A DNA stretch of 64,000 bases, taken from positions 124,001 to 188,000 of IMG/VR virus record IMGVR_UViG_3300035698_018317, one strand, 5' to 3'. This document shows positions 1-64,000 of this stretch, in pieces (positions within the stretch are counted from its first letter, which is position 1; each line of letters starts with the position of its first letter). The position numbers were made by a program, and so were the translations under genes. The notes under the pieces were generated by a model. The model had not been told where the DNA came from, searched no databases, and worked only from the letters and a program-made list of their open reading frames with translations.

Positions 1-580
1 TCTTGCCTTTTTTCATGTCTTTGTCAACCTTGTCCATCTTATCCATCTTATCTTCTTTAGAATCGGCCTTCTTGTCGTCCTTCTTATCGTCTTTTTTATC
101 GTCTTTCTTGGCTTTACCCTTTTTAGCGGACTTGCCACCTTTTTTCATGCCTTTTTTCTGCATTTCTAGGGCATCGCCTGAATCGTCATCAGAATCAATT
201 TCTGTTTCAGTTTCTTCTTCCTCGTCACCATCACCATCTTTTTTGATAACAGTTGTTTCTTCTTCTGAATCTTCCGAATCTTTTTCGGCATCTTCATCAG
301 CGTCCGGGTCTGCGTCTTTTACGGCGGTGGGGTCAACGATTTCACCGTCATCTTCGCCATCTTCGCTTTCACCATCTTCTTTTGGGATATCGACATCGCC
401 ATCCATCTTCTTTTTGAGTTTCTTTTTGGCTTCGTCTAATTTTGTTTTTAGCTTATCAAGCATTTCATCTTCGGTTGGCATATTGCTAACTAGCCCAATG
501 TTTTGAGGATTAGAAATACCCAAAGCATGAGTGACACCAACAGATTCGTTCATCAACTTCCAATTTTTATAAGAAAGCAT
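1..580 (-). CDS. Acidic then Lys-rich head scaffold/internal protein, runs off the window start (missed by ORF track)
   Basis: Manual translation MLSYKNWKLMNESVGVTHALG...LDEAKKKLKKKMDGDVD..., D/E-rich then KDDK repeats; GGAG SD at 587-590; the + strand Ser/Phe-rich ORF 3..506 is its shadow. Confidence 0.65.
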   Translation of the reverse strand, partial: MLSYKNWKLMNESVGVTHALGISNPQNIGLVSNMPTEDEMLDKLKTKLDEAKKKLKKKMDGDVDIPKEDGESEDGEDDGEIVDPTAVKDADPDADEDAEKDSEDSEEETTVIKKDGDGDEEEETETEIDSDDDSGDALEMQKKGMKKGGKSAKKGKAKKDDKKDDKKDDKKADSKEDKMDKMDKVDKDMKKGK

Positions 581-648
581 TTTTATCTCCTATTTTTTTT
601 AACGGTCCATAAAGGCCGACAACTTTTCTAACCTATATAGATTAGTTA

Positions 649-861
649 TTATAATTTTCCGAATTTCTTAAGTATTTGTTCTCTTCTTTTACGTTCTACA
701 TCTCTGCGTTTTCTATTTCGGCTTGAATTATTAATAGGAGTTGACCTGCTAGCACTTAAAATGGTATTACCTCTGCCTCTGCCGCTTCTGCCGCTACTAG
801 CGCTTTTTACGCTTCCGATTCTTTTTCTGGCACCGCCGCCTTTATTACATCCGCAACCCAT
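649..861 (-). CDS. Small basic Cys/Arg-rich protein (MGCGCNK...)
   Basis: ORF track; AGGAGG SD upstream. Confidence 0.6.
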   Translation of the reverse strand: MGCGCNKGGGARKRIGSVKSASSGRSGRGRGNTILSASRSTPINNSSRNRKRRDVERKRREQILKKFGKL

Positions 862-941
862 ATTTTCCTCCTACGATTTTTAGAAAGTCTAGTTCCAGTT
901 CGTGACTTCCTTTTCTTTTTATTTTTTCTTCCACAGCACAT
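807..941 (-). CDS. 44-aa basic peptide MCCGRKNKKKRKSRTGTRLSKNRRRKIWVAD...
   Basis: Manual translation; ATG preceded by CATATATT motif just after a terminator; overlaps next gene by 55 nt. Confidence 0.4.
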   Translation of the reverse strand: MCCGRKNKKKRKSRTGTRLSKNRRRKIWVADVIKAAVPEKESEA

Positions 942-962
942 AATATATGTAGTGATGTTAAA

Positions 963-991
963 TAAAAAAAACGCCCTCAAAAGAGGGCGTT
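963..991 (-). terminator. Intrinsic terminator
   Basis: AACGCCCTC-AAAA-GAGGGCGTT hairpin with U-tract on minus strand, after ORF 1017..1703. Confidence 0.8.
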
Positions 992-1016
992 AGTTTGAAG
1001 GCACGACTACGACGAT

Positions 1017-1703
1017 TTAACGATACATATTGTCCGGTATAAATCCTCTACTATCATCGAATGTGAATTTCTTATTACTTTCATAGCCGCCACAATCTTT
1101 CAGTGTGGGGATAAGAAATCTCTTGTTGGTAGGTCTATATCGCTCTTGAGAGAACTTCTCAACGGCTGTTTCAAATTTATGGTAGAATTTTCCCATTTTA
1201 ATAGATGTAATGTGATGAGGAAGATTCAAACACAAAATCTGGTTCTGAATGGTTTTTAATACCTCAGACGCTCTAACCTTTTTACGCCCTTTACCAACTT
1301 TACTAAAGTCAATAAACCACAAGAAAGAATCAGGGTCATACGTAAAAACAGGATTTTGAATTCCTGCGTCCCAATGACTATCAATAATATCCGTTATTTC
1401 AGATAGCCAAAGATTACGTTTTACTACAGAAACGTATTTTGCGTAATAATAATAAGCAAAGACGCTTCTGAAACTCATAATCAAGATATGCTTGTTTGCT
1501 TTCGTGTGCATATTATGACGGAGACAGAATGGACAATAGAAACGTTGGCCTGATAAACGCTCACACCACTTCCTTATCATAGGCAGCATTCCTACTTGTT
1601 TGCCACAAAAGCAACAAGAGTAATGAATGTGTTCTGACAATTCATCGGACTCGTTTTCTATTTCTTGTAATTGTATATTTTGACGGTCTATGGTTGTGCT
1701 CAT
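1017..1703 (-). CDS. Hypothetical protein with N-terminal Zn-finger (CCFC...CPFC)
   Basis: ORF track; two Cys pairs. Confidence 0.7.
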   Translation of the reverse strand: MSTTIDRQNIQLQEIENESDELSEHIHYSCCFCGKQVGMLPMIRKWCERLSGQRFYCPFCLRHNMHTKANKHILIMSFRSVFAYYYYAKYVSVVKRNLWLSEITDIIDSHWDAGIQNPVFTYDPDSFLWFIDFSKVGKGRKKVRASEVLKTIQNQILCLNLPHHITSIKMGKFYHKFETAVEKFSQERYRPTNKRFLIPTLKDCGGYESNKKFTFDDSRGFIPDNMYR

Positions 1704-1783
1704 TTTTTACACCAAAAAAAAATAAGTTTTTGTTCTACGCTCTCTATATAAGTTTGAACTATAGTTAGCAGTAGAGGATAATT

Positions 1784-2005
1784 ATGAAAACATTCTATCA
1801 ATGGGCTGAAGAAAATAAAATAGAGCTTCCCGTAATAACGACTGACGGTGAGGATGCCACGAGCGAAAACAGAGTCAGGACTGGTTATAGTGCAAACTAT
1901 CCACCTGCCTATGTTGCTGCTCAATATCCTCATCATTACTTCAATCCTGCCAAGGCCACAGCAGACCTTGATGCGGAACAAATGAAGAAAAAAGATAAGA
2001 AGTAA
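1784..2005 (+). CDS. Small putative head-internal protein (MKTFYQWAEE; Lys-rich C-terminus)
   Basis: GAGG SD; N-terminus resembles T4 capsid-targeting sequence. Confidence 0.65.
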   Translation: MKTFYQWAEENKIELPVITTDGEDATSENRVRTGYSANYPPAYVAAQYPHHYFNPAKATADLDAEQMKKKDKK

Positions 2006-2030
2006 GCTCTAAGAATATAAACTTCTAGAC

Positions 2031-2065
2031 AACAAGCCTGCATTTTGCGGGCTTGTTTTGTTTCT
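2031..2065. terminator. Intrinsic terminator between convergent genes
   Basis: AACAAGCCTGCA-TTT-TGCGGGCTTGTT followed by T-rich tract. Confidence 0.75.
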
Positions 2066-2067
2066 TT

Positions 2068-2493
2068 TTACGGGTTACCACCTATAGCGTTACCGCCCAT
2101 AGTTTGGGGGTCAGCTTTATCAATTCTACTCTTTTGGTCTTTCCTTGTAAGGCTTGAGTGCTTCTTTTGAGAGTTTTTAACCCGTTCCCAATATCCCCAG
2201 TTATCAGGGGTCGTGGGGCTATTAACAATCATTCCCGGTGCTCTGCGATGGTATTTTTGAATTATCTGTTCTATTCGCTCGGCAGTTAGCTTACTTTCTT
2301 TCCGAATAGCAGCTAAACTTCGCCATTCATATTTTTTATGTCTAGCTAAGGCTTTGAAAAAGCGTGACTCTTCATCACCTTCTGGCGTCCCTTGAGGGAA
2401 TACATTTGTCCATCGTGGCGGCGAATTTGTGAAATTTCCTAACATTATTACTCCATTATTACTACATAAAAGTATCTGGTTTATTTGTGCCAT
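2068..2493 (-). CDS. Hypothetical protein
   Basis: ORF track. Confidence 0.65.
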   Translation of the reverse strand: MAQINQILLCSNNGVIMLGNFTNSPPRWTNVFPQGTPEGDEESRFFKALARHKKYEWRSLAAIRKESKLTAERIEQIIQKYHRRAPGMIVNSPTTPDNWGYWERVKNSQKKHSSLTRKDQKSRIDKADPQTMGGNAIGGNP

Positions 2494-2553
2494 CTGGTAT
2501 ATCTACCAAGGAGAGTATAGCAAACTTGACAAAGAATGTAAAGGGAAGAAAAG

Positions 2554-2997
2554 ATGAGACACAGAAAAAAACTGAATCGCTACGAAAGACTTGAAGAAAA
2601 CAAGAAAAAAGTTGCTCAGGCTTTGAGTGGCAAAGGCTTATATGTATATCGGAATAACACAAAAGGAGAGTTGAATCTTGCTAAACCCGCCGAGGGTGGG
2701 CAAAAATTCGTCCAGCCGGGATGTGAGTTTACAGGTGATGATTACTTTATGTTTATGATAAAAGAAACGCACGAGGCAACATTAGTACGGACGATTGAAC
2801 AACCAAAGGAGATAATTATGGAGCAAAAATTAATAGTTGACCAGCCTGATTGTATTACAACAGAGGGGAAAGTTGAACATGTTATAGTTCAGCCGAAAGA
2901 CAAACCGCTTAATGAAGAAACCCCTGAATCGAATATTGGAGAAGATATTCTTCTTGTTGATGATGCCATGGATGGAATTGAAATTATCCTAGAATAG
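2554..2997 (+). CDS. Hypothetical protein
   Basis: ORF track; followed by terminator. Confidence 0.7.
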   Translation: MRHRKKLNRYERLEENKKKVAQALSGKGLYVYRNNTKGELNLAKPAEGGQKFVQPGCEFTGDDYFMFMIKETHEATLVRTIEQPKEIIMEQKLIVDQPDCITTEGKVEHVIVQPKDKPLNEETPESNIGEDILLVDDAMDGIEIILE

Positions 2998-3047
2998 AAT
3001 TTTAGGAAACAGGTTTTTCCTGTTGGTATTTAACATTTTAGCACTTA

Positions 3048-3080
3048 GAACCCGAGCATATACGCTTGGGTTCTTTTTTT
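3048..3080 (+). terminator. Intrinsic terminator
   Basis: AGAACCCGAGC-ATATAC-GCTTGGGTTCT then T-run. Confidence 0.8.
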
Positions 3081-3129
3081 AGCTTTACAACTAAGTGAGT
3101 TGACCTACAATAAATTTGTACAAAGTGGA

Positions 3130-3158
3130 TTGACCCTGTGCGAAAGTTTTGTTATTAT
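3130..3158 (+). promoter_or_regulatory. sigma70-type early promoter
   Basis: TTGACC-17 nt-TATTAT with TGn extended -10. Confidence 0.65.
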
Positions 3159-3214
3159 ACGAGCCAGTGGAATAATCCACAGCAGAAATAACCAGTAGAG
3201 AAAGGGTAGTAAAA

Positions 3215-3691
3215 ATGAAGGCACTCATTAAAGAAGGCAAACTAATAGGTACGTGTAGTGATGAAGACGCTGTTACGGCACTGGCTGATGGAACGGCAGA
3301 TTCAATACTAACTGTAGACCCCGCAGAAGTCGCCCAATTGTCAGGACGCCCTCTGACTCTCGGCCAAAGACTTCAAAGTAAAATCAACAGTATTGGTCGT
3401 GACTTAGATGAGAGTGCGACAGAACTTGTAAAAAAAGCACCGGGATTATGTGGTGCGGCAAAAGATAAAGTACTATCTTTCGCTGCGACAATTAAAAATA
3501 AAGGCGACGAAGCTTTGGCCCAGTTGCGTGTAGTTGCTCATGAACTGACGGCTCCTGAAGCTGAAGTCGAAGCTCCCGCTGAAGTTGAAGAAGCTCCTGT
3601 TGTTGAAGCTCCTGTTGAAGCACCCGCCGAAGAAGCTCCTGCCGCTGTTGAAGCGGTCGAAGTTGTAGAAGAGGAAATCCCCACAGAATGA
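3215..3691 (+). CDS. Hypothetical protein with acidic Ala/Glu/Pro-rich tail
   Basis: ORF track; overlaps next gene (ATGA). Confidence 0.75.
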   Translation: MKALIKEGKLIGTCSDEDAVTALADGTADSILTVDPAEVAQLSGRPLTLGQRLQSKINSIGRDLDESATELVKKAPGLCGAAKDKVLSFAATIKNKGDEALAQLRVVAHELTAPEAEVEAPAEVEEAPVVEAPVEAPAEEAPAAVEAVEVVEEEIPTE

Positions 3692-5031
3692 GTACATTAG
3701 TAGTAGAAGTTTGTAAAGTTAAGTCGGTAAGACCGCATCCAAATGCGGACAGATTGGCTATAGCTACGGTGAAAGCTTGGGAAACCTGCATTCAGTATGA
3801 CCCCGATACTAAGACAGCAGCGTTCAAGCCCGGAGAAAAGTGTATCTATTTCCCACCTGATTGCATTCTTCCTCCAGCACTAGCGAATAGTCCACATCAA
3901 GTATGCAAAACCAAAAATTGTAAAAATTACAATGTAGTTAAAAGTAAAGATTACAAAAATGGAATGTGCATATCTTGTGGGTTAACGATTAAGTTTATGG
4001 ATGTAACTCCGGGTAGACTCGGCGTAATGTCCTATTGTGCTGAATTGCCGAAACAAGCTGATGGAATTCGTAGCGAGGGTGGCCGTGTAAAAGCCACACG
4101 TTTGCGTGGTCGCCCTTCCTACGGGTTTATCATGAAGATTGATGAATCTAAGGGAGATGACCCATCTTGGAAAGTGGGTCAGGATGTAAAGGCTCATTTC
4201 AAAGTAAAGAAATGGGAACCACCTGAGAAGTCCACTGATGGAGATACAGCTACTCCTAATCCTCGTTTCCATAAATATACTGACATAGAAAATTACAATA
4301 ACTTTCCTGAAATCCTTACAGAAGGGGAAGAAGTAATTTTCACAGAAAAGATTCATGGAAAAAACTGTCGATTAGGTATGGTCTTAGATACGAATGAAAA
4401 AGGTGAAGCTGTATGGACGCCCATGTGCGGAAGTCATGCAGTAAGACGAAAGAAACATAGTCTCAAAAAAATCAAAAGAACGTTCTTGAAATCTGTGTTG
4501 GATTCTTTGAAATATGGAATAAGATTCAGAAAGCCTCCCAAATACACTATTGGCCCGATTTCAGAATTTTGGGGTTATATGACTCCAAAAATCGAAAAAA
4601 TGCTGGTTTGGTTAAGGGATGATTATGAGTGGGGAGAACCTATTTCCAGTATAATCCTGTTTGGAGAAATCTACGGGAAAGGCGTTCAAGATATGACCTA
4701 TGGCCACGCAAAACGTGGACTTAGATGTTTTGATATTGCTGTAAATAGGAAATACGTTAATTTTGAATTGAAAGAAAAATTCCTTAAGCAGTTTGAAGTA
4801 GAAATGGTTCCGATACTTTATCGTGGGCCGTTTACCAGAGAAATTCTTCAAAAACACGTCGATGGACCAACCACGATGTGTGCAAAGACATTGGCAGGGA
4901 AATTCTCTGGACGTGAAGGTGTGGTAATCACGCCTGTCAAAGAACGCCATAATCCTCAAGTAGGACGTGTTATTTTTAAGGCAATCTCCGCTGATTACCT
5001 TGCAAGAAAAAACCCCACTGACGGTCACTAA
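3688..5031 (+). CDS. ATP-dependent RNA ligase (Rnl2/DRB0094-like)
   Basis: N-terminal HPNADRL module; nucleotidyltransferase motifs TEKIHG, FGEIYG, FDI, REGVVI, KAISADYL. Confidence 0.9.
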   Translation: MSTLVVEVCKVKSVRPHPNADRLAIATVKAWETCIQYDPDTKTAAFKPGEKCIYFPPDCILPPALANSPHQVCKTKNCKNYNVVKSKDYKNGMCISCGLTIKFMDVTPGRLGVMSYCAELPKQADGIRSEGGRVKATRLRGRPSYGFIMKIDESKGDDPSWKVGQDVKAHFKVKKWEPPEKSTDGDTATPNPRFHKYTDIENYNNFPEILTEGEEVIFTEKIHGKNCRLGMVLDTNEKGEAVWTPMCGSHAVRRKKHSLKKIKRTFLKSVLDSLKYGIRFRKPPKYTIGPISEFWGYMTPKIEKMLVWLRDDYEWGEPISSIILFGEIYGKGVQDMTYGHAKRGLRCFDIAVNRKYVNFELKEKFLKQFEVEMVPILYRGPFTREILQKHVDGPTTMCAKTLAGKFSGREGVVITPVKERHNPQVGRVIFKAISADYLARKNPTDGH

Positions 5032-5051
5032 GAAAAAAAGGAAAAAAGATT

Positions 5052-5291
5052 ATGTTAAAAACGATTATAGGAATTATTGTTGCTGTTGCCATTGCTCTTG
5101 TTGCGCTGAAAGTTGTGTCGTTTGTTTTCGGAGTAATTGGACTTGGCCTGACAGTTGGAAAGATTCTGGCTGTGGGTCTGTCCCTTAGTAGAAATGGCTC
5201 TATCGGTTGGGGCATTGTCCACTTTTTCTGTGGCTGGCTCTATGTCGGCTATTGGGCCTTCACAGGTGGCACGAATAAGACAACCGCTTAA
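5052..5291 (+). CDS. Small membrane protein
   Basis: Hydrophobic segments. Confidence 0.6.
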   Translation: MLKTIIGIIVAVAIALVALKVVSFVFGVIGLGLTVGKILAVGLSLSRNGSIGWGIVHFFCGWLYVGYWAFTGGTNKTTA

Positions 5292-5302
5292 GGTAGAGAC
5301 AT

Positions 5303-5434
5303 ATGATACTACTAAAAATATTTGGAACTATAACAGCAGTAATTTTAATACTAGCTGCTGACCGCCATGAACTGTCCGAAGGGACTGCCCTTCTCTGTGC
5401 TGCGGTTTCGATAACAGCTATTTGGTGTAATTAA
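5303..5434 (+). CDS. 43-aa membrane peptide (MILLKIFGTITAVILILAA...)
   Basis: Manual translation; fills the gap and abuts the NUDIX start. Confidence 0.5.
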   Translation: MILLKIFGTITAVILILAADRHELSEGTALLCAAVSITAIWCN

Positions 5435-5860
5435 TTGAGCAACAAGAAGCATTCTGCTGGCGTTTTATTGTTTAAACAAAGTTCAGATGGCATTGTAGTT
5501 CTTATTGTGCATCCATCTGGCGACTATAACGCCAAAGCCGCTTGGAGCGTTCCAAAAGGACTGATAGATGATGGGGAAACCCCTATCATAGCAGGACGAA
5601 GGGAATTAAAAGAAGAGACTGGTGCAATAGCCCCAGATATTCTTATTCCTTTGGAAGACGTTCAATACAAGAGTGGAAAAAAAGTTACCTGTTTTGCGGG
5701 GCTGGCCGATTCTGAATATCAGCCAGCCCCAGCTTCATGGGAAGTAGATAAGGTAGAATTTGTTTCTCTTGATGAAGCTGAAAATTTATTACATTCGGCA
5801 CAACAAGAATTCATTCGAAGATTGAAAAAAGCTCTAAAATGGAAAGCATTTCTAGATTGA
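5435..5860 (+). CDS. NUDIX hydrolase
   Basis: Nudix box GLIDDGETPIIAGRRELKEETG; TTG start. Confidence 0.92.
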   Translation: MSNKKHSAGVLLFKQSSDGIVVLIVHPSGDYNAKAAWSVPKGLIDDGETPIIAGRRELKEETGAIAPDILIPLEDVQYKSGKKVTCFAGLADSEYQPAPASWEVDKVEFVSLDEAENLLHSAQQEFIRRLKKALKWKAFLD

Positions 5861-5870
5861 AGGTTCTAAA

Positions 5871-6596
5871 ATGAAATATGTTGGAATAAAAAATAGAGAT
5901 ATTGTTAAAGGCAACTTGGGTGGGGGCGTGGGCGATGCGGCTGAAGCGTTATCAATAGCTGACAACTTGAAAAAAAATGGGGTAACTCCTGTAATTATTG
6001 AAAAAGATGATTTCATTCACGTTGAACATAGAGTGCCAAAAAGGGCAGTCTATGCGGGAAGTTTTGACCCATTAACTTTTGGGCATCTTTGGGTAATCAG
6101 ATATGGTTTGTCGTTGTTTGATGAGCTAATTGTTGCCATTGCTGATAATCCCGAGAAAACATATACGTTCTCATTAGAAGAACGTATTGAAATGCTAAAC
6201 AAATCTTTGATAGATGAAGATGGTCTGTACCATAGCATATCCTATAGTGATACTGGGTCAATAAGGTGGCTTGGTTCTACTTTAGAAATATGTCATATTG
6301 GGAATAAATTTCTTATTGATTTTACTTCTCAAAAAGATGCTAGATTCATATTAAGAGGTCTTCGAAATGTAAAAGATTTTTCATCTGAATTAGAGATGGC
6401 TCATTTCAACTCAGACCCCGAAATGGGTAGAGCTATGATAAAAACTGTTTGGGCACCATGTCCTAAGAGGTTTACAGGATTAAGTTCTAGCTTCGTTAAA
6501 GGATTATGTGGTCCCGATTGCTGGGAAGAGCGAGTACAACAAATGGTTCCTCCTGTTGTTTTTGATAAATTAGTAGAATGGAAAAGTAAAGGATGA
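5871..6596 (+). CDS. coaD: Phosphopantetheine adenylyltransferase with N-terminal extension
   Basis: YAGSFDPLTFGH, TFSLEERIEML, ILRGLR, SSSFVK motifs. Confidence 0.85.
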   Translation: MKYVGIKNRDIVKGNLGGGVGDAAEALSIADNLKKNGVTPVIIEKDDFIHVEHRVPKRAVYAGSFDPLTFGHLWVIRYGLSLFDELIVAIADNPEKTYTFSLEERIEMLNKSLIDEDGLYHSISYSDTGSIRWLGSTLEICHIGNKFLIDFTSQKDARFILRGLRNVKDFSSELEMAHFNSDPEMGRAMIKTVWAPCPKRFTGLSSSFVKGLCGPDCWEERVQQMVPPVVFDKLVEWKSKG

Positions 6597-6608
6597 TGTC
6601 CTTAAGAT

Positions 6609-7412
6609 ATGAAATTTCCAAAAGAATTAACAAAACAATATTGGCCAAAAACCATACCTGTGACAACATTTGCATTTTCTAAAGTTTTTAAAAATAAAGG
6701 CATCCAAAAAGAACTTGATAGTTTTAATTTAGGATTACCAAAACCATATGGTGAACGAATTGTGCTTTCTAAAGAACAAGAATCTGAATTATTTCTCAAA
6801 TTCAATTATGCTAAATATCGAGCATCTTTAATAGTTCATAAGAGTACCATAAAAAAATGGTTAGCTAAAGCGACATATTATGAAGCTGTAATAGTGCATC
6901 ATAATATATCTTTAGCTTATAGTTGGGCTATAAAAAGTCACAAATTTGGAGCAAGAACAGAAATTAGTTTTATGGACGAAGATGAAGTTGAGGCCGAGGC
7001 TATTTTTGGTTTCTACAACGCCATAATAAAATTTGATGTAGACCGTGGTTTCAAATTTTCCACTTTTGCTAAATTTCCCATTCAAACCGCTGTATTTGGC
7101 CAAAGAAGAAAGAATGAAAAACATGACCATGCAGAATTGTTTACACGTAAAAACGAAGTCATCAAAGACAAAACAAATATCCCAAGAATTGATGCGGCAA
7201 TAGATGTTGAACAAATGGTGTTTAGCAATGATGAATTATTGAAAAGTGAACGTAATGTCTTGTCCAAATTATTTGGGCTAAGAGGTGGGGAAGTCAATTT
7301 GTTACGAGAAGTGGCAGATGAATTTGGTGTTACTAAACAAAGAATTCAACAAATTAAAGTACTTACCTTGAAAAAGATTCGTAATAAATTTGAGCAGGCG
7401 GCTATCCTATGA
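6609..7412 (+). CDS. sigma70-family RNA polymerase sigma factor
   Basis: Region 2 KFDVDRGFKFSTFA; region 4 HTH LREVADEFGVTKQRIQQIK. Confidence 0.88.
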   Translation: MKFPKELTKQYWPKTIPVTTFAFSKVFKNKGIQKELDSFNLGLPKPYGERIVLSKEQESELFLKFNYAKYRASLIVHKSTIKKWLAKATYYEAVIVHHNISLAYSWAIKSHKFGARTEISFMDEDEVEAEAIFGFYNAIIKFDVDRGFKFSTFAKFPIQTAVFGQRRKNEKHDHAELFTRKNEVIKDKTNIPRIDAAIDVEQMVFSNDELLKSERNVLSKLFGLRGGEVNLLREVADEFGVTKQRIQQIKVLTLKKIRNKFEQAAIL

Positions 7413-8125
7413 AAATTTATCATGGAACATCTCATTTAATAGCTCGTAGGGCTGCTTCTTTTGGATTAGTCCCTCAAGGTTTAAAAGGCAAAATGGGGCA
7501 ATTTAGCTCTCATCCAAACATGGCTTACCTTACAACAACATATGCTTTGCATTTTGCTTGTGTACCTTTAAATGGGGTTACACACATATCCCCTGAAGAA
7601 TCTAAAATTGCCGTAATAGAAATAGAAACAGATAAATTAGATAAAGAAAAACTATATCCAGATGAAAATTTCATTTGTGAAATTGTAAGAAGGCAAAACC
7701 CATTGCCTCCAACAGAAAATCACGAAAAAACACTTCATTCATATGTAAGGGCAAATTTGGATAGGTATCAAGGGTTTTGGTCAGAGTCTTTACAAATGTT
7801 GGGAAATATTTGCTATAAAGGCTTAGTTCCTGTTGATGCAATCACTCGATATGTTATGTTTGATTTATCAAAAAATAATGACTTGATGAATTTAGACCCT
7901 ATCACTTGCACAACAAATAATGCAATTGTTGGACAGTTCTATAAACAATTTATAGCTTGGTTATTTGATGAAGTCAGAGAGTTGCCACATGTTAAAGAAG
8001 CAATAGATATTCTTTCTCACATAGAAGATAAACAATCAGACATGGCAATTCATTTTAAAAAACAAATAGAATTATTCAAAAAGTTACAAAGAAAAAGAGA
8101 TGGAATAAAAATCATTAATCTATGA
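7409..8125 (+). CDS. ADP-ribosyltransferase-fold protein (YHGT type)
   Basis: IYHGT...AYLTT...VIEI...LYPDE pattern. Confidence 0.5.
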   Translation: MKIYHGTSHLIARRAASFGLVPQGLKGKMGQFSSHPNMAYLTTTYALHFACVPLNGVTHISPEESKIAVIEIETDKLDKEKLYPDENFICEIVRRQNPLPPTENHEKTLHSYVRANLDRYQGFWSESLQMLGNICYKGLVPVDAITRYVMFDLSKNNDLMNLDPITCTTNNAIVGQFYKQFIAWLFDEVRELPHVKEAIDILSHIEDKQSDMAIHFKKQIELFKKLQRKRDGIKIINL

Positions 8126-9218
8126 TTTTCTTTTTCTTCTTTTTCTTTTTGCCATATTTTTTATCTGTTTTATCGCCTTTGATTTTGACTTTGTGCATAG
8201 AAAAATTTTGAGGTCTATGTGCAGGGTCTTGGTCAGCATATAAGTCAACGCCCCACCCACCGCTTTCTTTTATGTTTGACTCAGACGCAACACGAAATCC
8301 TGCTTCGCTTCCACCTTTATGAGGTCTTTTTGCGTGGGCATCAACATCTATGAAATGTTGATACCTTTTGTTGTAATAATCTTGACCTAATTCGCCAGAA
8401 GAAGACCTTTCCAAAGCCTGTTTAACTTCATCTGGTGTCCATGTGGATTTTGTTTGTGGGTTTATTCTAGAGAATAAAGCATTAACATCAAACCCTTTTT
8501 TTCTCATTGTAGTTAACGTGCGTCTTCCGGCGACACCGTTCTGAATGACTTTTGATATTTCATTACGAATAAAACTTATTCTTCCTTTTTGAGTGTGTAC
8601 TATGGGATTTTTCCAATTCAACAAAATTCTTTCATTTATTTTTTTCCATAATTCACTATATCTACTTGGCTCCGACCACCACAACATGTTTGGATATAAA
8701 ACAGAATTCTTATTTGCATTAGAAAAAGAATATTCCATGATTTTTTGAACTTGTTGTTCTATTTCATTTTTAGATGTTTCGTAATTACTCCTGCCTGTGA
8801 CTGCCTTTTTAGATGTTTCCGTAGGTTCGATATCATCTCTTCTAGACATTTGTTTATTTGGAGAGAAGAACACAACATCCGGCTGCATGTTTTTAGGAAC
8901 TACTGTTTTCCCTCTTCCTGCTGGTCTATATTCTGGGTCTGATTGTTTTAATTTTTTAATAATACTATTAGCGGTAAATTTGGACATGGGTGTAAAATAA
9001 GGAATAGTTTTATTTGAATCATTAATTCCTCTTAAATCATATCCAAGCGATTTAAGCTTTTTAACGACTTCTCTCATTCCAGTATTTACTAGATAAGATT
9101 TAGGACCAACTCTGCCTGAAGATATATTTACTGATTGTATATCATCCCAACCAGCTTTTATCCTGCCATTAGCAGGATTAACTGCTTGGAATAAAAAATC
9201 ATTATATCTCATTTTCAA
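8115..9218 (-). CDS. Hypothetical basic protein with poly-Lys C-terminus
   Basis: ORF track. Confidence 0.75.
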   Translation of the reverse strand: MKMRYNDFLFQAVNPANGRIKAGWDDIQSVNISSGRVGPKSYLVNTGMREVVKKLKSLGYDLRGINDSNKTIPYFTPMSKFTANSIIKKLKQSDPEYRPAGRGKTVVPKNMQPDVVFFSPNKQMSRRDDIEPTETSKKAVTGRSNYETSKNEIEQQVQKIMEYSFSNANKNSVLYPNMLWWSEPSRYSELWKKINERILLNWKNPIVHTQKGRISFIRNEISKVIQNGVAGRRTLTTMRKKGFDVNALFSRINPQTKSTWTPDEVKQALERSSSGELGQDYYNKRYQHFIDVDAHAKRPHKGGSEAGFRVASESNIKESGGWGVDLYADQDPAHRPQNFSMHKVKIKGDKTDKKYGKKKKKKKKIID

Positions 9219-9282
9219 AGCAGTTGCCCAGCTTCTAGGGAGAAACTTCTTAATATAGTCTATTCAAGCCATTGTTTAAAAT

Positions 9283-9522
9283 TCATGCTGTCTCCTCACA
9301 ATTAATACTTTTTATACTATCACTGCCATCCCCATCCCATCCAAATGTTTTCATACTTGGAGATTTAGGGTCTACTACAATACTAAAAGAATGTCCACAA
9401 TTTCCATTGGTTTTTATGTAATTTAGCAAATCTTCAAGAGTATTATCTTGGTCATTACATTTTATAACTATGGTTTTGACTTTACTACTGCCTTCATTAA
9501 AATATTGTTCAAATGTTTTCAT
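9283..9522 (-). CDS. Small putative head-internal protein (MKTFEQYFNE)
   Basis: Capsid-targeting-like N-terminus. Confidence 0.7.
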   Translation of the reverse strand: MKTFEQYFNEGSSKVKTIVIKCNDQDNTLEDLLNYIKTNGNCGHSFSIVVDPKSPSMKTFGWDGDGSDSIKSINCEETA

Positions 9523-9525
9523 GAG

Positions 9526-9801
9526 TTATCCCTGATTCATTTTGGCCACAGGTTCCATACATTTTCTGCAAATATAAACAGCCGTTGCAGTACTGTCATG
9601 GGGCCAAGAGCTATTTTTTTTATTTTTATGTAAATCACACACAAAATCTTTGGAAGATTTATCTTCTTTATTCACAAAGGCAATGTCAGCTTTGCCGCCA
9701 CATTTAGAACATTTAATTGTTTTGTCAAAGGGAGCTTGCCATGTCTTGTCAAGACCTTTTTCTCCAACATAAACAGTTTCTAGCCATTGACGAAAATGCA
9801 T
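9526..9801 (-). CDS. Small Zn-ribbon protein (MHFRQWLE)
   Basis: CSKC and CRKC pairs; capsid-targeting-like start. Confidence 0.7.
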   Translation of the reverse strand: MHFRQWLETVYVGEKGLDKTWQAPFDKTIKCSKCGGKADIAFVNKEDKSSKDFVCDLHKNKKNSSWPHDSTATAVYICRKCMEPVAKMNQG

Positions 9802-10313
9802 TATCTCTTCGGTCCTCTTTTAAGTGGCACAGGTTTTAATTTTTCTTGGTGTCTGTCTTTCTTATCTTTTAATTGATGCATCATGTTCCTTACATCGGCA
9901 GTTATTTCTGCTGCCGATGTACCATCACATTTTTTGCTAGTCTGAATAGAAACACTTCTTCTGTCTGAGTTGTAGAATCCTTTAGATAAAGTAAACTCTC
10001 CACCGTTCTTAGGCTCAAAGATAACTAATCCGCACCATTCTCCATCATCCCAATTGCGACTTGAAATCAAAATTCTAATTGGTTTGTGGTCAAAGACATG
10101 TTTGACGTGATAATCATTCTGCTTGAGAGCAGCACTAACATAGCCTAAAACTATCTTAGCGAATGAATCTAGACACTCATCCATCTTGCTACGATAGTTT
10201 ATTTCTATACTATAACGTGTTGCAGTAGTTGCTTCGTTAAAACGCTTTTTCCAGTCTTCTAGGCTGGTGTTACCGTCTATATCCAAAATGTCATGCCAAA
10301 TTTTAAATTCCAT
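9801..10313 (-). CDS. Hypothetical protein
   Basis: ORF track; TAATG coupling with next gene. Confidence 0.7.
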   Translation of the reverse strand: MEFKIWHDILDIDGNTSLEDWKKRFNEATTATRYSIEINYRSKMDECLDSFAKIVLGYVSAALKQNDYHVKHVFDHKPIRILISSRNWDDGEWCGLVIFEPKNGGEFTLSKGFYNSDRRSVSIQTSKKCDGTSAAEITADVRNMMHQLKDKKDRHQEKLKPVPLKRGPKR

Positions 10314-10354
10314 ACTGCTATATTTAGCAATACAGGCATAGTTTTAAGAGAATA

Positions 10355-10816
10355 TTATGATAAGGGTAAAGATTCCCCTAAGATAAATATGATATCACAT
10401 TCATCAGCTTCCGGCCATTCCATAGACTTAATCATCCCTTGTATAACTGCATCCCATTCTTCTCGTGAATAACCACGAGAATCATTCATACGCCTATCTA
10501 ACGTGTCTGTATTTTTAAAAACTACGTATATGATTTCATAACCGGGGACAAGCTCTTTCAATACATCTCTTTTAGACTTCTTAATATTCACTTCATCTAC
10601 AATGATATCAAGACCATTTTTAACAGCAGAAGTAATAGCAGCAGTCTGTAGGTCATGTACAATAGGTTCATATTTCATATTGTACTCATAATTTATACGT
10701 AACATGCTTCGGAAAGCATCTTTGCAGATAACAACCGTATCTTCATTTATGTTTTCTTTGGACCATGTAGACTTGCCACAACCGGGAACACCAATTAAGA
10801 TATACATTTTATTCAT
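10355..10816 (-). CDS. P-loop kinase, T4 Pnk kinase-domain-like (AAA_33)
   Basis: LIGVPGCGKSTW Walker A; ICKDAFR; IIVDEVN. Confidence 0.85.
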   Translation of the reverse strand: MNKMYILIGVPGCGKSTWSKENINEDTVVICKDAFRSMLRINYEYNMKYEPIVHDLQTAAITSAVKNGLDIIVDEVNIKKSKRDVLKELVPGYEIIYVVFKNTDTLDRRMNDSRGYSREEWDAVIQGMIKSMEWPEADECDIIFILGESLPLS

Positions 10817-10823
10817 GCTGGTT

Positions 10824-10851
10824 ATTATATCAGAATTAAAAATTTAATCAA
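10824..10851 (-). promoter_or_regulatory. sigma70-type promoter for the kinase gene
   Basis: TTGATT-16 nt-TATAAT with TGn extended -10 on minus strand. Confidence 0.6.
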
Positions 10852-11020
10852 TGGAATTATGTTTACAAAAACTGTTTGTTTTGTTATATTATTGTTTTAA
10901 CAAGGAAACAAAAATGAACGATAAAAAAATTCTAAATAATTTAAACCAAACTGTGTCACAAAATTTGATACTTTGCGAAAATGGAGAAATATCAAGAAAT
11001 GATGATACTAGCAAAGCATA

Positions 11021-11308
11021 GTGAAAGATGTTTTAGAAGTCGCTGCTATGCCAATAGGATTAATGATAGTCGGTTCGGTAGCTCAGTGGATTTCAAATGA
11101 AGGGTTTGGCGTTAACATTGATGAATATGAAGTGGCAGAAATTCTTAATGAAAAAAAGATTGATAATAATGAATCACTTAGACTTTTAAATTATATTTTT
11201 CAATTACCAATAATCAAAGAAGATATTATCGGGCATGACGAGTCTTACCCGTTATTTACAGTTGATGATTCGGAATTAGATGATTTAGAATATTATGGGT
11301 TGTTCTAG
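11021..11308 (+). CDS. Hypothetical acidic protein
   Basis: ORF track, GTG start. Confidence 0.55.
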   Translation: MKDVLEVAAMPIGLMIVGSVAQWISNEGFGVNIDEYEVAEILNEKKIDNNESLRLLNYIFQLPIIKEDIIGHDESYPLFTVDDSELDDLEYYGLF

Positions 11309-11557
11309 GAGGGTAAAAATGAGTTATAAGTCTTAAAGTAAAAGTAGCTCCTTAATTGACGCCATAAATAGTAGAGATGCTAAGTATTTGTAAATTTTTT
11401 CAATTATTCTGATTTTCTTGTCTACGCCGACCCATGTTTTTCATTCTACGATGGTCTGTTACCACAAGTATTGCAGTGGGAGCATTGTTACTATCTTATC
11501 TAGTTTATCAACATACACTCAAAAATTAATCAATAACATATAATATATCGACATATG

Positions 11558-12442
11558 CTAATCCATTGTTATGGCAGGTATATCGCCAAATCTATATATG
11601 AGGTCTTCTTTCCAGGCTGCTCTTTCTTCTTTTGCTTCAGCTAGAAGATTTTGTCCATCAAGTTGCATTCCGCCACCCGGACCCGGAGGGGCTGGATATT
11701 TACTTCTAATTCTGCCGACTATTTCTTTAGCATAACTAAGAGCACCTTCTTGCATAGCCTGAGTCACTTCTTCCCAATCTTTATTTCTTTGCAAGTAGTG
11801 AACTAATATTTTAGATACTCTAGACGGTGTTGGGTAGACTTTAATATGTTTTAATCCGCCAACAAATTCCCATCCACCAAGGTTTGAACTAACTCTTGAG
11901 TACATTTGTTCATATTGTTTATACAAAACCCATTCGCCCATTCTTCCCCAAATAGGTTGGATAGGGTCAATCAAGCCGCCCTGAATGGATGCATAAGCGC
12001 CGCCGGGATAGAAATATTCAACCGGGATAGCTCCATCTAAGTCTGATGCTTGGAAGGCGAACGTTCCTTGTTCTTTGTAGAACACATTTCTTACTATACC
12101 TACATCAGGCGGTAATTCATATACACTTTTACCCGGAGTAGAATTCATTGCGTAATAGTTAAAATATTCTCTTGGTGCATAATCTTCTAAAATCTTCAAA
12201 GATTGGTCTACACAAAAGTTTATATTTTGCTCATCTAATTCCAGTTTTATTGCTGGAGCACCTAACATATGGAGAATATAGTCTCTTATTTGCATTCTGA
12301 CTTTTTCTCTATTTGGTCTCGGTCCTAATTCGTTTTTGTTTAGAGGGTCTACAGGGCCAAGGTCTGAACATGATGAGGGACATTGAACAGATGACATGGT
12401 ATTGTTAGACGGTCTACTTATTGCTAAAGTGTTATTGGCCAT
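11558..12442 (-). CDS. gp13: Neck/head-tail adaptor, T4 gp13-like
   Basis: IRDYILHMLGAPAIKLELDEQNINFCVDQSL and GGGMQLDGQNLLAEAKEE match gp13 pattern. Confidence 0.85.
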   Translation of the reverse strand: MANNTLAISRPSNNTMSSVQCPSSCSDLGPVDPLNKNELGPRPNREKVRMQIRDYILHMLGAPAIKLELDEQNINFCVDQSLKILEDYAPREYFNYYAMNSTPGKSVYELPPDVGIVRNVFYKEQGTFAFQASDLDGAIPVEYFYPGGAYASIQGGLIDPIQPIWGRMGEWVLYKQYEQMYSRVSSNLGGWEFVGGLKHIKVYPTPSRVSKILVHYLQRNKDWEEVTQAMQEGALSYAKEIVGRIRSKYPAPPGPGGGMQLDGQNLLAEAKEERAAWKEDLIYRFGDIPAITMD

Positions 12443-12477
12443 TATAACTTTATATATTCACGGGACTATATTAATTC

Positions 12478-13455
12478 ATGGCAGAACAAAAAGTAATCCT
12501 TGGCGATTGTATGCAAATCATGTCTGAAATGGACTCAAAGAGCATAGATGTTGTAGTTTGTAGTCCTCCTTACAATTTAGGAAAAAACTATAAGACATAT
12601 GAAGATAAATTACCTCGGGAAGAATATCTCGAATGGACAAGAAAATGGATGGAACTTGTAAAGAAAGTTTTAAAAGATGATGGGTCTTTTTTTCTAAACA
12701 TAGGATTCACCAACAAAGACCCGTGGTTGGGTATGGATGTGGCATTAGTAGCGAGAGATATATTTGAATTACAGAATAACATAGCTTGGATTAAATCTTT
12801 ATTCGTAGATGGTAAGACATTCGGACATTTCAAGCCAGTTCAGAGTAAAAGGTTTATTAATAATACATTTGAACACATTTTCCATTTTACAAAGGATGGG
12901 AACATTCAGGTAGATAGATTGGGAGTTGGCGTCCCTTATAATGATAAACTAAATGCTGAACGATGGAACAATGAAGGTGGGATAAGATGTCGTGGTAATT
13001 GTTGGTATATTCCTTACGAGACGATAATCAGGGAAGCTGAAACTGGCGTGCCTGAATCTGAAATAGAAAAAAGTTGGTTAACTGTTTCTGAAGCTGCTGA
13101 AAAATCTAAAGTAAATAAAGCCATAATCACAATGGCGGCAAACAAGGGAAAGTTGATAAATAACGGGAAGAAAAGAAGAGAAAGACGGATTGACCCTGTA
13201 GATTTGGCAAGGTGGATGGAGGAAAGATTTGAACCAAAAAACGCTGACCATCCTGCGATATATCCTTGGAAGCTTCCAGAAATGTGCATTAAACTACATG
13301 GTATAAAAGATGATATGGTTATATTGGACCCATTTTTAGGTTGGGGCAATAGTCTTATTGCGTCTAAAAAGTTAGGCGTTAATGGAATTGGCATTGATGT
13401 TGATGAAGAATATGTAAAAGAAGCCAAAAGTCAAATAAATAGCATACATATATAA
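12478..13455 (+). CDS. beta-class amino (probably N4-cytosine) DNA methyltransferase with inserted HTH
   Basis: SPPY catalytic motif; HPAIYP; ILDPFLGWG SAM motif; insert at about 13030-13240. Confidence 0.9.
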   Translation: MAEQKVILGDCMQIMSEMDSKSIDVVVCSPPYNLGKNYKTYEDKLPREEYLEWTRKWMELVKKVLKDDGSFFLNIGFTNKDPWLGMDVALVARDIFELQNNIAWIKSLFVDGKTFGHFKPVQSKRFINNTFEHIFHFTKDGNIQVDRLGVGVPYNDKLNAERWNNEGGIRCRGNCWYIPYETIIREAETGVPESEIEKSWLTVSEAAEKSKVNKAIITMAANKGKLINNGKKRRERRIDPVDLARWMEERFEPKNADHPAIYPWKLPEMCIKLHGIKDDMVILDPFLGWGNSLIASKKLGVNGIGIDVDEEYVKEAKSQINSIHI

Positions 13456-13482
13456 GAGATAGTTTAAATTGAGGTTATAAAA

Positions 13483-15990
13483 ATGATAAAACATTCATTC
13501 CGTTCTTTTGCTGAGCAAAGGTCATCTGGTAATTCTGTTAGACAGGCTGCTCAAGCTCAGGTAGTCCCTGTTGGTGGTTTTGTACCCGGACAAGGTGCTC
13601 ATTCAATTTTTAAAGAAGCATCGGTAAACACAAACTTAGTTCGTACTCCTAAAATGCCTATTTTGTTTGATGAGAACGATATTAAGTTTCTTTTACAGTT
13701 TCCTCCGGGTAAGTGGCCACCCGCTCTTCAATGGAGATATGGTGAAGGTTTAAGATATGCTGCTTTAGAAAGCAACAAATCAGGTGGTGCAGTACCAGAT
13801 ACAGGAACAATAACTTTGGCAGCAAAGGGTCGGGGCAAACCTATGACCTTCCAAAATGTCAATTTATATATGGGACCGTTATTGGAAAAACTAGGAAAGC
13901 CCGTGGAAGATGGAGGAGATTACGGATTTGATTTAACCCATTGGAAAGAAATTGGCATGGAAGCTAAAACAAGTAAAGGGGAAAAACGTCTTGTAACCCC
14001 GAACTACCTAGGCTTGCTTAAAAATACTGCCGCTGGCACTATAGGAGATTGGAAAATGGCAGTCCCTACTGGATTGTTAGGTAATCCAGAAGAAGGCTCA
14101 GTAATGGGAGTTCTTAAAGCCGCTGGAAAACCGCCAACAGGAGTAGGTTTTTTATATGATGGCACAATCGCAAACTATAAAGCGGCGGGTGGAATTGTCA
14201 AACCAATGTATTCTCAGGAACAAATTTCTGGGATGATAGATGCAAAAGTAGGAGCGGGTGGTGATGGGGCGGCTGTGGTAGATTATACTTACCAAATGGG
14301 TGATGAGACTTTTACTTCGCCAGAACAAGTAAGCACACTTATGCCGGGAAAAATGTTCAACCAAGGTCTGCTGCATAATTTTACATCTAGCAGAAAAATA
14401 TTACAAGCCCTTACTCAAAAAGCATTTGAAGCAAATCCAGAATTGATGTCAGAGCCGTCATTAAAACCAGAACAGATTGCAGAAAGTTTACCTAAAGGAA
14501 AGGTTTTGGAGTTTGGCCCAAAGAGAGTAGAAATACCTTATGATTCATTCATGGATGTATTTGGTCAATCTCGTGAAGAGTTACAAGCAGCAACAAGCAG
14601 CGAAATAAGTTTACAAGATTATAGGGCAGAAGAAAGAGCTACTGGAACGGGACCGTCAGTTAGTTCCGAGGGAAAATATAAGCCTAGTCAGATGACAAAA
14701 GGAGTAGAACCTGTAAGCAACGCTGATTTGGAACGACTTGGATATAGCCGAGCTAAATATGCGGCTCTTATAAATCAATATTTCGTAGCTATAAGTTCTC
14801 AGAACACAAATGTAAGAGGATTAGACGGAGAAGAAATACCCAGTTTAATATTAAAAGCAATAGATTATGGTATTGATACTGCCAAAAAACAGTACTTCTC
14901 ATTACATGCGCAACGACTTGAAGAAAATAAATCAATTATGTATATGAATGTAAGAGGTTTAATTAAGAAGCAAAATGGCAAAGGTCCGTTTTTGGATTTT
15001 GCAGAAGCTATTAAATCGGAAGATAGAAATGCTATTGATAAATCATATCAAGCAGCAAAAAGTCTCGTTACAGGCAGAACATCTAACTACGTAGCAGAAG
15101 TTGCTCAATTAGATTTAGGATATGGCACAAGAAGAAAACAAAGAAGAACAGGTGAGTTAGATGCCACCATGCAAAGTGGTCAAAGTAAATGGGGCATTAC
15201 GCAAGGTGTGGAAAGAAGTAGAGGGACCGAAGAAGAAGAACGTCAGATTAAGAGCGGAATAGATGACGGAGGTAAAATAACTTTTGCTTATCAAGCTGGC
15301 GAAATGTGGGATAAAGCAGGCAAAATCCAAAAAGATAAAGCCAAAGCAGATATAGAAGGTGGTGGCCTTTCGGCTATCGCCAGAGAATCACAATTAAGAC
15401 GAGATTTAGAAAAATTCTTCATGTCTCAATATGTTATCGAAAAGGATTTAGAGGCAAGCGAATACGACATGGGTGCAATTAAAAACTATGCTCGTACTAT
15501 GGCGAATAAAGTTCTGCAAGTAAAAGGTCTGACTTTAATTCAGCCATCCCCAGTTGATTCGTCTTCAGATGCAAAAGAGTGGTTGTCAAAAATAGCCAGT
15601 CTTCCAAAAACTATTGATGCTGTAAGGTTGGCTAAAAATAAACCTATGTTTGCCCCAAACTTTGGAGCAGGTGAAGATGAAGAACAACAACCGGAACGAC
15701 AAGCAACAGCACAACAGCAAATGCAAACTGCCCCAACACCACAAGTTGCTGCTGACGAAGATTTTAATTTACCGTCTGCTGATATGTTTAGACATCCAGA
15801 CGATGTAAAAGATTATATAAATGCCCCTGCGTTTACTCAAGGAGTTTCTTCTCAAGGTTTTATTAAAAAATTGATGACTAATCCTCAAGAAATACAAAAA
15901 GCTAAACAGCTTAACGCTGTATTGCAATCTAAAGCATTGGCAGCAGCAGTTGCTAAAGCTGAAGAGATGGGGCAAGCAGGAGCAGCATAA
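13483..15990 (+). CDS. 835-aa hypothetical, probable head-internal protein
   Basis: ORF track; starts MIKHSFRSFAEQ; GAGG SD. Confidence 0.8.
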   Translation: MIKHSFRSFAEQRSSGNSVRQAAQAQVVPVGGFVPGQGAHSIFKEASVNTNLVRTPKMPILFDENDIKFLLQFPPGKWPPALQWRYGEGLRYAALESNKSGGAVPDTGTITLAAKGRGKPMTFQNVNLYMGPLLEKLGKPVEDGGDYGFDLTHWKEIGMEAKTSKGEKRLVTPNYLGLLKNTAAGTIGDWKMAVPTGLLGNPEEGSVMGVLKAAGKPPTGVGFLYDGTIANYKAAGGIVKPMYSQEQISGMIDAKVGAGGDGAAVVDYTYQMGDETFTSPEQVSTLMPGKMFNQGLLHNFTSSRKILQALTQKAFEANPELMSEPSLKPEQIAESLPKGKVLEFGPKRVEIPYDSFMDVFGQSREELQAATSSEISLQDYRAEERATGTGPSVSSEGKYKPSQMTKGVEPVSNADLERLGYSRAKYAALINQYFVAISSQNTNVRGLDGEEIPSLILKAIDYGIDTAKKQYFSLHAQRLEENKSIMYMNVRGLIKKQNGKGPFLDFAEAIKSEDRNAIDKSYQAAKSLVTGRTSNYVAEVAQLDLGYGTRRKQRRTGELDATMQSGQSKWGITQGVERSRGTEEEERQIKSGIDDGGKITFAYQAGEMWDKAGKIQKDKAKADIEGGGLSAIARESQLRRDLEKFFMSQYVIEKDLEASEYDMGAIKNYARTMANKVLQVKGLTLIQPSPVDSSSDAKEWLSKIASLPKTIDAVRLAKNKPMFAPNFGAGEDEEQQPERQATAQQQMQTAPTPQVAADEDFNLPSADMFRHPDDVKDYINAPAFTQGVSSQGFIKKLMTNPQEIQKAKQLNAVLQSKALAAAVAKAEEMGQAGAA

Positions 15991-16139
15991 TGATAAGTTT
16001 CAAACAATGGTTAAACGAGATGGCAGGAGCGGGTGCTATTTATGATGGCACCAGTTCTCCTGACTTTAATTGGTGGGGTAGTCCTGAAATATATCATAAA
16101 AAAAAGAAAAAGAAGAAAAGTAAAAAGAAGAAAAAATGA
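15990..16139 (+). CDS. 49-aa protein MISFKQWLNEMAGAGAIYDG...KKKKKKKSKKKKK (missed by ORF track)
   Basis: Manual translation; TAATG overlap upstream and ATGA overlap downstream. Confidence 0.7.
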   Translation: MISFKQWLNEMAGAGAIYDGTSSPDFNWWGSPEIYHKKKKKKKSKKKKK

Positions 16140-16414
16140 ACCCTTTTGAAAATCAATATCCTAATGCCGCAAAAAAATTCTTTCTACAATTGTTACCAGA
16201 GAATATAGCCCAAACTCATTGGAACATTATAGAAAGAATTTGTGATGATGTTCGTCATGAGAAAGATTACAAACAACTTGCTGCGATGTTAGTGGCAATG
16301 TATGAAGTCGGATTTATTCGTTCTATAGAGGAGCATAAAAAAGGGTTAGAAAATGCTGGGATAGAAGTAGAAATAACAGCCCCTACGCCCGCATTACCAA
16401 ATATTTTTAAGTAA
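16136..16414 (+). CDS. Hypothetical protein
   Basis: ORF track. Confidence 0.7.
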   Translation: MNPFENQYPNAAKKFFLQLLPENIAQTHWNIIERICDDVRHEKDYKQLAAMLVAMYEVGFIRSIEEHKKGLENAGIEVEITAPTPALPNIFK

Positions 16415-17030
16415 AATCTGGTTGATAATCTGAAACAACTGCTTGTACAATAAAGCCGCCAGATTTTTCTCTCATCTCATTTACTTTCCACCAACGATAA
16501 TCCCCAAATTTTACTCCACTTCTATATTTGCTAGGATAGAGTATAGAATCCTTTGTCAATTTCACATTAGTCCAGAAGAGAATCATAACATCTTCTCTTT
16601 GTATTATGATTCCTTCAAAAGTAAACTTTTCTCCATATTGAATTTTTTTATAAGATTCGTCATATAAGTCGTCTTTATGTTCTTGGACGATAGCTGGTTG
16701 GCAATGGATAACAACAACATTCTTCAGATATACAGGCTCTTTTGCTTCTTCTTCAGGTTCAGTTGCTTCAGGCTCAACTACTTCAGGTTCGACTACTTCA
16801 GGTTCGACCACTTTGGGTTCAACTACTTCAGGTTCGACCACTTTGGGTTCAACTACTTCAGGTTTTTTAAGTGGGAATGTCGGTAAAAAATCCCCCAACT
16901 CTGTCATGGCTTTATCCCAATCAAAGTTGTGAACTATAAATTTATCTTTTTCTGCCCAAAATTGTTGTTCTGAAACTTTGGGGTTGGGAGAATTAAGACG
17001 ATACACTGTTCCATCTTTCTTTTTAATCAT
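16407..17030 (-). CDS. Probable virion neck/head-closure-like protein with PEVVE repeats
   Basis: DDLYDESYKKIQYGEKF resembles gp14-type segment; located in neck module. Confidence 0.55.
   Translation of the reverse strand: MIKKKDGTVYRLNSPNPKVSEQQFWAEKDKFIVHNFDWDKAMTELGDFLPTFPLKKPEVVEPKVVEPEVVEPKVVEPEVVEPEVVEPEATEPEEEAKEPVYLKNVVVIHCQPAIVQEHKDDLYDESYKKIQYGEKFTFEGIIIQREDVMILFWTNVKLTKDSILYPSKYRSGVKFGDYRWWKVNEMREKSGGFIVQAVVSDYQPDFT
16751..16863. repeat. 15-bp coding tandem repeat (PEVVE/PKVVE, about 7 units)
   Basis: CTACTTCAGGTTCGA-type units with a perfect 30-bp duplication. Confidence 0.9.
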
Positions 17031-17123
17031 TATATCTACATTTCAAAAGTTTAGCCATAAGACTGATATATATTCTATATTAAAGTAGTTAAGAACGGTA
17101 TATAAAAACGAAAGGAAAAAAAG

Positions 17124-17546
17124 ATGTCTTTAATTGCACCAGTTGAGGGAGAGGCTAATCTACTAGGATATATGTTGGGAGAAACATCTGTTCCTGCTGG
17201 AGGTTTTTATTATCGTTTATATACCGACCCAACAACAGCCCCTACAGAAAATATTGTATTAGCAGATTTAACGGAAGTTACAGATTATTTGTATGCTCAA
17301 GTCCAGCTTACGCCTGCTAATTGGGATATTACTGAGGCTGCGGATATAACAACTGCTGAATATAACGCTACAATATCATTTAATTTTGGTGCGGCTGCAT
17401 CGGTTTACGGATATTATGTGACAAATAATGTTTTGGATGACCCAACTACCACGATATTATGGATTGAAAGATTCAATAACGCACCGTTCGAAATACCTTC
17501 AGGGGGCGGAACGATAGAAATTACGCCAAAAATTACGTTAGAATAG
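17124..17546 (+). CDS. Virion structural protein (beta-rich)
   Basis: YRLYT, VYGYYVT, ITPKITLE pattern typical of small tail structural proteins. Confidence 0.6.
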   Translation: MSLIAPVEGEANLLGYMLGETSVPAGGFYYRLYTDPTTAPTENIVLADLTEVTDYLYAQVQLTPANWDITEAADITTAEYNATISFNFGAAASVYGYYVTNNVLDDPTTTILWIERFNNAPFEIPSGGGTIEITPKITLE

Positions 17547-17557
17547 GGGATAAAAAA

Positions 17558-18091
17558 ATGTTGCTTAACAATAATGGCACTCCATACGAATCTGCTGGAA
17601 GCATTCAGCAGTTCGACCCTGATAATACTGAGCATTGTTTATTTAATCTTTGGGACCAAGAATTAATAGAAATGGGTGGCTCACCTATTTTCTATTATGA
17701 AGTTTTTATCCAAGAAGGAAGTGTAGACCCAATTTATTGGGAAGACCGTGGTAAAATTTTCTCAAATAATCCAGTTGAACTTTATTGTCTTTATGAGCCA
17801 ATTTCTTCTACGAATGACCAAGGGGCATTTGGAATAGATTCTCCAGATGAGATGATATTTGAATTTAATTACCAAGCCGTATTAGACAATATAGGACATG
17901 CCCCAAAAATAGGCTCTCGCCTTTACACCCCACATCTACGAGAAAATTGGGTTATTGTTCAAAGAAATCTTGGTGAATTCAAATTATGGGGCACACTGCG
18001 ATTGACGATTATTGCTCAAAGATTCCAAGAGAGTACTACAACAGGAGAAGGAAACGTTACTCAGAAAGCACCCGATTTCAAAATCATCTAG
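17558..18091 (+). CDS. gp14: Head-closure protein, T4 gp14-like
   Basis: QELIEMGGSPIFYY...DPIYWED...FGIDSPDEMIF. Confidence 0.7.
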   Translation: MLLNNNGTPYESAGSIQQFDPDNTEHCLFNLWDQELIEMGGSPIFYYEVFIQEGSVDPIYWEDRGKIFSNNPVELYCLYEPISSTNDQGAFGIDSPDEMIFEFNYQAVLDNIGHAPKIGSRLYTPHLRENWVIVQRNLGEFKLWGTLRLTIIAQRFQESTTTGEGNVTQKAPDFKII

Positions 18092-18357
18092 TGTTCGCCT
18101 TCTATTTTCTTTAACTTAGTATAATATTTGGGATGTTCTCTTAAATGAGCAACGGCAATTTTCAATACTTTTATTGGGTCACCATCGACCACATCTGTAT
18201 CTTTTCCCATTTTGCCATCGTGTTCTTTTTCGACTTTCATGCCCATGGTTAACTCTTCGATAGAAAGTTTAGAAATATCTACATTTCCATCTTTGGCCAA
18301 CCGTTGCAACTTCTCTTTCTGTTGGTTTCCTTCTAACCAGATATTATATTCAAGCAT
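18088..18357 (-). CDS. DUF5661-like small protein
   Basis: MGMKVEKEH...KIAVAHLREHPKYYTKL; starts MLEYNIWLE. Confidence 0.7.
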   Translation of the reverse strand: MLEYNIWLEGNQQKEKLQRLAKDGNVDISKLSIEELTMGMKVEKEHDGKMGKDTDVVDGDPIKVLKIAVAHLREHPKYYTKLKKIEGEH

Positions 18358-18417
18358 AATTAACTCCTAACTTATATACATAAGATTTTTTCATTCTACT
18401 AAATCTATATAATTCGT

Positions 18418-19404
18418 ATGGCAAAAAATCGACTCGTCAATTTAGGAGCACAAAATCAAACATCATTGTCCGATGCATGTGCTCAAGATAAGGGAATGCC
18501 AGCTTCTATAATGGATAACCCACCTGATGTTTTTTGTGACGATAACGGCACAAGAGATGATGGATGGCTTACAGATATTAGTGACAAAAAAGTTGGTATT
18601 GGAGAACAACGTTTATGTGACCCAATGCAAACAGGTCAAATAGTTAATGATGTAGAACATCCAAACAGAAATGTAGTTTATAGATATTCAAAAGCCATAA
18701 GAGGTTGTGATGAAGCGGTTATGGATTTGTTTAGAAATGTTATTGTTTTAGATGAAGATGGCAAAGCCCATCCAGTACCAATTATTTGGGCGACACAAGA
18801 AAAAGCAGTAGCCGCAGTTTTACAACAAAACGTAAGAAAAGATAATAGTTTGGTAGTAGACAGAATTAAATTGCCGATGCTGGCAATTCATTCCAATTCT
18901 TTTGATTTTAATCAAGACAGATATATTTACCATCGTGCCACAGATTACTTAAGAGGTTTAAGGTCCGATGGAAAACCGGGATTTACTATCAATGAAAAAT
19001 ATGAAAGAGACACAGTGTTTGGTGTTTCAAGGGGTATACCAGTTGATGTGGGATACACATTATACGGATGGACTCTTTATATTGAAGATATGAACCAACT
19101 TTTAGAACAAATAATAACAAAATTTTCGCCTATAGCATACATAAAAGTTAGAGGAGTTGCATGGGAAACAGGCGTAAAAATAGATTCCATAGCAAACAAT
19201 GCTGAGACAGAACCGGGTGACGAAAATATTAGAGTCATTAAGTTTGAAATTAATATGACAGCAGAGACGTATATACCACAGCCAATAAGAAGAAATAAAG
19301 CCGTCTTAAAAACTAAGATTGATGTTTATGACAAATTGAATGTTGATGAAATATCAGAATCTATAGACAGATTAGAGATAGCAGTAGATGATTGGGAAAC
19401 ATGA
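18418..19404 (+). CDS. gp15: Tail terminator/sheath stabiliser, T4 gp15-like
   Basis: VPIIWATQEK, LPMLAI, PVDVGYTL, EDMNQLLEQI; directly upstream of sheath. Confidence 0.8.
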   Translation: MAKNRLVNLGAQNQTSLSDACAQDKGMPASIMDNPPDVFCDDNGTRDDGWLTDISDKKVGIGEQRLCDPMQTGQIVNDVEHPNRNVVYRYSKAIRGCDEAVMDLFRNVIVLDEDGKAHPVPIIWATQEKAVAAVLQQNVRKDNSLVVDRIKLPMLAIHSNSFDFNQDRYIYHRATDYLRGLRSDGKPGFTINEKYERDTVFGVSRGIPVDVGYTLYGWTLYIEDMNQLLEQIITKFSPIAYIKVRGVAWETGVKIDSIANNAETEPGDENIRVIKFEINMTAETYIPQPIRRNKAVLKTKIDVYDKLNVDEISESIDRLEIAVDDWET

Positions 19405-19610
19405 TAGAAATTACAAATAAATTAAAAAGCCCCGTGCAAGTAGTAGTGCGTTCGAAGAAAGCTCCTCGTGCGTTTACGACGTTGAATATTCCGGGTGTGG
19501 GCAAGGGGCATAATGTTCGTGTAATTGAAGATGAAAGTTACACACCATATATTGACAGAGTTGAGAGTATGGGCCTTATTTCGACTAAAAAAATACAAGA
19601 AAGCTTATAG
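19401..19610 (+). CDS. Small protein between gp15 and sheath
   Basis: MIEITNKLKSPVQVVV; ATGA overlap. Confidence 0.65.
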   Translation: MIEITNKLKSPVQVVVRSKKAPRAFTTLNIPGVGKGHNVRVIEDESYTPYIDRVESMGLISTKKIQESL

Positions 19611-19622
19611 GGAGAAAAACAT

Positions 19623-22007
19623 ATGGCAATTTTAAGAGGATTTCCGCCATCGAACACAATCAGTCCTTCTGTTCGAATCACTGAAAAAGATTTGAGCTTT
19701 GTAGCAGCAGAAGATTCGTTCCATCGTGCTGGTTTGGTGGGTTTCGCAAGTAAGGGACCAATCAATATTCCAACAGCGGTGCGAACTTCGAGAGAATTAC
19801 ATACCGTATTCGGTTGGCCGCATCCTGAAGTAGGCGACCCCTACATGATTTATGCAGCAGAGCAATATCTTCTTATTGCCAACGAACTGTGGATAGTAAG
19901 AGTAGCTGAGACTGATTTGGTTAATGATGAAGTGGCACAGGTCGCAGAAGTGTCAGTCCCAATTTCGGGCACTGCTGTAATTATACAGTCTGAAGATGTT
20001 GGACCGTATAGTTTCACGGCACCGGGATTCTTCAGATGGAGAATTAACGGTACATTATCAACTAAGACATTAGTAGTAGCCGAAGCTGCAACAGTAGCTT
20101 CTCCAGTTACCTTAACTGTTGCTGAATTGGTAGAAGATTTAAACGACCAACTTGATACACCTGAAGATGAGAACCTTGAAATGAATTTCGATGGAATTTA
20201 TTTCGTGGAAGACGCAACTACTAGTAAGTTACAGATTTATAGCACGTATACTTATGGACCAAATGCTTCAATAGAGTTGGTCTCAGTTTTGGCTTCGATT
20301 TATGGTGGTGCAGCAGCCTCAGTAGGCTTGGGAACAGGAATGACTCAGGCAACCACTACTGGTGCGGCTCAAAGATATCCGGTTGATTCCGCTACCGCCC
20401 TTGGAATCTATGATTTCACAGGTTTAACGGACATGTCGCTGCAAGTAGTAGTAGATGGAACTGATAATGTATTAATTGACAATACGATACAAATAATCGA
20501 CCTTGAAAACTTAGAAGGTCTCAGTAATACAATTGGCGAAGTTGTTATCGAAATTAATGATTATATCGACAACAACCTTCCGGGCGGCTTCGATGCCGTA
20601 GCAATTGGAAACAACTTGGCATTCCGTACCGAACACTATGGTCGTGATGCACAAATATTAGTTAAAACAGTAGCATCATATTCCGTATTTGGATTTACTG
20701 GAGTTACGGCAGCGGGAACAAGCCCAGAAAGTACAACGGGCGTTGCAAATGACCATGCTGGAATTATAACGGGTGCGGCTGCTACAGGAACATGCTTCAC
20801 TTTAATGGCTGATAGTGCAGGAATCGAAGGTAATAACACTCAGGTGATAATTGCCAATGATGACTCCTCGAATACTTTCACTATGGAAGTATATACGGCA
20901 GGCGTCCAAGTTGAATCATGGGGACAACTAACCAAGAATCAAGCCAGCAGATATTATGTGGAAACATTCTTGGCCTTAGTTTCAGATTACATCCGTGTAG
21001 ACGACAATACAGCAACAACGGCATCGCCTGCCGATAGTGCTCTTGGAAGTGCTTACGTGTTGACTGGTGGTTCAGACGGTATTCCGTCAGACCCGGATGA
21101 CCAAGATGATTTGCTTATTGGTAATGAAGTTGGGTTCACAGGGCTATATGCTTTGTCGGAGCCAGAACAAATTGATATTGACCTTATTGCCGTTCCGGGG
21201 CACTCATCGACATCGGTTATTATAGCCATGCTGTTTGTTTGCCAGAGTTTAAGAATGGACTGTTTGGCCATTGTTGACCCGCCATTTGGCCTCACTGTGA
21301 ATGAAATAATCCAATGGCAGAACGGTACTCACCCACTGAATACAACAAGATTTGATTCAGATTTCGGTGCTTTGTACTGGCCTTGGGTTAAAATCGCTGA
21401 TACCTATAATGGTGTCAACGTTTGGGTGCCGCCGTCTGGTTCAGTTATGGCAGTATATGCCAGAAGTGATAACTTCGCCGCTCCTTGGTATGCCCCTGCT
21501 GGCACCACGAGAGGCGTTGTACCAGCCATTACAGACGTGTTTAGCCGTCCTACGTTAGAAGAGAGAGATGCGATGTATGGGAATCGTAATGCGATTAACC
21601 CAATCGTTCAATTCTCGGATGCAGAAGGCTTCTTAGTTTGGGGTCAAAAGACACTCCAAAGAACACCTACAGCATTGGACAGAGTAAATGTCAGAAGATT
21701 GATGTTTGTGGTTGAGAAAAGAATTCGTCAAGCGTCACGCAGGTTGCTGTTTGACCCGCATGATGATGAGTTCCGTCAACAGTTCTCAAGAATAGCAGAT
21801 ACGATTCTTAGAGAAATCCAAGTAGGACGAGGAATCAGCGCATACATAATTAAGGCAGACGAAGAATTGAACACGCCTGATGTTATCGACAGAAATGAAT
21901 TCCGTGCAAGAATTGGTATTCAGCCACTCAGAGCAGTTGAATTTATCTTTATAGAATTCAGCATCCATAGAACTGGAAGCTTTGATGAAGGTGTAGATAA
22001 TTTCTAA
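19623..22007 (+). CDS. gp18: Contractile tail sheath protein
   Basis: SPSVRITEKDLS, GFASKGP, YWPWVK, PWYAPAG, WGQKTL, RVNVRRL. Confidence 0.97.
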   Translation: MAILRGFPPSNTISPSVRITEKDLSFVAAEDSFHRAGLVGFASKGPINIPTAVRTSRELHTVFGWPHPEVGDPYMIYAAEQYLLIANELWIVRVAETDLVNDEVAQVAEVSVPISGTAVIIQSEDVGPYSFTAPGFFRWRINGTLSTKTLVVAEAATVASPVTLTVAELVEDLNDQLDTPEDENLEMNFDGIYFVEDATTSKLQIYSTYTYGPNASIELVSVLASIYGGAAASVGLGTGMTQATTTGAAQRYPVDSATALGIYDFTGLTDMSLQVVVDGTDNVLIDNTIQIIDLENLEGLSNTIGEVVIEINDYIDNNLPGGFDAVAIGNNLAFRTEHYGRDAQILVKTVASYSVFGFTGVTAAGTSPESTTGVANDHAGIITGAAATGTCFTLMADSAGIEGNNTQVIIANDDSSNTFTMEVYTAGVQVESWGQLTKNQASRYYVETFLALVSDYIRVDDNTATTASPADSALGSAYVLTGGSDGIPSDPDDQDDLLIGNEVGFTGLYALSEPEQIDIDLIAVPGHSSTSVIIAMLFVCQSLRMDCLAIVDPPFGLTVNEIIQWQNGTHPLNTTRFDSDFGALYWPWVKIADTYNGVNVWVPPSGSVMAVYARSDNFAAPWYAPAGTTRGVVPAITDVFSRPTLEERDAMYGNRNAINPIVQFSDAEGFLVWGQKTLQRTPTALDRVNVRRLMFVVEKRIRQASRRLLFDPHDDEFRQQFSRIADTILREIQVGRGISAYIIKADEELNTPDVIDRNEFRARIGIQPLRAVEFIFIEFSIHRTGSFDEGVDNF

Positions 22008-22028
22008 AAACACTGGAGGACAACAATA

Positions 22029-22598
22029 GTGGTAGATATGGCTCTTGGAAAACTTGGTAGTCAAGACTTGATATTCAAACGCAAGTTTCGATGGACGTTT
22101 AAGATTGAAGAAACATGCAAAGGAAATATCCCAGAGCACTACGTGAAAGTTGCGGCTAGGCCCAATTTGACAGTTGAAGAAACCGAAGTCAACTTCCTTA
22201 ACGCAAAAGGATGGATTCCGGGTAAGGCATCTTGGGAAACTATTACGGTAACTTACTACGATGTAGGTGGAAAAGGCGATGTTGACAGTGAGGGGATTTC
22301 CAGTTTATGGGGATGGCTTGCTACAATATATAACTTTTCAAAAGGCGGAAAGTCTGAACAGGGAGCCAATAGAAGCAACTACGCAGGTAAGGGGGTTTTA
22401 ACCTTATATGATGGTTGTGGAAAAGGCATCGAAGAATGGACGTTAGAAGATATGTGGCCGCAGGCTGTTAATTTCGGAGAATTAGATTACTCTAGTTCGG
22501 AGGAATGTACTATAGAATTGACTTTAAGATATTCAATAGTTCAATACACTAACCAATGTGGTAACAAAGTTGACCCGTGCGAATGCTCGGGATGTTAA
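22029..22598 (+). CDS. gp19: Tail tube protein 1 (gp19-like)
   Basis: KRKFRW, AARP, GKASWETITVTYYD, WPQAVNFGELDYS. Confidence 0.9.
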   Translation: MVDMALGKLGSQDLIFKRKFRWTFKIEETCKGNIPEHYVKVAARPNLTVEETEVNFLNAKGWIPGKASWETITVTYYDVGGKGDVDSEGISSLWGWLATIYNFSKGGKSEQGANRSNYAGKGVLTLYDGCGKGIEEWTLEDMWPQAVNFGELDYSSSEECTIELTLRYSIVQYTNQCGNKVDPCECSGC

Positions 22599-22622
22599 AA
22601 ATAGACTCAAGGAGATATAAAT

Positions 22623-23273
22623 ATGGCACTACAACAAATGGGATTGGGTAAACTAGGGGATAGAAGCCTTGTTTTTAAAAGAAAATTTCGTTGGACATTT
22701 AAAGTCGAAGACGTATGTTCATCGGATGAAAGGCAAACATCTGTTCCAGATAGTTTTGTAAAGCTAGCCGCTAGGCCCAACTTAACAATTGAAGAAACAG
22801 AGATAAATAGACTTAACGCAAAGGGTTGGATTCCCGGTAAGGCAGCTTGGGAAACTATTACGGTAACGTACTACGATGTAGCAGATAGAGATAATCTCGC
22901 TTTGTGGACATGGTTAGCTTCCGTATATGACTTTACAGACCCAATTAATTTAAAAATGGGGTCTAGAAGAAATGACTATGCTGCTAAGGGTGTTTTGAAG
23001 TTATATGATGGCTGTGGTGCTGTTATAGAACAATGGATACTTGAGGACTTATGGCCACAAGCAATTAATTTTGGCGAGTTAGATTATTCTAGCTCAGAGG
23101 AATCTAATATCGAATTGACTCTTAGATACTCACAAGTCAAATACAAGAGCTTCTGCCCCGGTGCTGAAATTACTGGCTGCTGCACTGAGTGCGATTCTGG
23201 TGCTTCTTCCACTGGTAGTGGAACAGGCGGAACGAATACCGGCAATGTTTCAAGTGGCGTAGTAATTGTTTAA
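22623..23273 (+). CDS. gp19: Tail tube protein 2
   Basis: Close paralogue of the preceding gene. Confidence 0.88.
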   Translation: MALQQMGLGKLGDRSLVFKRKFRWTFKVEDVCSSDERQTSVPDSFVKLAARPNLTIEETEINRLNAKGWIPGKAAWETITVTYYDVADRDNLALWTWLASVYDFTDPINLKMGSRRNDYAAKGVLKLYDGCGAVIEQWILEDLWPQAINFGELDYSSSEESNIELTLRYSQVKYKSFCPGAEITGCCTECDSGASSTGSGTGGTNTGNVSSGVVIV

Positions 23274-23295
23274 TAATCCCTTTGTTAAATTACTT

Positions 23296-23327
23296 AAAAA
23301 GTCCCTCTATTCTTAGGGGGACTTTTT
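23296..23327 (+). terminator. Intrinsic terminator
   Basis: AAAAAGTCCCT...GGGGGACTTTTT hairpin. Confidence 0.65.
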
Positions 23328-23347
23328 CGGTAATTAAGGAGTAAATT

Positions 23348-23863
23348 ATGGCTAGACAAATGGGATTTGATTTCGGTCTTGAGAGTAAAGAGACTTGTTT
23401 CAAAAGAAAATTTCGTTGGCTTCTGGTGATAGAAGGTATATCCGCTGATAAAAATAGTGTAAATTCATTACCCCCTCTGAAAAGTGCAAGACCAAATATT
23501 TCTTTCAAAGAAATGGAAGTTAAGCATTTAGTTGAAAATATTTATTATCCAGCAAGACCTGATTGGAAACCAATAACATTAGTTCTATATGATATCAAGA
23601 GAGATGACCACCCTGTATTTGATTGGATTCAAAAAATTTATGATGTGAGCAGAGAAGGTGATTGGTTCCCTTCTGGCGATAATGAATTCAAAAAAGAAGC
23701 TAGATTAGAGCTATATGATGGGTGTGGTAACATTATAGAAACTTGGAAATACGAAAACGCATGGCCACAAACCGTTGAATTCGGAGAGTTGGCCATGGGC
23801 GATTCCGCATATGTCACCGCTGATATAACTTTAAGGTATGATAGAGCCTTTATAGAAGCCTAA
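23348..23863 (+). CDS. Tail tube-like protein 3
   Basis: KRKFRW, SARP, WKPITLVLYD, WPQTVEFGEL, ITLRYD. Confidence 0.85.
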   Translation: MARQMGFDFGLESKETCFKRKFRWLLVIEGISADKNSVNSLPPLKSARPNISFKEMEVKHLVENIYYPARPDWKPITLVLYDIKRDDHPVFDWIQKIYDVSREGDWFPSGDNEFKKEARLELYDGCGNIIETWKYENAWPQTVEFGELAMGDSAYVTADITLRYDRAFIEA

Positions 23864-24087
23864 TCCTCAAATTCTTTATGGAGTATTTCTCTACATGCAG
23901 CCAAGGCATCTTCTAATTGCTTTGTTTTGCATCCTAAAGCTCTACACGCCGCACTCTTATTGAGGCGACCCTTTTTAGTATAAACTTTATTGTTGCATAA
24001 TAAAGTTTCCACTAACTTATAATGACCAGCATCTTTTAATTTATCGACCAACTCTCGTTGCTCTATAGATTCGATTAATATATTCAT
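23860..24087 (-). CDS. Small hypothetical (HTH-like) protein
   Basis: ORF track; RLNKSAACRALGCK. Confidence 0.65.
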   Translation of the reverse strand: MNILIESIEQRELVDKLKDAGHYKLVETLLCNNKVYTKKGRLNKSAACRALGCKTKQLEDALAACREILHKEFED

Positions 24088-24149
24088 AAGTAAATTATAT
24101 ATAAAACAATTAACAAGTACAAGAAAAAAATAAATATAAATTTATAAAT

Positions 24150-24671
24150 TTACTCAATAAACCTTGCTTTTTTCATAGGTTTATTTTCAGATTGGAAATT
24201 CATGAAGTTTTGATATCTTTTCTTCAATTCATTGTAGTTTCTGGCTGACCTGTAAAGCTGTCTATAATGATTCAATATACAGGTAGTCATATAGTTGAAG
24301 GCTTTTCCTTTAGAGGGGTCAAATCTGTCTATCTTCTCAAAACAAATTAATACTCCCTCTTGAATAGCATCATCGGGGTCAATAAAGCTAAATTTAGCAT
24401 ATCTTGCTATATTCTCAGATAAAGTATAAAATGCTGTAGCCAATGAGTCCTGAGATTCTTCGAAAGAAAGAATGGAATCCCTCAAAACACGATTTTTTGC
24501 CTTTAATTTTTTAGCGTCTTCAGGCTTATTTGCGTCTCTTTTGGATTTACGTTTATACGCACCATCCAAGTCTTCCACAATAAGTTCATATTTGCTTTTT
24601 GTTTTTTTAGAATTTTGAAAAGTATTAATTATATTTTCAAAGGTTTTATTATTAAGGTACTCTGTAGCCAT
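24150..24671 (-). CDS. gp55: Late-transcription sigma factor, T4 gp55-like
   Basis: EYLNNK, DDAIQEGVLICFEKIDRFDPSK, AFNYMTTCI. Confidence 0.8.
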   Translation of the reverse strand: MATEYLNNKTFENIINTFQNSKKTKSKYELIVEDLDGAYKRKSKRDANKPEDAKKLKAKNRVLRDSILSFEESQDSLATAFYTLSENIARYAKFSFIDPDDAIQEGVLICFEKIDRFDPSKGKAFNYMTTCILNHYRQLYRSARNYNELKKRYQNFMNFQSENKPMKKARFIE

Positions 24672-24762
24672 GTAATCCTATCATATGGGTAATTTAACAT
24701 TCTCATTCTTCCTTTTCATAGGATTATCTATTCTTTCTTTCTCAAACGCTCTATAATAATAT

Positions 24763-24938
24763 GTGCAAAGAATTATAGAACATCTTCTCAAGGTATTAGA
24801 GCATGAAAGTGCAGAAAAAGTTTATACCAATTTAAAAAAATATTATGAAGAATGTGGAAAACAGGAAGAAGCAGAAATTATAAGCCATATTATTTCAAAA
24901 AGATTTCATGAAAATAACAACAATCATCCTGACGTGTG
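24763..24938 (+). CDS. Small hypothetical protein (VQRIIEHLLKVLEHE...)
   Basis: Manual translation; GTG start; overlaps glycosyltransferase start. Confidence 0.45.
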
Positions 24939-25834
24939 ATAATGAATTAACTATAGAAAAGACATTGCAATCTATATCTGGAGATATCCTTATTGGAGAT
25001 ATGGGTTCAAAAGATTCTACGTTATCTATATGTGAAAAATATAATACATCAATAATTAAAATACCATTTGAAAATGACTATAGCAAAGCAAAAAATCAAC
25101 TAATATCCCACGTAAAATCCGATTGGATTTTATCTATTGAGCCGGGGGAATCATTAGTTCAAGCAAATTTTGAAGAAGCTGATATTGCTAATTCTTATCA
25201 TTTGCAAATTATATCAAATGGAGTCATATCAAAAAGTGTAAGATTTTGGCATAAAAGTAAATCATTATCTTTCGTTAATCCTGTATTTGAAATAATTGAT
25301 GAAGATTCCAAATATCTCCCATCTATTATTTATTCTTCTCCAGTAAGCGTAATGAATCAAATGGATATAATAAACAAATGGAAGAAGGATAAACCAACCG
25401 ACCCTTCTCCTTATTATTATGAGGCATGTATATTATTACAAGAAAAAAGATATGATAAGTTTTTATCAGTAGCACAAAAATATTTGTTCTTAGAAAATGC
25501 AGGCATTCCTGCTGTTATGATAAAATATTATTTAGCAGCTACCCAACTTTATATCAAGAAAAACGCATCTGATTCTCTCAGAAACATTCTCCCATGTATA
25601 GCTGCAAAACCAAATATGGCAGAATTTTGGTGTTTGTTGGGCGATGTCTATTACTATAAGAAAATATATAAAAAAGCTAAGGCTTTTTATCAAAATGCAA
25701 TTTTCGCTGGTGAGAGAAGATTAAAGGAAGATATGTGGCCGCTTGAGATAGAAAAATATCGTAACCACCCTAAAGAGATGATAAAAAGCTGTAAGGGTAT
25801 ATTAGAAGAATCTGATTATATAGCTGCCATATAG
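24908..25834 (+). CDS. GT2-like glycosyltransferase with TPR repeats
   Basis: IGDMGSKDSTL, DYSKAKN, DWILSIEPGE; TPR AEFWCLLGDVYY...AKAFYQNA. Confidence 0.8.
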   Translation: MKITTIILTCDNELTIEKTLQSISGDILIGDMGSKDSTLSICEKYNTSIIKIPFENDYSKAKNQLISHVKSDWILSIEPGESLVQANFEEADIANSYHLQIISNGVISKSVRFWHKSKSLSFVNPVFEIIDEDSKYLPSIIYSSPVSVMNQMDIINKWKKDKPTDPSPYYYEACILLQEKRYDKFLSVAQKYLFLENAGIPAVMIKYYLAATQLYIKKNASDSLRNILPCIAAKPNMAEFWCLLGDVYYYKKIYKKAKAFYQNAIFAGERRLKEDMWPLEIEKYRNHPKEMIKSCKGILEESDYIAAI

Positions 25835-26280
25835 TTGCCGCAACACTTAGCTGCTTCACTAATGTCTTTCAACAATTTAATTTGGTCTTCTACAGATTGC
25901 GGAATAATTTTATAAAAATCTGTAACGTCTTCTATCGCAGACGTAAGAATCCTAGGCAATGTGTGATTTTTAGGCATATAACTTATGCTGCCATTCTTCA
26001 CAGTAAATACTACAAATTTATTTTTGTATTCAGAAATAATTATAATCGGAGTAGAGATACCTTGCCACCGCAATTCATTTACTAAAGAAAAACTTTCATA
26101 ATCTGGAAGGCAATAACTTATTATAATACAGGAAAAATTATTTTCCGTAGTATGCTTTATTATCTCTTCCCCTGTTTTTGCCTCTATAACATCAGCATTT
26201 AAGCTAGAGATACTTTTGTTAATAGCTCTGCGTCTTTCTTCTTCTTCGTGCCCCAATAATATGAGCAATCTTTCTTTCAC
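25816..26280 (-). CDS. Stand-alone receiver-like (CheY-fold) protein, phospho-Asp missing
   Basis: AKTGEE...CIIISYCLPD...TPIIIIS...SYMPK. Confidence 0.7.
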   Translation of the reverse strand: MKERLLILLGHEEEERRRAINKSISSLNADVIEAKTGEEIIKHTTENNFSCIIISYCLPDYESFSLVNELRWQGISTPIIIISEYKNKFVVFTVKNGSISYMPKNHTLPRILTSAIEDVTDFYKIIPQSVEDQIKLLKDISEAAKCCGNYMAAI

Positions 26281-26323
26281 GTCGCCCCCTAAAAATTATT
26301 TGACTAACGGTATATATGAGCCA

Positions 26324-26704
26324 TTACCACAATATGTCAATCTCATTAACAATAATGGTTACATCATCTTCATATCGACTAATCGCCAATTGTTTTCTTC
26401 CGGGGACTAATTGTTTTAATCTACTTTCAAGTTCGAATATTTTGCAATTTATAACAGTCCAATTATTTTCGGCGAGTTTTTTTATTTCATCTTTCTCATC
26501 CATCATAACTTCACGACCCGGATAATATTTTTGAAGATACTTAGAATGTTTTTTTATTAATTTTCTATAAAATGGTACGTTACACGCACACCCCGGATTA
26601 TGAAGATATGAGGCAACGTCTTCTTGAAGCTCTATTGGTAGCGAATCTCTAAATCTTGAGTCTTTAAGAGCCGCTTTTACGTCCATCAAACCTATCTTTT
26701 TCAT
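26324..26704 (-). CDS. Hypothetical protein
   Basis: ORF track; NPGCACN. Confidence 0.7.
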   Translation of the reverse strand: MKKIGLMDVKAALKDSRFRDSLPIELQEDVASYLHNPGCACNVPFYRKLIKKHSKYLQKYYPGREVMMDEKDEIKKLAENNWTVINCKIFELESRLKQLVPGRKQLAISRYEDDVTIIVNEIDILW

Positions 26705-26966
26705 TCGGTTTCTCCGGTTGAAGTTTTTTTGGAATTACTACTCGACCACATTGGGGACACTTAAACCTTCTTGATTGTTTTATGTTCTTAGGAACAATCA
26801 CTTTTTTAGTAATAGGGTCAAGAGTTGGTGGCCCACCGGGAATACTGGACATTTTGATTTCGGTCATTTCTTTTATATCAGACCCATCTGTTATTTTTTT
26901 CCAATTACAGATTTCACAGTATAACATGTAAAGCGGGATGTTTTTTTTATTTTTCATCGAATTCAA
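26664..26966 (-). CDS. Zn-ribbon protein
   Basis: CEIC and CPQC pairs. Confidence 0.7.
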   Translation of the reverse strand: MNSMKNKKNIPLYMLYCEICNWKKITDGSDIKEMTEIKMSSIPGGPPTLDPITKKVIVPKNIKQSRRFKCPQCGRVVIPKKLQPEKPNEKDRFDGRKSGS

Positions 26967-27243
26967 TAATCGTTCTAGCTTCTAAATAGTTCATAAATAA
27001 TTCTGAGAATCCACAGATAAAGCTACCTGCGAACCCGCACATTAATATATAAAGAGGGGCATTGCTAAGTAATGCAAATCCGCATAATAATCCCGAAAAG
27101 AATCCTGTACATTTAGAACATATGGATATTGAATAAAATGGAGTCCCTAATAGGAGATTTCTCCACTTATCCAAAAATGTTTGATTTACAATAATATCTG
27201 TAAGTCCTACAACCGCACAGCAAAAAAGTATTAAGTTTATCAT
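26947..27243 (-). CDS. DUF1360-like membrane protein
   Basis: Hydrophobic helices around CSKCTGFFSG. Confidence 0.6.
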   Translation of the reverse strand: MINLILFCCAVVGLTDIIVNQTFLDKWRNLLLGTPFYSISICSKCTGFFSGLLCGFALLSNAPLYILMCGFAGSFICGFSELFMNYLEARTIIEFDEK

Positions 27244-27249
27244 TTTTTC

Positions 27250-27621
27250 CTACTTCCAAAAACATATATAAAGTTGGCCACCTTTTCGATACATCGAGGG
27301 ATATCCTTTGGGGTCCATTTTGTTAAGTTCTGATTCCGCATCGTCAATGTTGCAACTTAGCAATCTTATATTACGATGGTCTATTGATTTATCAATAGTA
27401 ATTTTATCGTCTAAGTGATGTTCAATCACTTTAATCTGCTCATTATTCAAATGGTTCAAAATGTATAATAAAGATTTGTTTTTAAGAGACCTAGCACCTG
27501 TCATAGTGGCTAACTTCCACTGGTCAAAGTATCCTTTAAATTCAGGCAGCTTTTGTCTGAGGCTGGAATCTAAAAAAACTAAATCTTCTATATTGTTAAA
27601 ATCTAGCTTTATCACACTCAT
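27250..27621 (-). CDS. Hypothetical protein
   Basis: ORF track. Confidence 0.7.
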   Translation of the reverse strand: MSVIKLDFNNIEDLVFLDSSLRQKLPEFKGYFDQWKLATMTGARSLKNKSLLYILNHLNNEQIKVIEHHLDDKITIDKSIDHRNIRLLSCNIDDAESELNKMDPKGYPSMYRKGGQLYICFWK

Positions 27622-27644
27622 ATAAGAATAACTAGGAAATAAAA

Positions 27645-28130
27645 ATGGAAGAAATTAAAACAAAAGAAAAATGGACTTTCGAGATTGTAGACGTAAGCCC
27701 TGAACTTAAAGTAACTGTATTGGAATTGCCTAGCATAGAATATGAAGAAGAGGAATTATATTTCCAAGGCAAAAAGGTCTATAAGCCAATATTTTCAACT
27801 ACTCGTTGGATACCCTTTACAGTATCATTTGCTGAGTATTATGATATGGACATAAATGGTCTTTTTGAATGGATAAGTACATTCAACATGGGAATCGGCG
27901 ACGGAACAACTACTGGGGCAATAACCAGAACAGGCATCTTAAAATGCTCTAATGGCCAAGTTTGGGAAATAGAAAATATATGGCCTCAGTCAATCAATAC
28001 TTTAGCTGACTATTCTAACTCAGAGCCTTTAAAAATTGAATTAACATTTAGTTATTCACGGGCGAGAGTTGATTATTCTAATACCGAACCACAAAACAAT
28101 AAAATATCACTTAATTGGGATAACAAATAG
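27645..28130 (+). CDS. Tail tube-fold protein 4 (tube initiator-like)
   Basis: LPSIE, WIPFTVSF, IWPQSI, IELTFSY. Confidence 0.7.
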   Translation: MEEIKTKEKWTFEIVDVSPELKVTVLELPSIEYEEEELYFQGKKVYKPIFSTTRWIPFTVSFAEYYDMDINGLFEWISTFNMGIGDGTTTGAITRTGILKCSNGQVWEIENIWPQSINTLADYSNSEPLKIELTFSYSRARVDYSNTEPQNNKISLNWDNK

Positions 28131-28139
28131 GAGAAAAAA

Positions 28140-29300
28140 ATGACAGAAGAAGTATATCAACCAAAGAGAGTGCCTATCAATCCAGACATTGTAGATACAC
28201 CAGAAATCCCTCAGAGCGAAGCCCTTGAGCCTACTGTAGAAACAATACGTCCTCCTCAAGCAGATGTAGAGCAGCCAGTGATACGTCCAGCAATGGCAGA
28301 AACAGGTATGGAGCTTAAAGGAAATATCCCTGTACAGTTCCAGAACGCCTTGTCAAATGCAAAAAAGGCAAAAAAAGAACAAGAGATTGTTGCCCCTGTC
28401 CCTGCACCTGACGCTGCTCCTGCTCCAGCGGTGGCACCACCAGCGGTATCGCAAGAAGTTCAGCCAAGTGTTCCGCCCGGAACTGTTAGGACTCTTGAAC
28501 AATTAATTCAAGGAATCCAAACTCGTTCTACTCTTTATGAAGAAATTACCCTTCCATCAAAAGGAAGGTTTTATGACGGCGATGATGGGCCACAAGATGG
28601 TGTAATCCGCATTCGACCGATGACAGGTGAAGAAGAACAGATTTTGGCTACCCCTAGATTTGTCAAAAAGGGTCAGGCAATTAATATGATATTTGACAGA
28701 TGTATGCAAGATGGTTTTCAGTCAGAAAGATTTATCACACCAGATAGAACATATATGTTGATTTATCTACGTGGTATTTCTTATACACCATCATATGACG
28801 TAGAAGTTAAATGCCCACAGTGTGACAGGAAATTTGCGACAGTCATAGATTTAAATGATTTATATGTTGAATCTTGCCCAGAAAATTTCTCAGCCACTAG
28901 TTTGAAGGATTCTCTTCCAACGACTGGTTATAACTTCACCTATCGTCTTTCGACTGGAACTGATGAACAAAGAGTTCAAGAGCATAGAGATAGAAAACTT
29001 AGAGGTGGATTTGAAACAAGCGGGCAAGCTGATGATACCCTGCTATTCCGCACAGCAATTATGGTAGAAGAAATAGAAGGGCTTACAGACAAAGACGAAC
29101 TACAAGCCCTGTTAAGAAAATTACCTATTAATGATGTGGCTTATTTAAGAACGGCTGTCAATGAGCCTCCATTTGGTGTAGACACCAAGGTTGAGATTCC
29201 TTGTCCGGGTTGTTTAGCAGATTTTGAAATAGAACTTCCCCTTGAATCAAATTTTTTCTTCCCAAAGGGCCGCAGGAAGACGCCGAACATGCGAGCGTAG
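28140..29300 (+). CDS. gp26: Baseplate hub/tail assembly chaperone, T4 gp26-like
   Basis: ITLPSKG, IRPMTGEEEQIL, DRTYMLIYLRGISY, CPQC and CPGC, PFGVDT. Confidence 0.8.
   Translation: MTEEVYQPKRVPINPDIVDTPEIPQSEALEPTVETIRPPQADVEQPVIRPAMAETGMELKGNIPVQFQNALSNAKKAKKEQEIVAPVPAPDAAPAPAVAPPAVSQEVQPSVPPGTVRTLEQLIQGIQTRSTLYEEITLPSKGRFYDGDDGPQDGVIRIRPMTGEEEQILATPRFVKKGQAINMIFDRCMQDGFQSERFITPDRTYMLIYLRGISYTPSYDVEVKCPQCDRKFATVIDLNDLYVESCPENFSATSLKDSLPTTGYNFTYRLSTGTDEQRVQEHRDRKLRGGFETSGQADDTLLFRTAIMVEEIEGLTDKDELQALLRKLPINDVAYLRTAVNEPPFGVDTKVEIPCPGCLADFEIELPLESNFFFPKGRRKTPNMRA
29252..29267 (+). promoter_or_regulatory. Tandem -1 ribosomal slippery sites T TTT TTC and C CCA AAG
   Basis: Both heptamers are in X XXY YYZ phase with the gp26-like frame; -1 frame is open from 29246 into the 29315 ORF. 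Confidence 0.7.
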
Positions 29301-29314
29301 AACTTTGGAAAAAT

Positions 29315-29485
29315 ATGATGGAAGAAATATTTTTCTTCCAATATCATTTGCATATGAGCAGAGCGGAAGCCTTCCATATGCCTGTGCATGAAAGAAAATG
29401 GTTGATTGATAGATTTATCGAACAAAAGCAAAAAGAAAATTCAGCCATGGAAGATTCAAGAAGAAGAGCAAAAAGAAAAACTTAA
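29315..29485 (+). CDS. gp51: gp51-like hub assembly protein / frameshift extension (missed by ORF track)
   Basis: MMEEIFFFQYHLHMSRAEAFHMPVHERKWLIDRFIEQKQKEN. Confidence 0.75.
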   Translation: MMEEIFFFQYHLHMSRAEAFHMPVHERKWLIDRFIEQKQKENSAMEDSRRRAKRKT

Positions 29486-29518
29486 TGATAAATACTAGTG
29501 AAAGTTTAAGGTAATTAA

Positions 29519-30256
29519 GTGGCTACAAAAGAAAGATATCAAAATCCAGTTGTTGGAGATAGTGTAAGATTAAAGCTATTTTCATTTAGGTCAAATAACA
29601 GAACGAATTTTAATTCTGTAGACAAAGTAGAAATATACTTCTTAGACCCTGTGGAAGTAACTGAAGAAAATCCAGAGGGTAGAAGATTAGTAGACACTCT
29701 AACAGGTGCTTCTATTGTTAATGTTGAAACAGGTCTATATGAAGTTACGGTAGCTCTGGAAGATACGAAATATACAATAGGAGATTATGTAGATGTGTGG
29801 TACGCCTACATAGAAGCAAATGATGACCTTTCTACTGTAGAGAATACATGGAAGATTTATCCTGATTTATTCTATACAAGTCCTCTTCCGATTGTATATG
29901 ATTTTTCGTTTGCATTTAGACCTAATAAGCTAAGACTTGGTTCCAAACAATATCTTATCATAGACATAGTTCCTAATGTAAGAAATGCTTCGGATTTAGC
30001 AAGATACTATGAAAATCTAGCTATTGTTTCTCCTTTGAAAATATCTATAACACAAGTCTGCGGTGAGTGTTTGCCAGCAGAGGAAGATTTAAGAGTAATT
30101 GCTGAAGAAGAGAATGTAGAATTCCGAGAAAAAGGAAGAGGATATTATTTCTTGGATACAGAAGACTGGACAGAAGGATTGTATGATGTCTGGTTTACTA
30201 TGGAGTTTGGTGGAAACACATATATTTCTAGTAAACAACAACTTCAAATATATTAA
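29519..30256 (+). CDS. Virion protein with two Ig-like beta domains
   Basis: GLYEVTV, GDYVDVW, GLYDVWF patterns; GTG start. Confidence 0.6.
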   Translation: MATKERYQNPVVGDSVRLKLFSFRSNNRTNFNSVDKVEIYFLDPVEVTEENPEGRRLVDTLTGASIVNVETGLYEVTVALEDTKYTIGDYVDVWYAYIEANDDLSTVENTWKIYPDLFYTSPLPIVYDFSFAFRPNKLRLGSKQYLIIDIVPNVRNASDLARYYENLAIVSPLKISITQVCGECLPAEEDLRVIAEEENVEFREKGRGYYFLDTEDWTEGLYDVWFTMEFGGNTYISSKQQLQIY

Positions 30257-30328
30257 ACGCAATACAATTGGTAAAAAAGACAACATTTTAAATGTTGTCT
30301 TTTTTTTCCCAAAACCATATATATCTTT

Positions 30329-31141
30329 ATGGGAGCAACAACAACAGAGGGGTCCGGCGCTGGTTCAGCGGCAGGTGCATTAAGAGGTCTTACTTTAGAT
30401 AATTTACATAGAGTACTTGCCTCTGATGGTAAAAGTCCCTCTACTACAAATGACGGTTTACAATTCGTAAAAGAAATATTAAAAACAAGGACTGTTTCTG
30501 GTACTTCAATAACAGCCGGAAGTGATGATGAACTTATTATTATAACGGCTACTAGCGATGTAACCATTTCGCTTCCTGACCCAACAACCTTTACTGGTCA
30601 GGGATTTATTATAAAAAGAGCCAATAGTGCTACTAGTTCACTTACTTTATTACCAGTCGCCGGAAATATAGAGGGTGCTTCTAGTTGGCAAACTATACAT
30701 TCTAGAATTGGGATTCAAGTAATATCCACAGGAACAGAATGGGCAATTACTTCATGGTATCATCCTGATGAAAGTAGTGAATCGTCCGCTTATAAAGCGA
30801 TTATGTCTTCTGAGCTAAATTTCAAAACTATCGCAGATTATACACTGTATGTTGTTCCATCCGATAAAATATTTTTAATTGATTCGATGGAAATAATTAC
30901 TACCGCCATCACGGGTGCCGCCACTGCACCTACTATAAGATTCGGAAATAGTGTAGATAGAGATAAGAATTGGGGACCAACAATAACCACATCTAATACT
31001 TTTAATTTTAGACATGTTGTTAGCAATCCGCAACATGGTGCTGTAGCTGGAACGTCTATCTCGGGGGGGATAACTATTGGTAGTACAGCAACTACTCATT
31101 CTGGATACTTTGTAATCAGAGGCACTTTGCTTGATGTTTAA
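30329..31141 (+). CDS. Fibre-like virion protein
   Basis: DVTISLPDP...FIIKRA motif; N-terminus shared with 50350 gene. Confidence 0.65.
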   Translation: MGATTTEGSGAGSAAGALRGLTLDNLHRVLASDGKSPSTTNDGLQFVKEILKTRTVSGTSITAGSDDELIIITATSDVTISLPDPTTFTGQGFIIKRANSATSSLTLLPVAGNIEGASSWQTIHSRIGIQVISTGTEWAITSWYHPDESSESSAYKAIMSSELNFKTIADYTLYVVPSDKIFLIDSMEIITTAITGAATAPTIRFGNSVDRDKNWGPTITTSNTFNFRHVVSNPQHGAVAGTSISGGITIGSTATTHSGYFVIRGTLLDV

Positions 31142-31680
31142 TCTTGAGGTTGGACTGGGTTAGTCGGCGTTTGGGACAATTGTTGTTGTGGAGTAGCTTG
31201 AGGTTGTTCAACGCTCTGGACTCGTTGCATCATTTTTTCTAATTCGCCACTAAAGCTCATTATCGTGCCATCAAATTCATTTCCTAATCCAGCAGCCTGC
31301 AATTCTCTTCTTAATGTTTGTAGCCCTTGATTTATATTAGTTGCAGCCGTAAGAACTTGCTGTACAGATTGTTGCTGTTTTTGAGCGTTCTGTTGAGCCT
31401 GTGCTGTCTCGACGCCACCAGCGGTTTGTGTTTGCGCTACTGGTTGCGATGGTACTTCATTCCCTGTGGGTTCTGGCTGTGTTGCCACATCTTCTTGTTC
31501 TAAACTCAGTTGATTCATATTAATTCGTATATTTCGCTCACGACGAATAAGGTCATTAATTTTTTTTGAATTAGGGCCAGATTGCTTTTGTAATTGTTTT
31601 AGCTCTTTCCTAAGCTCTTCTAATTCTTGAGCAAGAGATTCTTTATTTCGTTGTTCAATATATTTATTAAATGTTCTCAT
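31138..31680 (-). CDS. Gln-rich coiled-coil putative head-internal protein (MRTFNKYIEQ)
   Basis: Capsid-targeting-like N-terminus. Confidence 0.75.
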   Translation of the reverse strand: MRTFNKYIEQRNKESLAQELEELRKELKQLQKQSGPNSKKINDLIRRERNIRINMNQLSLEQEDVATQPEPTGNEVPSQPVAQTQTAGGVETAQAQQNAQKQQQSVQQVLTAATNINQGLQTLRRELQAAGLGNEFDGTIMSFSGELEKMMQRVQSVEQPQATPQQQLSQTPTNPVQPQD

Positions 31681-31985
31681 TATTTATTTCCTAACAATAT
31701 CAATCCATCCCTCACTGGATGCCCAGCACGATTCCACAAGCTGAAAGCTTGCTCTGCTGACATATTCTGAGGATTTGTAGCTAATACTCTCTTTTTTATT
31801 TTAGAATAACGAATCCCATTTAGCACATCTTTAAAAAATAATAACATTGAACTACGATTATTCTTTTCCCCAAATAAATCAGAGTCAACATCAGTATCAG
31901 GTAAAGACCTCACATCGTCAATAAACCCTTGCACGACGGACTCGATTGATTCATCTTGTTCAGCATATTCACTAAATGTTCTCAT
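31680..31985 (-). CDS. Putative head-internal protein (MRTFSEYAEQ)
   Basis: Capsid-targeting-like N-terminus; CTAAATAA upstream. Confidence 0.75.
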   Translation of the reverse strand: MRTFSEYAEQDESIESVVQGFIDDVRSLPDTDVDSDLFGEKNNRSSMLLFFKDVLNGIRYSKIKKRVLATNPQNMSAEQAFSLWNRAGHPVRDGLILLGNK

Positions 31986-32034
31986 TATGATTATTTAGGT
32001 GATTAGTTATTTATTTAGCTTACTAAATACTTGT

Positions 32035-33321
32035 ATGGAATTTAAAAAGTGGATAAATTTATCCGAAGGTATTTTGGGGTATGTCATTGCAGCCTGTATC
32101 ACAGAAGGACGGAAAGCCCCAGAATCTCTTAGAGGTAGTGATTTTTCATCAACTTTATTTGACACAACTCCTAAATCCAAACAGATTTTAGGAGCGGATG
32201 CATGTCCAGTAAATCCTCTTAGTGGTTATGATACACACATTAAATCCATACAAAAATTTGCATTTTCAGGACCAGACCAGTTTGCCCAGACAATGCTTTT
32301 TTCTCCATTATCAGCAAATGTTCCATTTACAAAGCACTGGGATAATTTCCAAGTGCTTATGATGATATTGAAACATTATTTCCCAAACAAAGTAAACCCA
32401 CAAAAATTAGAATTTATAGTTGATGCATTTAATGATAAGTATCATGCAATGGCTCATACTATAGCTGGATTTAAATATAACACAATTGCTGACATATGGA
32501 ATAATAGAGAAAAATTATTCAACGAACTTCCCAAATTATCTAAAGAGGGAGATGATGAAAAGTTGATAAGAAGATTGTCTGAAATCCCCGGTGTCCAGTC
32601 TGTCAAAGCTGGATTTATTGCTCAATTGTTATTTGGTAAAGCAGGCTGTATAGACACTCACAATATAGATATTTATAGCAAAGTATTCCCAGATATGGCT
32701 GATGAGTTTGACGAAAAGAAGTGGAAGGGAAAAGATGGAGCTAAGAATTATGTTGCTTTGTTAAGAAAGTTGGAAAAAGAAAAGAAAGTAGGCAGCAAAC
32801 AATTGTGGGATATTTGGGTAGATTTTGTAGAGCATTTCTATCGTCTTGTATCAACGCATGGCGAGGGTATCTATGCTGATATGGGGTCTTCGTTGAATCC
32901 AGATGACCCAGTTTATCAAGCAATAAAAGAAAAAGAAATAAAAATCCCTAAAATAAAAATAGGTCAATCCACAAAAAGACAAGCTATGGTTCCGGTTGTT
33001 TCTGGTAAGCATGGTATGGGTGCTAGTGCAACTCATTTACAAGATGACCCTGATGAAATGCTAAGACAGTTCCAACGAATACAAAGAGGTGAGGAAGGCA
33101 GCATTGCTTCTAAAGCAGTTCCGTTCAGAGCGGGTTTACATGACCCATCAATTGGAATGGCAACACAACCATCTTCGCTACACTATTTTGGAAAAGCTCT
33201 TAGTGACAAGGGAGAAGTAGACCCAGATAGGATTAGAGACATCATAAATAGACGACAAAAGCGGGGCGGTAAAAAAGCGTGGGCCGCACGAAATGCAAAA
33301 CAACAAGGAAATCTTTTTTAA
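32035..33321 (+). CDS. Protein with HhH DNA-glycosylase-like core (start corrected to MEFKKWINLSE)
   Basis: LSEIPGVQSVKAGFIAQLLFGKAGCIDTHN; TAAATA motif before ATG 32035. Confidence 0.6.
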   Translation: MEFKKWINLSEGILGYVIAACITEGRKAPESLRGSDFSSTLFDTTPKSKQILGADACPVNPLSGYDTHIKSIQKFAFSGPDQFAQTMLFSPLSANVPFTKHWDNFQVLMMILKHYFPNKVNPQKLEFIVDAFNDKYHAMAHTIAGFKYNTIADIWNNREKLFNELPKLSKEGDDEKLIRRLSEIPGVQSVKAGFIAQLLFGKAGCIDTHNIDIYSKVFPDMADEFDEKKWKGKDGAKNYVALLRKLEKEKKVGSKQLWDIWVDFVEHFYRLVSTHGEGIYADMGSSLNPDDPVYQAIKEKEIKIPKIKIGQSTKRQAMVPVVSGKHGMGASATHLQDDPDEMLRQFQRIQRGEEGSIASKAVPFRAGLHDPSIGMATQPSSLHYFGKALSDKGEVDPDRIRDIINRRQKRGGKKAWAARNAKQQGNLF

Positions 33322-33337
33322 TAAACTATATTAAAGC

Positions 33338-33886
33338 ATGGATGAAGAAGATTTTATAGTAGACAATATTGTTTCTCACAAACCCAAAAGAATTAAATCA
33401 GGCAAAAAGGGCAAGCGTGTAGAGTTAAATCTCGTAAAGGCTCTTAATGAAAGATTTAGTAAGTTATTCTTGTTAAACCCAGATTGGGGCCAGTTTTCAA
33501 GAACCATTGGTTCTGGAAATAGATGGGGCCAGCAAGTGGTATTACCAAAACATGCAAAAGACACCTTCACAGGCGACCTTGTTTGTCCTGAAAATTTTGA
33601 ATTCGTAATTGAATCAAAGGGCGGATATAACGATATAGATTTGTGTTCTGCGTTTGGTGGAAAGTGCAAAGGCTTAGATAATTTTTTAGACCAAGTAACT
33701 AGCGATAGTAAAAGGTCAGGAAAGAAGCCTTTGTTGGTTTGGAAAAAAGACCGAAAACCCAGTTTAGCATTTATTACTAAAGAACTTCCGCATCCATTCA
33801 AGTGTTCAATGAAATATAATGAATGGACCGCAGTATCCTTAAAGGATTTGCTTGAGTTAGACGATGAGTTCTTTTTTTCTAGCTAA
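33338..33886 (+). CDS. Holliday junction resolvase (Hjc-like PD-(D/E)xK)
   Basis: KGKRVE, GDLV, FVIESK motifs. Confidence 0.8.
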   Translation: MDEEDFIVDNIVSHKPKRIKSGKKGKRVELNLVKALNERFSKLFLLNPDWGQFSRTIGSGNRWGQQVVLPKHAKDTFTGDLVCPENFEFVIESKGGYNDIDLCSAFGGKCKGLDNFLDQVTSDSKRSGKKPLLVWKKDRKPSLAFITKELPHPFKCSMKYNEWTAVSLKDLLELDDEFFFSS

Positions 33887-33972
33887 ACCTGAGATGATAT
33901 CGCAAAAACAGCAGCAAGAAGAGCAAGAACTGCCGCTACAATGGCTATTTCTATTAATGAAAATTTTCCCAT
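33883..33972 (-). CDS. 29-aa hydrophobic peptide MGKFSLIEIAIVAAVLALLAAVFAISSQV
   Basis: Manual translation; TAATG overlap with upstream ORF. Confidence 0.55.
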   Translation of the reverse strand: MGKFSLIEIAIVAAVLALLAAVFAISSQV

Positions 33973-34142
33973 TACCTTCCTAACAACACCAAAGTTCCTT
34001 GCATATCTAATTTGCATTGTTCTAAAGCATCACAAACCAAGATGCCATCTGTGTGGCTAAGTGGTGGTGATGTGGTAAGAAGGATTTCATCAAGCAGACC
34101 CCGTATATCAGTTATATTTGTTCTTATTTCTTTTGTTTTCAT
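33972..34142 (-). CDS. Small helical protein, paralogue of the GATase C-terminal domain
   Basis: DGILVCDALEQCKLDMQGTLVLLGR. Confidence 0.75.
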   Translation of the reverse strand: MKTKEIRTNITDIRGLLDEILLTTSPPLSHTDGILVCDALEQCKLDMQGTLVLLGR

Positions 34143-34144
34143 CT

Positions 34145-34339
34145 TTATACTTTCTCTTTGGCATCCTCGCATGGATACGGTCGTGCTTTTGCTGCGGCTA
34201 AACTCTCATAAGGGCACTTGAATGTTCTTCCCTCGTTCAAGTGAGCGGTACACGCTGTTCCGGGTTTGCCTTTATCTATGTCACTGCACCTATGATGCCA
34301 ATAACACCAAGTTTTATATTCTACTTCTTTTGTTTTCAT
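34145..34339 (-). CDS. Small Cys/His-rich protein
   Basis: ORF track. Confidence 0.6.
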   Translation of the reverse strand: MKTKEVEYKTWCYWHHRCSDIDKGKPGTACTAHLNEGRTFKCPYESLAAAKARPYPCEDAKEKV

Positions 34340-34533
34340 CTTCCTAACAAATCTAAAGACCCTTCCATGTCTAATTTAGATTGCTCTAAAGCATCGTCCA
34401 ACATAACACCATTAGCAACGGTCAATTGTCTGCCTTCTACGTTAAGTAAAGAAAGAGGCAAGTATGACTCAATTTTATCAAGTTGGTCCCGAAGGACAGA
34501 TATCTTTGTTCCAATTAATTCTTTGATTACCAT
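34336..34533 (-). CDS. Small helical protein, paralogue of the GATase C-terminal domain
   Basis: NGVMLDDALEQSKLDMEGSLDLLGR. Confidence 0.75.
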   Translation of the reverse strand: MVIKELIGTKISVLRDQLDKIESYLPLSLLNVEGRQLTVANGVMLDDALEQSKLDMEGSLDLLGR

Positions 34534-34548
34534 ATATATTTATCAGCC

Positions 34549-34728
34549 TTAGAATTTTGTCCATTGAAGCATTACGTGTGTATTCAAGCATACTTGCCCT
34601 AATACATCGACTAACATATTGCCATCTCCTACTGTTATTCCAGAGACTTGTGCAATTTTCTCGATTTTACCAAGCATCTCACGCATGGCCGTAATGCTTG
34701 CCTCAACTTTTTTTGGAGTCTCAGCCAT
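34549..34728 (-). CDS. 59-aa divergent paralogue (MAETPKKVEASITAMREMLGKIE...DGNMLVDVLGQVCL)
   Basis: Manual translation. Confidence 0.6.
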   Translation of the reverse strand: MAETPKKVEASITAMREMLGKIEKIAQVSGITVGDGNMLVDVLGQVCLNTHVMLQWTKF

Positions 34729-34731
34729 TAC

Positions 34732-36054
34732 TTATTTACCAAGCAACTTCAAAGACCCTTCCATGTCCAGACTAGATTGCTCTAAAGCATCTGCTAACAT
34801 AACGCCATCTTCTGCTGTCATGTCTTCACCGCTTTTCACAACCGTCTCGATTTCATCAAGTTTTTCACGAATAGTGGCAATGGTTGTTTCAACTTTTTTA
34901 ATCAATTCTTTATCCGCCAGTGCGTTGTTATCTTCGTTGTCATCATCATCAATCGTGACATTATTTAATTCTTCGTCCCACTCTTTATCTTCCGCTTTTT
35001 TTTTGGCGGCGGCAGTGTTGTTTTTGGCCCATTTGCCGTTTTTATATATACCATCTTTCCTGTTGTTGTGCTGATTGTATGAGTTATAATTGGTGCTGCA
35101 ATAAGATTTTTTACCAATAACATCTTCGTCATCATCTAATTTGGTAATGACTTCAGCAACAGGTTTATTTTGGGGGATTTTGATTTCATCGCCTTCATGT
35201 TCGAATGACGTAAAGCCAGTAGCTCTGACATCAAACTTACGAAGAGTTTTATTCTCTAGAATAGGATGAGCAGGGTTCGTACTGAGAACCCAAATTTCCT
35301 CTGTAGGAAGCTCAATAAGCTTTGTCTTTGTTTTTACAATTTCAGAAGCTTCTGGACAAGACAGAATAGCACGATGCCAGATTTCTGGTGTACTACAGAA
35401 GAATACTAATCCCAGAGTTTTTCGAAGGTCCATCAGCCAAAGAGGACGATGCCTATTTCTGAAGAGCCAAAGTCGGCGATGACCTTTTTCTAATCTTTCA
35501 CCGATAGCAACTGCCATTTGGCCTTTAACAACTTGAGACCAAATATTACGCAGTCCACTTATACGATGGATAATATTATCATCTAGATTCATACCATCAA
35601 GGTCATCATCTAATATTTCCCCAGCTTCAAATATACGAAGCAAAATTTCTGAATCGCAAGACGAATTAACTTCATACTTTTGTTTCAGAGCTTTATATTC
35701 GATATCAGGGATTCGTCCATTATGTGCAAGACCAATCGTTCGGTCTGTACTTGCGAATGGATGATTATTTTTGTTGACGTGTGCTGTCCCAACACCTGTA
35801 CTCGATGCTCTTGCATGTATAATAAGAAGGTCTGGATTTGCCGCACAAACACTCTTCCATGTTGGGGTGTTAATGAAGTCGGAGGACTTTTCAGGCTCTT
35901 TGTGATAAATGATTTTACCATCACCACTTTGAGTTCCCCACATGCCAGAGGCATCAGTTCCACGAACTTCCAGTTGGTCAAAAACAGAGTTCATTATTTG
36001 AAATGAAACTTCTGGTTTTTTACTTTTGCCAATAAATCCTGCAATACCGCACAT
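34732..36054 (-). CDS. Class II glutamine amidotransferase domain protein
   Basis: MCGIAG, RGTDASG, HARAS, NNHPF, HNG, DSE motifs. Confidence 0.9.
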   Translation of the reverse strand: MCGIAGFIGKSKKPEVSFQIMNSVFDQLEVRGTDASGMWGTQSGDGKIIYHKEPEKSSDFINTPTWKSVCAANPDLLIIHARASSTGVGTAHVNKNNHPFASTDRTIGLAHNGRIPDIEYKALKQKYEVNSSCDSEILLRIFEAGEILDDDLDGMNLDDNIIHRISGLRNIWSQVVKGQMAVAIGERLEKGHRRLWLFRNRHRPLWLMDLRKTLGLVFFCSTPEIWHRAILSCPEASEIVKTKTKLIELPTEEIWVLSTNPAHPILENKTLRKFDVRATGFTSFEHEGDEIKIPQNKPVAEVITKLDDDEDVIGKKSYCSTNYNSYNQHNNRKDGIYKNGKWAKNNTAAAKKKAEDKEWDEELNNVTIDDDDNEDNNALADKELIKKVETTIATIREKLDEIETVVKSGEDMTAEDGVMLADALEQSSLDMEGSLKLLGK

Positions 36055-36108
36055 ACATATAAACCTTTTTGTAGTCTGCGAAAAATAAATAGGTTTTCGA
36101 CAAGGGGC

Positions 36109-36136
36109 AGTATATCACAATCCTACGTCAAATCAA
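36109..36136 (-). promoter_or_regulatory. sigma70-type promoter for the GATase operon
   Basis: TTGATT-16 nt-TATACT with TGn. Confidence 0.55.
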
Positions 36137-36146
36137 CTCAAATCAA

Positions 36147-36689
36147 CTAAAATTGAGGAAATTGTTGAGGCGGTTGTGGTGCCTGTTGTTGATTTGGGTC
36201 CATCTGGGGCTGTTGTGGGGGCATTTGTGCCCCTTCTGGCGGTGGAGGCTGTTGTTGAGGCGGTTGTTGCTGTTGCGGCTGTTCTGGAGGAGATTCCCCT
36301 TGTGACGGGGGTAAAGCTTCATTTTCAGGAGGTGCTTCTTCTGGCGAGGCTAATGCATTTACAGGTGCCCCTACACTATCTGCTAATTTCTGTAATTCTT
36401 CTACTGATGCGGTCATAACCTCGCTCAAATCATCTTTTTCATCAATAGCCTTAGAAATGGCAACCCCTACTGTTTGTAGCGGGGCAAGATACTGAGTATC
36501 CTTCTTCGGCCAGTGCGTGTGAAGAATAGTACGTATTTGATTCACTATTTTTTCAGAAGCAGTGACTACTTGACGCTTACCCATTCCTTCACTGTTATCA
36601 AGTAAATTCTGCATAGCGTTAGTTAGGTCGCCTATCTTTTCATTTAAAAAAGATGCGTCTTCATTTAGTAAGTAGTCTCTGAATCTCAT
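36147..36689 (-). CDS. Putative head-internal protein, Pro/Gln-rich tail (MRFRDYLLNE)
   Basis: Capsid-targeting-like N-terminus. Confidence 0.75.
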   Translation of the reverse strand: MRFRDYLLNEDASFLNEKIGDLTNAMQNLLDNSEGMGKRQVVTASEKIVNQIRTILHTHWPKKDTQYLAPLQTVGVAISKAIDEKDDLSEVMTASVEELQKLADSVGAPVNALASPEEAPPENEALPPSQGESPPEQPQQQQPPQQQPPPPEGAQMPPQQPQMDPNQQQAPQPPQQFPQF

Positions 36690-36816
36690 GTTAGTATCTA
36701 TTCTAGAAAAAGTGGTTTTTGCGGCTGATTACAAAAATGCTTGAAACATAAGGGCAATCAAAATAGTGCTTGACATAAATATGAGTTCCCAAATATCAAC
36801 TAATCGCCAAAACCGC

Positions 36817-37455
36817 TTAAATGATTCTGCTTCTGCCAGCCATATTTTTTCTTGTTTTATATTCACTTAAACCTTGTCTTATCGGCGACGGCGCATGACC
36901 ATCTTCCCGTCTCAATCGTTCATGTGTGGTAAGCGGTTTATAGTAGCAGCCAAAGGCGTGTTCTCGTAACGCATAAAGACCCTTTTTTCCTGTATAGTTA
37001 GAACGGAGAACCTTACCTTCTATAAGGTCTAATCTTTCGATACATTTATCATATATGTTCTTCCACCACCGAGGGGGTTCTTTAATGCCTGTTTTGTGAC
37101 ACCAATACTCAGGATGCTCTATTTCAAAATTCTCTAAAATATATCCCTTTATTTGCTTCGAAGAAACCATGGGAGACCGTATAGAAGAAAGCTCTTTAAA
37201 TACATATTCTATTTGTGCTGATTGATAGTCTATGTGGTTATTACATTTTGCATCTACATCACTATGGTCAGGAAGAAGTTTGGGAAGGACTAATTTGGGT
37301 CGATTCACAATTTCTTTTTTTAACTTGTAATGTTCGTGTGCTGTTGTTACAATTCTCTCAATGTTAGCAAGAGCTACATCTTCAAGGCGTAATTGCTCTA
37401 TTTGAGCAGCAATTTCTACTCGCTTATTTTGAATGTATTTTATATCATCAATCAT
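36817..37455 (-). CDS. Coiled-coil plus winged-helix (Mrr_N-like) protein
   Basis: PRWWKNIYDKCIERL...KKGLYAL. Confidence 0.5.
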   Translation of the reverse strand: MIDDIKYIQNKRVEIAAQIEQLRLEDVALANIERIVTTAHEHYKLKKEIVNRPKLVLPKLLPDHSDVDAKCNNHIDYQSAQIEYVFKELSSIRSPMVSSKQIKGYILENFEIEHPEYWCHKTGIKEPPRWWKNIYDKCIERLDLIEGKVLRSNYTGKKGLYALREHAFGCYYKPLTTHERLRREDGHAPSPIRQGLSEYKTRKNMAGRSRII

Positions 37456-37490
37456 AAAAGCATTATAAGATAAATCGGGGAAAAAATCAA

Positions 37491-37979
37491 CTACTTTCCT
37501 GTGCTACCAAAACCACCTAAACCACGGTCGGTATCTGATAGTTCTCCAACTTCTTCGATTTCGCCATAAATGGTCTGTTCGATTTTGAGTTGTCCTATTC
37601 TATCGCCTTTTTTGTAAATCTTAAGAGCTGGTACGAAACCGCTAGCGGAGAATGTTGCCCCATGTGCTCTTTTAATATATGAATATATACACTTAAATCT
37701 AAATCTTATTGAATTTCTGTAAGAATTATCTATAAGTCCTTCGCCATTACAAAGAACTAAATCATATTTGCTCACACTAGACCGAGCAGATATTTTGAGA
37801 TGATACCCAATTGGCAATTCAACGGCAATGCCAGTATCATATTCTATATATCTTTTATCTTTAGACCATACGCCATCATCTATGGCTACAACATCATAAC
37901 CTGAATCGGTTGGAGTCCCTTGAGTGGGTATCTGTGCATCATCATGCGTTCTTTTTACTTTCATACTAATTTTATTCAT
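37491..37979 (-). CDS. dut: Trimeric dUTPase
   Basis: DSGYD, ARSS, GLIDNSYR, GDRIGQL, RGLGGFGSTG. Confidence 0.97.
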   Translation of the reverse strand: MNKISMKVKRTHDDAQIPTQGTPTDSGYDVVAIDDGVWSKDKRYIEYDTGIAVELPIGYHLKISARSSVSKYDLVLCNGEGLIDNSYRNSIRFRFKCIYSYIKRAHGATFSASGFVPALKIYKKGDRIGQLKIEQTIYGEIEEVGELSDTDRGLGGFGSTGK

Positions 37980-38203
37980 ATTTCTTTTCCTGCTGAAAAT
38001 GTAGCAATAACTCTATATGTTTCCAAATTAACGACTCTCATCATGCCATAAAAAATAGAATCTTTTGATAATATTTTAGCTTCTATCCTAGCAGATTCTT
38101 CGTCGTCAAAATCTGTGTGCCTTACATCTTCCCATTGACTGTCTTGATATCTATTTTGTAATGTAAATCTATTCATTATTTTATGCTTCATATAGCATTT
38201 CAT
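37976..38203 (-). CDS. Small hypothetical protein
   Basis: ORF track. Confidence 0.6.
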   Translation of the reverse strand: MKCYMKHKIMNRFTLQNRYQDSQWEDVRHTDFDDEESARIEAKILSKDSIFYGMMRVVNLETYRVIATFSAGKEI

Positions 38204-38801
38204 ATGTGACTAATTCTTTAGGGGGAACATATAAATTAAATTTACCATACTTTTCATTCCAATTCTTTTTCCACCATATATCACATTTTCCATCGGAGTA
38301 CACCTTTTGGTTTCGTTTGTTTTTTATCCACTTTTTAGTAGTGAGTTCATCAAACTTTTCTGGCTTATCCCATTTTTCTTTTGTCCTATTCCAATTTGCT
38401 ATAAGTCTGGTGCAAATACGACAAAGTTCTTTGCTCTCACATCTAGAAACAGATTGTAATTTATGATTCTTCGTGACTCCGACATAGTAATATTCAGACA
38501 TATGATTAAATAATGCCTTTATATCTCTTCCTTTTTTTGTCTTTTCGTGATTCCACCCATAAAACGGCTGGGCTATCACCACTGGGTAGTCGGGCCAGTT
38601 ATATCTAATTTTAAACTGGATGGGGACATTCTTTTTATCGGCAAAATCTGCCCACAAATCTATCCCTGTTTTATCTTCGTCTAACGTAACAGGTCTTACA
38701 TCTTTAAAGTGTTTAATGTTAGTTAGAATTTCAATACATTCGTTCGTGTTTTTATCAGAAACATTCTTTCTGTTTACAAATGACGTTTCGTTTACTGGCA
38801 T
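38181..38801 (-). CDS. Possible PD-(D/E)xK nuclease
   Basis: DEDKTGIDLW...PIQFKIR. Confidence 0.5.
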   Translation of the reverse strand: MPVNETSFVNRKNVSDKNTNECIEILTNIKHFKDVRPVTLDEDKTGIDLWADFADKKNVPIQFKIRYNWPDYPVVIAQPFYGWNHEKTKKGRDIKALFNHMSEYYYVGVTKNHKLQSVSRCESKELCRICTRLIANWNRTKEKWDKPEKFDELTTKKWIKNKRNQKVYSDGKCDIWWKKNWNEKYGKFNLYVPPKELVTYEMLYEA

Positions 38802-38813
38802 AATTTCCTTTCA

Positions 38814-41462
38814 TTAGCCGCATTTACTCCACCCACATGAGCAGCCTATGCAACCTTCATTTCTCATTAAATCATTTCCGCCACATTCTGGGCATTTTCC
38901 ATTTACTTTTGTACCATTCTTGATATACTTCTTCAAAGCACGAGATATCGCCTTTGAAAGACAGCATAAATCACCTTCTGATTTTTCCAACTGTTCTACA
39001 ACATAGAGGATGTCTGCTCCATGACGAAGGGATGTAGAGATAAGACGGGTAAAGATGTCTTCTTCTGGCGTTGCATCTTTTGTCACATCATCAATTGTGA
39101 AACCATCTTCTTCAAATCGTAATGAATAAACACCGCTTTTTGTTTTTGTAATAGTTCCAACTACGTTTTTCTTGGGGACAAAACCGTTTTCCATTACAAA
39201 TATTTCATATGGGTCTCCACCCAACAGCCCAACCATAACCAGATAATCAAAAGTTCTTACTTTATCCAACTTCTTAGTTACTTTGATATGGTGAATATCA
39301 CACTGAAGTACATTAGGTCTTATCGGTGCTTTCGTTTTAGAAATTTGCCCTATATCAGCGGCATGAGGGCTAATTCCAAAATATTGCTCAAGCTCCCCAT
39401 GCTCCTTCTTGGTAAAGTTTTGGTCATGAATATTCAAACCTTCCGATATCAACTTGGTTGCAAGAGATTTAAAAGGAACATAAGAAATAATTCCATACAT
39501 CTTCTTGTCAGGGAAGGCAGCTATACTTTTAACTTCTTTTTTATGTGCAGCGAGAATAAAATTATAAATATCACGCCACTTAGCACTTTCTGGGAGCATG
39601 TATGTAACAGAGATAGAAGAGTCTATATGTTTCATTACTTGCTCCATCAAGTCTAATTTATCCATTGGTTTTACAACAGTAGAGCGATGGAACTTGATTC
39701 CTAATTTTTTCAAATTATTATCTATGAATTCAGCTACAGGCTTCCCATGTTTACCGTCCCATGTGTCCTTAATAGTATCGCTTGCGATGGGGATTTCTAA
39801 ACCATGTTCTTTAAAGGCTTGTCTAACAACAGCAGGCACACAGAAATAGTATTCATAATGACCAGCAATACGTGTTCTCTTCCAGAAATAAATACCAAAA
39901 GCAGGTTCAATTCCATAAGACAAAACTAAATCTCTAAACATAAGAGATAATGTACCTGTTGGTGCAATGCTGGAACAATTGCAATTTCGCATGGTTTTGA
40001 AATCCAAACCAAGCTTCATCATTCTTTTTACAAATGGTGAAGCTTCAAATTTTTCTTTCTTGAACAAACCGAAGCTTCCTTTTTCCTTGCCTAATTCTAT
40101 TGAATACTTATAAAGATGATAATTATATCTCTTTGTGAATTCTGCAATGGCTTTATTACCTTCAGGTGTACCGTATTCAAGACCTTGTTTGAATAACCAT
40201 CCTGCGATGTTGGTATATCCAGCCCCAATACGTCTCAATTTTTCTATAGCCATTTTCTGGAATGGGGTAGCATAAGTTCCAATACGGGCTTCCATGGTGT
40301 TTACGTTATCAAGGAACCTCACTAGGGATTCGCCTACCTTTTGAAGTTGTGCCTCGTATTCTTCTGGAATAACAGAAAACGTTCCTACATTAGCTGATGA
40401 TAGAACACAAAGTGCATCTCTAGAAAGATATTGCTCTGAGCAAGCATTTGTAGAAATTATCCTGCTGTCGTATTCGTCCTTGGGGTCATAAACATAATCT
40501 GAATTAGAATATTTTCTAGCAATGTCTATATTTTGTATCCCCGGTTCGGCGAATTTAGACATATTTTTCGCTATAAGCTCAAGAAGTTGTCTAGCTTTAA
40601 CTGTCTTGATAATTTTTTCTTCTTTTCGATTTTTCCTAGCAAGATAGTAGTGCTTTTTCTTTTTCTCATCATATAAAGAATCTTTGTCCGTACTATGGAC
40701 ATCTAAGAAAACTTTTTGTCCCTTTCTAATTTCTGGGATGGTAAAGGTGAGATTCCAATCTTTGTCCTTTTCTACCGCCTTATAAAATGCTTCTGTACAA
40801 TGAACAGATATATTAGCATTTTGCATATGCGTAGTGTCTTCCTTCATCTTGATGAATTCTTCAACATCAGGATGGTCGCAAGAAAGAGAGAAAAGCATAG
40901 CAGGCACACGACCGAATTGACCAACATAATAACCAATTGAATCTATAAATTTCATCCAATGAGTAGCACCAGAAGATGTGCTTGCGGAATTTTTCACAGA
41001 TGTCCCTACAGGGCGTAGTCGAGAAAAATCAACACCTATTCCTTGACGGAATGCGGCGGCTTTAGCAACTGTATAAGCTGTATTTTTGATAATGCTTTCT
41101 AAATTGTCCCATTCTTCATCATCTCTACCGTTTCCTAAAGAGATAGTGGTGCAATTACATAAAGAAACATTTTTACCTGATGCTGCACCTTGCATAATAC
41201 TTCCTGCTGGGTGCCACCAATCTTTGTAAATTTCATCAAACCATCGCTTAGACCAATATTTTTTAAGTGCTGCTGTTTCTTCAGCAGAGGCAACAAAATC
41301 ACATACTCTTTTTATTGCTTGGACATAAGTTTCGCCTTCAAATAGAATGTATTTTTTATTAAACGCATCTATGGCGAATTGGTTACTTTTGAAATATTCG
41401 TCGGTGGTTTGGTCTTTGACAGACTCATAAGTTATAACGGTATCAACGCTCTTTTCCATCAT
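38814..41462 (-). CDS. nrdJ: Class II (B12-dependent) ribonucleotide reductase with C-terminal TSCPD/Zn-ribbon domain
   Basis: SLCNC, GIGVDFSRLRP, TNACSEQ, SIAPTGTLS, C-terminal CPECG...EGCIGCSCGWSKCG. Confidence 0.93.
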   Translation of the reverse strand: MMEKSVDTVITYESVKDQTTDEYFKSNQFAIDAFNKKYILFEGETYVQAIKRVCDFVASAEETAALKKYWSKRWFDEIYKDWWHPAGSIMQGAASGKNVSLCNCTTISLGNGRDDEEWDNLESIIKNTAYTVAKAAAFRQGIGVDFSRLRPVGTSVKNSASTSSGATHWMKFIDSIGYYVGQFGRVPAMLFSLSCDHPDVEEFIKMKEDTTHMQNANISVHCTEAFYKAVEKDKDWNLTFTIPEIRKGQKVFLDVHSTDKDSLYDEKKKKHYYLARKNRKEEKIIKTVKARQLLELIAKNMSKFAEPGIQNIDIARKYSNSDYVYDPKDEYDSRIISTNACSEQYLSRDALCVLSSANVGTFSVIPEEYEAQLQKVGESLVRFLDNVNTMEARIGTYATPFQKMAIEKLRRIGAGYTNIAGWLFKQGLEYGTPEGNKAIAEFTKRYNYHLYKYSIELGKEKGSFGLFKKEKFEASPFVKRMMKLGLDFKTMRNCNCSSIAPTGTLSLMFRDLVLSYGIEPAFGIYFWKRTRIAGHYEYYFCVPAVVRQAFKEHGLEIPIASDTIKDTWDGKHGKPVAEFIDNNLKKLGIKFHRSTVVKPMDKLDLMEQVMKHIDSSISVTYMLPESAKWRDIYNFILAAHKKEVKSIAAFPDKKMYGIISYVPFKSLATKLISEGLNIHDQNFTKKEHGELEQYFGISPHAADIGQISKTKAPIRPNVLQCDIHHIKVTKKLDKVRTFDYLVMVGLLGGDPYEIFVMENGFVPKKNVVGTITKTKSGVYSLRFEEDGFTIDDVTKDATPEEDIFTRLISTSLRHGADILYVVEQLEKSEGDLCCLSKAISRALKKYIKNGTKVNGKCPECGGNDLMRNEGCIGCSCGWSKCG

Positions 41463-41570
41463 TGTGTTTTCTTTCTTTTCTACGCTCAGGTCTTGAACTA
41501 CTTTTCAAATCAAATTATCTAACAATATTATTCCTAAAAATAATATCTAATTTAATATTAAGTTTGTTCA

Positions 41571-43559
41571 TCAAACTAAAGTTGTAAATTCGTTTTTTCT
41601 TTCCAAGTTAATAGAATCACAATCGCCTAACGCCTCTAATAAATCACGGTCATGTGTAGTCACAAACACCTTTTTGTTCTTCGATAACTGCATAATCATG
41701 TTGTATACGTTCTCTACACCTAGTGGGTCTATGTTCGTTGTAACTTCATCTAAAAACAAAATAGATGAAGCTGCTCCAGAATCTATTGTCATTATGTGAG
41801 CAAATGCTTGAGACACAGCAAGGTTAAGTCGCCTTCGTTCGCCACCTGATAAATTATGGTAAACAAATGATTCGCTTTTACTCGGAACTCTGCTAATTAT
41901 CTCATTAAATTCATTATCAAATTCTAATTTGATTTTTCCATCAATAAGGAATTGAAGCCAATAAGTAATACGAGAATTTAATGCTGGAATTATTCCATCA
42001 ATAATAAATTTTCTTATTCCGTTATCTCCGAAAGCATTGACCCAAAAATTATAATAAGGCAAGTCTTGTTCGGTTTTTTCTAGTTCAGTTTTCTTATCTT
42101 TACATTCATTTTCCTTGTCCTCTTTTTCTTTAATAGATAATAATTTTATCTCTTTGTAAGGAGAAAGTCCATCAATTTCTTTTTTCTTTACTATTGCTTG
42201 TTTCTTAAGGCTTTCAATGTCGTTATTAAGAATCTTATCGTCTGCATCTGCATCTGGTTTATTAACTTTAGACAAACGAGACATGTTAAAAGTGATACTG
42301 GTAATTATCTTAGAGTTATTTAAAGATTTCTTTGAGGCTAATTCAACAGCCTCATTTAATTTTTTTGTTTTTAAATTTATTGTTTCTAGAAGGGCTGATT
42401 TTTCTTTGGCAATTAATTTTTGAGCTTCTAGTTTTTCTTTCTCTTTGTCAATGATTTTTTCAGATTCTATTGTGAGATGTTCATAATTTTCTTTTTTAAC
42501 AATTCCAAGACACGTTGGGCATTTCTTACCTTTTTTATTTTCATAATCAGATATGGTCTTCTCATTTTTTCTAATTGTAGATGAGAAATCTGCCATGTTA
42601 GATTGTGCCTTATTTAAAGCAGAATCCAATTCATATTTCTTGGCAAGCTCTTCATCTAATTGCCCTTGAACCGTTTCTTTTATCTTGTTTATTTGCTCAA
42701 TCTCAGATTGACGCAGAGACATCTTTTCTTCTAATTCTTTCAACTCTTCTTGTGCTTCGTTGTACTTAATAAGAGCAGCCCCAGAATTACTATTTCTGAG
42801 AGATATAGTTTTAGTTTTAATAAGATTGATTAATTCAGCAAGTTCTTCTTCTTTATTGTTTTTCCATTCTTCTTCTTGTTGTTTTATTTTCTCAATACGA
42901 GTTTCGCATGAATTTAATTGGGAAAGAAAACTGGAATATTGTTCAGAAATTAGTTTTATTTTTTCTTTGTATTTGCTCTTTATTTTCTTGGCTTTATCTG
43001 AATACTCCCGATAAGAACCTAAAGATAACAAGTTATCAATAATTTGTCTTTTCGTTGGGGTATCGCTCTCTAGGAAACACCCACTGTTGTTATCCCTGAA
43101 TATAACAGTATTTACAAACGTTTCATACGAGAGGCCGATAATGTCTTGAATCGCTTTCTGGGTATCGGTCATGCTCCCACGAGTCTTTTCATTATTTTCA
43201 TCCCATATATGGTCTTTACTTTCCCACAACTTAAGCTTGTTGGGCTTTCTACTTCGAACTATTCGATAGTTATCCCATATAATTTCTACTTCTAAATCCT
43301 TACATATTGTAAGATTTATTATCTTATCATTTGTAAGTTTTTTAATAGTTTTTCCATACAAAGCATAAACAAGTATTTCAGGTATGCTTGACTTTCCAAC
43401 TCCATTTGAAGATGCGTGTCCTTCATCATCTAAAATATCTTTATTCTTACCACGAACAAGAATTATATTCCCGTATGATTTTAAATCAATTTCGATTCCC
43501 TCTGGGCCGAAACATAAGAAATTCTTTGCCCGAATATATTGAAAGTCTAAATTCTTCAT
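41571..43559 (-). CDS. gp46: SbcC/Rad50/T4 gp46-like ATPase
   Basis: SNGVGKSS, CPTC zinc hook, LSGGE, LFLDE, TTH. Confidence 0.95.
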   Translation of the reverse strand: MKNLDFQYIRAKNFLCFGPEGIEIDLKSYGNIILVRGKNKDILDDEGHASSNGVGKSSIPEILVYALYGKTIKKLTNDKIINLTICKDLEVEIIWDNYRIVRSRKPNKLKLWESKDHIWDENNEKTRGSMTDTQKAIQDIIGLSYETFVNTVIFRDNNSGCFLESDTPTKRQIIDNLLSLGSYREYSDKAKKIKSKYKEKIKLISEQYSSFLSQLNSCETRIEKIKQQEEEWKNNKEEELAELINLIKTKTISLRNSNSGAALIKYNEAQEELKELEEKMSLRQSEIEQINKIKETVQGQLDEELAKKYELDSALNKAQSNMADFSSTIRKNEKTISDYENKKGKKCPTCLGIVKKENYEHLTIESEKIIDKEKEKLEAQKLIAKEKSALLETINLKTKKLNEAVELASKKSLNNSKIITSITFNMSRLSKVNKPDADADDKILNNDIESLKKQAIVKKKEIDGLSPYKEIKLLSIKEKEDKENECKDKKTELEKTEQDLPYYNFWVNAFGDNGIRKFIIDGIIPALNSRITYWLQFLIDGKIKLEFDNEFNEIISRVPSKSESFVYHNLSGGERRRLNLAVSQAFAHIMTIDSGAASSILFLDEVTTNIDPLGVENVYNMIMQLSKNKKVFVTTHDRDLLEALGDCDSINLERKNEFTTLV

Positions 43560-43999
43560 TAAAAAGCCTTATCGTGTTTATAGGGTCTGGTTTTATTGTA
43601 ATTATGTTTGGCTAATATCGCCTCTGGAAGATTTAATTTCTTTTGAATTGAAAAATCCATAATTCGAATAACAGCATCAGCTAGTTCTGCTTCTAAGTTG
43701 GTAAATTCTGGAATCTTATCATCTGGGGGATTGCCATGTCTTATGGCCTCTAATGCTTCGCTTAATTCTGAATGCATAAGAGCTATTTTTGTCCCGTCAT
43801 CTGGGTCATCTTCCCAAAATCCATGGTCTATTGCGGTTTCATTAGTCAACTTGGCAACGTGGGAAAAACCCTGCATGAAGAATTGCAGTTGGCTTTTTTC
43901 CCGAATATCTGCGAGTTTCATTTCATCTTCAGGAGTATTGTGATGACCACAGCTACATTTTTTATTTTTCATTTTTATCCTCGCATATATTATGCCCAA
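43559..43999 (-). CDS. MazG-like nucleotide pyrophosphohydrolase (likely start 43972)
   Basis: KIALMHSELSEALEA...ELADAVIRIMD...KHNYNKTRPYKH. Confidence 0.85.
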   Translation of the reverse strand: MGIIYARIKMKNKKCSCGHHNTPEDEMKLADIREKSQLQFFMQGFSHVAKLTNETAIDHGFWEDDPDDGTKIALMHSELSEALEAIRHGNPPDDKIPEFTNLEAELADAVIRIMDFSIQKKLNLPEAILAKHNYNKTRPYKHDKAF

Positions 44000-45032
44000 T
44001 TTTTAACAATTTTTCTTTATCGAGGCCATCAAGAGAGTCTGCCTCGTTTTTAACTTCGATATATTTTTCTAACATTTCTGATTCTTTGTAGAGAATAGCT
44101 TTAGCATTTATTACGAGGTCTTCTTCCTCTTCTTTGTCGGCTTGTTTAAACTCTAAAGTCCCTACACTATTTTTATTTAATATTTCACTTCTCAATTCAA
44201 CGATATCAGAAGATGTTAAATCATCCATAATGACTTGAACAAAATTGCCATTTAAATCATATTTGTCTATGTCTTTCTGAGGAATGATAAAGTGTTGGGG
44301 GCTAAAATCGTTTCTTACGTATTCTCTTTCTTGTGTTTCCAAGTCATATACAAGTAGCTCTTTATGAGTAAAAGCTTCTCCAAAACTTAACTGAAGTGGG
44401 GAGCCAATATATTCAATATTTGGCTTGATAGTTTGTTTGGCATGATAATGACCAAGAAATACTTGGTCCCAATTTTTGAATATATCCGGGGTCATTTTGT
44501 CCATGTATCCATCATGTTCGACAGAAACATTAGAATGAACGCCAGCCCTAACATTAAGTAATGCTCCATCTATAGCACAATGGCCACATAATATCTTATG
44601 TTTAGAGTCATTTTTAATTTCAGTGATATCTTCACCGGGATTAGATGTATAGGGAAGGAAGCTAATTGGATATTCACCTACTTGTAAGGTACAGGGACGG
44701 TTTATAACGACCGCATTAGGAAGGCTTTTAAGGGGATAGACACTACTCACATCCCATTTATTTAAATGCCATATATCATGATTGCCCAATAAAAAATAGA
44801 CATGCACAGACCCATCCATATATTTTTCAAATATTTCGAAAGACTTTTGATAGGTGTATACGTCTATTTTTTGTTTTTCGTGAAATAAATCACCAAGAAG
44901 CAAAATGTGTTTAATTTTCTTTTCTTTTGCTGTTTCAAATATCCAAGTAAGTGCATCTAAACAATTTTGAAGACGACTATAACTCTTTTTGTGTGGATAT
45001 AGATGTAAGTCAGCAGATAACAATACTTTCAT
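43962..45032 (-). CDS. gp47: SbcD/Mre11/T4 gp47-like nuclease
   Basis: ADLH, LGDLFH, LGNHD, GHYH, YIGSP. Confidence 0.95.
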   Translation of the reverse strand: MKVLLSADLHLYPHKKSYSRLQNCLDALTWIFETAKEKKIKHILLLGDLFHEKQKIDVYTYQKSFEIFEKYMDGSVHVYFLLGNHDIWHLNKWDVSSVYPLKSLPNAVVINRPCTLQVGEYPISFLPYTSNPGEDITEIKNDSKHKILCGHCAIDGALLNVRAGVHSNVSVEHDGYMDKMTPDIFKNWDQVFLGHYHAKQTIKPNIEYIGSPLQLSFGEAFTHKELLVYDLETQEREYVRNDFSPQHFIIPQKDIDKYDLNGNFVQVIMDDLTSSDIVELRSEILNKNSVGTLEFKQADKEEEEDLVINAKAILYKESEMLEKYIEVKNEADSLDGLDKEKLLKIGHNICEDKNEK

Positions 45033-45073
45033 AACAACCTCTATTGAGCGGATAACTCAATAGAGCCATCCGA

Positions 45074-45538
45074 CTACATCATTGGTGGGGGAGGGGCCGC
45101 AGCGGGGGGCATTCCCGGCTGTTGAGGCGGCTGTTGTTGTGGTTGAATTGGTGGTGGAGGTTGTTGTGGTTGTGGGGGTTGTTGTTGCTGTTGCATAGAA
45201 TCTACCATATTTGGGTCGGCTTCGCCAGCTTTTTCTTCTGGATTTACAGGTTTCCCTGAAAGTATTTTTTCTATTACTTCCCAAACGTTAGTAGCTTTGA
45301 ATTCTGCGGCTGGTTCTGGTTGTCCCGGTTGTGGTTGACCACCCATCGGGTCCATGCCGCCCATTGGAGGAGCACCGCCACCCATCGGGGGAGCACCACC
45401 ACCCATTGGAGGAGCACCACCCATTGGAGGGGCACCACCCATTGGGTCCATTCCACCGCCGCCCATTGGAGGAGCACCGCCGCCCATTGGAGGAGCTTGC
45501 GGGTCTTGTTCTATGATAAAATCTTCGAAAGTTTTCAT
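45074..45538 (-). CDS. Low-complexity putative head-internal protein (MKTFEDFIIEQ; PPMGG repeats)
   Basis: ORF track; capsid-targeting-like start. Confidence 0.75.
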   Translation of the reverse strand: MKTFEDFIIEQDPQAPPMGGGAPPMGGGGMDPMGGAPPMGGAPPMGGGAPPMGGGAPPMGGMDPMGGQPQPGQPEPAAEFKATNVWEVIEKILSGKPVNPEEKAGEADPNMVDSMQQQQQPPQPQQPPPPIQPQQQPPQQPGMPPAAAPPPPMM

Positions 45539-45682
45539 TACAATATATATAGTGATTCTAGTTCACAAAGAAAAACAAGTTTTTTCTTGTTTTTTCATTA
45601 AAAATATTCTATATTACTTACAGTGGTAGATACGCTACCGAAGATTGCAGCAAAAGGCTGCGTAGAAGAAGGAAAACAAAAT

Positions 45683-46612
45683 ATGTACGAAGAAAAAATT
45701 GCTAGTGCTATTGCGCTCATAGCGGAACACAACGAAGCCATTGGAAAAGATGACGATGGCAATCCAAATCCGGGGTATATAGACCCCACAGATTTCACAA
45801 CATGCTTAAAGGCATCAGGTGGAACTTCCGAAGAAAGACTTAAAGGGTTCTCTTATGAGGATATTTTAACCTGTCTTCCAAAAGTCAAAACACCATCTGG
45901 TATAGAGGCATTTCCTCGTGTTGTGGCTAAAGAAATTGCAAAAATATTTCGAGGTGGCGAAAAAGTTGAAAATCGTCCTATTAGTCGCAGAAGAACAGAA
46001 CGTATGACTTTAAGGGAATTAGTCGAGAGTTTCGACCCAGAAGAACACACATCTGCAATTGCCAAAAGACTTTATGAAATTTCCAACGGGCAAGCTTTTA
46101 TTGTATTTGAAAATGGTCGTGTTGTAGATGTAGACACCACCATGAAGCTACTGTTGGAAATTAAACAAGGTCATAAAGGAAGGGCAAACATAAAGGTAAA
46201 TGACAAAATAAAAAGAGTCCATAAAATAGGACAATTACCTGATAATTATGCTGTTGAAAACCCATTATACCCACGCCGTCCATTGCGACCCGACGGAACT
46301 TGTGACCAAACAGGACGCTCATGGGAAGGAGTTACTTTAGAAATAATGCAACTTGTTAGACTTGCAATAACAACAGGAGAATTAAAAGTAAACTTAGAAA
46401 TGGCCCATAATACATTGGATATGGCTATGGGTGAAGGTGCCGAAGAAAAGCTTAGAGATAGATATAGAGATGCTTCTGTTCTGTTCGATGAAAAACCAGA
46501 TGATAGACCTAAATTGAAAATTTCATTAAACGGAAACTCTAAAGGAAATCCTTTAAAAGAAGGTCGCCCCGTAAGATGGAAAAAAGAAGGCAATGCGTAT
46601 CGTTCACTATAA
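45683..46612 (+). CDS. Hypothetical protein (ATG start MYEEK preferred)
   Basis: AAGGA SD before 45683. Confidence 0.7.
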   Translation: MYEEKIASAIALIAEHNEAIGKDDDGNPNPGYIDPTDFTTCLKASGGTSEERLKGFSYEDILTCLPKVKTPSGIEAFPRVVAKEIAKIFRGGEKVENRPISRRRTERMTLRELVESFDPEEHTSAIAKRLYEISNGQAFIVFENGRVVDVDTTMKLLLEIKQGHKGRANIKVNDKIKRVHKIGQLPDNYAVENPLYPRRPLRPDGTCDQTGRSWEGVTLEIMQLVRLAITTGELKVNLEMAHNTLDMAMGEGAEEKLRDRYRDASVLFDEKPDDRPKLKISLNGNSKGNPLKEGRPVRWKKEGNAYRSL

Positions 46613-46630
46613 AACAATAAAGGATAAAAA

Positions 46631-47425
46631 ATGTCAAAAGAAAAAAAGAAATTATATGTAGCAATTGTGTTGGATAAGTCTGGTTCTATGTGGAAAACAA
46701 GAGAAGCTGCCATTATAGGATACAATGAACAAGTTCAACAGTTAAAAATAAATGAAGATGATTTAGAAACAGAAGTTTGTTTGGTAACGTTTAATGGACA
46801 AGTTTTTGAACATCTATGGTGCGTCCCTACTGATGACTTGACAGAAATAGGTGATGATGATTATAAACCATTGGGTGCCACGGCTCTGCGAGATGCCATG
46901 GGATATACAATCAAAAAACTCATGGACACTACAGACTACGAAGATGAAAATAATGCCTATCTCGTTATTGCCATTTCCGATGGTGATACCATGAGTGATA
47001 AACATTACAGTGTTGGTGCTTTAAAAGAATTAATCGAAGGCTGTCAAGCAACGAAACAATGGACGTTCACCCACATGGGATGTAATGAGAATTATCTGAA
47101 AGAAATGGCAAAAGAAACCGGAATTCCAGTGGCTAATTATGCTGCATGGGATAATACATCTCTTGATTCTACGAGGGGTGGAATGAAGAGAGCGACCGCA
47201 AGAACACAACTATATCGTAAAAGCATCGCTGGAGGGCAATGTTGTTCATCAAACTTTATGTCAGATGTGGACAACCAAGTTGCTGATTTCACGAAAGTAG
47301 ATGATATAGATTTAATCGCAAAGAATGTTGATGTTGCATCAATCCCAAAACCCTCAACGACAACTAAAGCTAGAACAGTTTTCTGCGAAGCTAAAGCTGT
47401 TGAGTGGCCCCAAGAAGATAATTAA
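46631..47425 (+). CDS. von Willebrand factor A domain protein
   Basis: MIDAS DKSGS, GATALRDAMG, ISDG. Confidence 0.9.
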   Translation: MSKEKKKLYVAIVLDKSGSMWKTREAAIIGYNEQVQQLKINEDDLETEVCLVTFNGQVFEHLWCVPTDDLTEIGDDDYKPLGATALRDAMGYTIKKLMDTTDYEDENNAYLVIAISDGDTMSDKHYSVGALKELIEGCQATKQWTFTHMGCNENYLKEMAKETGIPVANYAAWDNTSLDSTRGGMKRATARTQLYRKSIAGGQCCSSNFMSDVDNQVADFTKVDDIDLIAKNVDVASIPKPSTTTKARTVFCEAKAVEWPQEDN

Positions 47426-47441
47426 GATGTATAGATAAAGA

Positions 47442-47645
47442 GTGGGTTACAATAATTACAAACAGACTGACCGCAGTAAGTGCGAAGGTTGTATGGTTCC
47501 GTGGGAAACTTATACGGGATTTGGGATGTGCGGAAATAGAAATGGCCAATGCCCTTCGGGGCTAAGCTATCTATCGAAAGAAGATGAGGAATTGCGGCAA
47601 AAAGCCCTGTTTGAAAGTTACGCATATAAAAAAAATCCACTGTAA
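47442..47645 (+). CDS. Small Cys-rich protein
   Basis: ORF track. Confidence 0.55.
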   Translation: MGYNNYKQTDRSKCEGCMVPWETYTGFGMCGNRNGQCPSGLSYLSKEDEELRQKALFESYAYKKNPL

Positions 47646-47658
47646 TCCGATTTTTATG

Positions 47659-47687
47659 TTTACAAACTAGAACGGATGCACTATTAT
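47659..47687 (+). promoter_or_regulatory. sigma70-type promoter of the leader/tRNA operon
   Basis: TTTACA-17 nt-TATTAT. Confidence 0.7.
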
Positions 47688-47710
47688 ACGTTAGAAGTAG
47701 GAAAAGAAAC

Positions 47711-47797
47711 ATGAACACGAATACGTTTTATTTTAGTCTAAGCTTATTATCCTCATCGCTGCTCTTGAGCAACGATAAAGGAACTGCTGTGGACTAA
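47711..47797 (+). CDS. Putative attenuator leader peptide MNTNTFYFSLSLLSSSLLLSNDKGTAVD
   Basis: AGGA SD; 15 consecutive F/Y/S/L codons at 47726-47770; lies between promoter and terminator. Confidence 0.75.
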   Translation: MNTNTFYFSLSLLSSSLLLSNDKGTAVD

Positions 47798-47821
47798 GGT
47801 ACAAAACACCTAGAGACGGGC

Positions 47822-47857
47822 AAAAGCCCCGAACCACAACGGTTCGGGGCTTTTTTT
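47822..47857 (+). terminator. Intrinsic terminator (attenuator) just before the first tRNA
   Basis: AAAAGCCCCGAACC-ACAAC-GGTTCGGGGCTTTT plus T7. Confidence 0.9.
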
Positions 47858-47868
47858 GTTGTATTTTT

Positions 47869-47957
47869 GGAAAATAGGCAGATATTGGCTTGCTGCGCTG
47901 GTTTGCTAAACCAGTTGGCCTGAAAGGGTCATGAGGGTTCGAATCCCTTGTTTTCCG
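47869..47957 (+). tRNA. trnS: tRNA-Ser(GCT)
   Basis: CTGGT-TT GCT AA-ACCAG; long variable arm; GGTTCGAATCC. Confidence 0.95.
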
Positions 47958-47960
47958 TTT

Positions 47961-48048
47961 GGAAAGTAGCCGAATATTGGTTTGTCGGGCTAGTTTCGAA
48001 AACTAGTTGGCCTTCGGGTCATAAGGGTTCGATTCCTCTTACTTTCCG
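47961..48048 (+). tRNA. trnS: tRNA-Ser(CGA)
   Basis: CTAGT-TT CGA AA-ACTAG; long variable arm. Confidence 0.95.
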
Positions 48049-48117
48049 TGGTGACGATTGCCAATGCAACGCTAGGTTGCATTAGTTTAAATAAATTTAA
48101 AAGTGAATATTGCCATC

Positions 48118-48189
48118 GGGCGGTTAACACTGTGGTCAGTGTGCTGGATTGAAGTCCCAGAAAAGTTGGTTCGATACCATCACCGCCCA
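48118..48189 (+). tRNA. Atypical tRNA, anticodon GAA (Phe-like)
   Basis: GGGCGGT/ACCGCCC acceptor; A31-C39 mismatch; loop TT GAA GT; T-stem mismatch. Confidence 0.7.
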
Positions 48190-48207
48190 TTTTATGTACA
48201 CTCCAAC

Positions 48208-48281
48208 GGTGGTTAGAGTGTGACGGTAGCACGGGTGAGCCTGAAACTCATCAAGAATGGGTTCGATTCCCATAACCACCA
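48208..48281 (+). tRNA. Atypical tRNA, loop CC TGA AA, short variable loop
   Basis: GGTGGTT/AACCACC acceptor; GTGAG/CTCAT stem; C at position 33. Confidence 0.65.
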
Positions 48282-48287
48282 TTAGTC

Positions 48288-48362
48288 GGAGCTTTGGTAC
48301 TGGTCTGGTGACAGTGTGCGCCTGAAGAGCGTAAAAGTTCGGTTCGATTCCGAAAGGCTCCA
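48288..48362 (+). tRNA. Atypical tRNA-Phe(GAA) with G37 and enlarged D-loop
   Basis: GGAGCTT/AGGCTCC; TGCGC-CT GAA GA-GCGTA. Confidence 0.75.
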
Positions 48363-48377
48363 TTTAGTTGTAAAAAC

Positions 48378-48450
48378 GCTGCGGTAGCTCAGTTGGTAGA
48401 GCACTAGACTGAAAATCTAGGTGTCGCTGGTTCGATTCCAGTCCGTAGCA
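48378..48450 (+). tRNA. trnF: tRNA-Phe(GAA), canonical
   Basis: AGCTCAGTTGGTAGAGC D-arm; CTAGA-CT GAA AA-TCTAG. Confidence 0.95.
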
Positions 48451-48452
48451 TT

Positions 48453-48600
48453 GGATATTCACATGGCGGAATATATTGTTTCATTGACCCTTGTTCTTTA
48501 TAGAAATGCAAATGGAACTACAAGGCACACGCAGCTTTCTTCGGGAAGTGTGACCTCCCAGCCGAGGTCTTGTCCGTTCAATTCGGACTGTGAATATCCT
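48453..48600 (+). ncRNA. 148-nt tRNA-like structured RNA
   Basis: 11-bp terminal helix GGATATTCACA/TGTGAATATCC next to T-arm GTCCG-TTCAATT-CGGAC; three further hairpins. Confidence 0.7.
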
Positions 48601-48604
48601 AAAC

Positions 48605-48686
48605 GGCAGTATTGAGCAATTGGCTGCTCCCCAGATTGTAAATCTGGCGTCGAAAGGCATTGAAGGTTCGAGTCCTTCTGCTGCCA
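48605..48686 (+). tRNA. trnY: tRNA-Tyr(GTA) copy 1
   Basis: CCAGA-TT GTA AA-TCTGG; long variable arm. Confidence 0.93.
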
Positions 48687-48689
48687 GTT

Positions 48690-48920
48690 ATGAGTAAGAA
48701 AGATGAAAATAAGCGTAGAGAATACCAAATGCAGAATTATTCCGTGTATTATTTTCCTATAACAGGAGAAGTAATGTGTTGCCCAAAAAAAAGAAGTGTA
48801 TTTGGCGAGTTGCACGACCACCACTATTACATAAATTATTGTACTGATTGTGGGCAGCGAGTAAAACTTTTTGTTGCTAAAAGAAAACGTGTAGTTTGTG
48901 AACGTTGTAAAAAAGATTAG
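48690..48920 (+). CDS. Small Zn-ribbon protein inside the tRNA cluster
   Basis: ATG 48690; CTDC and CERC pairs. Confidence 0.6.
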   Translation: MSKKDENKRREYQMQNYSVYYFPITGEVMCCPKKRSVFGELHDHHYYINYCTDCGQRVKLFVAKRKRVVCERCKKD

Positions 48921-48928
48921 TCTATTTC

Positions 48929-49010
48929 GGCAGTATTGAGCAATTGGCCGCTCAGCGGACTGTAAATCCGCCGCCTTCGGGCATTGAAGGTTCGAGTCCT
49001 TCTGCTGCCA
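48929..49010 (+). tRNA. trnY: tRNA-Tyr(GTA) copy 2
   Basis: GCGGA-CT GTA AA-TCCGC. Confidence 0.95.
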
Positions 49011-49016
49011 TTATTA

Positions 49017-49122
49017 GCCCCCGTGACGGAATTGGCAGACGTGCGAGTTTTAAGGGTTTAAGAACCCACTAAAAGAAACTCGTGTCCATACGGGCGTACA
49101 GGTTCGAGTCCTGTCGGGGGCA
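49017..49122 (+). tRNA. trnL: tRNA-Leu body with 22-nt insertion in the anticodon loop
   Basis: Leu-type D-arm and A73; 29-nt loop at 49049-49077 between CGAGT/ACTCG. Confidence 0.8.
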
Positions 49123-49344
49123 TTAAGATTCAAATTCTTTTTGAATCATCTCCATTACTTTGTTAAAATCTTTTTCACTAGTTGTTTTGGTTTGAACGTA
49201 TTCGGCAGCTTTATCTATAGTGAGACCGCCTGTGCGAATGCTATTTACCATCTTACTAGCTAATTTATTTAAATTTAATTCACCATAACCCCCAACAAGT
49301 GGTGGCATTAATCTTGATTCTAACCATGTGTTAAAAGTTTTCAT
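49123..49344 (-). CDS. Small putative head-internal protein (MKTFNTWLE), antisense within the tRNA cluster
   Basis: Start corrected to 49344; TAGATACA motif upstream. Confidence 0.65.
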   Translation of the reverse strand: MKTFNTWLESRLMPPLVGGYGELNLNKLASKMVNSIRTGGLTIDKAAEYVQTKTTSEKDFNKVMEMIQKEFES

Positions 49345-49357
49345 AATGTATCTATTC

Positions 49358-49442
49358 GCCCTAGTGACGGAATTGGCAGACGTGCTGGCCTTAAAAGCCG
49401 GTGTCAATATATGGCGTGCAGGTTCGAGTCCTGTCTAGGGTA
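49358..49442 (+). tRNA. trnL: tRNA-Leu(TAA)
   Basis: CTGGC-CT TAA AA-GCCGG. Confidence 0.92.
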
Positions 49443-49448
49443 TTTTCT

Positions 49449-49517
49449 GGGGACGTGGTGTGCAGAATGAAGTTAGGACTACACAAGGCTTATAGGTTCG
49501 AGTCCTATCACGGAACA
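49449..49517 (+). pseudogene. Degenerate tRNA remnant
   Basis: Intact T-arm ATAGG-TTCGAGT-CCTAT and 4-bp CGTG/CACG; no recognisable anticodon arm. Confidence 0.45.
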
Positions 49518-49522
49518 TCTCT

Positions 49523-49610
49523 GGAAAGCAGCCGAATATTGGTTTGTCGGGCTAGTTTTGAAAACTAGTTGGCCTCCGGGTCATAAGGGTTCGATTCCTC
49601 TTGCTTTCCT
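49523..49610 (+). tRNA. trnS: tRNA-Ser(TGA)
   Basis: CTAGT-TT TGA AA-ACTAG. Confidence 0.93.
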
Positions 49611-49613
49611 TTT

Positions 49614-49702
49614 GGATGGGAGCCGAATATTGGTTTGTCGGGCTAGTTTGGAAAACTAGTTGGCCTGAAAGGGTCATTAGGGTCCAATTCCCTACTCATC
49701 CG
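49614..49702 (+). tRNA. trnS: tRNA-Ser(GGA)
   Basis: CTAGT-TT GGA AA-ACTAG; T-loop variant TCCAATT. Confidence 0.88.
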
Positions 49703-49760
49703 TTCGAATAAAAATATAAAAATTATTCGAACCTTTACTATTATATAGTGGAGGTAAAAA

Positions 49761-50321
49761 ATGAAAGAAAATATTCTTAGATTAAGAAAAGAAGGAAAAT
49801 CATATGGAGAAATACAAAAAGAGCTAGGTTGTTCTAAAAGCACAATCTCATATCACTGTGGAGAAGGGCAGAGGGAAAAACAGGTTGAGAGGCAAAGGCA
49901 ATTCAGAAAAAACAATGTAATTACTAGAAGAATTGGTTCGTTTACACAAAACAGACCTAAAAAAAAGAACAAACAACCTAAATTTGAAAGAAGCGTAACT
50001 CAAAAAACACAAGAAAAAAGTTATGATTTCCAACGCAAACAAAAATGTTCTAAATTTAATTTCAAAGATGTATTAGAGCATTATGGAGAACAAACAACAT
50101 GTTACTTATCTGGAAGACTTATTGATTTATCAGAACCTAGAACTTATCATTTTGACCATATAATTCCGGTTTCAAAAGGAGGAGATTGTAGTTTTGAAAA
50201 CTTAGGAATTGTTCGTAAAGAAGCAAATAGGGCTAAAAGTGACCTATTAGTAGAAGAATTTATTGAGCTTTGTAAAGACATTCTCGAATACAATGGTTAT
50301 ACAGTAATTAAAAACGATTAA
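49761..50321 (+). CDS. HTH plus HNH homing endonuclease
   Basis: SYGEIQKELGCSKSTISYH; HFDHIIPVSKGG...N...N. Confidence 0.88.
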   Translation: MKENILRLRKEGKSYGEIQKELGCSKSTISYHCGEGQREKQVERQRQFRKNNVITRRIGSFTQNRPKKKNKQPKFERSVTQKTQEKSYDFQRKQKCSKFNFKDVLEHYGEQTTCYLSGRLIDLSEPRTYHFDHIIPVSKGGDCSFENLGIVRKEANRAKSDLLVEEFIELCKDILEYNGYTVIKND

Positions 50322-50349
50322 TTATCAAACTAAAACAATATATAATGTT

Positions 50350-51336
50350 ATGGGTGCTCAAACTACAGAGGGAACAGGATTTGGTTCTGCTGAAGGTCCA
50401 ATTAGAGGACTAGGCGATGTAACCAAGATTCTAAAAAAGAATGCTGATGGGTCAGCATTCTCAAGTGAAGATAGCGTCATTAGAGAAACTAGTGGCGGTG
50501 ATGCTGTAGATATACCTATAGACCCAATAGATGGCTTAGATGCTGAAAATGTTCAAGAAGCTTTAGAAGAACTCCAAGAAGAAGTTGAGGCTGGTGGGAT
50601 TCCACCATTAGCGGAAAACATCACTGTTATACCAGTTGGAGATTTAACATCAACAAATGTACAAGATGCGTTAGAAGAACATCAGGATGACATAGATAAT
50701 ATCGAATCAGATGTTGCTATAAATGCATTTGATATTTTTACTAATGCCACAAATATTGATGGAAAAATAGATAAGATTTCTGCTCCGGTTACTGGGAATT
50801 TCCCATTAATTACGGCGACTGGTGAGGTGTCTAATTCTACGGTGGGTCCAGATGATTATTATACTCAGGGAGAAATAGACGCTTTAGAATACAGTCACTC
50901 TAGCTTATTAGACCTTCAAGGTGGAAGTGCTTCAGAAAGATACCATTTAACAAATGCACAACATACCAATTTAACTGATGGCGACCCCACATTTGATACG
51001 ATTGTTTTAAATGATATTATCCTTAATGACAGCCAAGCCACAACAAAAGAATATGTAGATTCTATAGTAGCTGGTTCTGGTGCTTGGTTAGACCCTGTAA
51101 TTGACTTCAGTACAGAAGCAGCAGCCACAGAAACTACTGGCTTTCGCTATATTGCCTCTGCGGATGGTTCGACTTGGACAAAAGATAATATTTATGAATA
51201 TAATGGTGCATCGTGGGATGAAACAGTAATAGCTTCAGGAAATACTACTTTTGTAGAAGATTTAGGATTAGTCTACTTATTCACTGGAACTAGTTGGGTT
51301 GATACTGGTGGAGTGTTCCAAATCATAATGACTTAG
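50350..51336 (+). CDS. Fibre-like virion protein, 5' part (frameshifted at about 51303-51336)
   Basis: AENVQEALEEL/STNVQDALEEH repeats; ATTKEYVD; continues in the -1 frame. Confidence 0.75.
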   Translation: MGAQTTEGTGFGSAEGPIRGLGDVTKILKKNADGSAFSSEDSVIRETSGGDAVDIPIDPIDGLDAENVQEALEELQEEVEAGGIPPLAENITVIPVGDLTSTNVQDALEEHQDDIDNIESDVAINAFDIFTNATNIDGKIDKISAPVTGNFPLITATGEVSNSTVGPDDYYTQGEIDALEYSHSSLLDLQGGSASERYHLTNAQHTNLTDGDPTFDTIVLNDIILNDSQATTKEYVDSIVAGSGAWLDPVIDFSTEAAATETTGFRYIASADGSTWTKDNIYEYNGASWDETVIASGNTTFVEDLGLVYLFTGTSWVDTGGVFQIIMT

Positions 51337-53795
51337 ATGGTCTTCAAGGAGGTTCTGGAGACGATACAGAACAGTATCACTTAACACAAGCAGCACATGA
51401 CATAGCAGAAACATTCAATGTAAGTACTCCATCTAATTTTGATAAATTAGTATACGATAGCGGGTCAAGCGAATGGGTGAATGATAATCCAGACGAAATT
51501 TATCATAAATCTTCTGATGAAATATTGACAGAAACTCATGGTATTTTCTTTGTAAATGCCTCTGGAGGGGATGTCACACTGACTATAGCTGACAGTGCTC
51601 TAAATAATAACAATTCTGGAATAATGAGATTTTATAAGTCATCGAATGATGAATTTGAAGTCATTATTGTAACTTCTGGTGGGCAAAACATTGGCACTGA
51701 TACATCCCAAACCATTTGGAAAATTGATGAAGGATTTTCTTGCATTAGTGATTATAATGGAGGTGTAAATTCTGGATGGAGGATTGTTCAAGATAGCAGA
51801 ACATTCACAGGTCAAGTTTCTAAAATTTTCCAAGTAGCTACTCAAGGAGCCGAATACACATCTGTAGTCGATGCTATTGCTGATATTAACCTTATTGGGG
51901 ATGCATCTGCTACTATTAAGTATGTTATTGATGTGGCACCCGGAATCTATACAGAAGACCCATTTGTTGTGCCTGATTATGTTTCTATAATGGGTAAAAA
52001 CGATGAAGCTACATTTATAAAAACAAATGATAATACTGTAACGTTTATTGAATTAGGTCATAATTCTGTTCTTTACAACCTTAGAGTAGATGGTGACTCA
52101 CCTGTTACAAATGCGGTAGTTAGCGTATATTGTACTGATGAATCTGAATTGGTTAGAGTTGTTTTTCAAAACTCAGGAACATGTGTAAAAACAGTAAGTG
52201 GATTTACAACTGTTGAGTCTTGTAAGTTTAAGGATAGTTGTAATATAGGAATTGAGGTCACTGGTGGTATTGTAGGGTCAACGAGCCTATTTTCAGAAGT
52301 TTCAGATATATTCCTCTATGCAAATGGCGGCCTTCTTGTTGCCAACAACATGTTTAGTTCCAATGCCACAACCCATTTATACGCAAATAATGGTGGAACT
52401 TTACAACCAAATTTAATTAATTGTGAATTTGGAACAAATGTGTTGAGAACTGGAACAACTGGTGTAAACACAATTACAGGCTCTAATATTCATGGCGAAA
52501 GCTCTCAAACATGGCATGTTTTGCAAGAAGCCGCATCTGGAGAGATGCATCTAACTGCAAATTTATTGTTAGCGACGAAAATTTCTATGGTAAGTCCTGA
52601 AAATATCACTATTGATTTCAATAGTGAGTTAGAAGGAGATGAAGGCCATGTGTTTTATGAAGAGCTTCAAGTAGGGGCACCAGAAAAAGGCAGAGAATCT
52701 GTATTTGGTGAGGGAGATAGTTACACTCGTGGAATGTTGGTATATACCGAAACGGCAGGCGGTGTATTTGTCGATGAATCTGAAGCCGCAGCGAGTGCTT
52801 CTGGCTCAACTTTTGAATTCACGGGTGTTGCTGCCGACAACGCAATCTATGTTTCTTCAGATTTGCAAGACGTAACAGACTACAAACAATTTTTAGGAAT
52901 TAAAGCTAGTATTATTGTTGCAGCAACAGGAACGGGAGAAATAGTAACCGAATATTGGGATGGTTCAAGTTGGACGGAATTTAATAATATGTCAGCGGAA
53001 GCTGATGTCCCTTACACTCAACATGCAAATAACATATTTGAGCGTACAGGTTCAGAGCAAATTAGATTTCAAGATATATCTTTATCTTCGGCAACATGGA
53101 CAAAAAATGACCCATTAACACTTGGCGACCCCAATCAGGGAACTAATAGATTTTGGGTTAGGTTCAGAATAGATTCACTGCTAATTACAGCTCCAATATT
53201 TCAGCAATTCAAAGTCCATAGCAATAGAACCGAAATTAATGCTGATGGATTTGTTGAATATATGGGAGGGGCAAGAAAAAGAATCAGCATTGAAGGAATT
53301 AATTTAGGAAACACATTTGAAATTGATGGGTTTGCTCCTAAAGACAATACTGTTGATTTCGGTCCCACAATCAATCTTAAAGTTAAGAAAAATAAATTTG
53401 AAGATACCAAACTAGACGGTTTTGGACAAGCGATTGCAGTGCCAGATGGTTTGGATACTTCTATGCCATTAAGATATGTAGTTCGATGGTCGCTAAATTC
53501 CGATGAACCGTCTGGTGATGTTGCATTGGATTTTGTATACGGACAAGCACAAGTAGGCACGATATTAGATGGCACTAATACAGAAGTTATAATCACCGAC
53601 ATTACCACTACTGTAGCAAATACAGCCGATGAAATTTATGAGACTGTATACTCATTCTCTATCACAAGCTCGCTGCCTGAAGACGGATTATTTATAGTTC
53701 TTAAAAGAGATGCAGATGGAGGTGCTACTGGAGATACTTATGGTGGTGATGTATATATTGTAAATACTGAGTTGCTTGGGTATTTTTGGCATTAA
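51303..53795 (+). CDS. Fibre-like virion protein, 3' part (open frame starts 51303; ORF track start 51477)
   Basis: VPNHNDLDGLQGG...YHLT, then pectin-lyase-like beta-helix (YTSVVDAI...IDVAPGIYTE). Confidence 0.75.
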   Translation, partial: YWWSVPNHNDLDGLQGGSGDDTEQYHLTQAAHDIAETFNVSTPSNFDKLVYDSGSSEWVNDNPDEIYHKSSDEILTETHGIFFVNASGGDVTLTIADSALNNNNSGIMRFYKSSNDEFEVIIVTSGGQNIGTDTSQTIWKIDEGFSCISDYNGGVNSGWRIVQDSRTFTGQVSKIFQVATQGAEYTSVVDAIADINLIGDASATIKYVIDVAPGIYTEDPFVVPDYVSIMGKNDEATFIKTNDNTVTFIELGHNSVLYNLRVDGDSPVTNAVVSVYCTDESELVRVVFQNSGTCVKTVSGFTTVESCKFKDSCNIGIEVTGGIVGSTSLFSEVSDIFLYANGGLLVANNMFSSNATTHLYANNGGTLQPNLINCEFGTNVLRTGTTGVNTITGSNIHGESSQTWHVLQEAASGEMHLTANLLLATKISMVSPENITIDFNSELEGDEGHVFYEELQVGAPEKGRESVFGEGDSYTRGMLVYTETAGGVFVDESEAAASASGSTFEFTGVAADNAIYVSSDLQDVTDYKQFLGIKASIIVAATGTGEIVTEYWDGSSWTEFNNMSAEADVPYTQHANNIFERTGSEQIRFQDISLSSATWTKNDPLTLGDPNQGTNRFWVRFRIDSLLITAPIFQQFKVHSNRTEINADGFVEYMGGARKRISIEGINLGNTFEIDGFAPKDNTVDFGPTINLKVKKNKFEDTKLDGFGQAIAVPDGLDTSMPLRYVVRWSLNSDEPSGDVALDFVYGQAQVGTILDGTNTEVIITDITTTVANTADEIYETVYSFSITSSLPEDGLFIVLKRDADGGATGDTYGGDVYIVNTELLGYFWH

Positions 53796-53818
53796 AATTA
53801 TTTTACTATATTAAATAC

Positions 53819-54364
53819 ATGAAATACAAGTGTTCAATATATAAAGAAGAGCCGGAACACTGCCGAGATTACCCATGGAACGAGGCAAATGACCTTTTTC
53901 CTAGTTGTATTTTCTACAATGCAGAAACAGACACAATAATTACAGAAGAAACAGTCTTGGAAACAAAAACAAAAGAAGAGCTTCAAGAATACTGCATTAG
54001 TTGTGGAAAATGTTGTTTTTATTGGGAAGATGGTAAACCAGTAATTCCTTGTTCGGCATTAGAAATCACAGAAGATGTAATAAGTGAGGAAGTGATAAGA
54101 GCCGAAATAAAGTCACAAAACTTGTCAGATGGGTCATTTATACAATGGAAATATGCAGATACAAAAATGTTAGTCGGTTATTTTGATGGCTTGCATTCTT
54201 TTCGTGCGACGTTTAACCCAGCCACTTTAGAGTGGGATGCGATGCGACGAATTACGGCTGACTTTGCAAAAATGAGTGGACATAAGATTCTTGCAGAAGC
54301 GATGGTTGCATGTGAGGTTGAAGCTTATCATAGGCAAAAAAGACGCTGTTTTATAATGAGCTAG
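53819..54364 (+). CDS. CxxCxxCC (YkgJ-like) Cys-cluster protein with permuted motif order
   Basis: CSIY..EP.HCRDYP precedes CISCGKCC; ACTATATT before ATG 53819. Confidence 0.6.
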   Translation: MKYKCSIYKEEPEHCRDYPWNEANDLFPSCIFYNAETDTIITEETVLETKTKEELQEYCISCGKCCFYWEDGKPVIPCSALEITEDVISEEVIRAEIKSQNLSDGSFIQWKYADTKMLVGYFDGLHSFRATFNPATLEWDAMRRITADFAKMSGHKILAEAMVACEVEAYHRQKRRCFIMS

Positions 54365-54908
54365 TTATCTCATCGACCATATGGCCTAGTTTTTCAACTG
54401 ACATTTTAAGTGATTCATTTCGGAAAGCATTTGTCATGTTTGGGAAATCTTGGACACTTTCTTCCATGGCAAGTGTCAACATAATTACAGCATCATAAGT
54501 GGCAATCGCAATGCTTCGAATTGGCTCTTCTTTTGTTTCTATGTTAGATTTTTTTTGTATTGCCGTGTCTCTTAGCTTCTTGGATGTCTGCCTGATACTT
54601 TCAACAGATTTTTCTTTATAAGGATGGTTTTCCCAAACTCGTGTTGTGTATAGTTCTTTAGAGTATTCTCGGATTACCTTTCGAATAATACCCATCTCTT
54701 CAGATATGTGCCCTAATTCGTATCGCAAACCATTATCACCTAATGCTTTTCCAAGAGACCCTAAAATACAATGAGCAGCTTCAGCAAAACTCTGAGCACC
54801 TATTTCGTATTCTGTATTTGACTCATAACCACCTGCGTCGGGTAAGCCGCCATATGCTTGCGTGGCGATAGGACATGCTTCTTGAATTAACCAATTTTTG
54901 AAGTTCAT
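54351..54908 (-). CDS. Putative head-internal protein (MNFKNWLIQE)
   Basis: Start corrected to 54908. Confidence 0.7.
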   Translation of the reverse strand: MNFKNWLIQEACPIATQAYGGLPDAGGYESNTEYEIGAQSFAEAAHCILGSLGKALGDNGLRYELGHISEEMGIIRKVIREYSKELYTTRVWENHPYKEKSVESIRQTSKKLRDTAIQKKSNIETKEEPIRSIAIATYDAVIMLTLAMEESVQDFPNMTNAFRNESLKMSVEKLGHMVDEITSSL

Positions 54909-54941
54909 AAAATTATATATACAGTTTGTGCTCAAAAACAA

Positions 54942-54965
54942 GCGAGAGTGGTGGAATTGGCAGAC
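54942..54965 (+). pseudogene. 5' fragment of a Leu-type tRNA
   Basis: GCGAGAG TG GTGGAATTGGCAGAC then AT-rich DNA; no anticodon or T-arm. Confidence 0.6.
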
Positions 54966-55009
54966 AATATTTTATAAAAAAAATTACACCACGCTAACTA
55001 TTATATTAT

Positions 55010-55519
55010 ATGCCAATATGTAAAAAATGTAATAAAGAATTTCCAAGTAGGATAGGTAATAAAACTTATCATAAAAGAAGTTATTGTTTAAAATGTTCTC
55101 CTCCGGGTTCCGGTATGGGGTATGAAATAAGAAAGGCCACTAGAAAAAAAGAAAAAGTAAAAGGAAAAAAAGAATGCCCTATTTGCGGGAAATTTTCGAC
55201 TTGGACTAAAAATAATGTTTGTTCAACATGTCGGATGATGTGGCAGAGATGGAAAACAAAAAAAAGAGCGGTAGATATGAAAGGCGGCAAATGCTGCAAG
55301 TGTGGAGAAACAGATATGCGGGTTTTAACCTTCCACCATCTTAATGTGGAGGACAAAGAATATAATATTTCCAATTTCTACTCAAGAATTTGTTGGGAGA
55401 AAATAGTTTTAGAAATAGAAAAATGTGATTTAATGTGTTTTAATTGTCATGTGAGATTACATTCCGAAATCAATAGAGCCAAGTATTCTTGCATAGAACA
55501 ATACTATGCTATGACCTAA
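55010..55519 (+). CDS. HNH endonuclease with Zn ribbons
   Basis: CCKCG...LTFHHLN...EIEKCDLMCFNCH..LH. Confidence 0.85.
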   Translation: MPICKKCNKEFPSRIGNKTYHKRSYCLKCSPPGSGMGYEIRKATRKKEKVKGKKECPICGKFSTWTKNNVCSTCRMMWQRWKTKKRAVDMKGGKCCKCGETDMRVLTFHHLNVEDKEYNISNFYSRICWEKIVLEIEKCDLMCFNCHVRLHSEINRAKYSCIEQYYAMT

Positions 55520-55585
55520 TCTATCTTCACTTTCTCTCAGAAAAAGACTTTCATTTTTGGGTTTATGCCCTATAATGACAGTTCA

Positions 55586-55691
55586 GGCTGAATGACGGAA
55601 TTGGCAGACGTGCGAGCTTTTAGGGTTTGAAAACCCATTAAAAGGTGCTCGTGTCCTTCGGGGCGTGTGGGTTCGAATCCCTCTTTGGCCA
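55586..55691 (+). tRNA. trnL: Second tRNA-Leu body with 22-nt anticodon-loop insertion
   Basis: 29-nt loop at 55618-55646 between CGAGC/GCTCG. Confidence 0.8.
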
Positions 55692-55705
55692 GTAAGGAAA
55701 TTGTT

Positions 55706-56164
55706 ATGTGGCGTGAAGAATACGACGAATACGATGATGATGGCTATCCTTATTATTATCATGATGGCCTTGGTTGTCGTTGTTATAAATATGACAGACC
55801 TCCTTATAATAAAAATTATAACGTGCCGTCTCATATTCATATAATGAACAAGAATGAGGCGAAAGTAATGCGTCGTCTCAAAAATGAAACTGGTTTATCT
55901 GAAGAGGGTATTCGAAAGATTAAGAAATATCGAATTATGCTTTCTGAAGCTCAAAAAGAAGGGCAAAAAGCCAAACGGACAAGGGTGCAAAAAGCTAGAG
56001 ATGAAGTAATGAAATGCGTTTGTCGTAAGCTTAAATTAGCCAAAGAACATCCTGTTACACAGAAAGCATATCGTGAAGAATGGGAACGGCGGCGAAAGGA
56101 ATATGATAATCGTCCTTGTTGTAATAGTAGTATTTATCTAGAATCACCAAAGGATGATAGATAA
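55706..56164 (+). CDS. Hypothetical basic protein (start corrected to MWREE)
   Basis: AAGGA SD; track start lies inside the tRNA. Confidence 0.65.
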   Translation: MWREEYDEYDDDGYPYYYHDGLGCRCYKYDRPPYNKNYNVPSHIHIMNKNEAKVMRRLKNETGLSEEGIRKIKKYRIMLSEAQKEGQKAKRTRVQKARDEVMKCVCRKLKLAKEHPVTQKAYREEWERRRKEYDNRPCCNSSIYLESPKDDR

Positions 56165-56169
56165 AATCC

Positions 56170-56253
56170 AGCCTCGTGACGGAATTGGCAGACGTTCGGG
56201 ACTTAAAATCCCGTGCCCTTCGGGGCGTGTGGGTTCGAGTCCCACCGAGGCTA
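56170..56253 (+). tRNA. trnL: tRNA-Leu(TAA) copy 2
   Basis: CGGGA-CT TAA AA-TCCCG. Confidence 0.95.
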
Positions 56254-56267
56254 TTTAGAAATAATCA

Positions 56268-56351
56268 GGCCGAGTGACGGAACTGGCAGACGTGCGGGGT
56301 TCAAATTCCCGTGTCCGAAAGGGCGTGTGGGTTCGAGTCCCACCTCGGCCA
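56268..56351 (+). tRNA. trnL: tRNA-Leu(CAA)
   Basis: CGGGG-TT CAA AT-TCCCG. Confidence 0.95.
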
Positions 56352-56368
56352 GTATAAAGGTGATTAAA

Positions 56369-56647
56369 ATGACCTTACGAAGTGGAATAAAAATTATACA
56401 TCCTTCTATAAACGCTCCTGAGTTAGAAGAGACAACTTGTATCAAGTGTGGGGAAAATTTTCTTTCAGAAGACCGACGAAGAATTAGATATTGTTCAAAA
56501 TGCAGAAAGATTGTTAATTCTCCGTCACACAAATTAGGTATAGCATCAGAACATATAGATTATCGTAAAATTTTTAACCATCTGGAACCTCGCCAGATAC
56601 GACAAATGAAAATAAAAAGTCGTACAATTAGGCAATATCACTCATAG
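56369..56647 (+). CDS. Small Zn-ribbon protein (start corrected to MTLRS)
   Basis: AAGGTG SD; CIKC and CSKC. Confidence 0.65.
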   Translation: MTLRSGIKIIHPSINAPELEETTCIKCGENFLSEDRRRIRYCSKCRKIVNSPSHKLGIASEHIDYRKIFNHLEPRQIRQMKIKSRTIRQYHS

Positions 56648-57041
56648 ACTTATGTTTGAAAAGGAATCTATGCACATGTCTCATGAACTCTGGAAGTGTT
56701 GCTACTTTATCTACACGCAATGCTTCTGGAGTGAATGGTTGTGGTTTTCCCGGCATATCAGAAGAACGTCTGATAAACCCTGTAATCACAGAAGGAACTC
56801 CCTTATTGTTAGGTCTAATTACTACCACAACAATATTACCATTAGACCCATCTAAAGGGTCTGTTTGAGCATATTCTGGTAATTCTGCCACTTGGAGTGC
56901 CCATGAATTTTTATCATCATAAACATCTTTTGCGACATCTGCTAGTTGTTCAACTTGTTTGAGAATATCGGGCCAACGGGCTAATCGACTTCTTAATTGT
57001 TCAAGTGCGTGTTGTTTGACGTAACCTTTAAAAGTCTCCAT
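56628..57041 (-). CDS. Hypothetical protein
   Basis: GGAGG SD. Confidence 0.75.
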   Translation of the reverse strand: METFKGYVKQHALEQLRSRLARWPDILKQVEQLADVAKDVYDDKNSWALQVAELPEYAQTDPLDGSNGNIVVVVIRPNNKGVPSVITGFIRRSSDMPGKPQPFTPEALRVDKVATLPEFMRHVHRFLFKHKSMSDIA

Positions 57042-57160
57042 GGTCCTCCTTTAATTTATTTATTCATTATAACTAATTATTTTATAAAAGCAAGTATGGT
57101 TTTTGTTAGGCGAATATACAGTTCTTGGGATTAAACTAATGGAATTTTCTAGTAAACCCC

Positions 57161-57188
57161 TTGAATTGTTGGTGGAGTAAAGTAGAAT
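57161..57188 (+). promoter_or_regulatory. sigma70-type promoter
   Basis: TTGAAT-16 nt-TAGAAT. Confidence 0.45.
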
Positions 57189-57209
57189 AGGTGCAGAGAA
57201 ACCAGTATT

Positions 57210-59219
57210 TTGAAAAGACACACCAAGGAAATTAGTATGATTACGTGGAGAGATTTGCTTAAATTTTCAGAGACTCTTGATGAGACAGAGAAGAAAAAAG
57301 AGATTTTGATTTCAAATCCATCAAGAAAGCTGCATTATGTTTCGTACACTTGTGATGTCCAGACAGAGACAGGTGCGTTCTCAGTAGGCACTAAATACAT
57401 TAGGGCTGGGGCGAAACCAGCAGCTAGAATAAACTCTTTGTATCCCACTTGGGAAAAAATGGACGTGTTTATAGGTGAGCTTAAAGAGGAAGATTTAGAC
57501 GAGCCAGTTCTTATTTCTAGTCCTAAGTCGGAACTACATGAGGCCACCTTGTGTAAGAAATCCACCAAAGGAACTGTTTTCATACAGGCAGGTAAGAAGA
57601 TATACACATATTGGTCTTCACACTTCGAAGAACATAAAATATGTTTGTGTCGTGGTTTTAAGAATATATTTGAATACAAATTCTTAGAATTCAAGTCTCC
57701 AGTAGGGTTGATTACAAAAGACAAGAAATGGGTTCTTGAAAAGATTTGGCATGAATGGGAGAGTACCACCGCTGGCCCTTACACAGAATTAATGAAACAG
57801 AAGATAAAAAATCATCTTCAAAAAGCTACAGAGAGCGAAATACAGAAGTTAATGGAAGCAGACGGGACTACTGAAGAGTTTGAGAAGAAGTTTGAAGAGC
57901 CAAAAGAAGATGAATATTCATATTGGTATGAATTACATAGAAAATCTAGCCCTGTATCTTTTAGTTCAAAAGTACATTTGTATCGAGGTATAAACTGTAT
58001 AGAAGAAGAATGTCTTTTAGATATGTCAACAGGCATATGGACAATTGAGGCAAATTGGTTGCCAAAGAAAAAGGTGCTTCCTCTTCCTAAGACTATTTTC
58101 CAAATTTCTTCCGGTGACGTTGATGGCCTTTTCGCCTTGATAGGAACCAAAAACTTGTTTGATTGGGATATAACCCCTAAAACAAGTAAAAAATATTGGT
58201 ACATACATATTTGTCATCCTAAAGCTGAAGAAATATATTTGTGCCGAGGTGAAAAAAGTCCAGAAGAATTTATCGTAATGAAAAAGTGGTCATTGAATGC
58301 GAGTATGTGGTATAAGCTAGAAGATTGGTCAAAATGGCCAACCGACTCAAAAAGACCGTTCTGGGGCAAAGTAGAAAAAAACCTCATAGAAGTTTCTCAA
58401 GAGCAGATGTGTGAGATTTTGTTTTGCGTAGGCAAAACTGTATTAGTGGGCACTGATAAAATCAAAATAGAAGACATGTTAAGCGATAAAAAATTAGTGC
58501 CGCCCGAATACAAATATTGGTATCTTCATATTAAGAATGAAGATAAAAAAACAGAGGCAATATATGTGTATCGTGGTTTAAAAAAGCTAGAAACATTTAA
58601 GAAGATTAGTTTACTAGGTGATACATGGAAACTACAAAACTTCAATTGGACTCATGTAATGCCATGGGGTTCAAAAAGGCCAATGGACCCCTCAGACGTG
58701 ACTAAAAATGTTATAGAAATTGACAAAATAGAAGCAGAAAAATTGTTGTCTATTGATAGCAAACCAAAAACGTTTGACTGCAATACACATGTTACTCGTT
58801 ATCAGGTATGGAATAAAAAAAAAGATGACCTGAATGGTAAAGGATACAAGTATCAAAATGCGAAAGGCGACGATACAAAGGACGATGATAAAAATTACAA
58901 GTATTGTTGTTGGGCAGAACAAACCACCAATGGGTTGATGATTGATAGGCGTATATGTTTGAAGCGTAGTTTTGGTGACGAAAGCTCTTACAAAATAATG
59001 ACGATAAATCAGAGGGGTGTTTTATCAACATGGAAATGCAGTGGAGCTTGGAGAGATTGCATGGGGTTTAGTTTGGCTCACCTTGTTGGCAAAGATGTAA
59101 TATCTAAGCAAATCTCTAAATATTACGCAAACCAAATTTTGAATTTGGTTGGCAAAACAAACTTGTATTGTGTTAGGAATGTAGTTAATTGGGAAAAAGA
59201 TGCTGAAATAATATGCTGA
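57210..59219 (+). CDS. 669-aa internally repeated protein (start may be ATG 57238)
   Basis: Repeats of Y.YWY.H...IY(L/V)(C/Y)RG. Confidence 0.75.
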   Translation: MKRHTKEISMITWRDLLKFSETLDETEKKKEILISNPSRKLHYVSYTCDVQTETGAFSVGTKYIRAGAKPAARINSLYPTWEKMDVFIGELKEEDLDEPVLISSPKSELHEATLCKKSTKGTVFIQAGKKIYTYWSSHFEEHKICLCRGFKNIFEYKFLEFKSPVGLITKDKKWVLEKIWHEWESTTAGPYTELMKQKIKNHLQKATESEIQKLMEADGTTEEFEKKFEEPKEDEYSYWYELHRKSSPVSFSSKVHLYRGINCIEEECLLDMSTGIWTIEANWLPKKKVLPLPKTIFQISSGDVDGLFALIGTKNLFDWDITPKTSKKYWYIHICHPKAEEIYLCRGEKSPEEFIVMKKWSLNASMWYKLEDWSKWPTDSKRPFWGKVEKNLIEVSQEQMCEILFCVGKTVLVGTDKIKIEDMLSDKKLVPPEYKYWYLHIKNEDKKTEAIYVYRGLKKLETFKKISLLGDTWKLQNFNWTHVMPWGSKRPMDPSDVTKNVIEIDKIEAEKLLSIDSKPKTFDCNTHVTRYQVWNKKKDDLNGKGYKYQNAKGDDTKDDDKNYKYCCWAEQTTNGLMIDRRICLKRSFGDESSYKIMTINQRGVLSTWKCSGAWRDCMGFSLAHLVGKDVISKQISKYYANQILNLVGKTNLYCVRNVVNWEKDAEIIC

Positions 59220-59273
59220 AATAATACTGGCAATATTCTCTCTTTTTAGTTAGTATGTACATGAGGAAGAGAT

Positions 59274-59927
59274 ATGTATTTTATAGGTGACATTCACGGT
59301 GCTTTTAATTGGTACTTAGCTAAAGGAATCAAAGCTGCTAGTAGCTCTATTCAGCTTGGCGACTTTGGTTGGGGATTTCCTCCAGAAAAAAATAAGCGAG
59401 GGAAAGTTCTAGCCGAATCTTTAATGAGTAAAGATTTAGAGTCTATCCCCGCTATGCCGCAACATAAATTTTTATGTGGTAATCACGATGATAGGAAGTT
59501 TGTCGCAAATCATCCCAACTACATAGGAGATTGTGGGTATGATAAAAATTCAGAAATATTCTATATTAGTGGTGCTTTTTCAATTGATTTTGAGTGGAGA
59601 ACGATTGGTATAGATATGTGGGAGTATGAAGAGCTTGATTATAAAGTCCTTCTTGAAATGATTGAAATGTTTGCAGACATCAAGCCCCGAATTGTGGTCT
59701 CTCATAGTTGTCCTGCTGCTGCTCAATTTGCTATGTTCCCACATACCACAAAAAGGCACTGGCATCCTCGAACTCAATTTGCCATGGATGAAGCTTTTGA
59801 TAAATGGCAACCAGAGCGATGGTATTTCGGACATTACCACTTCAGTAAACATGTCGATATTGGTAAAACGAGGTTTCAGTGTGTTGGAATCAATCAAAGA
59901 GTAGAGTTAAAAGGTGTAGATTGGTAA
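59274..59927 (+). CDS. Calcineurin-like metallophosphoesterase
   Basis: GDIHG, LGDFG, GNHD, SHSCP, FGHYH. Confidence 0.92.
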   Translation: MYFIGDIHGAFNWYLAKGIKAASSSIQLGDFGWGFPPEKNKRGKVLAESLMSKDLESIPAMPQHKFLCGNHDDRKFVANHPNYIGDCGYDKNSEIFYISGAFSIDFEWRTIGIDMWEYEELDYKVLLEMIEMFADIKPRIVVSHSCPAAAQFAMFPHTTKRHWHPRTQFAMDEAFDKWQPERWYFGHYHFSKHVDIGKTRFQCVGINQRVELKGVDW

Positions 59928-59941
59928 TAAATTAATTGCTT

Positions 59942-59976
59942 AGAAAAAGGTGTCACAATTTGTGGCACCTTTTTCT
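59942..59976. terminator. Bidirectional intrinsic terminator
   Basis: AGAAAAAGGTGTCAC-AATTT-GTGGCACCTTTTTCT. Confidence 0.85.
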
Positions 59977-59989
59977 ATATTATAGTAAC

Positions 59990-61324
59990 ATGTTTATTCC
60001 AGATAAATTTCACTTCATATACCTTAATGAAGGAGCGGGAGCAAAACCGTTTAGTCTAGTTCATTATGTTTCTATTAAATCAGCAATAGAGGTCAACAAT
60101 CCTGATTCTGTAACCTTATATTATTCTAAAGAGCCTGATTCTTTCTGGTGGGATAAAATCAAAGGTCAAGTAAATTTAGAAAAAGTAGTACCGCCTAATA
60201 GTGTTTTTGGTAGACCAATAACTCATGTGGCTCACAAAGCTGATGTATTAAGACTTGAAAAACTAATTAAGCATGGGGGGATTTATTTAGATATAGATAT
60301 AGTTTGTTTAAAACCATTTAAAGATTTATTGAATAACAAAGTAGTTCTTGGTAGAGAAAAAAAGCAACAGATTTGTAATGGCGTCATTATGGCCAAAAAA
60401 AACTCCGCATTTCTTAAGGAATGGTATCAACTTTACAGGAGTTTTGATGACACACAATGGTCAACACATTCAGGTTATCTTTCAACTCGATTAGCTCAAT
60501 TCAACCCCTCAGTACGGTTAGAACCACCAGAGTCATTCTTTATTCCAAGTTATCGTAGACTTCCTGCCTTATTCAAAAGAAATCAAAACTTTCCACAAGC
60601 ATACTGTTATCATCTATGGGAAAAATTGTCTTGGAATTTCATAAAACAATTAACAGTCTCAAAGATTAGAAAAGAAGATACAACATTTAATGTGGTGGCA
60701 AGAAAATATTTATCTGATATAGTAATTCCACCATCGGAGGATAAGTCTAAGCATAAACATAAAGTAATATGGAGAAAATATCCTATATTTATACATACGC
60801 CGAAAACAGCAGGCACTTCTATGGCGAAGATTTTGAAGAATAATAAGATTCGTCATTTCTGGCACAAGCCTGCTAAAGAATTATTAAGAGGCAATCCTTT
60901 TTCTTTCGCATTCGTAAGAAATCCTTACGATAGATTTGTAAGTGCTTATCAATTTGTAAAAGATGGAATAGTTGACCCTGTACAGAATAAAAGTGTTTTT
61001 AAAATCATAAAGAAATGTGGTGATTTTGAAACGTTCTGTATGGATTTTAAAAATTATCCAGTTTGTACAAACCATGTAATTTTTGAACCACAATACAAAT
61101 TCCTATGTGATAAAGAAAAAATTATAGTTGATTTTATAGGCCGATATGAGAATCTACATGAAGATTGGTTTAAGTTGCTTAAAAAGCTTAAAATAAAAGA
61201 TACTCCACTTCCTATGTTAAGAAAGAGTAAAAGAACCTCAGATTATATGTCGTACTATACAGAAGATGCCAAACAAGCTATAGGTGAATATTATAAAAAG
61301 GATTTCGAAATATTTGGATATTAA
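59990..61324 (+). CDS. GT32-like (DXD) glycosyltransferase fused to a sulfotransferase-2 domain
   Basis: ADVLRLEKL..HGGIYLDIDI; FIHTPKTAGTS, RNPYDRFVSAY, FIGRYENL. Confidence 0.88.
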   Translation: MFIPDKFHFIYLNEGAGAKPFSLVHYVSIKSAIEVNNPDSVTLYYSKEPDSFWWDKIKGQVNLEKVVPPNSVFGRPITHVAHKADVLRLEKLIKHGGIYLDIDIVCLKPFKDLLNNKVVLGREKKQQICNGVIMAKKNSAFLKEWYQLYRSFDDTQWSTHSGYLSTRLAQFNPSVRLEPPESFFIPSYRRLPALFKRNQNFPQAYCYHLWEKLSWNFIKQLTVSKIRKEDTTFNVVARKYLSDIVIPPSEDKSKHKHKVIWRKYPIFIHTPKTAGTSMAKILKNNKIRHFWHKPAKELLRGNPFSFAFVRNPYDRFVSAYQFVKDGIVDPVQNKSVFKIIKKCGDFETFCMDFKNYPVCTNHVIFEPQYKFLCDKEKIIVDFIGRYENLHEDWFKLLKKLKIKDTPLPMLRKSKRTSDYMSYYTEDAKQAIGEYYKKDFEIFGY

Positions 61325-61985
61325 AATAATACATCTTCTTTCGTATCCTAAAGAGGAAAGAGAAATTAATTCTATTTCCTCAATAAGTAAATTGGATATT
61401 CCTTATACTCAACACGTAAACACTGTGTTCACAGGTAAACCTCCTGAGAGTAAATGGCCGTGTGAAAATTCCATAAGGGAGACATCATACGGATGTTACG
61501 ATTCTCATAAAAAAGCTCTTGGTGAATTTAATACAGATTATCTTTTAGTCTGTGAGTGTGATTGTATTATCTCAATTCCTCCTAGCCAATTTCTTGAAAT
61601 ATTACCATTTTATATCAAAGATATGGAAGAGAATAATATTGCTTGTTTAGGGATTGGCTCTTTTTGTAATACGATAAAAAAAGAAACTAAAGAATTGTAT
61701 ATTTGTGAGAAAATGGCCTGTACTCAATGTTTGCTATACTCGTCTGAATATAAAGAAATGATAAACCAAGATGAAGATTGGCAACCATATGACAGTTGGT
61801 TGAGTCGAATTTTAGGAGAAAAAGGAAAATTAGCTGTTGTAAAACAACGTACAACGCATCAACATATTGGTCGTTCATTGATAGATGGATTAGATAAAAG
61901 AATGGCGAAAAGAGTAGATTCTAATGGCACAGAAGATATATTTACCATATGGTCAGATGGCATGATATACAATGCTACTTTTTAA
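61284..61985 (-). CDS. Glycosyltransferase-like (GT25/GT-A) protein
   Basis: SYGCYDSHKKAL...LLVCECDC. Confidence 0.55.
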
Positions 61986-61992
61986 GTTTCAT

Positions 61993-63138
61993 TTATTGTA
62001 TTGTAATGGGCAGTTTTTTTGATTGGTAAAAAGGAATGGGAGGTGTTCTACGGTATTCAAACCTATTCTGTTGGCTTTTTCTTACACACATATCAAATAA
62101 CTCCAAGTCGATATCTTGTAAGACAGCACAATATTTTTTTGTTCCCTTTGGGCATTTATCTAAAGGAAGTGGAGAAACGATACCACATGGCTTATGTTGA
62201 CAAAATCCACTACCAAACATGAAGGTGGGAATTTTATATTTATGAGCGATATATTTAGGAGGAAGAGTGGACATAATACCTACAGAAGGAATTCTAAATG
62301 CTTCTCCAAGATGTACTCCAGCAGAATCAGGAGACACAATAAATTCTGCATTAAACGCTAAAGAGAATACGTCTATTGCTTCTGTTTTTCCAGAAAGATT
62401 TTTTACCCCTTCTATTTCTTCCAGTCTATCTAAACAATTATAACGTCCGTAAACATAAACCTTTACACCATATTGTTTTAATATATGTTTAATTAATTTT
62501 ATGTTTGTTTTAGGAGGAAGATTTTTGCAATTCCCACTTGAATGCCACTGTAGTAGGACATATTTATCGTTTTTATCTATACCAAGTCTTTCGTAATAAT
62601 CTTTATTTGGATATAATATTTCTTCATTTGTGAAAGCCCCAAAATCAGGAAGACCTTCATATTCCATACCCACAGTATTATACAGACGTTGTATAATACT
62701 TTGATTATCTACCCATGACCTATCCGCTCTGTCTTTTTCCGTCCAAAAAAACATAGCAGGTATTTTGTGTGTAAATGTGTCAAATTCTTCTTTTGTGATA
62801 TATGGTTCTCTAAGATTTATACTTGAAGGAAGAAAATTAGAATAGAATTTATTTATAGGAGGAGTAGAACACACATCTAATCTACATCTCATTCTACTTT
62901 TAATCCTATATATATCTCTTAAATAAGTGATAAGCCAGATTGAATCACCCATGCCAAGAGTGGCATCGCCTTGCATCATATACACAGCCGATTCTTCTGG
63001 GCTTATACGGTTTCCGCTGTATACTTCGATATCATAATCAGGAGCTACTTCACTAACTGCGTTTTGGGGTAATGAGCGAGGCTTACCCCAAGTTACGTAT
63101 TTTTTTTTGTCTTGTTTTCTTGTCCATGTCCAAAACAT
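61993..63138 (-). CDS. GT9 (heptosyltransferase-like) glycosyltransferase
   Basis: GMGDSIW; NLSGKT...VSPDSAGVHLGEAFRIPSVGI. Confidence 0.8.
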   Translation of the reverse strand: MFWTWTRKQDKKKYVTWGKPRSLPQNAVSEVAPDYDIEVYSGNRISPEESAVYMMQGDATLGMGDSIWLITYLRDIYRIKSRMRCRLDVCSTPPINKFYSNFLPSSINLREPYITKEEFDTFTHKIPAMFFWTEKDRADRSWVDNQSIIQRLYNTVGMEYEGLPDFGAFTNEEILYPNKDYYERLGIDKNDKYVLLQWHSSGNCKNLPPKTNIKLIKHILKQYGVKVYVYGRYNCLDRLEEIEGVKNLSGKTEAIDVFSLAFNAEFIVSPDSAGVHLGEAFRIPSVGIMSTLPPKYIAHKYKIPTFMFGSGFCQHKPCGIVSPLPLDKCPKGTKKYCAVLQDIDLELFDMCVRKSQQNRFEYRRTPPIPFYQSKKLPITIQ

Positions 63139-63141
63139 AAA

Positions 63142-64000
63142 TTACTTTGCTTTCTTTTTAGAAGTTTTCTTTTTGGGAGTTTTCTTTTTATTTTCTAAGA
63201 CATTATCGCTTATACACTTCTCTTTTGCAACAGATTCCTCTATACTATTAGAAAGTTCATCAATAATTTCGTTCTCAATTTCATTTTCATCAGGTCGTGT
63301 TGGTGCATCCGCTGTGAAAGAACGTGCAGTAAATGAAATTTCTGGATAGTAAGCTTCGTAATACCATTTATTTCGATTCACAATGGAGGTTATAATGCGT
63401 GGAGAAAGTTTTCTGAGTTCTGGCTTCTCCAATTTAGATTTGATTTTATGCATGTACTTCATACGATAGAATGAGTCGGCTTCTGGAATCGTTGTTTGTT
63501 CAATGTTATCAAAGTCTATCTTTTGAGTTTTAACTCCTATCCATGTGAACAACTCATCCATAGTTTTTTGCGGGTCGCTTAGGAAATCTTCATATCTCCA
63601 AAAATATATGTTTCGCATTATATCAGGAATATCACCAAGATTATAAATGGCCTTTAATGGACCACCTATAACTCCATTATCATCAAACATTGCCCCAGCC
63701 CTCTTATCTACTATATGCTGTTCACAATGGTCTGGGAAATCTAGAAGAAGTGTTTCTTTATGTCTTTTTTCTATACTAGAAAATACACCTCTTAAATCTC
63801 TGAGACATACTATCATTTTAAAATTAGGATAAAGGTGTTGTAATGTGGGAGCACTATGACACCATCCTCTATTTTTATCTATAGTAATAGGAGTATTTGT
63901 ATCTGAAGACCATTCTCCCATAAACGCTTTAAGAGACCGCTTTAGACGTTTGTAGACAACTTCAAAATTAGAATCTAATTGGGTTAAAAGAAAAGGGTCA
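63142..64000 (-). CDS. P-loop sulfotransferase, 5' end outside the window
   Basis: Frame open to the window edge; IDKNRGW, KMIVCLRDL...SS.E, RYEDF. Confidence 0.8.
   Translation of the reverse strand, partial: DPFLLTQLDSNFEVVYKRLKRSLKAFMGEWSSDTNTPITIDKNRGWCHSAPTLQHLYPNFKMIVCLRDLRGVFSSIEKRHKETLLLDFPDHCEQHIVDKRAGAMFDDNGVIGGPLKAIYNLGDIPDIMRNIYFWRYEDFLSDPQKTMDELFTWIGVKTQKIDFDNIEQTTIPEADSFYRMKYMHKIKSKLEKPELRKLSPRIITSIVNRNKWYYEAYYPEISFTARSFTADAPTRPDENEIENEIIDELSNSIEESVAKEKCISDNVLENKKKTPKKKTSKKKAK

What the first reader, a model, noticed from the sequence alone, without database searches (positions are those of the whole stretch)
48118..48450. Four tandem Phe-like tRNAs, three structurally aberrant
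Seen: one canonical Phe(GAA) preceded by three variants with unrelated acceptor stems and unusual D-arms. Their loops are TT GAA GT (with A31-C39 mismatch), CC TGA AA (C33; a Ser-type anticodon on a short-variable-arm body, or a 1-nt-shifted GAA) and CT GAA GA (G37). Established: phage tRNA anticodon-loop variants can escape host anticodon nucleases, and SerRS recognises the long variable arm rather than the anticodon. Inference: these are nuclease-resistant or decoy Phe tRNAs, and the 48208 species could mistranslate UCA if charged with a non-Ser amino acid.
Basis: partly seen in the sequence, partly recalled or inferred. Interest (0 to 1): 0.6.

Follow-up and report, generated by a model that had tools for sequence, protein, structure and literature searches.

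The report
Four variant phage phenylalanine tRNAs
A large phage from a salt lake carries four different phenylalanine tRNA genes in a row, three of them non-standard but apparently functional, in a tRNA operon that looks as if it switches on when the cell runs short of working Phe, Tyr, Ser and Leu tRNAs.

Summary
Window 48118-48450 holds four adjacent tRNA genes, called A to D here.

They are not decayed copies:
- A is 71/72 identical in a related phage and keeps both of its stem mismatches.
- B differs from its counterpart in another relative by six compensated base-pair changes.
- The G37 of A and C is common in viruses: 37 of 77 sampled viral tRNA-Phe genes have it, and only Phe does.
- B's 'Ser-type UGA, C33' loop is most simply a Phe(GAA) loop with two extra bases 5' of U33. 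Its counterpart reads UUGAAAC.

The contig, an incomplete phage genome, encodes tRNAs only for Ser, Phe, Tyr and Leu. The main cluster follows a promoter-like site, a 28-codon leader ORF and a strong terminator. The leader's 15-codon run uses one codon for each of the 11 isoacceptor families of those four amino acids. A distant relative with only Leu, Ser and Tyr tRNAs in the cluster behind its leader has a Leu/Ser/Tyr run there, without Phe.

Best reading: inducible back-up Phe decoders. Nuclease resistance or a decoy role remains plausible but untested, because no RNA data and no host are known.

The parts
47659..47687 (+). Sigma-70-like promoter candidate (TTTACA, 17 nt, TATTAT) ahead of the leader ORF
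   Evidence: Consensus scan, 10 of 12 matches. This is a consensus match only; function was not shown.
47711..47797 (+). 28-codon leader ORF (MNTNTFYFSLSLLSSSLLLSNDKGTAVD). Its 15-codon run holds only Phe, Tyr, Ser and Leu codons.
   Evidence: Translation. The run covers all 11 isoacceptor families of the four amino acids; P is about 1e-3 for 15 such codons drawn by phage usage, and the next-best of 117 runs in the genome covers 8. It is conserved in the relatives L001 and L060. A sequence-unrelated analogue lies in the distant relative G003.
47822..47861 (+). Intrinsic terminator between the leader and the first tRNA: 14-bp stem, 8 G-C pairs, then a T-run
   Evidence: The leader region folds at -55.3 kcal/mol, z = -5.4 against shuffles. 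Conserved in L001 and L060.
47868..48048 (+). tRNA-Ser(GCU) and tRNA-Ser(CGA), the first genes of the operon
   Evidence: ARAGORN. Rfam gives weak tRNA and tRNA-Sec-like matches. Identity to L060 is 81/91 and 87/88.
48063..48083 (+). Conserved 8-bp spacer hairpin, followed by an AT-rich stretch, directly upstream of the first Phe-type gene
   Evidence: Present upstream of A in the window and in L060, and upstream of the B-type gene in L001. The spacer is 62/69 and 57/61 identical. Its role (processing site or promoter) was not tested.
48118..48189 (+). tRNA A: Phe(GAA), loop UUGAAGU with G37, A31.C39 and U50.U64 mismatches, U14, 4-nt variable loop, A73
   Evidence: Rfam 50.2 bits. It is 71/72 identical in L060, differing only at position 38 (U to C), with both mismatches kept. 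No blastn match in 50,697 phage records.
48208..48281 (+). tRNA B: folds as a 6-bp anticodon stem with loop CCUGAAA (read as anticodon UGA, C33), or as a 5-bp stem with the 9-nt loop GCCUGAAAC (U-GAA-A-C kept); A73
   Evidence: Rfam 32.1 bits. ARAGORN calls it Ser-tga. The counterpart L001:13421-13491 has loop UUGAAAC and six compensated stem changes (my pairing count). No blastn match in phages.
48288..48362 (+). tRNA C: Phe(GAA), loop CUGAAGA with G37, two extra bases before the D stem (or an 8/4 acceptor/T arrangement), A73
   Evidence: Rfam 38.7 bits. ARAGORN relaxed calls it Phe-gaa. The minimum-energy fold is a cloverleaf. Its nearest relative is A (41/53 identical to the A copy of L060 from the D arm to the T loop; 55/75 globally to window A). 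No counterpart was found elsewhere.
48378..48450 (+). tRNA D: canonical bacterial-type tRNA-Phe(GAA), loop CUGAAAA
   Evidence: Rfam 73.2 bits and ARAGORN. In L060 the counterpart carries a 22-nt hairpin insertion in the anticodon loop, and its remaining loop bases read UUGAAGC.

Best explanation
A to D are four phenylalanine tRNA (anticodon GAA) isodecoder genes of separate descent. They have been gathered into one phage tRNA operon.

D is the bacterial type, with A37. A and C are the virus-typical G37 type on unusual bodies. B derives from a UUGAAAC-loop Phe tRNA and has gained two bases on the 5' side of the loop.

The operon encodes only Ser, Phe, Tyr and Leu tRNAs. It lies behind a promoter-like site, a short leader ORF and an intrinsic terminator. 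The leader contains one codon for every isoacceptor family of those four amino acids.

Proposed working (inferred): when decoding of these codons slows, because host tRNAs are cleaved, blocked, under-modified or simply outrun by demand, ribosomes stall in the leader. Termination is then relieved and the phage tRNAs are made. The phage CCA-adding enzyme completes them, and they restore decoding.

The altered loops (G37; changes at positions 32, 33 and 38) and the unusual bodies of the Phe set would make these tRNAs independent of, or insensitive to, whatever disables the host tRNA-Phe. That could be the A37 hypermodification pathway or a tRNA-targeting nuclease.

Shown here: the genes, their conservation, the operon layout, and the match between leader composition and tRNA set. 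Inferred: expression, charging with Phe, antitermination, and the reason for the loop changes.
For: - All four exceed the Rfam tRNA threshold. All have A73, and all have GAA in the loop.
- A is 71/72 identical in L060 while other genes of the same operon are 84-89% identical. Its single change is in the loop, and both stem mismatches are retained.
- B and its L001 counterpart differ at 18 of 74 aligned positions, yet all stems stay paired through six double changes. The loop half GAAAC is conserved.
- G37 occurs in 37 of 77 unselected viral tRNA-Phe genes. In G37-bearing loci it is usually the only Phe gene (75 of 80 loci), while Cys, Trp, Tyr and Ser-UGA keep A37.
- In L060, both the A copy and the D copy (its loop bases outside the insertion) have the loop UUGAAGC.
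- All tRNA genes of the 225-kb contig are Ser, Phe, Tyr or Leu. Amino-acid usage is ordinary and Lys, Ile and Glu are commoner, so plain codon compensation does not explain the set.
- The leader covers 11 of 11 isoacceptor families, uses rare codons and skips the commonest ones. A terminator follows it.
- G003, a distant relative, has the same layout with unrelated sequence. Its leader run holds only Leu, Ser and Tyr codons, and the cluster behind it holds Leu, Ser and Tyr tRNAs and no Phe.
- The phage encodes a CCA-adding enzyme and an RNA ligase.
Against: - There are no RNA data: none of the 24 listed runs is on record as RNA. Expression, processing and charging are therefore unknown.
- A has a weakened anticodon stem and T stem, and its lowest-energy fold is not a cloverleaf.
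- B's lowest-energy fold puts UGA, not GAA, at positions 34-36, with C33.
- C has no counterpart in any relative, so selection on it is not shown.
- A, B and C lack several core features of bacterial tRNA-Phe (U8-A14, G10, 5-nt variable loop). PheRS charging is therefore not assured.
- No clear antiterminator competing with the 14-bp terminator was found by folding.
- The other A36 tRNAs of the phage keep A37, so a nuclease or pathway keyed on modified A37 cannot explain the whole set.
- The contig is estimated at only 44% complete, and the host is unknown.
Confidence: 0.5

Rival explanations
1. Nuclease-escape or decoy tRNAs in the strict sense. A, B and C exist because a host anticodon nuclease or other tRNA-targeting defence attacks host tRNA-Phe. 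They either resist cleavage while still decoding, or bind the nuclease without being cut (B especially).
For: Escape by loop changes in phage tRNAs is established (PMC10264068), and single phage tRNAs neutralise PARIS and retron Eco7 (PMC11464382, PMC11555353). The differences between orthologues fall in the anticodon loop: A differs at position 38, and Ser-2 at position 34 only. The restricted set and the leader sensor imply that these tRNAs become limiting during infection. tRNA-Phe(GAA) was among the tRNAs cleaved by a bacterial Schlafen nuclease (PMC13056530).
Against: No nuclease, host or cleavage site is known here. G37 is Phe-specific and found in about half of sampled viral tRNA-Phe genes from many environments. 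That points to a general property of Phe decoding rather than to one defence system. This reading overlaps with the best explanation and differs only in naming the cause.
Confidence: 0.25
2. Some of the three (chiefly B in this phage, and C) are redundant copies drifting toward loss. The phage needs only one or two working Phe tRNAs, and the rest are passengers of cassette exchange near homing endonuclease genes.
For: B's loop departs from the working UUGAAAC of its counterpart. C has no counterpart. B scores 32.1 bits, close to the 29-bit threshold. Gene content at this slot differs between the three relatives. HNH endonuclease genes flank both clusters.
Against: In B and C every stem of the cloverleaf is fully paired, the T loops are canonical, and the cloverleaf is the minimum-energy fold. 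A keeps its exact sequence across lineages. B's divergence from its counterpart is fully compensated.
Confidence: 0.15
3. B really presents UGA and reads the Ser codon UCA (or UCN) with a non-Ser amino acid, giving deliberate or harmful recoding.
For: The lowest-energy fold and ARAGORN place UGA at positions 34-36. The short variable region excludes normal SerRS recognition (established knowledge). Other viral tRNAs with the same D arm have non-U33 loops and other anticodons (L017 CAUCCAG, L040 CUCUGAA).
Against: The counterpart has GAA with U33 and A37, and B keeps U-GAA-A-C in register. UCA is a common codon in the phage (13.5 per 1000). A regular long-arm Ser(UGA) gene is present at 49523-49610. 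No known synthetase uses UGA as a positive identity element, and PheRS depends strongly on G34 (established knowledge).
Confidence: 0.05
4. The odd genes work outside decoding, for example as RNase P/Z punctuation for operon processing, as primers, or as regulators.
For: The operon also contains a conserved non-tRNA structured RNA (48451-48604) and tRNA genes with hairpin insertions in their loops. Not every unit therefore need be a decoder.
Against: The anticodon GAA and A73 are kept in all of them. Loop sequences match types seen in many viral Phe genes. The leader contains UUU codons only in the lineages that carry Phe genes.
Confidence: 0.05

Closest known systems
Phage tRNAs with anticodon-loop changes that evade tRNA-targeting defences (van den Berg et al. 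2023, PMC10264068; T5 tRNA-Lys against PARIS, PMC11464382; T5 tRNA-Tyr against retron Eco7, PMC11555353)
   Same: Phage-encoded isodecoders whose loops differ from the bacterial norm at positions flanking the anticodon. They are plausibly needed when host tRNAs are depleted.
   Different: No nuclease, host or resistance is known here. The isotype is Phe, in four versions. The bodies, not only the loops, are unusual. The genes lie in an operon with a leader-ORF sensor.
Leader-peptide transcription attenuators of amino-acid and synthetase operons (pheA leader pheL, PMC3082878; also his, leu, thr and pheST leaders, from my own knowledge)
   Same: A short ORF with a run of regulatory codons, followed by an intrinsic terminator, ahead of genes whose products relieve the shortage that is sensed.
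   Different: The regulated genes are tRNAs themselves. The run samples 11 isoacceptor families of four amino acids rather than repeating one codon. A competing antiterminator was not resolved. No report of such a leader on a tRNA operon was found.
Phage T4 tRNA cluster with stable RNAs and the SegB homing endonuclease, and the stress-induced tRNA array of Anabaena (PMC8421152)
   Same: Tandem tRNA genes with interspersed small stable RNA, neighbouring homing endonuclease genes, and (in Anabaena) induction under translational stress.
   Different: Those arrays cover many isotypes. Here only Ser, Phe, Tyr and Leu occur, with several versions of each.
tRNA-Phe with G37 in archaea and eukaryotes (m1G, then wyosine derivatives; PMC5113207, PMC4024628)
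   Same: G rather than A at position 37, next to anticodon GAA. Loop CUGAAGA as in C.
   Different: The rest of the system is bacterial in style: long-arm Tyr tRNAs, an intrinsic terminator and a sigma-70-like promoter. No Trm5/TYW or TrmD gene was found on the contig. Whether G37 is modified is unknown.
tRNAs with enlarged (8-9 nt) anticodon loops, such as frameshift suppressors and yeast mitochondrial tRNA-Thr1 (my own knowledge)
   Same: B can present a 9-nt loop with extra bases 5' of U33.
   Different: In B the two outer loop bases can pair, giving a 6-bp stem and a shifted 7-nt loop. No evidence for frameshifting was sought or found.

Membership tests
tRNA (Rfam RF00005) | Covariance-model score at or above the gathering score (29 bits) | tested here: met
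   D 73.2, A 50.2, C 38.7 and B 32.1 bits.
tRNA (Rfam RF00005) | Cloverleaf with a paired 7-bp acceptor stem, a T loop of the UUCGAUN type and G18-G19 in the D loop | tested here: met
   Read from the Rfam alignments and ARAGORN drawings. B, C and D give the cloverleaf as the minimum-energy fold. A does not, because of its A31.C39 and U50.U64 mismatches.
tRNA-Phe (bacterial PheRS substrate) | GAA at positions 34-36 of a 7-nt loop, preceded by U33 | tested here: met
   This holds for A, C and D. B is treated in the next row.
tRNA-Phe (bacterial PheRS substrate) | The same feature, for B | tested here: inconclusive
   The lowest-energy fold gives C33 and UGA. With the 5-bp stem of its counterpart the loop is GCCUGAAAC, with U directly before GAA. 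The counterpart has UUGAAAC.
tRNA-Phe (bacterial PheRS substrate) | Discriminator A73 | tested here: met
   All four end in A after the acceptor stem.
tRNA-Phe (bacterial PheRS substrate) | A37, the site of i6A/ms2i6A in bacteria | tested here: not met
   A and C have G37; B and D have A37. G37 is nevertheless found in 37 of 77 sampled viral tRNA-Phe genes.
tRNA-Phe (bacterial PheRS substrate) | Core elements reported for E. coli tRNA-Phe identity (G10, A26, U20, G44-U45, U59-U60), plus U8-A14 and a 5-nt variable loop | tested here: not met
   D has all of them. A, B and C lack several: A has A10, G26, U14 and a 4-nt variable loop; B has A8, U14 and a 3-bp D stem; C has extra bases at positions 9/10. 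The list of identity elements comes from my own knowledge.
tRNA-Phe (bacterial PheRS substrate) | Aminoacylation with phenylalanine | not testable with these tools
   This needs charging assays or charged-tRNA sequencing.
Defence-evading phage tRNA | Loop differs from the host's cognate tRNA at the nuclease's recognition or cleavage positions | not testable with these tools
   The host is unknown. No exact match of A or of the core of D was found in 185,579 species genomes. Differences from the general bacterial loop CUGAAAA lie at positions 32, 33, 37 and 38.
Defence-evading phage tRNA | Resistance to cleavage, and rescue of infection | not testable with these tools
   This is an experimental question.
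Leader-peptide attenuator | Short ORF with a ribosome-binding site and a run of codons that match the regulated function | tested here: met
   ORF 47711-47797 with GGA 8-11 nt upstream of its start. The run covers 11 of 11 isoacceptor families. Run composition tracks the tRNA set in G003.
Leader-peptide attenuator | Intrinsic terminator between the leader and the regulated genes | tested here: met
   47822-47854, 14 bp plus a T-run. Also present in L001, L060 and G003.
Leader-peptide attenuator | Alternative antiterminator pairing that forms when the ribosome stalls | tested here: inconclusive
   A long helix pairs the Phe-Tyr-Phe-Ser-Leu-Ser codons with the stop-codon region. With the run masked, only weak pairings touch the 5' arm of the terminator.

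The most novel reading that the evidence does not exclude
The phage lineage carries a self-regulating spare decoding set. A leader ORF acts as a gauge for every Phe, Tyr, Ser and Leu isoacceptor and switches on an operon of deliberately non-standard tRNAs: G37 or shifted-loop Phe, Sec-like Ser bodies, and Leu and Phe genes with 22-nt hairpin insertions. These tRNAs would be refractory to a host (or phage-inflicted) attack on the long-variable-arm tRNAs and tRNA-Phe. On this reading the four Phe genes are a diversified panel, so that at least one survives in any host.
Probability: 0.3. Interest if true: 0.85.

Novelty: new variant of a known kind. Interest (0 to 1): 0.65.

Why it matters
Why phages carry tRNA genes has been debated for decades. 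This case offers three handles on the question.

1. A tRNA operon whose own leader ORF appears to measure decoding of exactly the codons its tRNAs read. That would make 'phage tRNAs answer tRNA depletion' directly testable with reporter fusions. I found no earlier report of such control of tRNA genes.

2. Four unlike Phe tRNAs side by side give a natural panel for asking which features (G37, positions 32/33/38, the core) matter for charging, decoding and nuclease sensitivity.

3. The survey done here suggests that G37 is a common, Phe-specific trait of viral tRNA-Phe. This point deserves its own study, for example of independence from A37 hypermodification, of frameshifting, or of defence evasion.

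Tried and rejected
- Sequence searches with A, B and C against 50,697 phage records found nothing. Megablast of the whole cluster also found nothing.
- Exact-pattern scans of IMG/VR for the C arm, the spacer hairpin, the leader and the 22-nt insert family found only the two 3300025141 contigs or nothing.
- Scans of 185,579 species genomes for the A arm and for the core of D found nothing, so no host clue emerged.
The L060-type metagenome contigs are not held for whole-record searches.
- Expression could not be tested. None of the 24 listed runs is on record as RNA; the four I laid are DNA contigs. The apparent joint 48196 to 48334 in run X22 has only 32 letters on one side. It links similar variable/T-arm sequences of A and C, so I treat it as an alignment effect.
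- The contig has no hit to RtcB, T4 Rnl1-type ligase, TrmD or PheRS. The weak Trm5/TYW2 hit is an FkbM-type methyltransferase. The contig is about 44% complete, so absence is not informative.
- A classical 1:2 / 2:3 / 3:4 attenuator model was not recovered by constrained folding.
- My first chance estimate for the leader run was too optimistic. Runs of Phe/Leu/Ser/Tyr of 8 or more codons occur 117 times in the six frames of this AT-rich genome, so I replaced it with the isoacceptor-coverage statistic.
- Codon compensation as the sole reason for the tRNA set was rejected on amino-acid and codon usage.
- Bacterial Schlafen papers were checked for a preference for long-variable-arm tRNAs; none is reported.
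- Structure prediction, complex prediction and the large protein searches were not used.
Full report
OBSERVATION

I call them A (48118-48189), B (48208-48281), C (48288-48362) and D (48378-48450). The Rfam tRNA covariance model has a gathering score of 29 bits. It gives D 73.2, A 50.2, C 38.7 and B 32.1 bits, with E-values between 6.5e-15 and 1.3e-3 in a 10-kb search.

The loops are as described. A has UUGAAGU behind an A31.C39 mismatch. B has CCUGAAA. C has CUGAAGA. D has CUGAAAA. ARAGORN at default settings calls only B (as Ser-tga) and D (Phe). With a relaxed threshold it also calls C as Phe-gaa, drawn with an 8-bp acceptor and a 4-bp T stem. It never calls A.

Pairwise identity among the four is 65-73%, hardly above the 54-62% they share with the Tyr and Leu genes. 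They are therefore adjacent genes of separate descent, not recent tandem copies. Contigs from two salt-lake metagenome runs of separate studies reproduce the stretch without a single difference: X1 from 47663 to 48413, X2 from 48091 to 48612.

CONTEXT

The window lies in a single 225,284-bp viral contig with 36.8% G+C, estimated about 44% complete. It encodes a contractile-tail sheath, ribonucleotide reductase and SbcCD-like nuclease. Its nearest cultured relatives share only 38-40% amino-acid identity in the sheath protein. It is thus a large myovirus-type phage from saline or marine water.

Every tRNA gene of the contig lies in the window, at 47868-49703 and 55586-56351. All are Ser, Phe, Tyr or Leu. 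Amino-acid usage of the phage is ordinary, and Lys, Ile and Glu are used more than Phe or Tyr. Simple codon compensation therefore does not explain the choice.

The contig also encodes a CCA-adding enzyme, which fits the fact that none of the tRNA genes encodes CCA, and an Rnl2-type RNA ligase. HNH endonuclease genes sit next to both clusters.

RELATIVES AND SELECTION

Pattern and protein searches found two other genotypes, plus one contig identical to the window.

In the L060 type (a 111-kb metagenome contig and two shorter ones) the order is: leader, Ser, Ser, spacer hairpin, A, a minus-strand ORF, then a D-type gene. A there is 71/72 identical to the window's A. In the same comparison Ser(GCU) is 81/91, Tyr about 70/84 and the D body 62/73. 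The single change in A is U38 to C, and both stem mismatches are retained.

In the L001 type (47-kb IMG/VR contigs; the neighbouring VWA protein is 67% identical) the slot after the same spacer hairpin holds a B-type gene. It differs from the window's B at 18 of 74 aligned positions. Every stem stays paired through six double changes: 5-68 in the acceptor stem, 28-42 and 31-39 in the anticodon stem, and 50-64, 51-63 and 52-62 in the T stem. This count is my own, made on the sequences.

These patterns are what purifying selection on a folded tRNA produces. They argue against pseudogenes for A and B. C has no counterpart anywhere. Its closest relative is A: 41/53 identical to the A copy of L060 from the D arm to the T loop, and 55/75 globally to window A. 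All its stems are paired and its minimum-energy fold is a cloverleaf.

G37 IS A VIRAL NORM FOR PHE

In the L060 type, the D-type gene carries a 22-nt hairpin insertion in the anticodon loop. The loop bases outside the insertion read UUGAAGC, the same as that phage's A gene. I then scanned IMG/VR for the canonical D arm followed by a GAA loop.

Of 80 fetched genes, 78 had a perfect 5-bp anticodon stem. The loops were CUGAAGA (33), UUGAAGC (27), UUGAAGA (18) and UUGAAGU (1).
- In those loci the G37 gene is usually the only Phe gene (75 of 80 loci). The other tRNAs with A36 keep A37: Cys 23/23, Trp 40/40, Tyr 38/38, Ser-UGA 21/21.
- A scan allowing A or G at position 37 returned 40 A37 and 37 G37 genes.

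The G37 of A and C, which looked aberrant against bacterial tRNA-Phe, is therefore a common and Phe-specific viral trait. I found no paper describing this. I could not run the matching census on bacterial genomes, so the statement that bacteria nearly always have A37 rests on my general knowledge.

WHAT B IS

The B-type gene of L001 has a normal loop, UUGAAAC. If the window's B is given the same 5-bp stem, its loop is GCCUGAAAC. The 3' part (GAA, A37, C38) and the U before GAA are unchanged, and two bases have been added on the 5' side. Because the outer G and C can pair, folding programs draw a 6-bp stem and the shifted loop CCUGAAA, which reads as 'Ser UGA with C33'.

The phage has a regular long-arm Ser(UGA) gene at 49523-49610 and uses UCA often, at 13.5 per 1000 codons. 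I therefore think UCA misreading is unlikely.

A caution: other viral contigs carry tRNAs with the same D arm and unusual loops (L017 CAUCCAG; L040 CUCUGAA, called Gln). This body type may be prone to loop remodelling. Which register B adopts on the ribosome cannot be settled here.

THE OPERON AND ITS LEADER

Upstream of the first tRNA lie three elements:
- a sigma-70-like promoter candidate at 47659-47687;
- an ORF of 28 codons at 47711-47797;
- an intrinsic terminator at 47822-47854, a 14-bp stem followed by a T-run.

The ORF contains a run of 15 codons for Phe, Tyr, Ser and Leu only. The run uses TTT, TAT, AGT/AGC, TCC, TCA, TCG, TTA, TTG, CTA, CTG and CTC. That is one codon for each of the 11 isoacceptor families of these four amino acids. 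It includes the phage's rarest codons and omits its commonest ones, CTT and TCT.

Such runs are not rare in the six frames of this AT-rich genome: there are 117 of 8 or more codons. But the next best covers 8 families, and 15 codons drawn by phage usage cover all 11 with a probability of about 0.001. The element is conserved in the L001 and L060 types.

The strongest support comes from G003, a 341-kb relative whose VWA protein is 43% identical. There a promoter candidate, a GTG-started ORF with a 14-codon run of Leu, Ser and Tyr codons covering all 10 of their families, and a strong terminator precede the main tRNA cluster, which holds Leu, Ser and Tyr genes and no Phe. A single Glu gene lies far off, near 289 kb. 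The nucleotide sequence is unrelated, but the logic is the same, and Phe codons appear in the run only where Phe genes are present.

Folding pairs the Phe-Tyr-Phe-Ser-Leu-Ser codons with the stop-codon region. I did not find a convincing antiterminator, so the step from stalling to read-through is inferred.

MECHANISM AND RIVALS

My best reading is that A to D are Phe(GAA) isodecoders of an inducible spare decoding set. Shown: the genes, their selection, the layout, and the match between leader and tRNA set. Inferred: transcription control by stalling, maturation, charging with Phe, and the purpose of the altered loops.

For G37 I see two candidate reasons:
- It may free a tRNA that is made in bulk from dependence on the A37 isopentenylation/thiomethylation pathway. 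That pathway matters most for the all-A:U Phe codon-anticodon pair.
- It may remove a determinant of a tRNA-directed nuclease.

The first fits the Phe-specificity and the wide occurrence. The second fits the way differences between orthologues concentrate in loops (A at position 38; Ser-2 at position 34). Neither was tested.

Its weak point is that nothing ties it to a particular defence system. Decay of B and/or C, recoding of UCA by B, and non-decoding roles are less likely, for the reasons given under the rival explanations.

COMPARISON WITH WHAT IS KNOWN

The closest known systems are these:
- phage tRNAs that escape tRNA-targeting immunity (PMC10264068, PMC11464382, PMC11555353);
- leader-peptide attenuators such as pheL (PMC3082878);
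- the T4 tRNA cluster with its stable RNAs and homing endonuclease, and the stress-induced tRNA array of Anabaena (PMC8421152);
- the G37-bearing tRNA-Phe of archaea and eukaryotes (PMC5113207).

The genes pass the tRNA family test. As bacterial-type tRNA-Phe, only D passes every sequence feature. A and C fail on A37 and on core elements. B is inconclusive on anticodon register. Function as Phe acceptors is untestable here.

I rate the finding a new variant of a known kind. The most unusual part, the leader-gauged tRNA operon, lies just outside the coordinates I was given.

LIMITS

No RNA evidence exists for this phage, the host is unknown, and the contig is incomplete. Only three genotypes of close relatives were found, so the conservation arguments rest on few sequences.

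Noticed in passing
window 47659-47861: A promoter candidate, a 28-codon leader ORF whose 15-codon run samples all 11 Phe/Tyr/Ser/Leu isoacceptor families, and a strong terminator lie directly ahead of the tRNA operon. This looks like a leader-peptide attenuator controlling tRNA genes, and I found no report of such control.
   Followed up: yes
L055 (G003:C1:107575-110649), minus strand, about 109.7-109.95 kb of the record: A distant 341-kb relative has the same layout with unrelated sequence. The order is TTGACA/TAAGAT promoter candidate, a GTG-started ORF with the run LLSSYYSLSLSLSS covering all 10 Leu/Ser/Tyr families, a terminator, then a cluster of Leu, Ser and Tyr tRNAs without Phe.
   Followed up: partly
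window 49017-49122 and 55586-55691; L060:1055-1150: Two Leu-type genes in the window, and the D-type Phe gene in the relative, carry similar 22-nt hairpin insertions in the anticodon loop (TAAGGGTTTAAGAACCCACTAA, TTAGGGTTTGAAAACCCATTAA, TAAAGGTTAAAAAACCTAATAG). They are too short for group I introns and show no clear bulge-helix-bulge motif. Depending on where the cut falls, the Leu genes would read UAA, UAG or AAG. How, or whether, the insertions are removed is unknown; the phage does have an RNA ligase.
   Followed up: partly
window 47868-48048 and 49523-49703: The four long-arm Ser genes are drawn by ARAGORN with 8-bp acceptor stems. They match the tRNA-Sec model weakly (31-39 bits, below its 47-bit threshold). 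Their T stems contain an A.C mismatch, and some have U rather than G as discriminator. These are Sec-like or allo-tRNA-like bodies with Ser anticodons.
   Followed up: no
window 48451-48604: A conserved structured RNA of about 150 nt lies between Phe D and the first Tyr gene. It is closed by an 11-bp helix, is 148/159 identical in L060 with G-U-compatible changes, and has no Rfam match. It recalls the stable RNAs of the T4 tRNA cluster.
   Followed up: partly
window 49443-49519; L060:2351-2490: The window has only the 3' part of a Leu-type gene (T arm and acceptor 3' strand). In L060 the counterpart is a full 140-nt Leu gene with an insertion of 53 nt by ARAGORN's call in the anticodon loop. 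This is either a broken gene or a half-gene.
   Followed up: partly
L029, L039 (G003 record): G003 has four 76-nt tRNAs with Leu anticodons (CAG, UAA, UAG, CAA) but short variable regions, beside normal long-arm Leu genes.
   Followed up: no
IMG/VR loci L069-L148 and L184-L225: About half of sampled viral tRNA-Phe genes with a canonical D arm have G37 (37 of 77). In those loci the other A36 tRNAs keep A37. This is a general, Phe-specific viral trait that I did not find described.
   Followed up: partly
L017 (reverse strand, D arm at 2351-2365 of the reverse complement); L040:2667-2740 / L007 (D arm at 5776-5790): Other viral contigs hold tRNAs with the same D arm as B (GTGTGACGGTAGCAC) and unusual loops: CAUCCAG (A33, called Gly-UCC) and CUCUGAA (called Gln-CUG).
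   Followed up: no
window 3688-5031; genome C1 about 29.5-31.1 kb (L066:688-2244, minus): An RNA ligase (Pfam PF09414 with a PHA02142 OB fold; phrog_968) and a 518-aa CCA-adding/poly(A) polymerase-family enzyme are encoded by the phage.
   Followed up: partly
window 49761-50321 and 55010-55519: HNH endonuclease genes lie directly after the first tRNA cluster and directly before the second, as with SegB next to the T4 tRNA genes. Gene content of the Phe slot differs between relatives, which suggests cassette exchange.
   Followed up: partly
window 48687-48920 and 49123-49347 (minus): Small ORFs lie inside the tRNA cluster. One is a 77-aa Cys-rich zinc-ribbon-like protein between the two Tyr genes; the other is a 74-aa ORF on the opposite strand. 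Neither has a family assignment.
   Followed up: no

What the first reader, a model, noticed from the sequence alone, without database searches (positions are those of the whole stretch)
48453..48600. 148-nt tRNA-like ncRNA embedded between tRNA-Phe and tRNA-Tyr
Seen: perfect 11-bp end-to-end helix (48453-63 with 48589-99) stacked on a T-arm with a 7-nt UUCAAUU loop. After the 5' strand comes TGGCGGAAT, as in Leu/Ser D-arms. Internal hairpins: CCTTGT/ACAAGG, CACAC/GTGTG capped by a C(UUCG)G loop, and a variable-arm-like ACCTC/GAGGT. There is no 7-nt anticodon loop. Established: T4 and T5 tRNA clusters carry stable non-tRNA species of unclear function. Inference: an RNase P/CCA-processed tRNA mimic (decoy or scaffold), or a heavily inserted tRNA.
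Basis: partly seen in the sequence, partly recalled or inferred. Interest (0 to 1): 0.7.

Follow-up and report, generated by a model that had tools for sequence, protein, structure and literature searches.

The report
Anticodon-less tRNA-like RNA in phage array
A large salt-lake phage carries, in the middle of its tRNA gene row, a conserved tRNA-shaped RNA gene that has no anticodon, an over-long end helix and a folded 50-60-base insert of unknown function shared with sister genes, much like phage T4's unexplained 'species 1' RNA.

Summary
Window 48453-48600 (+) lies 2 nt after tRNA-Phe and 4 nt before tRNA-Tyr. It has a perfect 11-bp end helix stacked directly on a canonical T-arm, a cUUCGg-capped arm where the anticodon arm should be, and a variable-arm hairpin. 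ARAGORN and Rfam find no match.

It is a real, selected RNA gene. A sister phage (about 84-91% identical in the flanks) keeps it with only wobble or compensatory changes.

New here: the apparent D-loop insertion (48466-48532) is a conserved structured module. Homologous copies sit in two other tRNA-like chassis (L022:13202-13271, L045:18473-18546). Its 8-bp helix pairs in 32 of 32 cells, with double changes at five positions. A decayed copy lies at window 49443-49518.

Other relatives carry anticodon-less, class-II-like elements with 9-12-bp end helices. Ordinary tRNAs never extend by 3 bp or more (0 of 77).

T4 rnaC has the same kind of anatomy but no sequence similarity. tmRNA, Y RNA and an intron-bearing decoding tRNA were tested and rejected.

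Best reading: a non-decoding tRNA-derived RNA cut out of the array by tRNA-processing enzymes, with a tRNA chassis that carries a functional module. No expression data exist, and its partner and role are unknown.

The parts
48453..48463 (+). 5' strand of the 11-bp end (acceptor-like) helix. G48453 is the likely mature 5' end, 2 nt after the tRNA-Phe discriminator.
   Evidence: The sister copy has C10>U, which keeps a U-G pair.
48464..48465 (+). UG linker, in the position of tRNA nucleotides 8-9.
   Evidence: The same UG occurs in L169:11733-34 and L022:13182-83.
48466..48532 (+). Module arm in the D-arm position. It comprises a 3-bp closing stem (48466-68/48530-32), the 8-bp helix A (48478-85/48511-18), an apical hairpin (48494-97/48502-05), and the conserved strands CUUGU (48490-94), AAUGCA (48505-10) and UACAAGG (48519-25).
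   Evidence: Alignment A5 and pair counts, covariance model R2 hits, helix A table.
48534..48549 (+). 16-nt hairpin in the anticodon-arm position: a 6-bp stem capped by a cUUCGg tetraloop (UUCG at 48540-43). There is no anticodon.
   Evidence: pair probability 0.97-0.98. It is identical in the sister copy.
48552..48569 (+). Variable-arm-like hairpin GACCUC/CCAGCC/GAGGUC.
   Evidence: The sister copy has a 7-bp stem with one inserted G-C pair and a C-G to U-G change.
48572..48588 (+). T-arm: 5-bp stem and 7-nt loop UUCAAUU.
48589..48600 (+). 3' strand of the end helix (48589-99) plus an unpaired U48600 in the discriminator position. No CCA is encoded.
   Evidence: The sister copy has A142>G, which keeps a U-G pair.
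48378..48450 (+). Upstream neighbour, tRNA-Phe(GAA).
48605..48686 (+). Downstream neighbour, tRNA-Tyr(GUA), class II (bacterial type).
49443..49518 (+). Decayed remnant of a second module-bearing tRNA-like gene, the homologue of L022:13174-13313. It keeps the module's 3' part and the T-arm and end-helix 3' strand. It has lost the 5' half and the variable arm.
   Evidence: Sequence compared with the L022 fold. BLAST synteny.

Best explanation
It is a gene for a non-decoding RNA derived from a class-II (Ser/Leu-like) tRNA. SHOWN: it occupies one slot of a tightly packed tRNA array in a roughly 0.5-Mb-class myovirus from salt-lake and marine metagenomes. It folds as a five-arm cloverleaf with an 11-bp end helix stacked on a canonical T-arm. 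The anticodon arm is replaced by a same-length hairpin with a cUUCGg cap. The D-arm carries a structured module of about 50 nt. The whole RNA is conserved in a sister phage, with only pair-preserving changes in its stems. The module recurs, with compensatory changes, in two other tRNA-like chassis. INFERRED: it is co-transcribed with the tRNAs. It is released by RNase P at G48453 and by 3' trimming after U48600. The tRNA-like chassis supplies processing signals, folding and stability. The long helix and pyrimidine discriminator keep it out of CCA addition, aminoacylation and EF-Tu binding, so it cannot act in decoding. The conserved module (helix A, apical hairpin, and the invariant CUUGU, AAUGCA and CUACA-GG strands) is the working surface that binds a still unknown protein or RNA. 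In short, it looks like a natural 'tRNA scaffold' carrying a payload, of the same kind as T4 species 1 RNA.
For: Anatomy and fold statistics. Not a tRNA, tmRNA or any Rfam family. Array spacing matches the 2-nt spacers between the neighbouring Ser tRNAs. Sister copies L015, L021 and L022 score 156.6 bits and give the same fold. Outside the variable hairpin they differ by 3 substitutions and 1 indel in about 126 nt, while the flanks are 75-91% identical. Indels totalling 5 nt rule out a coding role. Module homology and covariation: 7 pairs change on both sides, against 0-1 in slid controls. R2 finds L045:18473-18546 at E = 1e-4 inside a 124-nt tRNA-like gene. Helix A pairs in 32 of 32 cells, with double changes at 5 of 8 positions. 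The long end helix is a class feature: ordinary tRNAs extend by 3 bp or more in 0 of 77 cases, while the anticodon-less elements extend by 2 to 5 bp. T4 rnaC has a T-arm, an end helix, a large arm and no anticodon loop. The phage encodes its own CCA-adding-type nucleotidyltransferase and an RNA ligase.
Against: There is no expression evidence. No RNA run holds the element, and DNA runs add only identical copies. Only three independent module lineages and two close full-length copies are known, so the covariation statistics are thin. The module is absent from 34 related IMG/VR records and from pattern scans of IMG/VR and GTDB genomes. The L169 element, in the same Phe-to-Tyr slot, lacks the module, and the L045:13644-13748 element lacks any large insertion. 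The chassis may therefore matter in its own right. No binding partner was identified. The RNase P site and the lack of aminoacylation are inferred from general tRNA biochemistry.
Confidence: 0.55

Rival explanations
1. It is a tRNA-body decoy or sponge. The chassis itself is the active part. It mimics a class-II tRNA (elbow, long variable arm, acceptor-like helix) and so soaks up or blocks a host factor that attacks or binds tRNAs. That factor could be a defence nuclease, a nucleotidyltransferase toxin or a synthetase. Having no anticodon loop, the RNA would escape anticodon nucleases.
For: Anticodon-less class-II-like elements with over-long end helices recur in relatives both with and without the module: L169:11724-11861 in the same Phe-to-Tyr slot, L045:13644-13748 and L023:3131-3253. 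The array holds almost only Ser, Leu, Tyr and Phe tRNAs. tRNA-targeting defences, and phage tRNAs as counter-measures, are documented (PMC10264068, PMC11555353, PMC13056530, PMC12851939).
Against: No cognate defence or binding protein was identified. This reading does not explain why a specific structured module is conserved across three different chassis. Distribution among relatives is patchy.
Confidence: 0.2
2. It is an aminoacylated but non-decoding carrier. RNase P or trimming leaves the inner 7 bp (AUUCACA/UGUGAAU) with an A discriminator. CCA is then added, and SerRS or LeuRS, which do not read the anticodon, charge it. The aminoacyl group then serves a non-ribosomal transfer reaction.
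For: The inner 7 bp are followed by A, and UG then sits at positions 8-9. The body is class II. The module-bearing relatives L022:13174-13313 and L045:18467-18590 have 8- and 7-bp stems with A discriminators. The phage has its own CCA-type enzyme.
Against: The extra 4 bp are perfect, are kept in the sister copy by wobble changes, and echo the 2-5-bp extensions in other elements, against 0 of 77 ordinary tRNAs with 3 bp or more. The 2-nt spacing to tRNA-Phe fits a 5' end at G48453. The D-loop carries a 50-nt insert that would disturb LeuRS or SerRS recognition. This is inference only.
Confidence: 0.07
3. It is a decaying tRNA duplicate with no function of its own.
For: tRNA arrays in these phages do hold decayed copies, such as window 49443-49518. 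The element is missing from several relatives.
Against: All five helices are perfect (31 of 31 pairs). Changes against the sister copy preserve pairing. Divergence is several-fold below that of the flanks. The module covaries across paralogues.
Confidence: 0.06
4. It is an intron-bearing or heavily inserted tRNA that becomes a decoding tRNA after processing.
For: Many true tRNA genes in this phage group carry 22-58-nt insertions in the anticodon loop. Removing nucleotides 21-67 of the element would leave a normal-looking class-II D-arm.
Against: No excision leaves a 7-nt anticodon loop. The arm in the anticodon position is a 16-nt cUUCGg hairpin in both copies. ARAGORN with introns allowed and Rfam's tRNA model both fail on it. 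The end helix is 11 bp. No splicing-endonuclease homologue lies in the 225 kb available.
Confidence: 0.04
5. It is a member of a known tRNA-like ncRNA family: a Y RNA (YrlA) partnered with a Ro protein, or a reduced tmRNA.
For: A conserved gene pair (329-aa protein plus vWA protein) lies just upstream, and Ro60 contains a vWA domain. tmRNA also joins an acceptor and T-arm to other domains.
Against: YrlA and tmRNA models do not hit the element. The RNA ends leave from the acceptor position, not from a Ro-binding stem. The 329-aa neighbour shows no TROVE or HEAT fold and no PDB match. There is no G3-U70 pair. The frame that starts at the GCA of the AAUGCA strand, a typical tmRNA resume codon, has no stop codon within the element (read by eye from the sequence).
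Confidence: 0.02

Closest known systems
Phage T4 species 1 RNA (rnaC; NC_000866 70908-71046)
   Same: It lies at the end of a tRNA array. It is about 140 nt, has a canonical T-arm (loop UUCGAAU) next to a helix formed by the two ends, has a large extra arm and a second hairpin, and has no anticodon loop. The record annotates it as a small stable RNA; that its function is unknown is my recollection of the T4 literature.
   Different: There is no detectable sequence similarity. T4's end helix is 7 bp with two U-U mismatches, not 11 perfect pairs. T4 has no counterpart of the CUUGU/AAUGCA/CUACA module. rnaD does not look tRNA-like at all.
Bacterial class-II tRNAs (Ser, Leu, Tyr)
   Same: Five-arm layout, a 3-bp D-stem, GAAU...GGCA D-loop strings, a long variable arm and a T-arm. 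The strings are similar to the phage's own tRNA-Ser and tRNA-Leu D-arms. R1 gives a weak hit on tRNA-Leu 56170-56253.
   Different: An 11-bp rather than 7-bp acceptor, no anticodon loop, a 50-nt module in the D-loop and a U discriminator. It is not found by ARAGORN or by RF00005.
tRNA-Sec and allo-tRNAs (13-bp acceptor/T stacks; own knowledge)
   Same: A class-II body with a longer than normal acceptor/T-stem stack.
   Different: Those have 13 bp in total and a working anticodon. This element has 16 bp and no anticodon. RF01852 does not hit it.
Engineered 'tRNA scaffold' RNAs and viral tRNA-linked small RNAs (own knowledge)
   Same: A tRNA body is used to obtain processing and stability for an unrelated structured insert.
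   Different: Those are synthetic or eukaryotic-viral. Here the insert sits in the D-arm position (or in the anticodon-arm position in the L022 paralogue), and the acceptor is lengthened.
YrlA (bacterial Y RNA) and the tmRNA tRNA-like domain
   Same: Non-decoding RNAs with a T-arm/D-loop elbow mimic.
   Different: The topology and partner genes differ, and no model matches (see the membership tests).

Membership tests
tRNA (RF00005 / ARAGORN) | 7-bp acceptor stem (8 bp in His and Sec) directly stacked on a 5-bp T-stem | tested here: not met
   11 bp plus 5 bp. Ordinary tRNAs in these loci never extend by 3 bp or more (0 of 77).
tRNA (RF00005 / ARAGORN) | Anticodon arm with a 7-nt loop (U33, purine 37) | tested here: not met
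   A 6-bp stem with a UUCG tetraloop at 48534-48549. The sister copy is the same.
tRNA (RF00005 / ARAGORN) | T-arm with a UUCRANY loop | tested here: met
   GUCCG/UUCAAUU/CGGAC at 48572-48588.
tRNA (RF00005 / ARAGORN) | Detected by the family model | tested here: not met
   No RF00005 or RF01852 hit up to E = 10, and no ARAGORN call with or without introns.
T4 species-1-like stable RNAs of phage tRNA arrays | Encoded inside or at the end of a tRNA array on the same strand | tested here: met
T4 species-1-like stable RNAs of phage tRNA arrays | T-arm plus a helix formed by the two ends, and no anticodon loop | tested here: met
T4 species-1-like stable RNAs of phage tRNA arrays | Sequence or model homology to rnaC | tested here: not met
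   R1 finds nothing at rnaC. The kinship is of kind, not of family.
T4 species-1-like stable RNAs of phage tRNA arrays | Accumulates as a discrete stable RNA processed by RNase P | not testable with these tools
   No RNA run holds the locus.
tmRNA | G3-U70 alanine identity pair, a tag reading frame with a stop, and detection by ARAGORN or Rfam | tested here: not met
   The third pair is A-U. The frame that starts at the GCA of the AAUGCA strand has no stop codon within the element (read by eye). There is no tmRNA call.
YrlA / Y RNA | RF02553 match, RNA ends in a Ro-binding stem, and an adjacent rsr (TROVE) gene | tested here: not met
   No RF02553 hit on the element. The ends are in the acceptor position. 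The neighbouring 329-aa protein has no TROVE signal by Pfam, atlas or fold search.
Intron-containing tRNA | Removing the insertion leaves a canonical cloverleaf with an anticodon | tested here: not met
   Only the D-arm becomes canonical, and no anticodon loop exists.
Small self-cleaving ribozymes next to phage tRNAs (e.g. HDV-like theta; PMC10879173) | Nested double-pseudoknot topology in which the first nucleotides pair internally, or a match to an Rfam ribozyme model | tested here: not met
   The first 11 nt pair with the last 11. No ribozyme family matches up to E = 10. I did not check whether Rfam 15 holds a theta-specific model, so theta is excluded by topology alone.

The most novel reading that the evidence does not exclude
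Huge phages of this clade use tRNA genes as expression cassettes for non-coding RNA payloads. A portable structured module of about 55 nt (helix A, apical hairpin, and invariant CUUGU, AAUGCA and CUACA-GG strands) has been placed in the D-arm or anticodon-arm position of different anticodon-less tRNA chassis. The lengthened acceptor helix serves to keep the product out of translation. The module would be a new protein- or tRNA-binding RNA motif, for example an anti-defence or host-takeover factor.
Probability: 0.3. Interest if true: 0.75.

Novelty: new variant of a known kind. Interest (0 to 1): 0.58.

Why it matters
The stable non-tRNA species in phage tRNA clusters (T4 rnaC and rnaD) are, to my knowledge, still unexplained decades after their discovery. 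This locus shows that the kind is not a T4 oddity. A distant, uncultured large phage keeps an anticodon-less tRNA-shaped RNA under purifying selection. It also points to concrete features that can be tested: the over-long acceptor helix, the tetraloop in place of the anticodon, and a covarying module shared between paralogues. If the module proves to be a binding element, it would be a natural precedent for the tRNA-scaffold trick used in RNA engineering. It would also be a new player in the tRNA-centred arms race between phages and bacterial defences.

Tried and rejected
1. Rfam at gathering and at E up to 10, and ARAGORN with and without introns, found nothing on the element.
2. BLAST of the element against 50,697 phage records gave no match. 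Exact and anchored patterns in IMG/VR gave either nothing or chance matches without the fold.
3. The neighbouring 772-aa protein has no close relatives in IMG/VR. A tRNA-Tyr 20-mer led to an unrelated phage.
4. Sequencing runs are all salt-lake or marine DNA and add only identical copies. RNA runs hold only a tRNA-Phe-like fragment.
5. Ro/Y-RNA idea: the 329-aa neighbour was modelled (pLDDT 75) and searched against the PDB, with no TROVE fold and no hit below E = 1. Rejected.
6. Antisense-target idea: complementary matches of 11-14 nt in the 225-kb record are about twice to four times the expected number, and the single 14-mer lies in a region I took to be coding (not checked). Rejected.
7. 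Internal-promoter idea: no sigma-70-like site lies in the element. Rejected.
8. Short peptide or tmRNA-tag idea: frames of 14-15 codons start at the conserved AUG in all three lineages (read by eye). The reading frame across the conserved CUACA differs between lineages, and runs this long are expected by chance. Rejected.
9. The module pattern in IMG/VR and in 185,579 GTDB genomes gave only matches that fail the helices. Whole-record scans of 34 related IMG/VR phages gave none.
10. More relatives of the L045 lineage were sought, but the long contigs had no DNA on file. The array's small zinc-ribbon ORF has no homologues.
11. An archaeal host with BHB splicing was considered. tRNA-Tyr is class II and terminators are of the bacterial type, and no EndA homologue is present. 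Rejected.

Full report
**Context.** The window is bases 124001-188000 of a 225-kb IMG/VR virus record that CheckV rates as 44% complete. Tail sheath, baseplate hub, ribonucleotide reductase, SbcCD-like and RNA ligase genes mark it as a large myovirus. Its sheath protein is under 40% identical to that of any isolate. Public runs that hold the locus are salt-lake and marine metagenomes. All 11 ARAGORN tRNAs of the record lie in the window. tRNA-Tyr is class II, and a hairpin-plus-T-run terminator precedes the array, so the host is bacterial.

**The observation.**
- An 11-bp perfect helix joins the two ends and abuts a 5-bp T-stem with loop UUCAAUU.
- The MFE fold is -47.4 kcal/mol, with z = -3.34 and 1 of 200 shuffles as good. 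It adds a 3-bp stem closing a large insert, a 6-bp hairpin capped by cUUCGg, and a 6-bp variable-arm hairpin.
- These helices have pair probabilities of 0.5 to 1.0.
- The unit starts 2 nt after the tRNA-Phe discriminator and ends 4 nt before tRNA-Tyr. The adjacent Ser-Ser pairs in the array use the same 2-nt spacing.
- Neither ARAGORN (tRNA, tmRNA, introns allowed) nor any of 4227 Rfam models matches it, even at E up to 10.

**Layout.** Read as a cloverleaf, it has the five arms of a class-II tRNA:
- an acceptor-like helix of 11 bp;
- a UG linker;
- a 3-bp D-like stem whose loop begins GAAU and ends AAGGCACA, like the GAAUUGGCAGA of the phage's tRNA-Leu genes, but split by about 50 nt;
- a single A;
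- a 16-nt hairpin where the 17-nt anticodon arm should be;
- a variable arm;
- a T-arm.

**Conservation.** Through the conserved vWA gene upstream I fetched syntenic loci.
- L015, L021 and L022 come from one sister lineage whose flanks are 75-91% identical to the window. They hold the element at 156.6 bits.
- The differences are C10>U and A142>G in the end helix, both giving U-G pairs. There is also one substitution and one inserted U in the unpaired parts of the insert.
- The variable hairpin is remodelled and gains a G-C pair, so its stem is 7 bp.
- Outside that hairpin, divergence is about 3% in 126 nt. This is several-fold below the flanks.
- The indels exclude any reading frame.
- By contrast, window 49443-49518 is a visibly decayed copy of another gene of the same kind. 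That shows what neutral decay looks like in this array.

**The insert is a module.**
- Window 48466-48532 aligns end to end with L022:13202-13271. That stretch sits in the anticodon-arm position of a 140-nt class-II tRNA-like gene with an 8-bp acceptor. ARAGORN can call that gene only by assuming a 53-nt intron and an implausible AAG anticodon.
- On this alignment, 7 pairs change on both sides, against 0-1 when the partners are slid by 1-3 columns.
- A covariance model of the module (R2) then found L045:18473-18546 at 30 bits and E = 1e-4. It lies inside a 124-nt tRNA-like gene with a 7-bp acceptor and a canonical T-arm, in a 424-kb contig.
- Across the three independent lineages, helix A (8 bp) pairs in 32 of 32 cells, with double changes at five positions. 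The apical hairpin keeps its place with wholly different sequences.
- The strands CUUGU, AAUG(N)CA and CUACA(N)GG stay constant.
Its outer pair is lost in the sister copy, it is imperfect in both paralogues, and its 5' strand is absent from the L023 element.
- The module was not found in 34 related IMG/VR records, in pattern scans of IMG/VR or GTDB genomes, or a second time in the phage's own record.

**A wider class.** Descriptor scans of the tRNA arrays in relatives found further elements that lack a 7-nt anticodon loop, look class-II-like and have long end helices:
- L023:3131-3253 has a 10-bp end helix. Its D-stem covaries (GCC/GGC), and it shares the GAAU, AUGC and UAC-CAAGGCA strings.
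- L169:11724-11861 lies in the same Phe-to-Tyr slot. It has the same UG-GCG...CGC-A frame, a 16-nt arm with a 6-nt loop and a large elaboration of the variable arm.
- L045:13644-13748 has 12 bp and a normal class-II D-arm.
- R1 does not detect these. I count them as architectural relatives, with homology plausible but not shown.
- As a control, 77 distinct ordinary tRNAs from the same loci extend their acceptor helix by 0 bp (67 cases), 1 bp (9) or 2 bp (1), and never by 3 bp or more.

**Comparison with T4.** NC_000866 annotates rnaC ('small, stable RNA; species 1 RNA') and rnaD beside tRNA-Arg. Folded, rnaC shows a canonical T-arm next to an imperfect 7-bp end helix, one very large arm, a second hairpin and no anticodon loop. 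That is the same kind of object, but without sequence similarity. rnaD is not tRNA-like.

**Mechanism.**
- Shown: the fold, the position, the conservation, the module and its covariation.
- Inferred from general tRNA biochemistry: co-transcription with the array; RNase P cleavage at the base of the helix, as with the 8-bp stems of tRNA-His and tRNA-Sec; and exclusion from CCA addition, charging and EF-Tu binding, because the acceptor/T stack is 16 bp rather than 12 and the discriminator is U.
- Because the same module rides in three different chassis, I favour 'chassis for processing and stability, module as the working surface'.
- Because module-less relatives keep the anticodon-less, long-helix chassis, a decoy role for the tRNA body itself is the main rival. 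That role would fit the known tRNA-centred conflicts between phages and bacterial defences (PMC10264068, PMC11555353, PMC13056530, PMC12851939).
- The phage also encodes a CCA-adding-type enzyme and an RNA ligase with an OB domain that is weakly tRNA-binding-like. I could not link either to the element.

**Limits.** There are no transcript data. Only three module lineages are known. Homologue searches were confined to loci that could be fetched. The partner and phenotype are unknown.

Noticed in passing
window 49017-49122 and 55586-55691; L015:3366-3461; L022:15748-15853, 16300-16405, 17415-17520; L045:15756-15878: Otherwise normal tRNA genes carry 22-58-nt insertions inside the anticodon loop. 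Each insertion has its own small hairpin and a stretch that can pair with the anticodon, as in pre-tRNA introns. ARAGORN calls them only with introns allowed. They are too short for group I introns, and no splicing-endonuclease homologue lies in the 225-kb record. How or whether they are removed in a bacterial host is unexplained and may deserve its own study.
   Followed up: partly
window 55586-55691 (homologue L022:15748-15853): A class-II tRNA whose loop begins UUUUAG, so ARAGORN reads anticodon UUA (ochre-suppressor type) in the L022 homologue; in the window copy I read this by eye, since ARAGORN does not call that gene. Stop-to-stop frames under the standard code already cover 91% of the record, and the longest ORFs barely grow if TAA is read through. 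There is thus no sign of genome-wide recoding.
   Followed up: partly
window 48118-48450: Four tRNA-like genes lie in a row. Three have a GAA (Phe) anticodon but divergent bodies (48118-48189 with an A-C mismatch in the anticodon stem, 48288-48362 and 48378-48450). The fourth, 48209-48280, is an odd 72-nt gene that ARAGORN calls Ser(UGA), with C at position 33.
   Followed up: no
window 47868-49703 and 55586-56351: The tRNA repertoire is limited to Phe, Leu, Ser and Tyr (plus Ile in the sister phage). These are mostly readers of UNN codons, and they include all three bacterial class-II tRNA types.
   Followed up: no
window 49443-49518: Decayed remnant of the 140-nt module-bearing tRNA-like gene that is intact in L022:13174-13313. 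It sits in the same position, before a tRNA-Ser.
   Followed up: yes
window 3688-5031; G000:C1:30353-30886 (-): An RNA ligase (PF09414) with an N-terminal OB domain that weakly resembles tRNA-binding domains. Elsewhere in the record, a 523-aa ORF carries a CCA-adding/poly(A)-polymerase-family domain.
   Followed up: partly
window 48690-48920 and 49761-50321: A 76-aa zinc-ribbon ORF with no homologues lies between the two tRNA-Tyr genes. An HTH-HNH homing-endonuclease-like gene lies inside the tRNA region, which recalls segB in the T4 tRNA cluster.
   Followed up: partly
L080:14295-14492: In a 244-kb phage only distantly related by its vWA gene, a 198-nt stretch has a perfect 10-bp end helix abutting a T-arm-like hairpin (loop UUUGAAU). 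Its interior folds poorly (z = -2.0).
   Followed up: partly
window 45623-47425: A gene pair (329-aa protein of unknown fold plus a 264-aa vWA protein) is conserved just upstream of the tRNA array across more than 100 metagenomic relatives. The 329-aa protein has no Pfam, atlas or PDB-fold match.
   Followed up: partly
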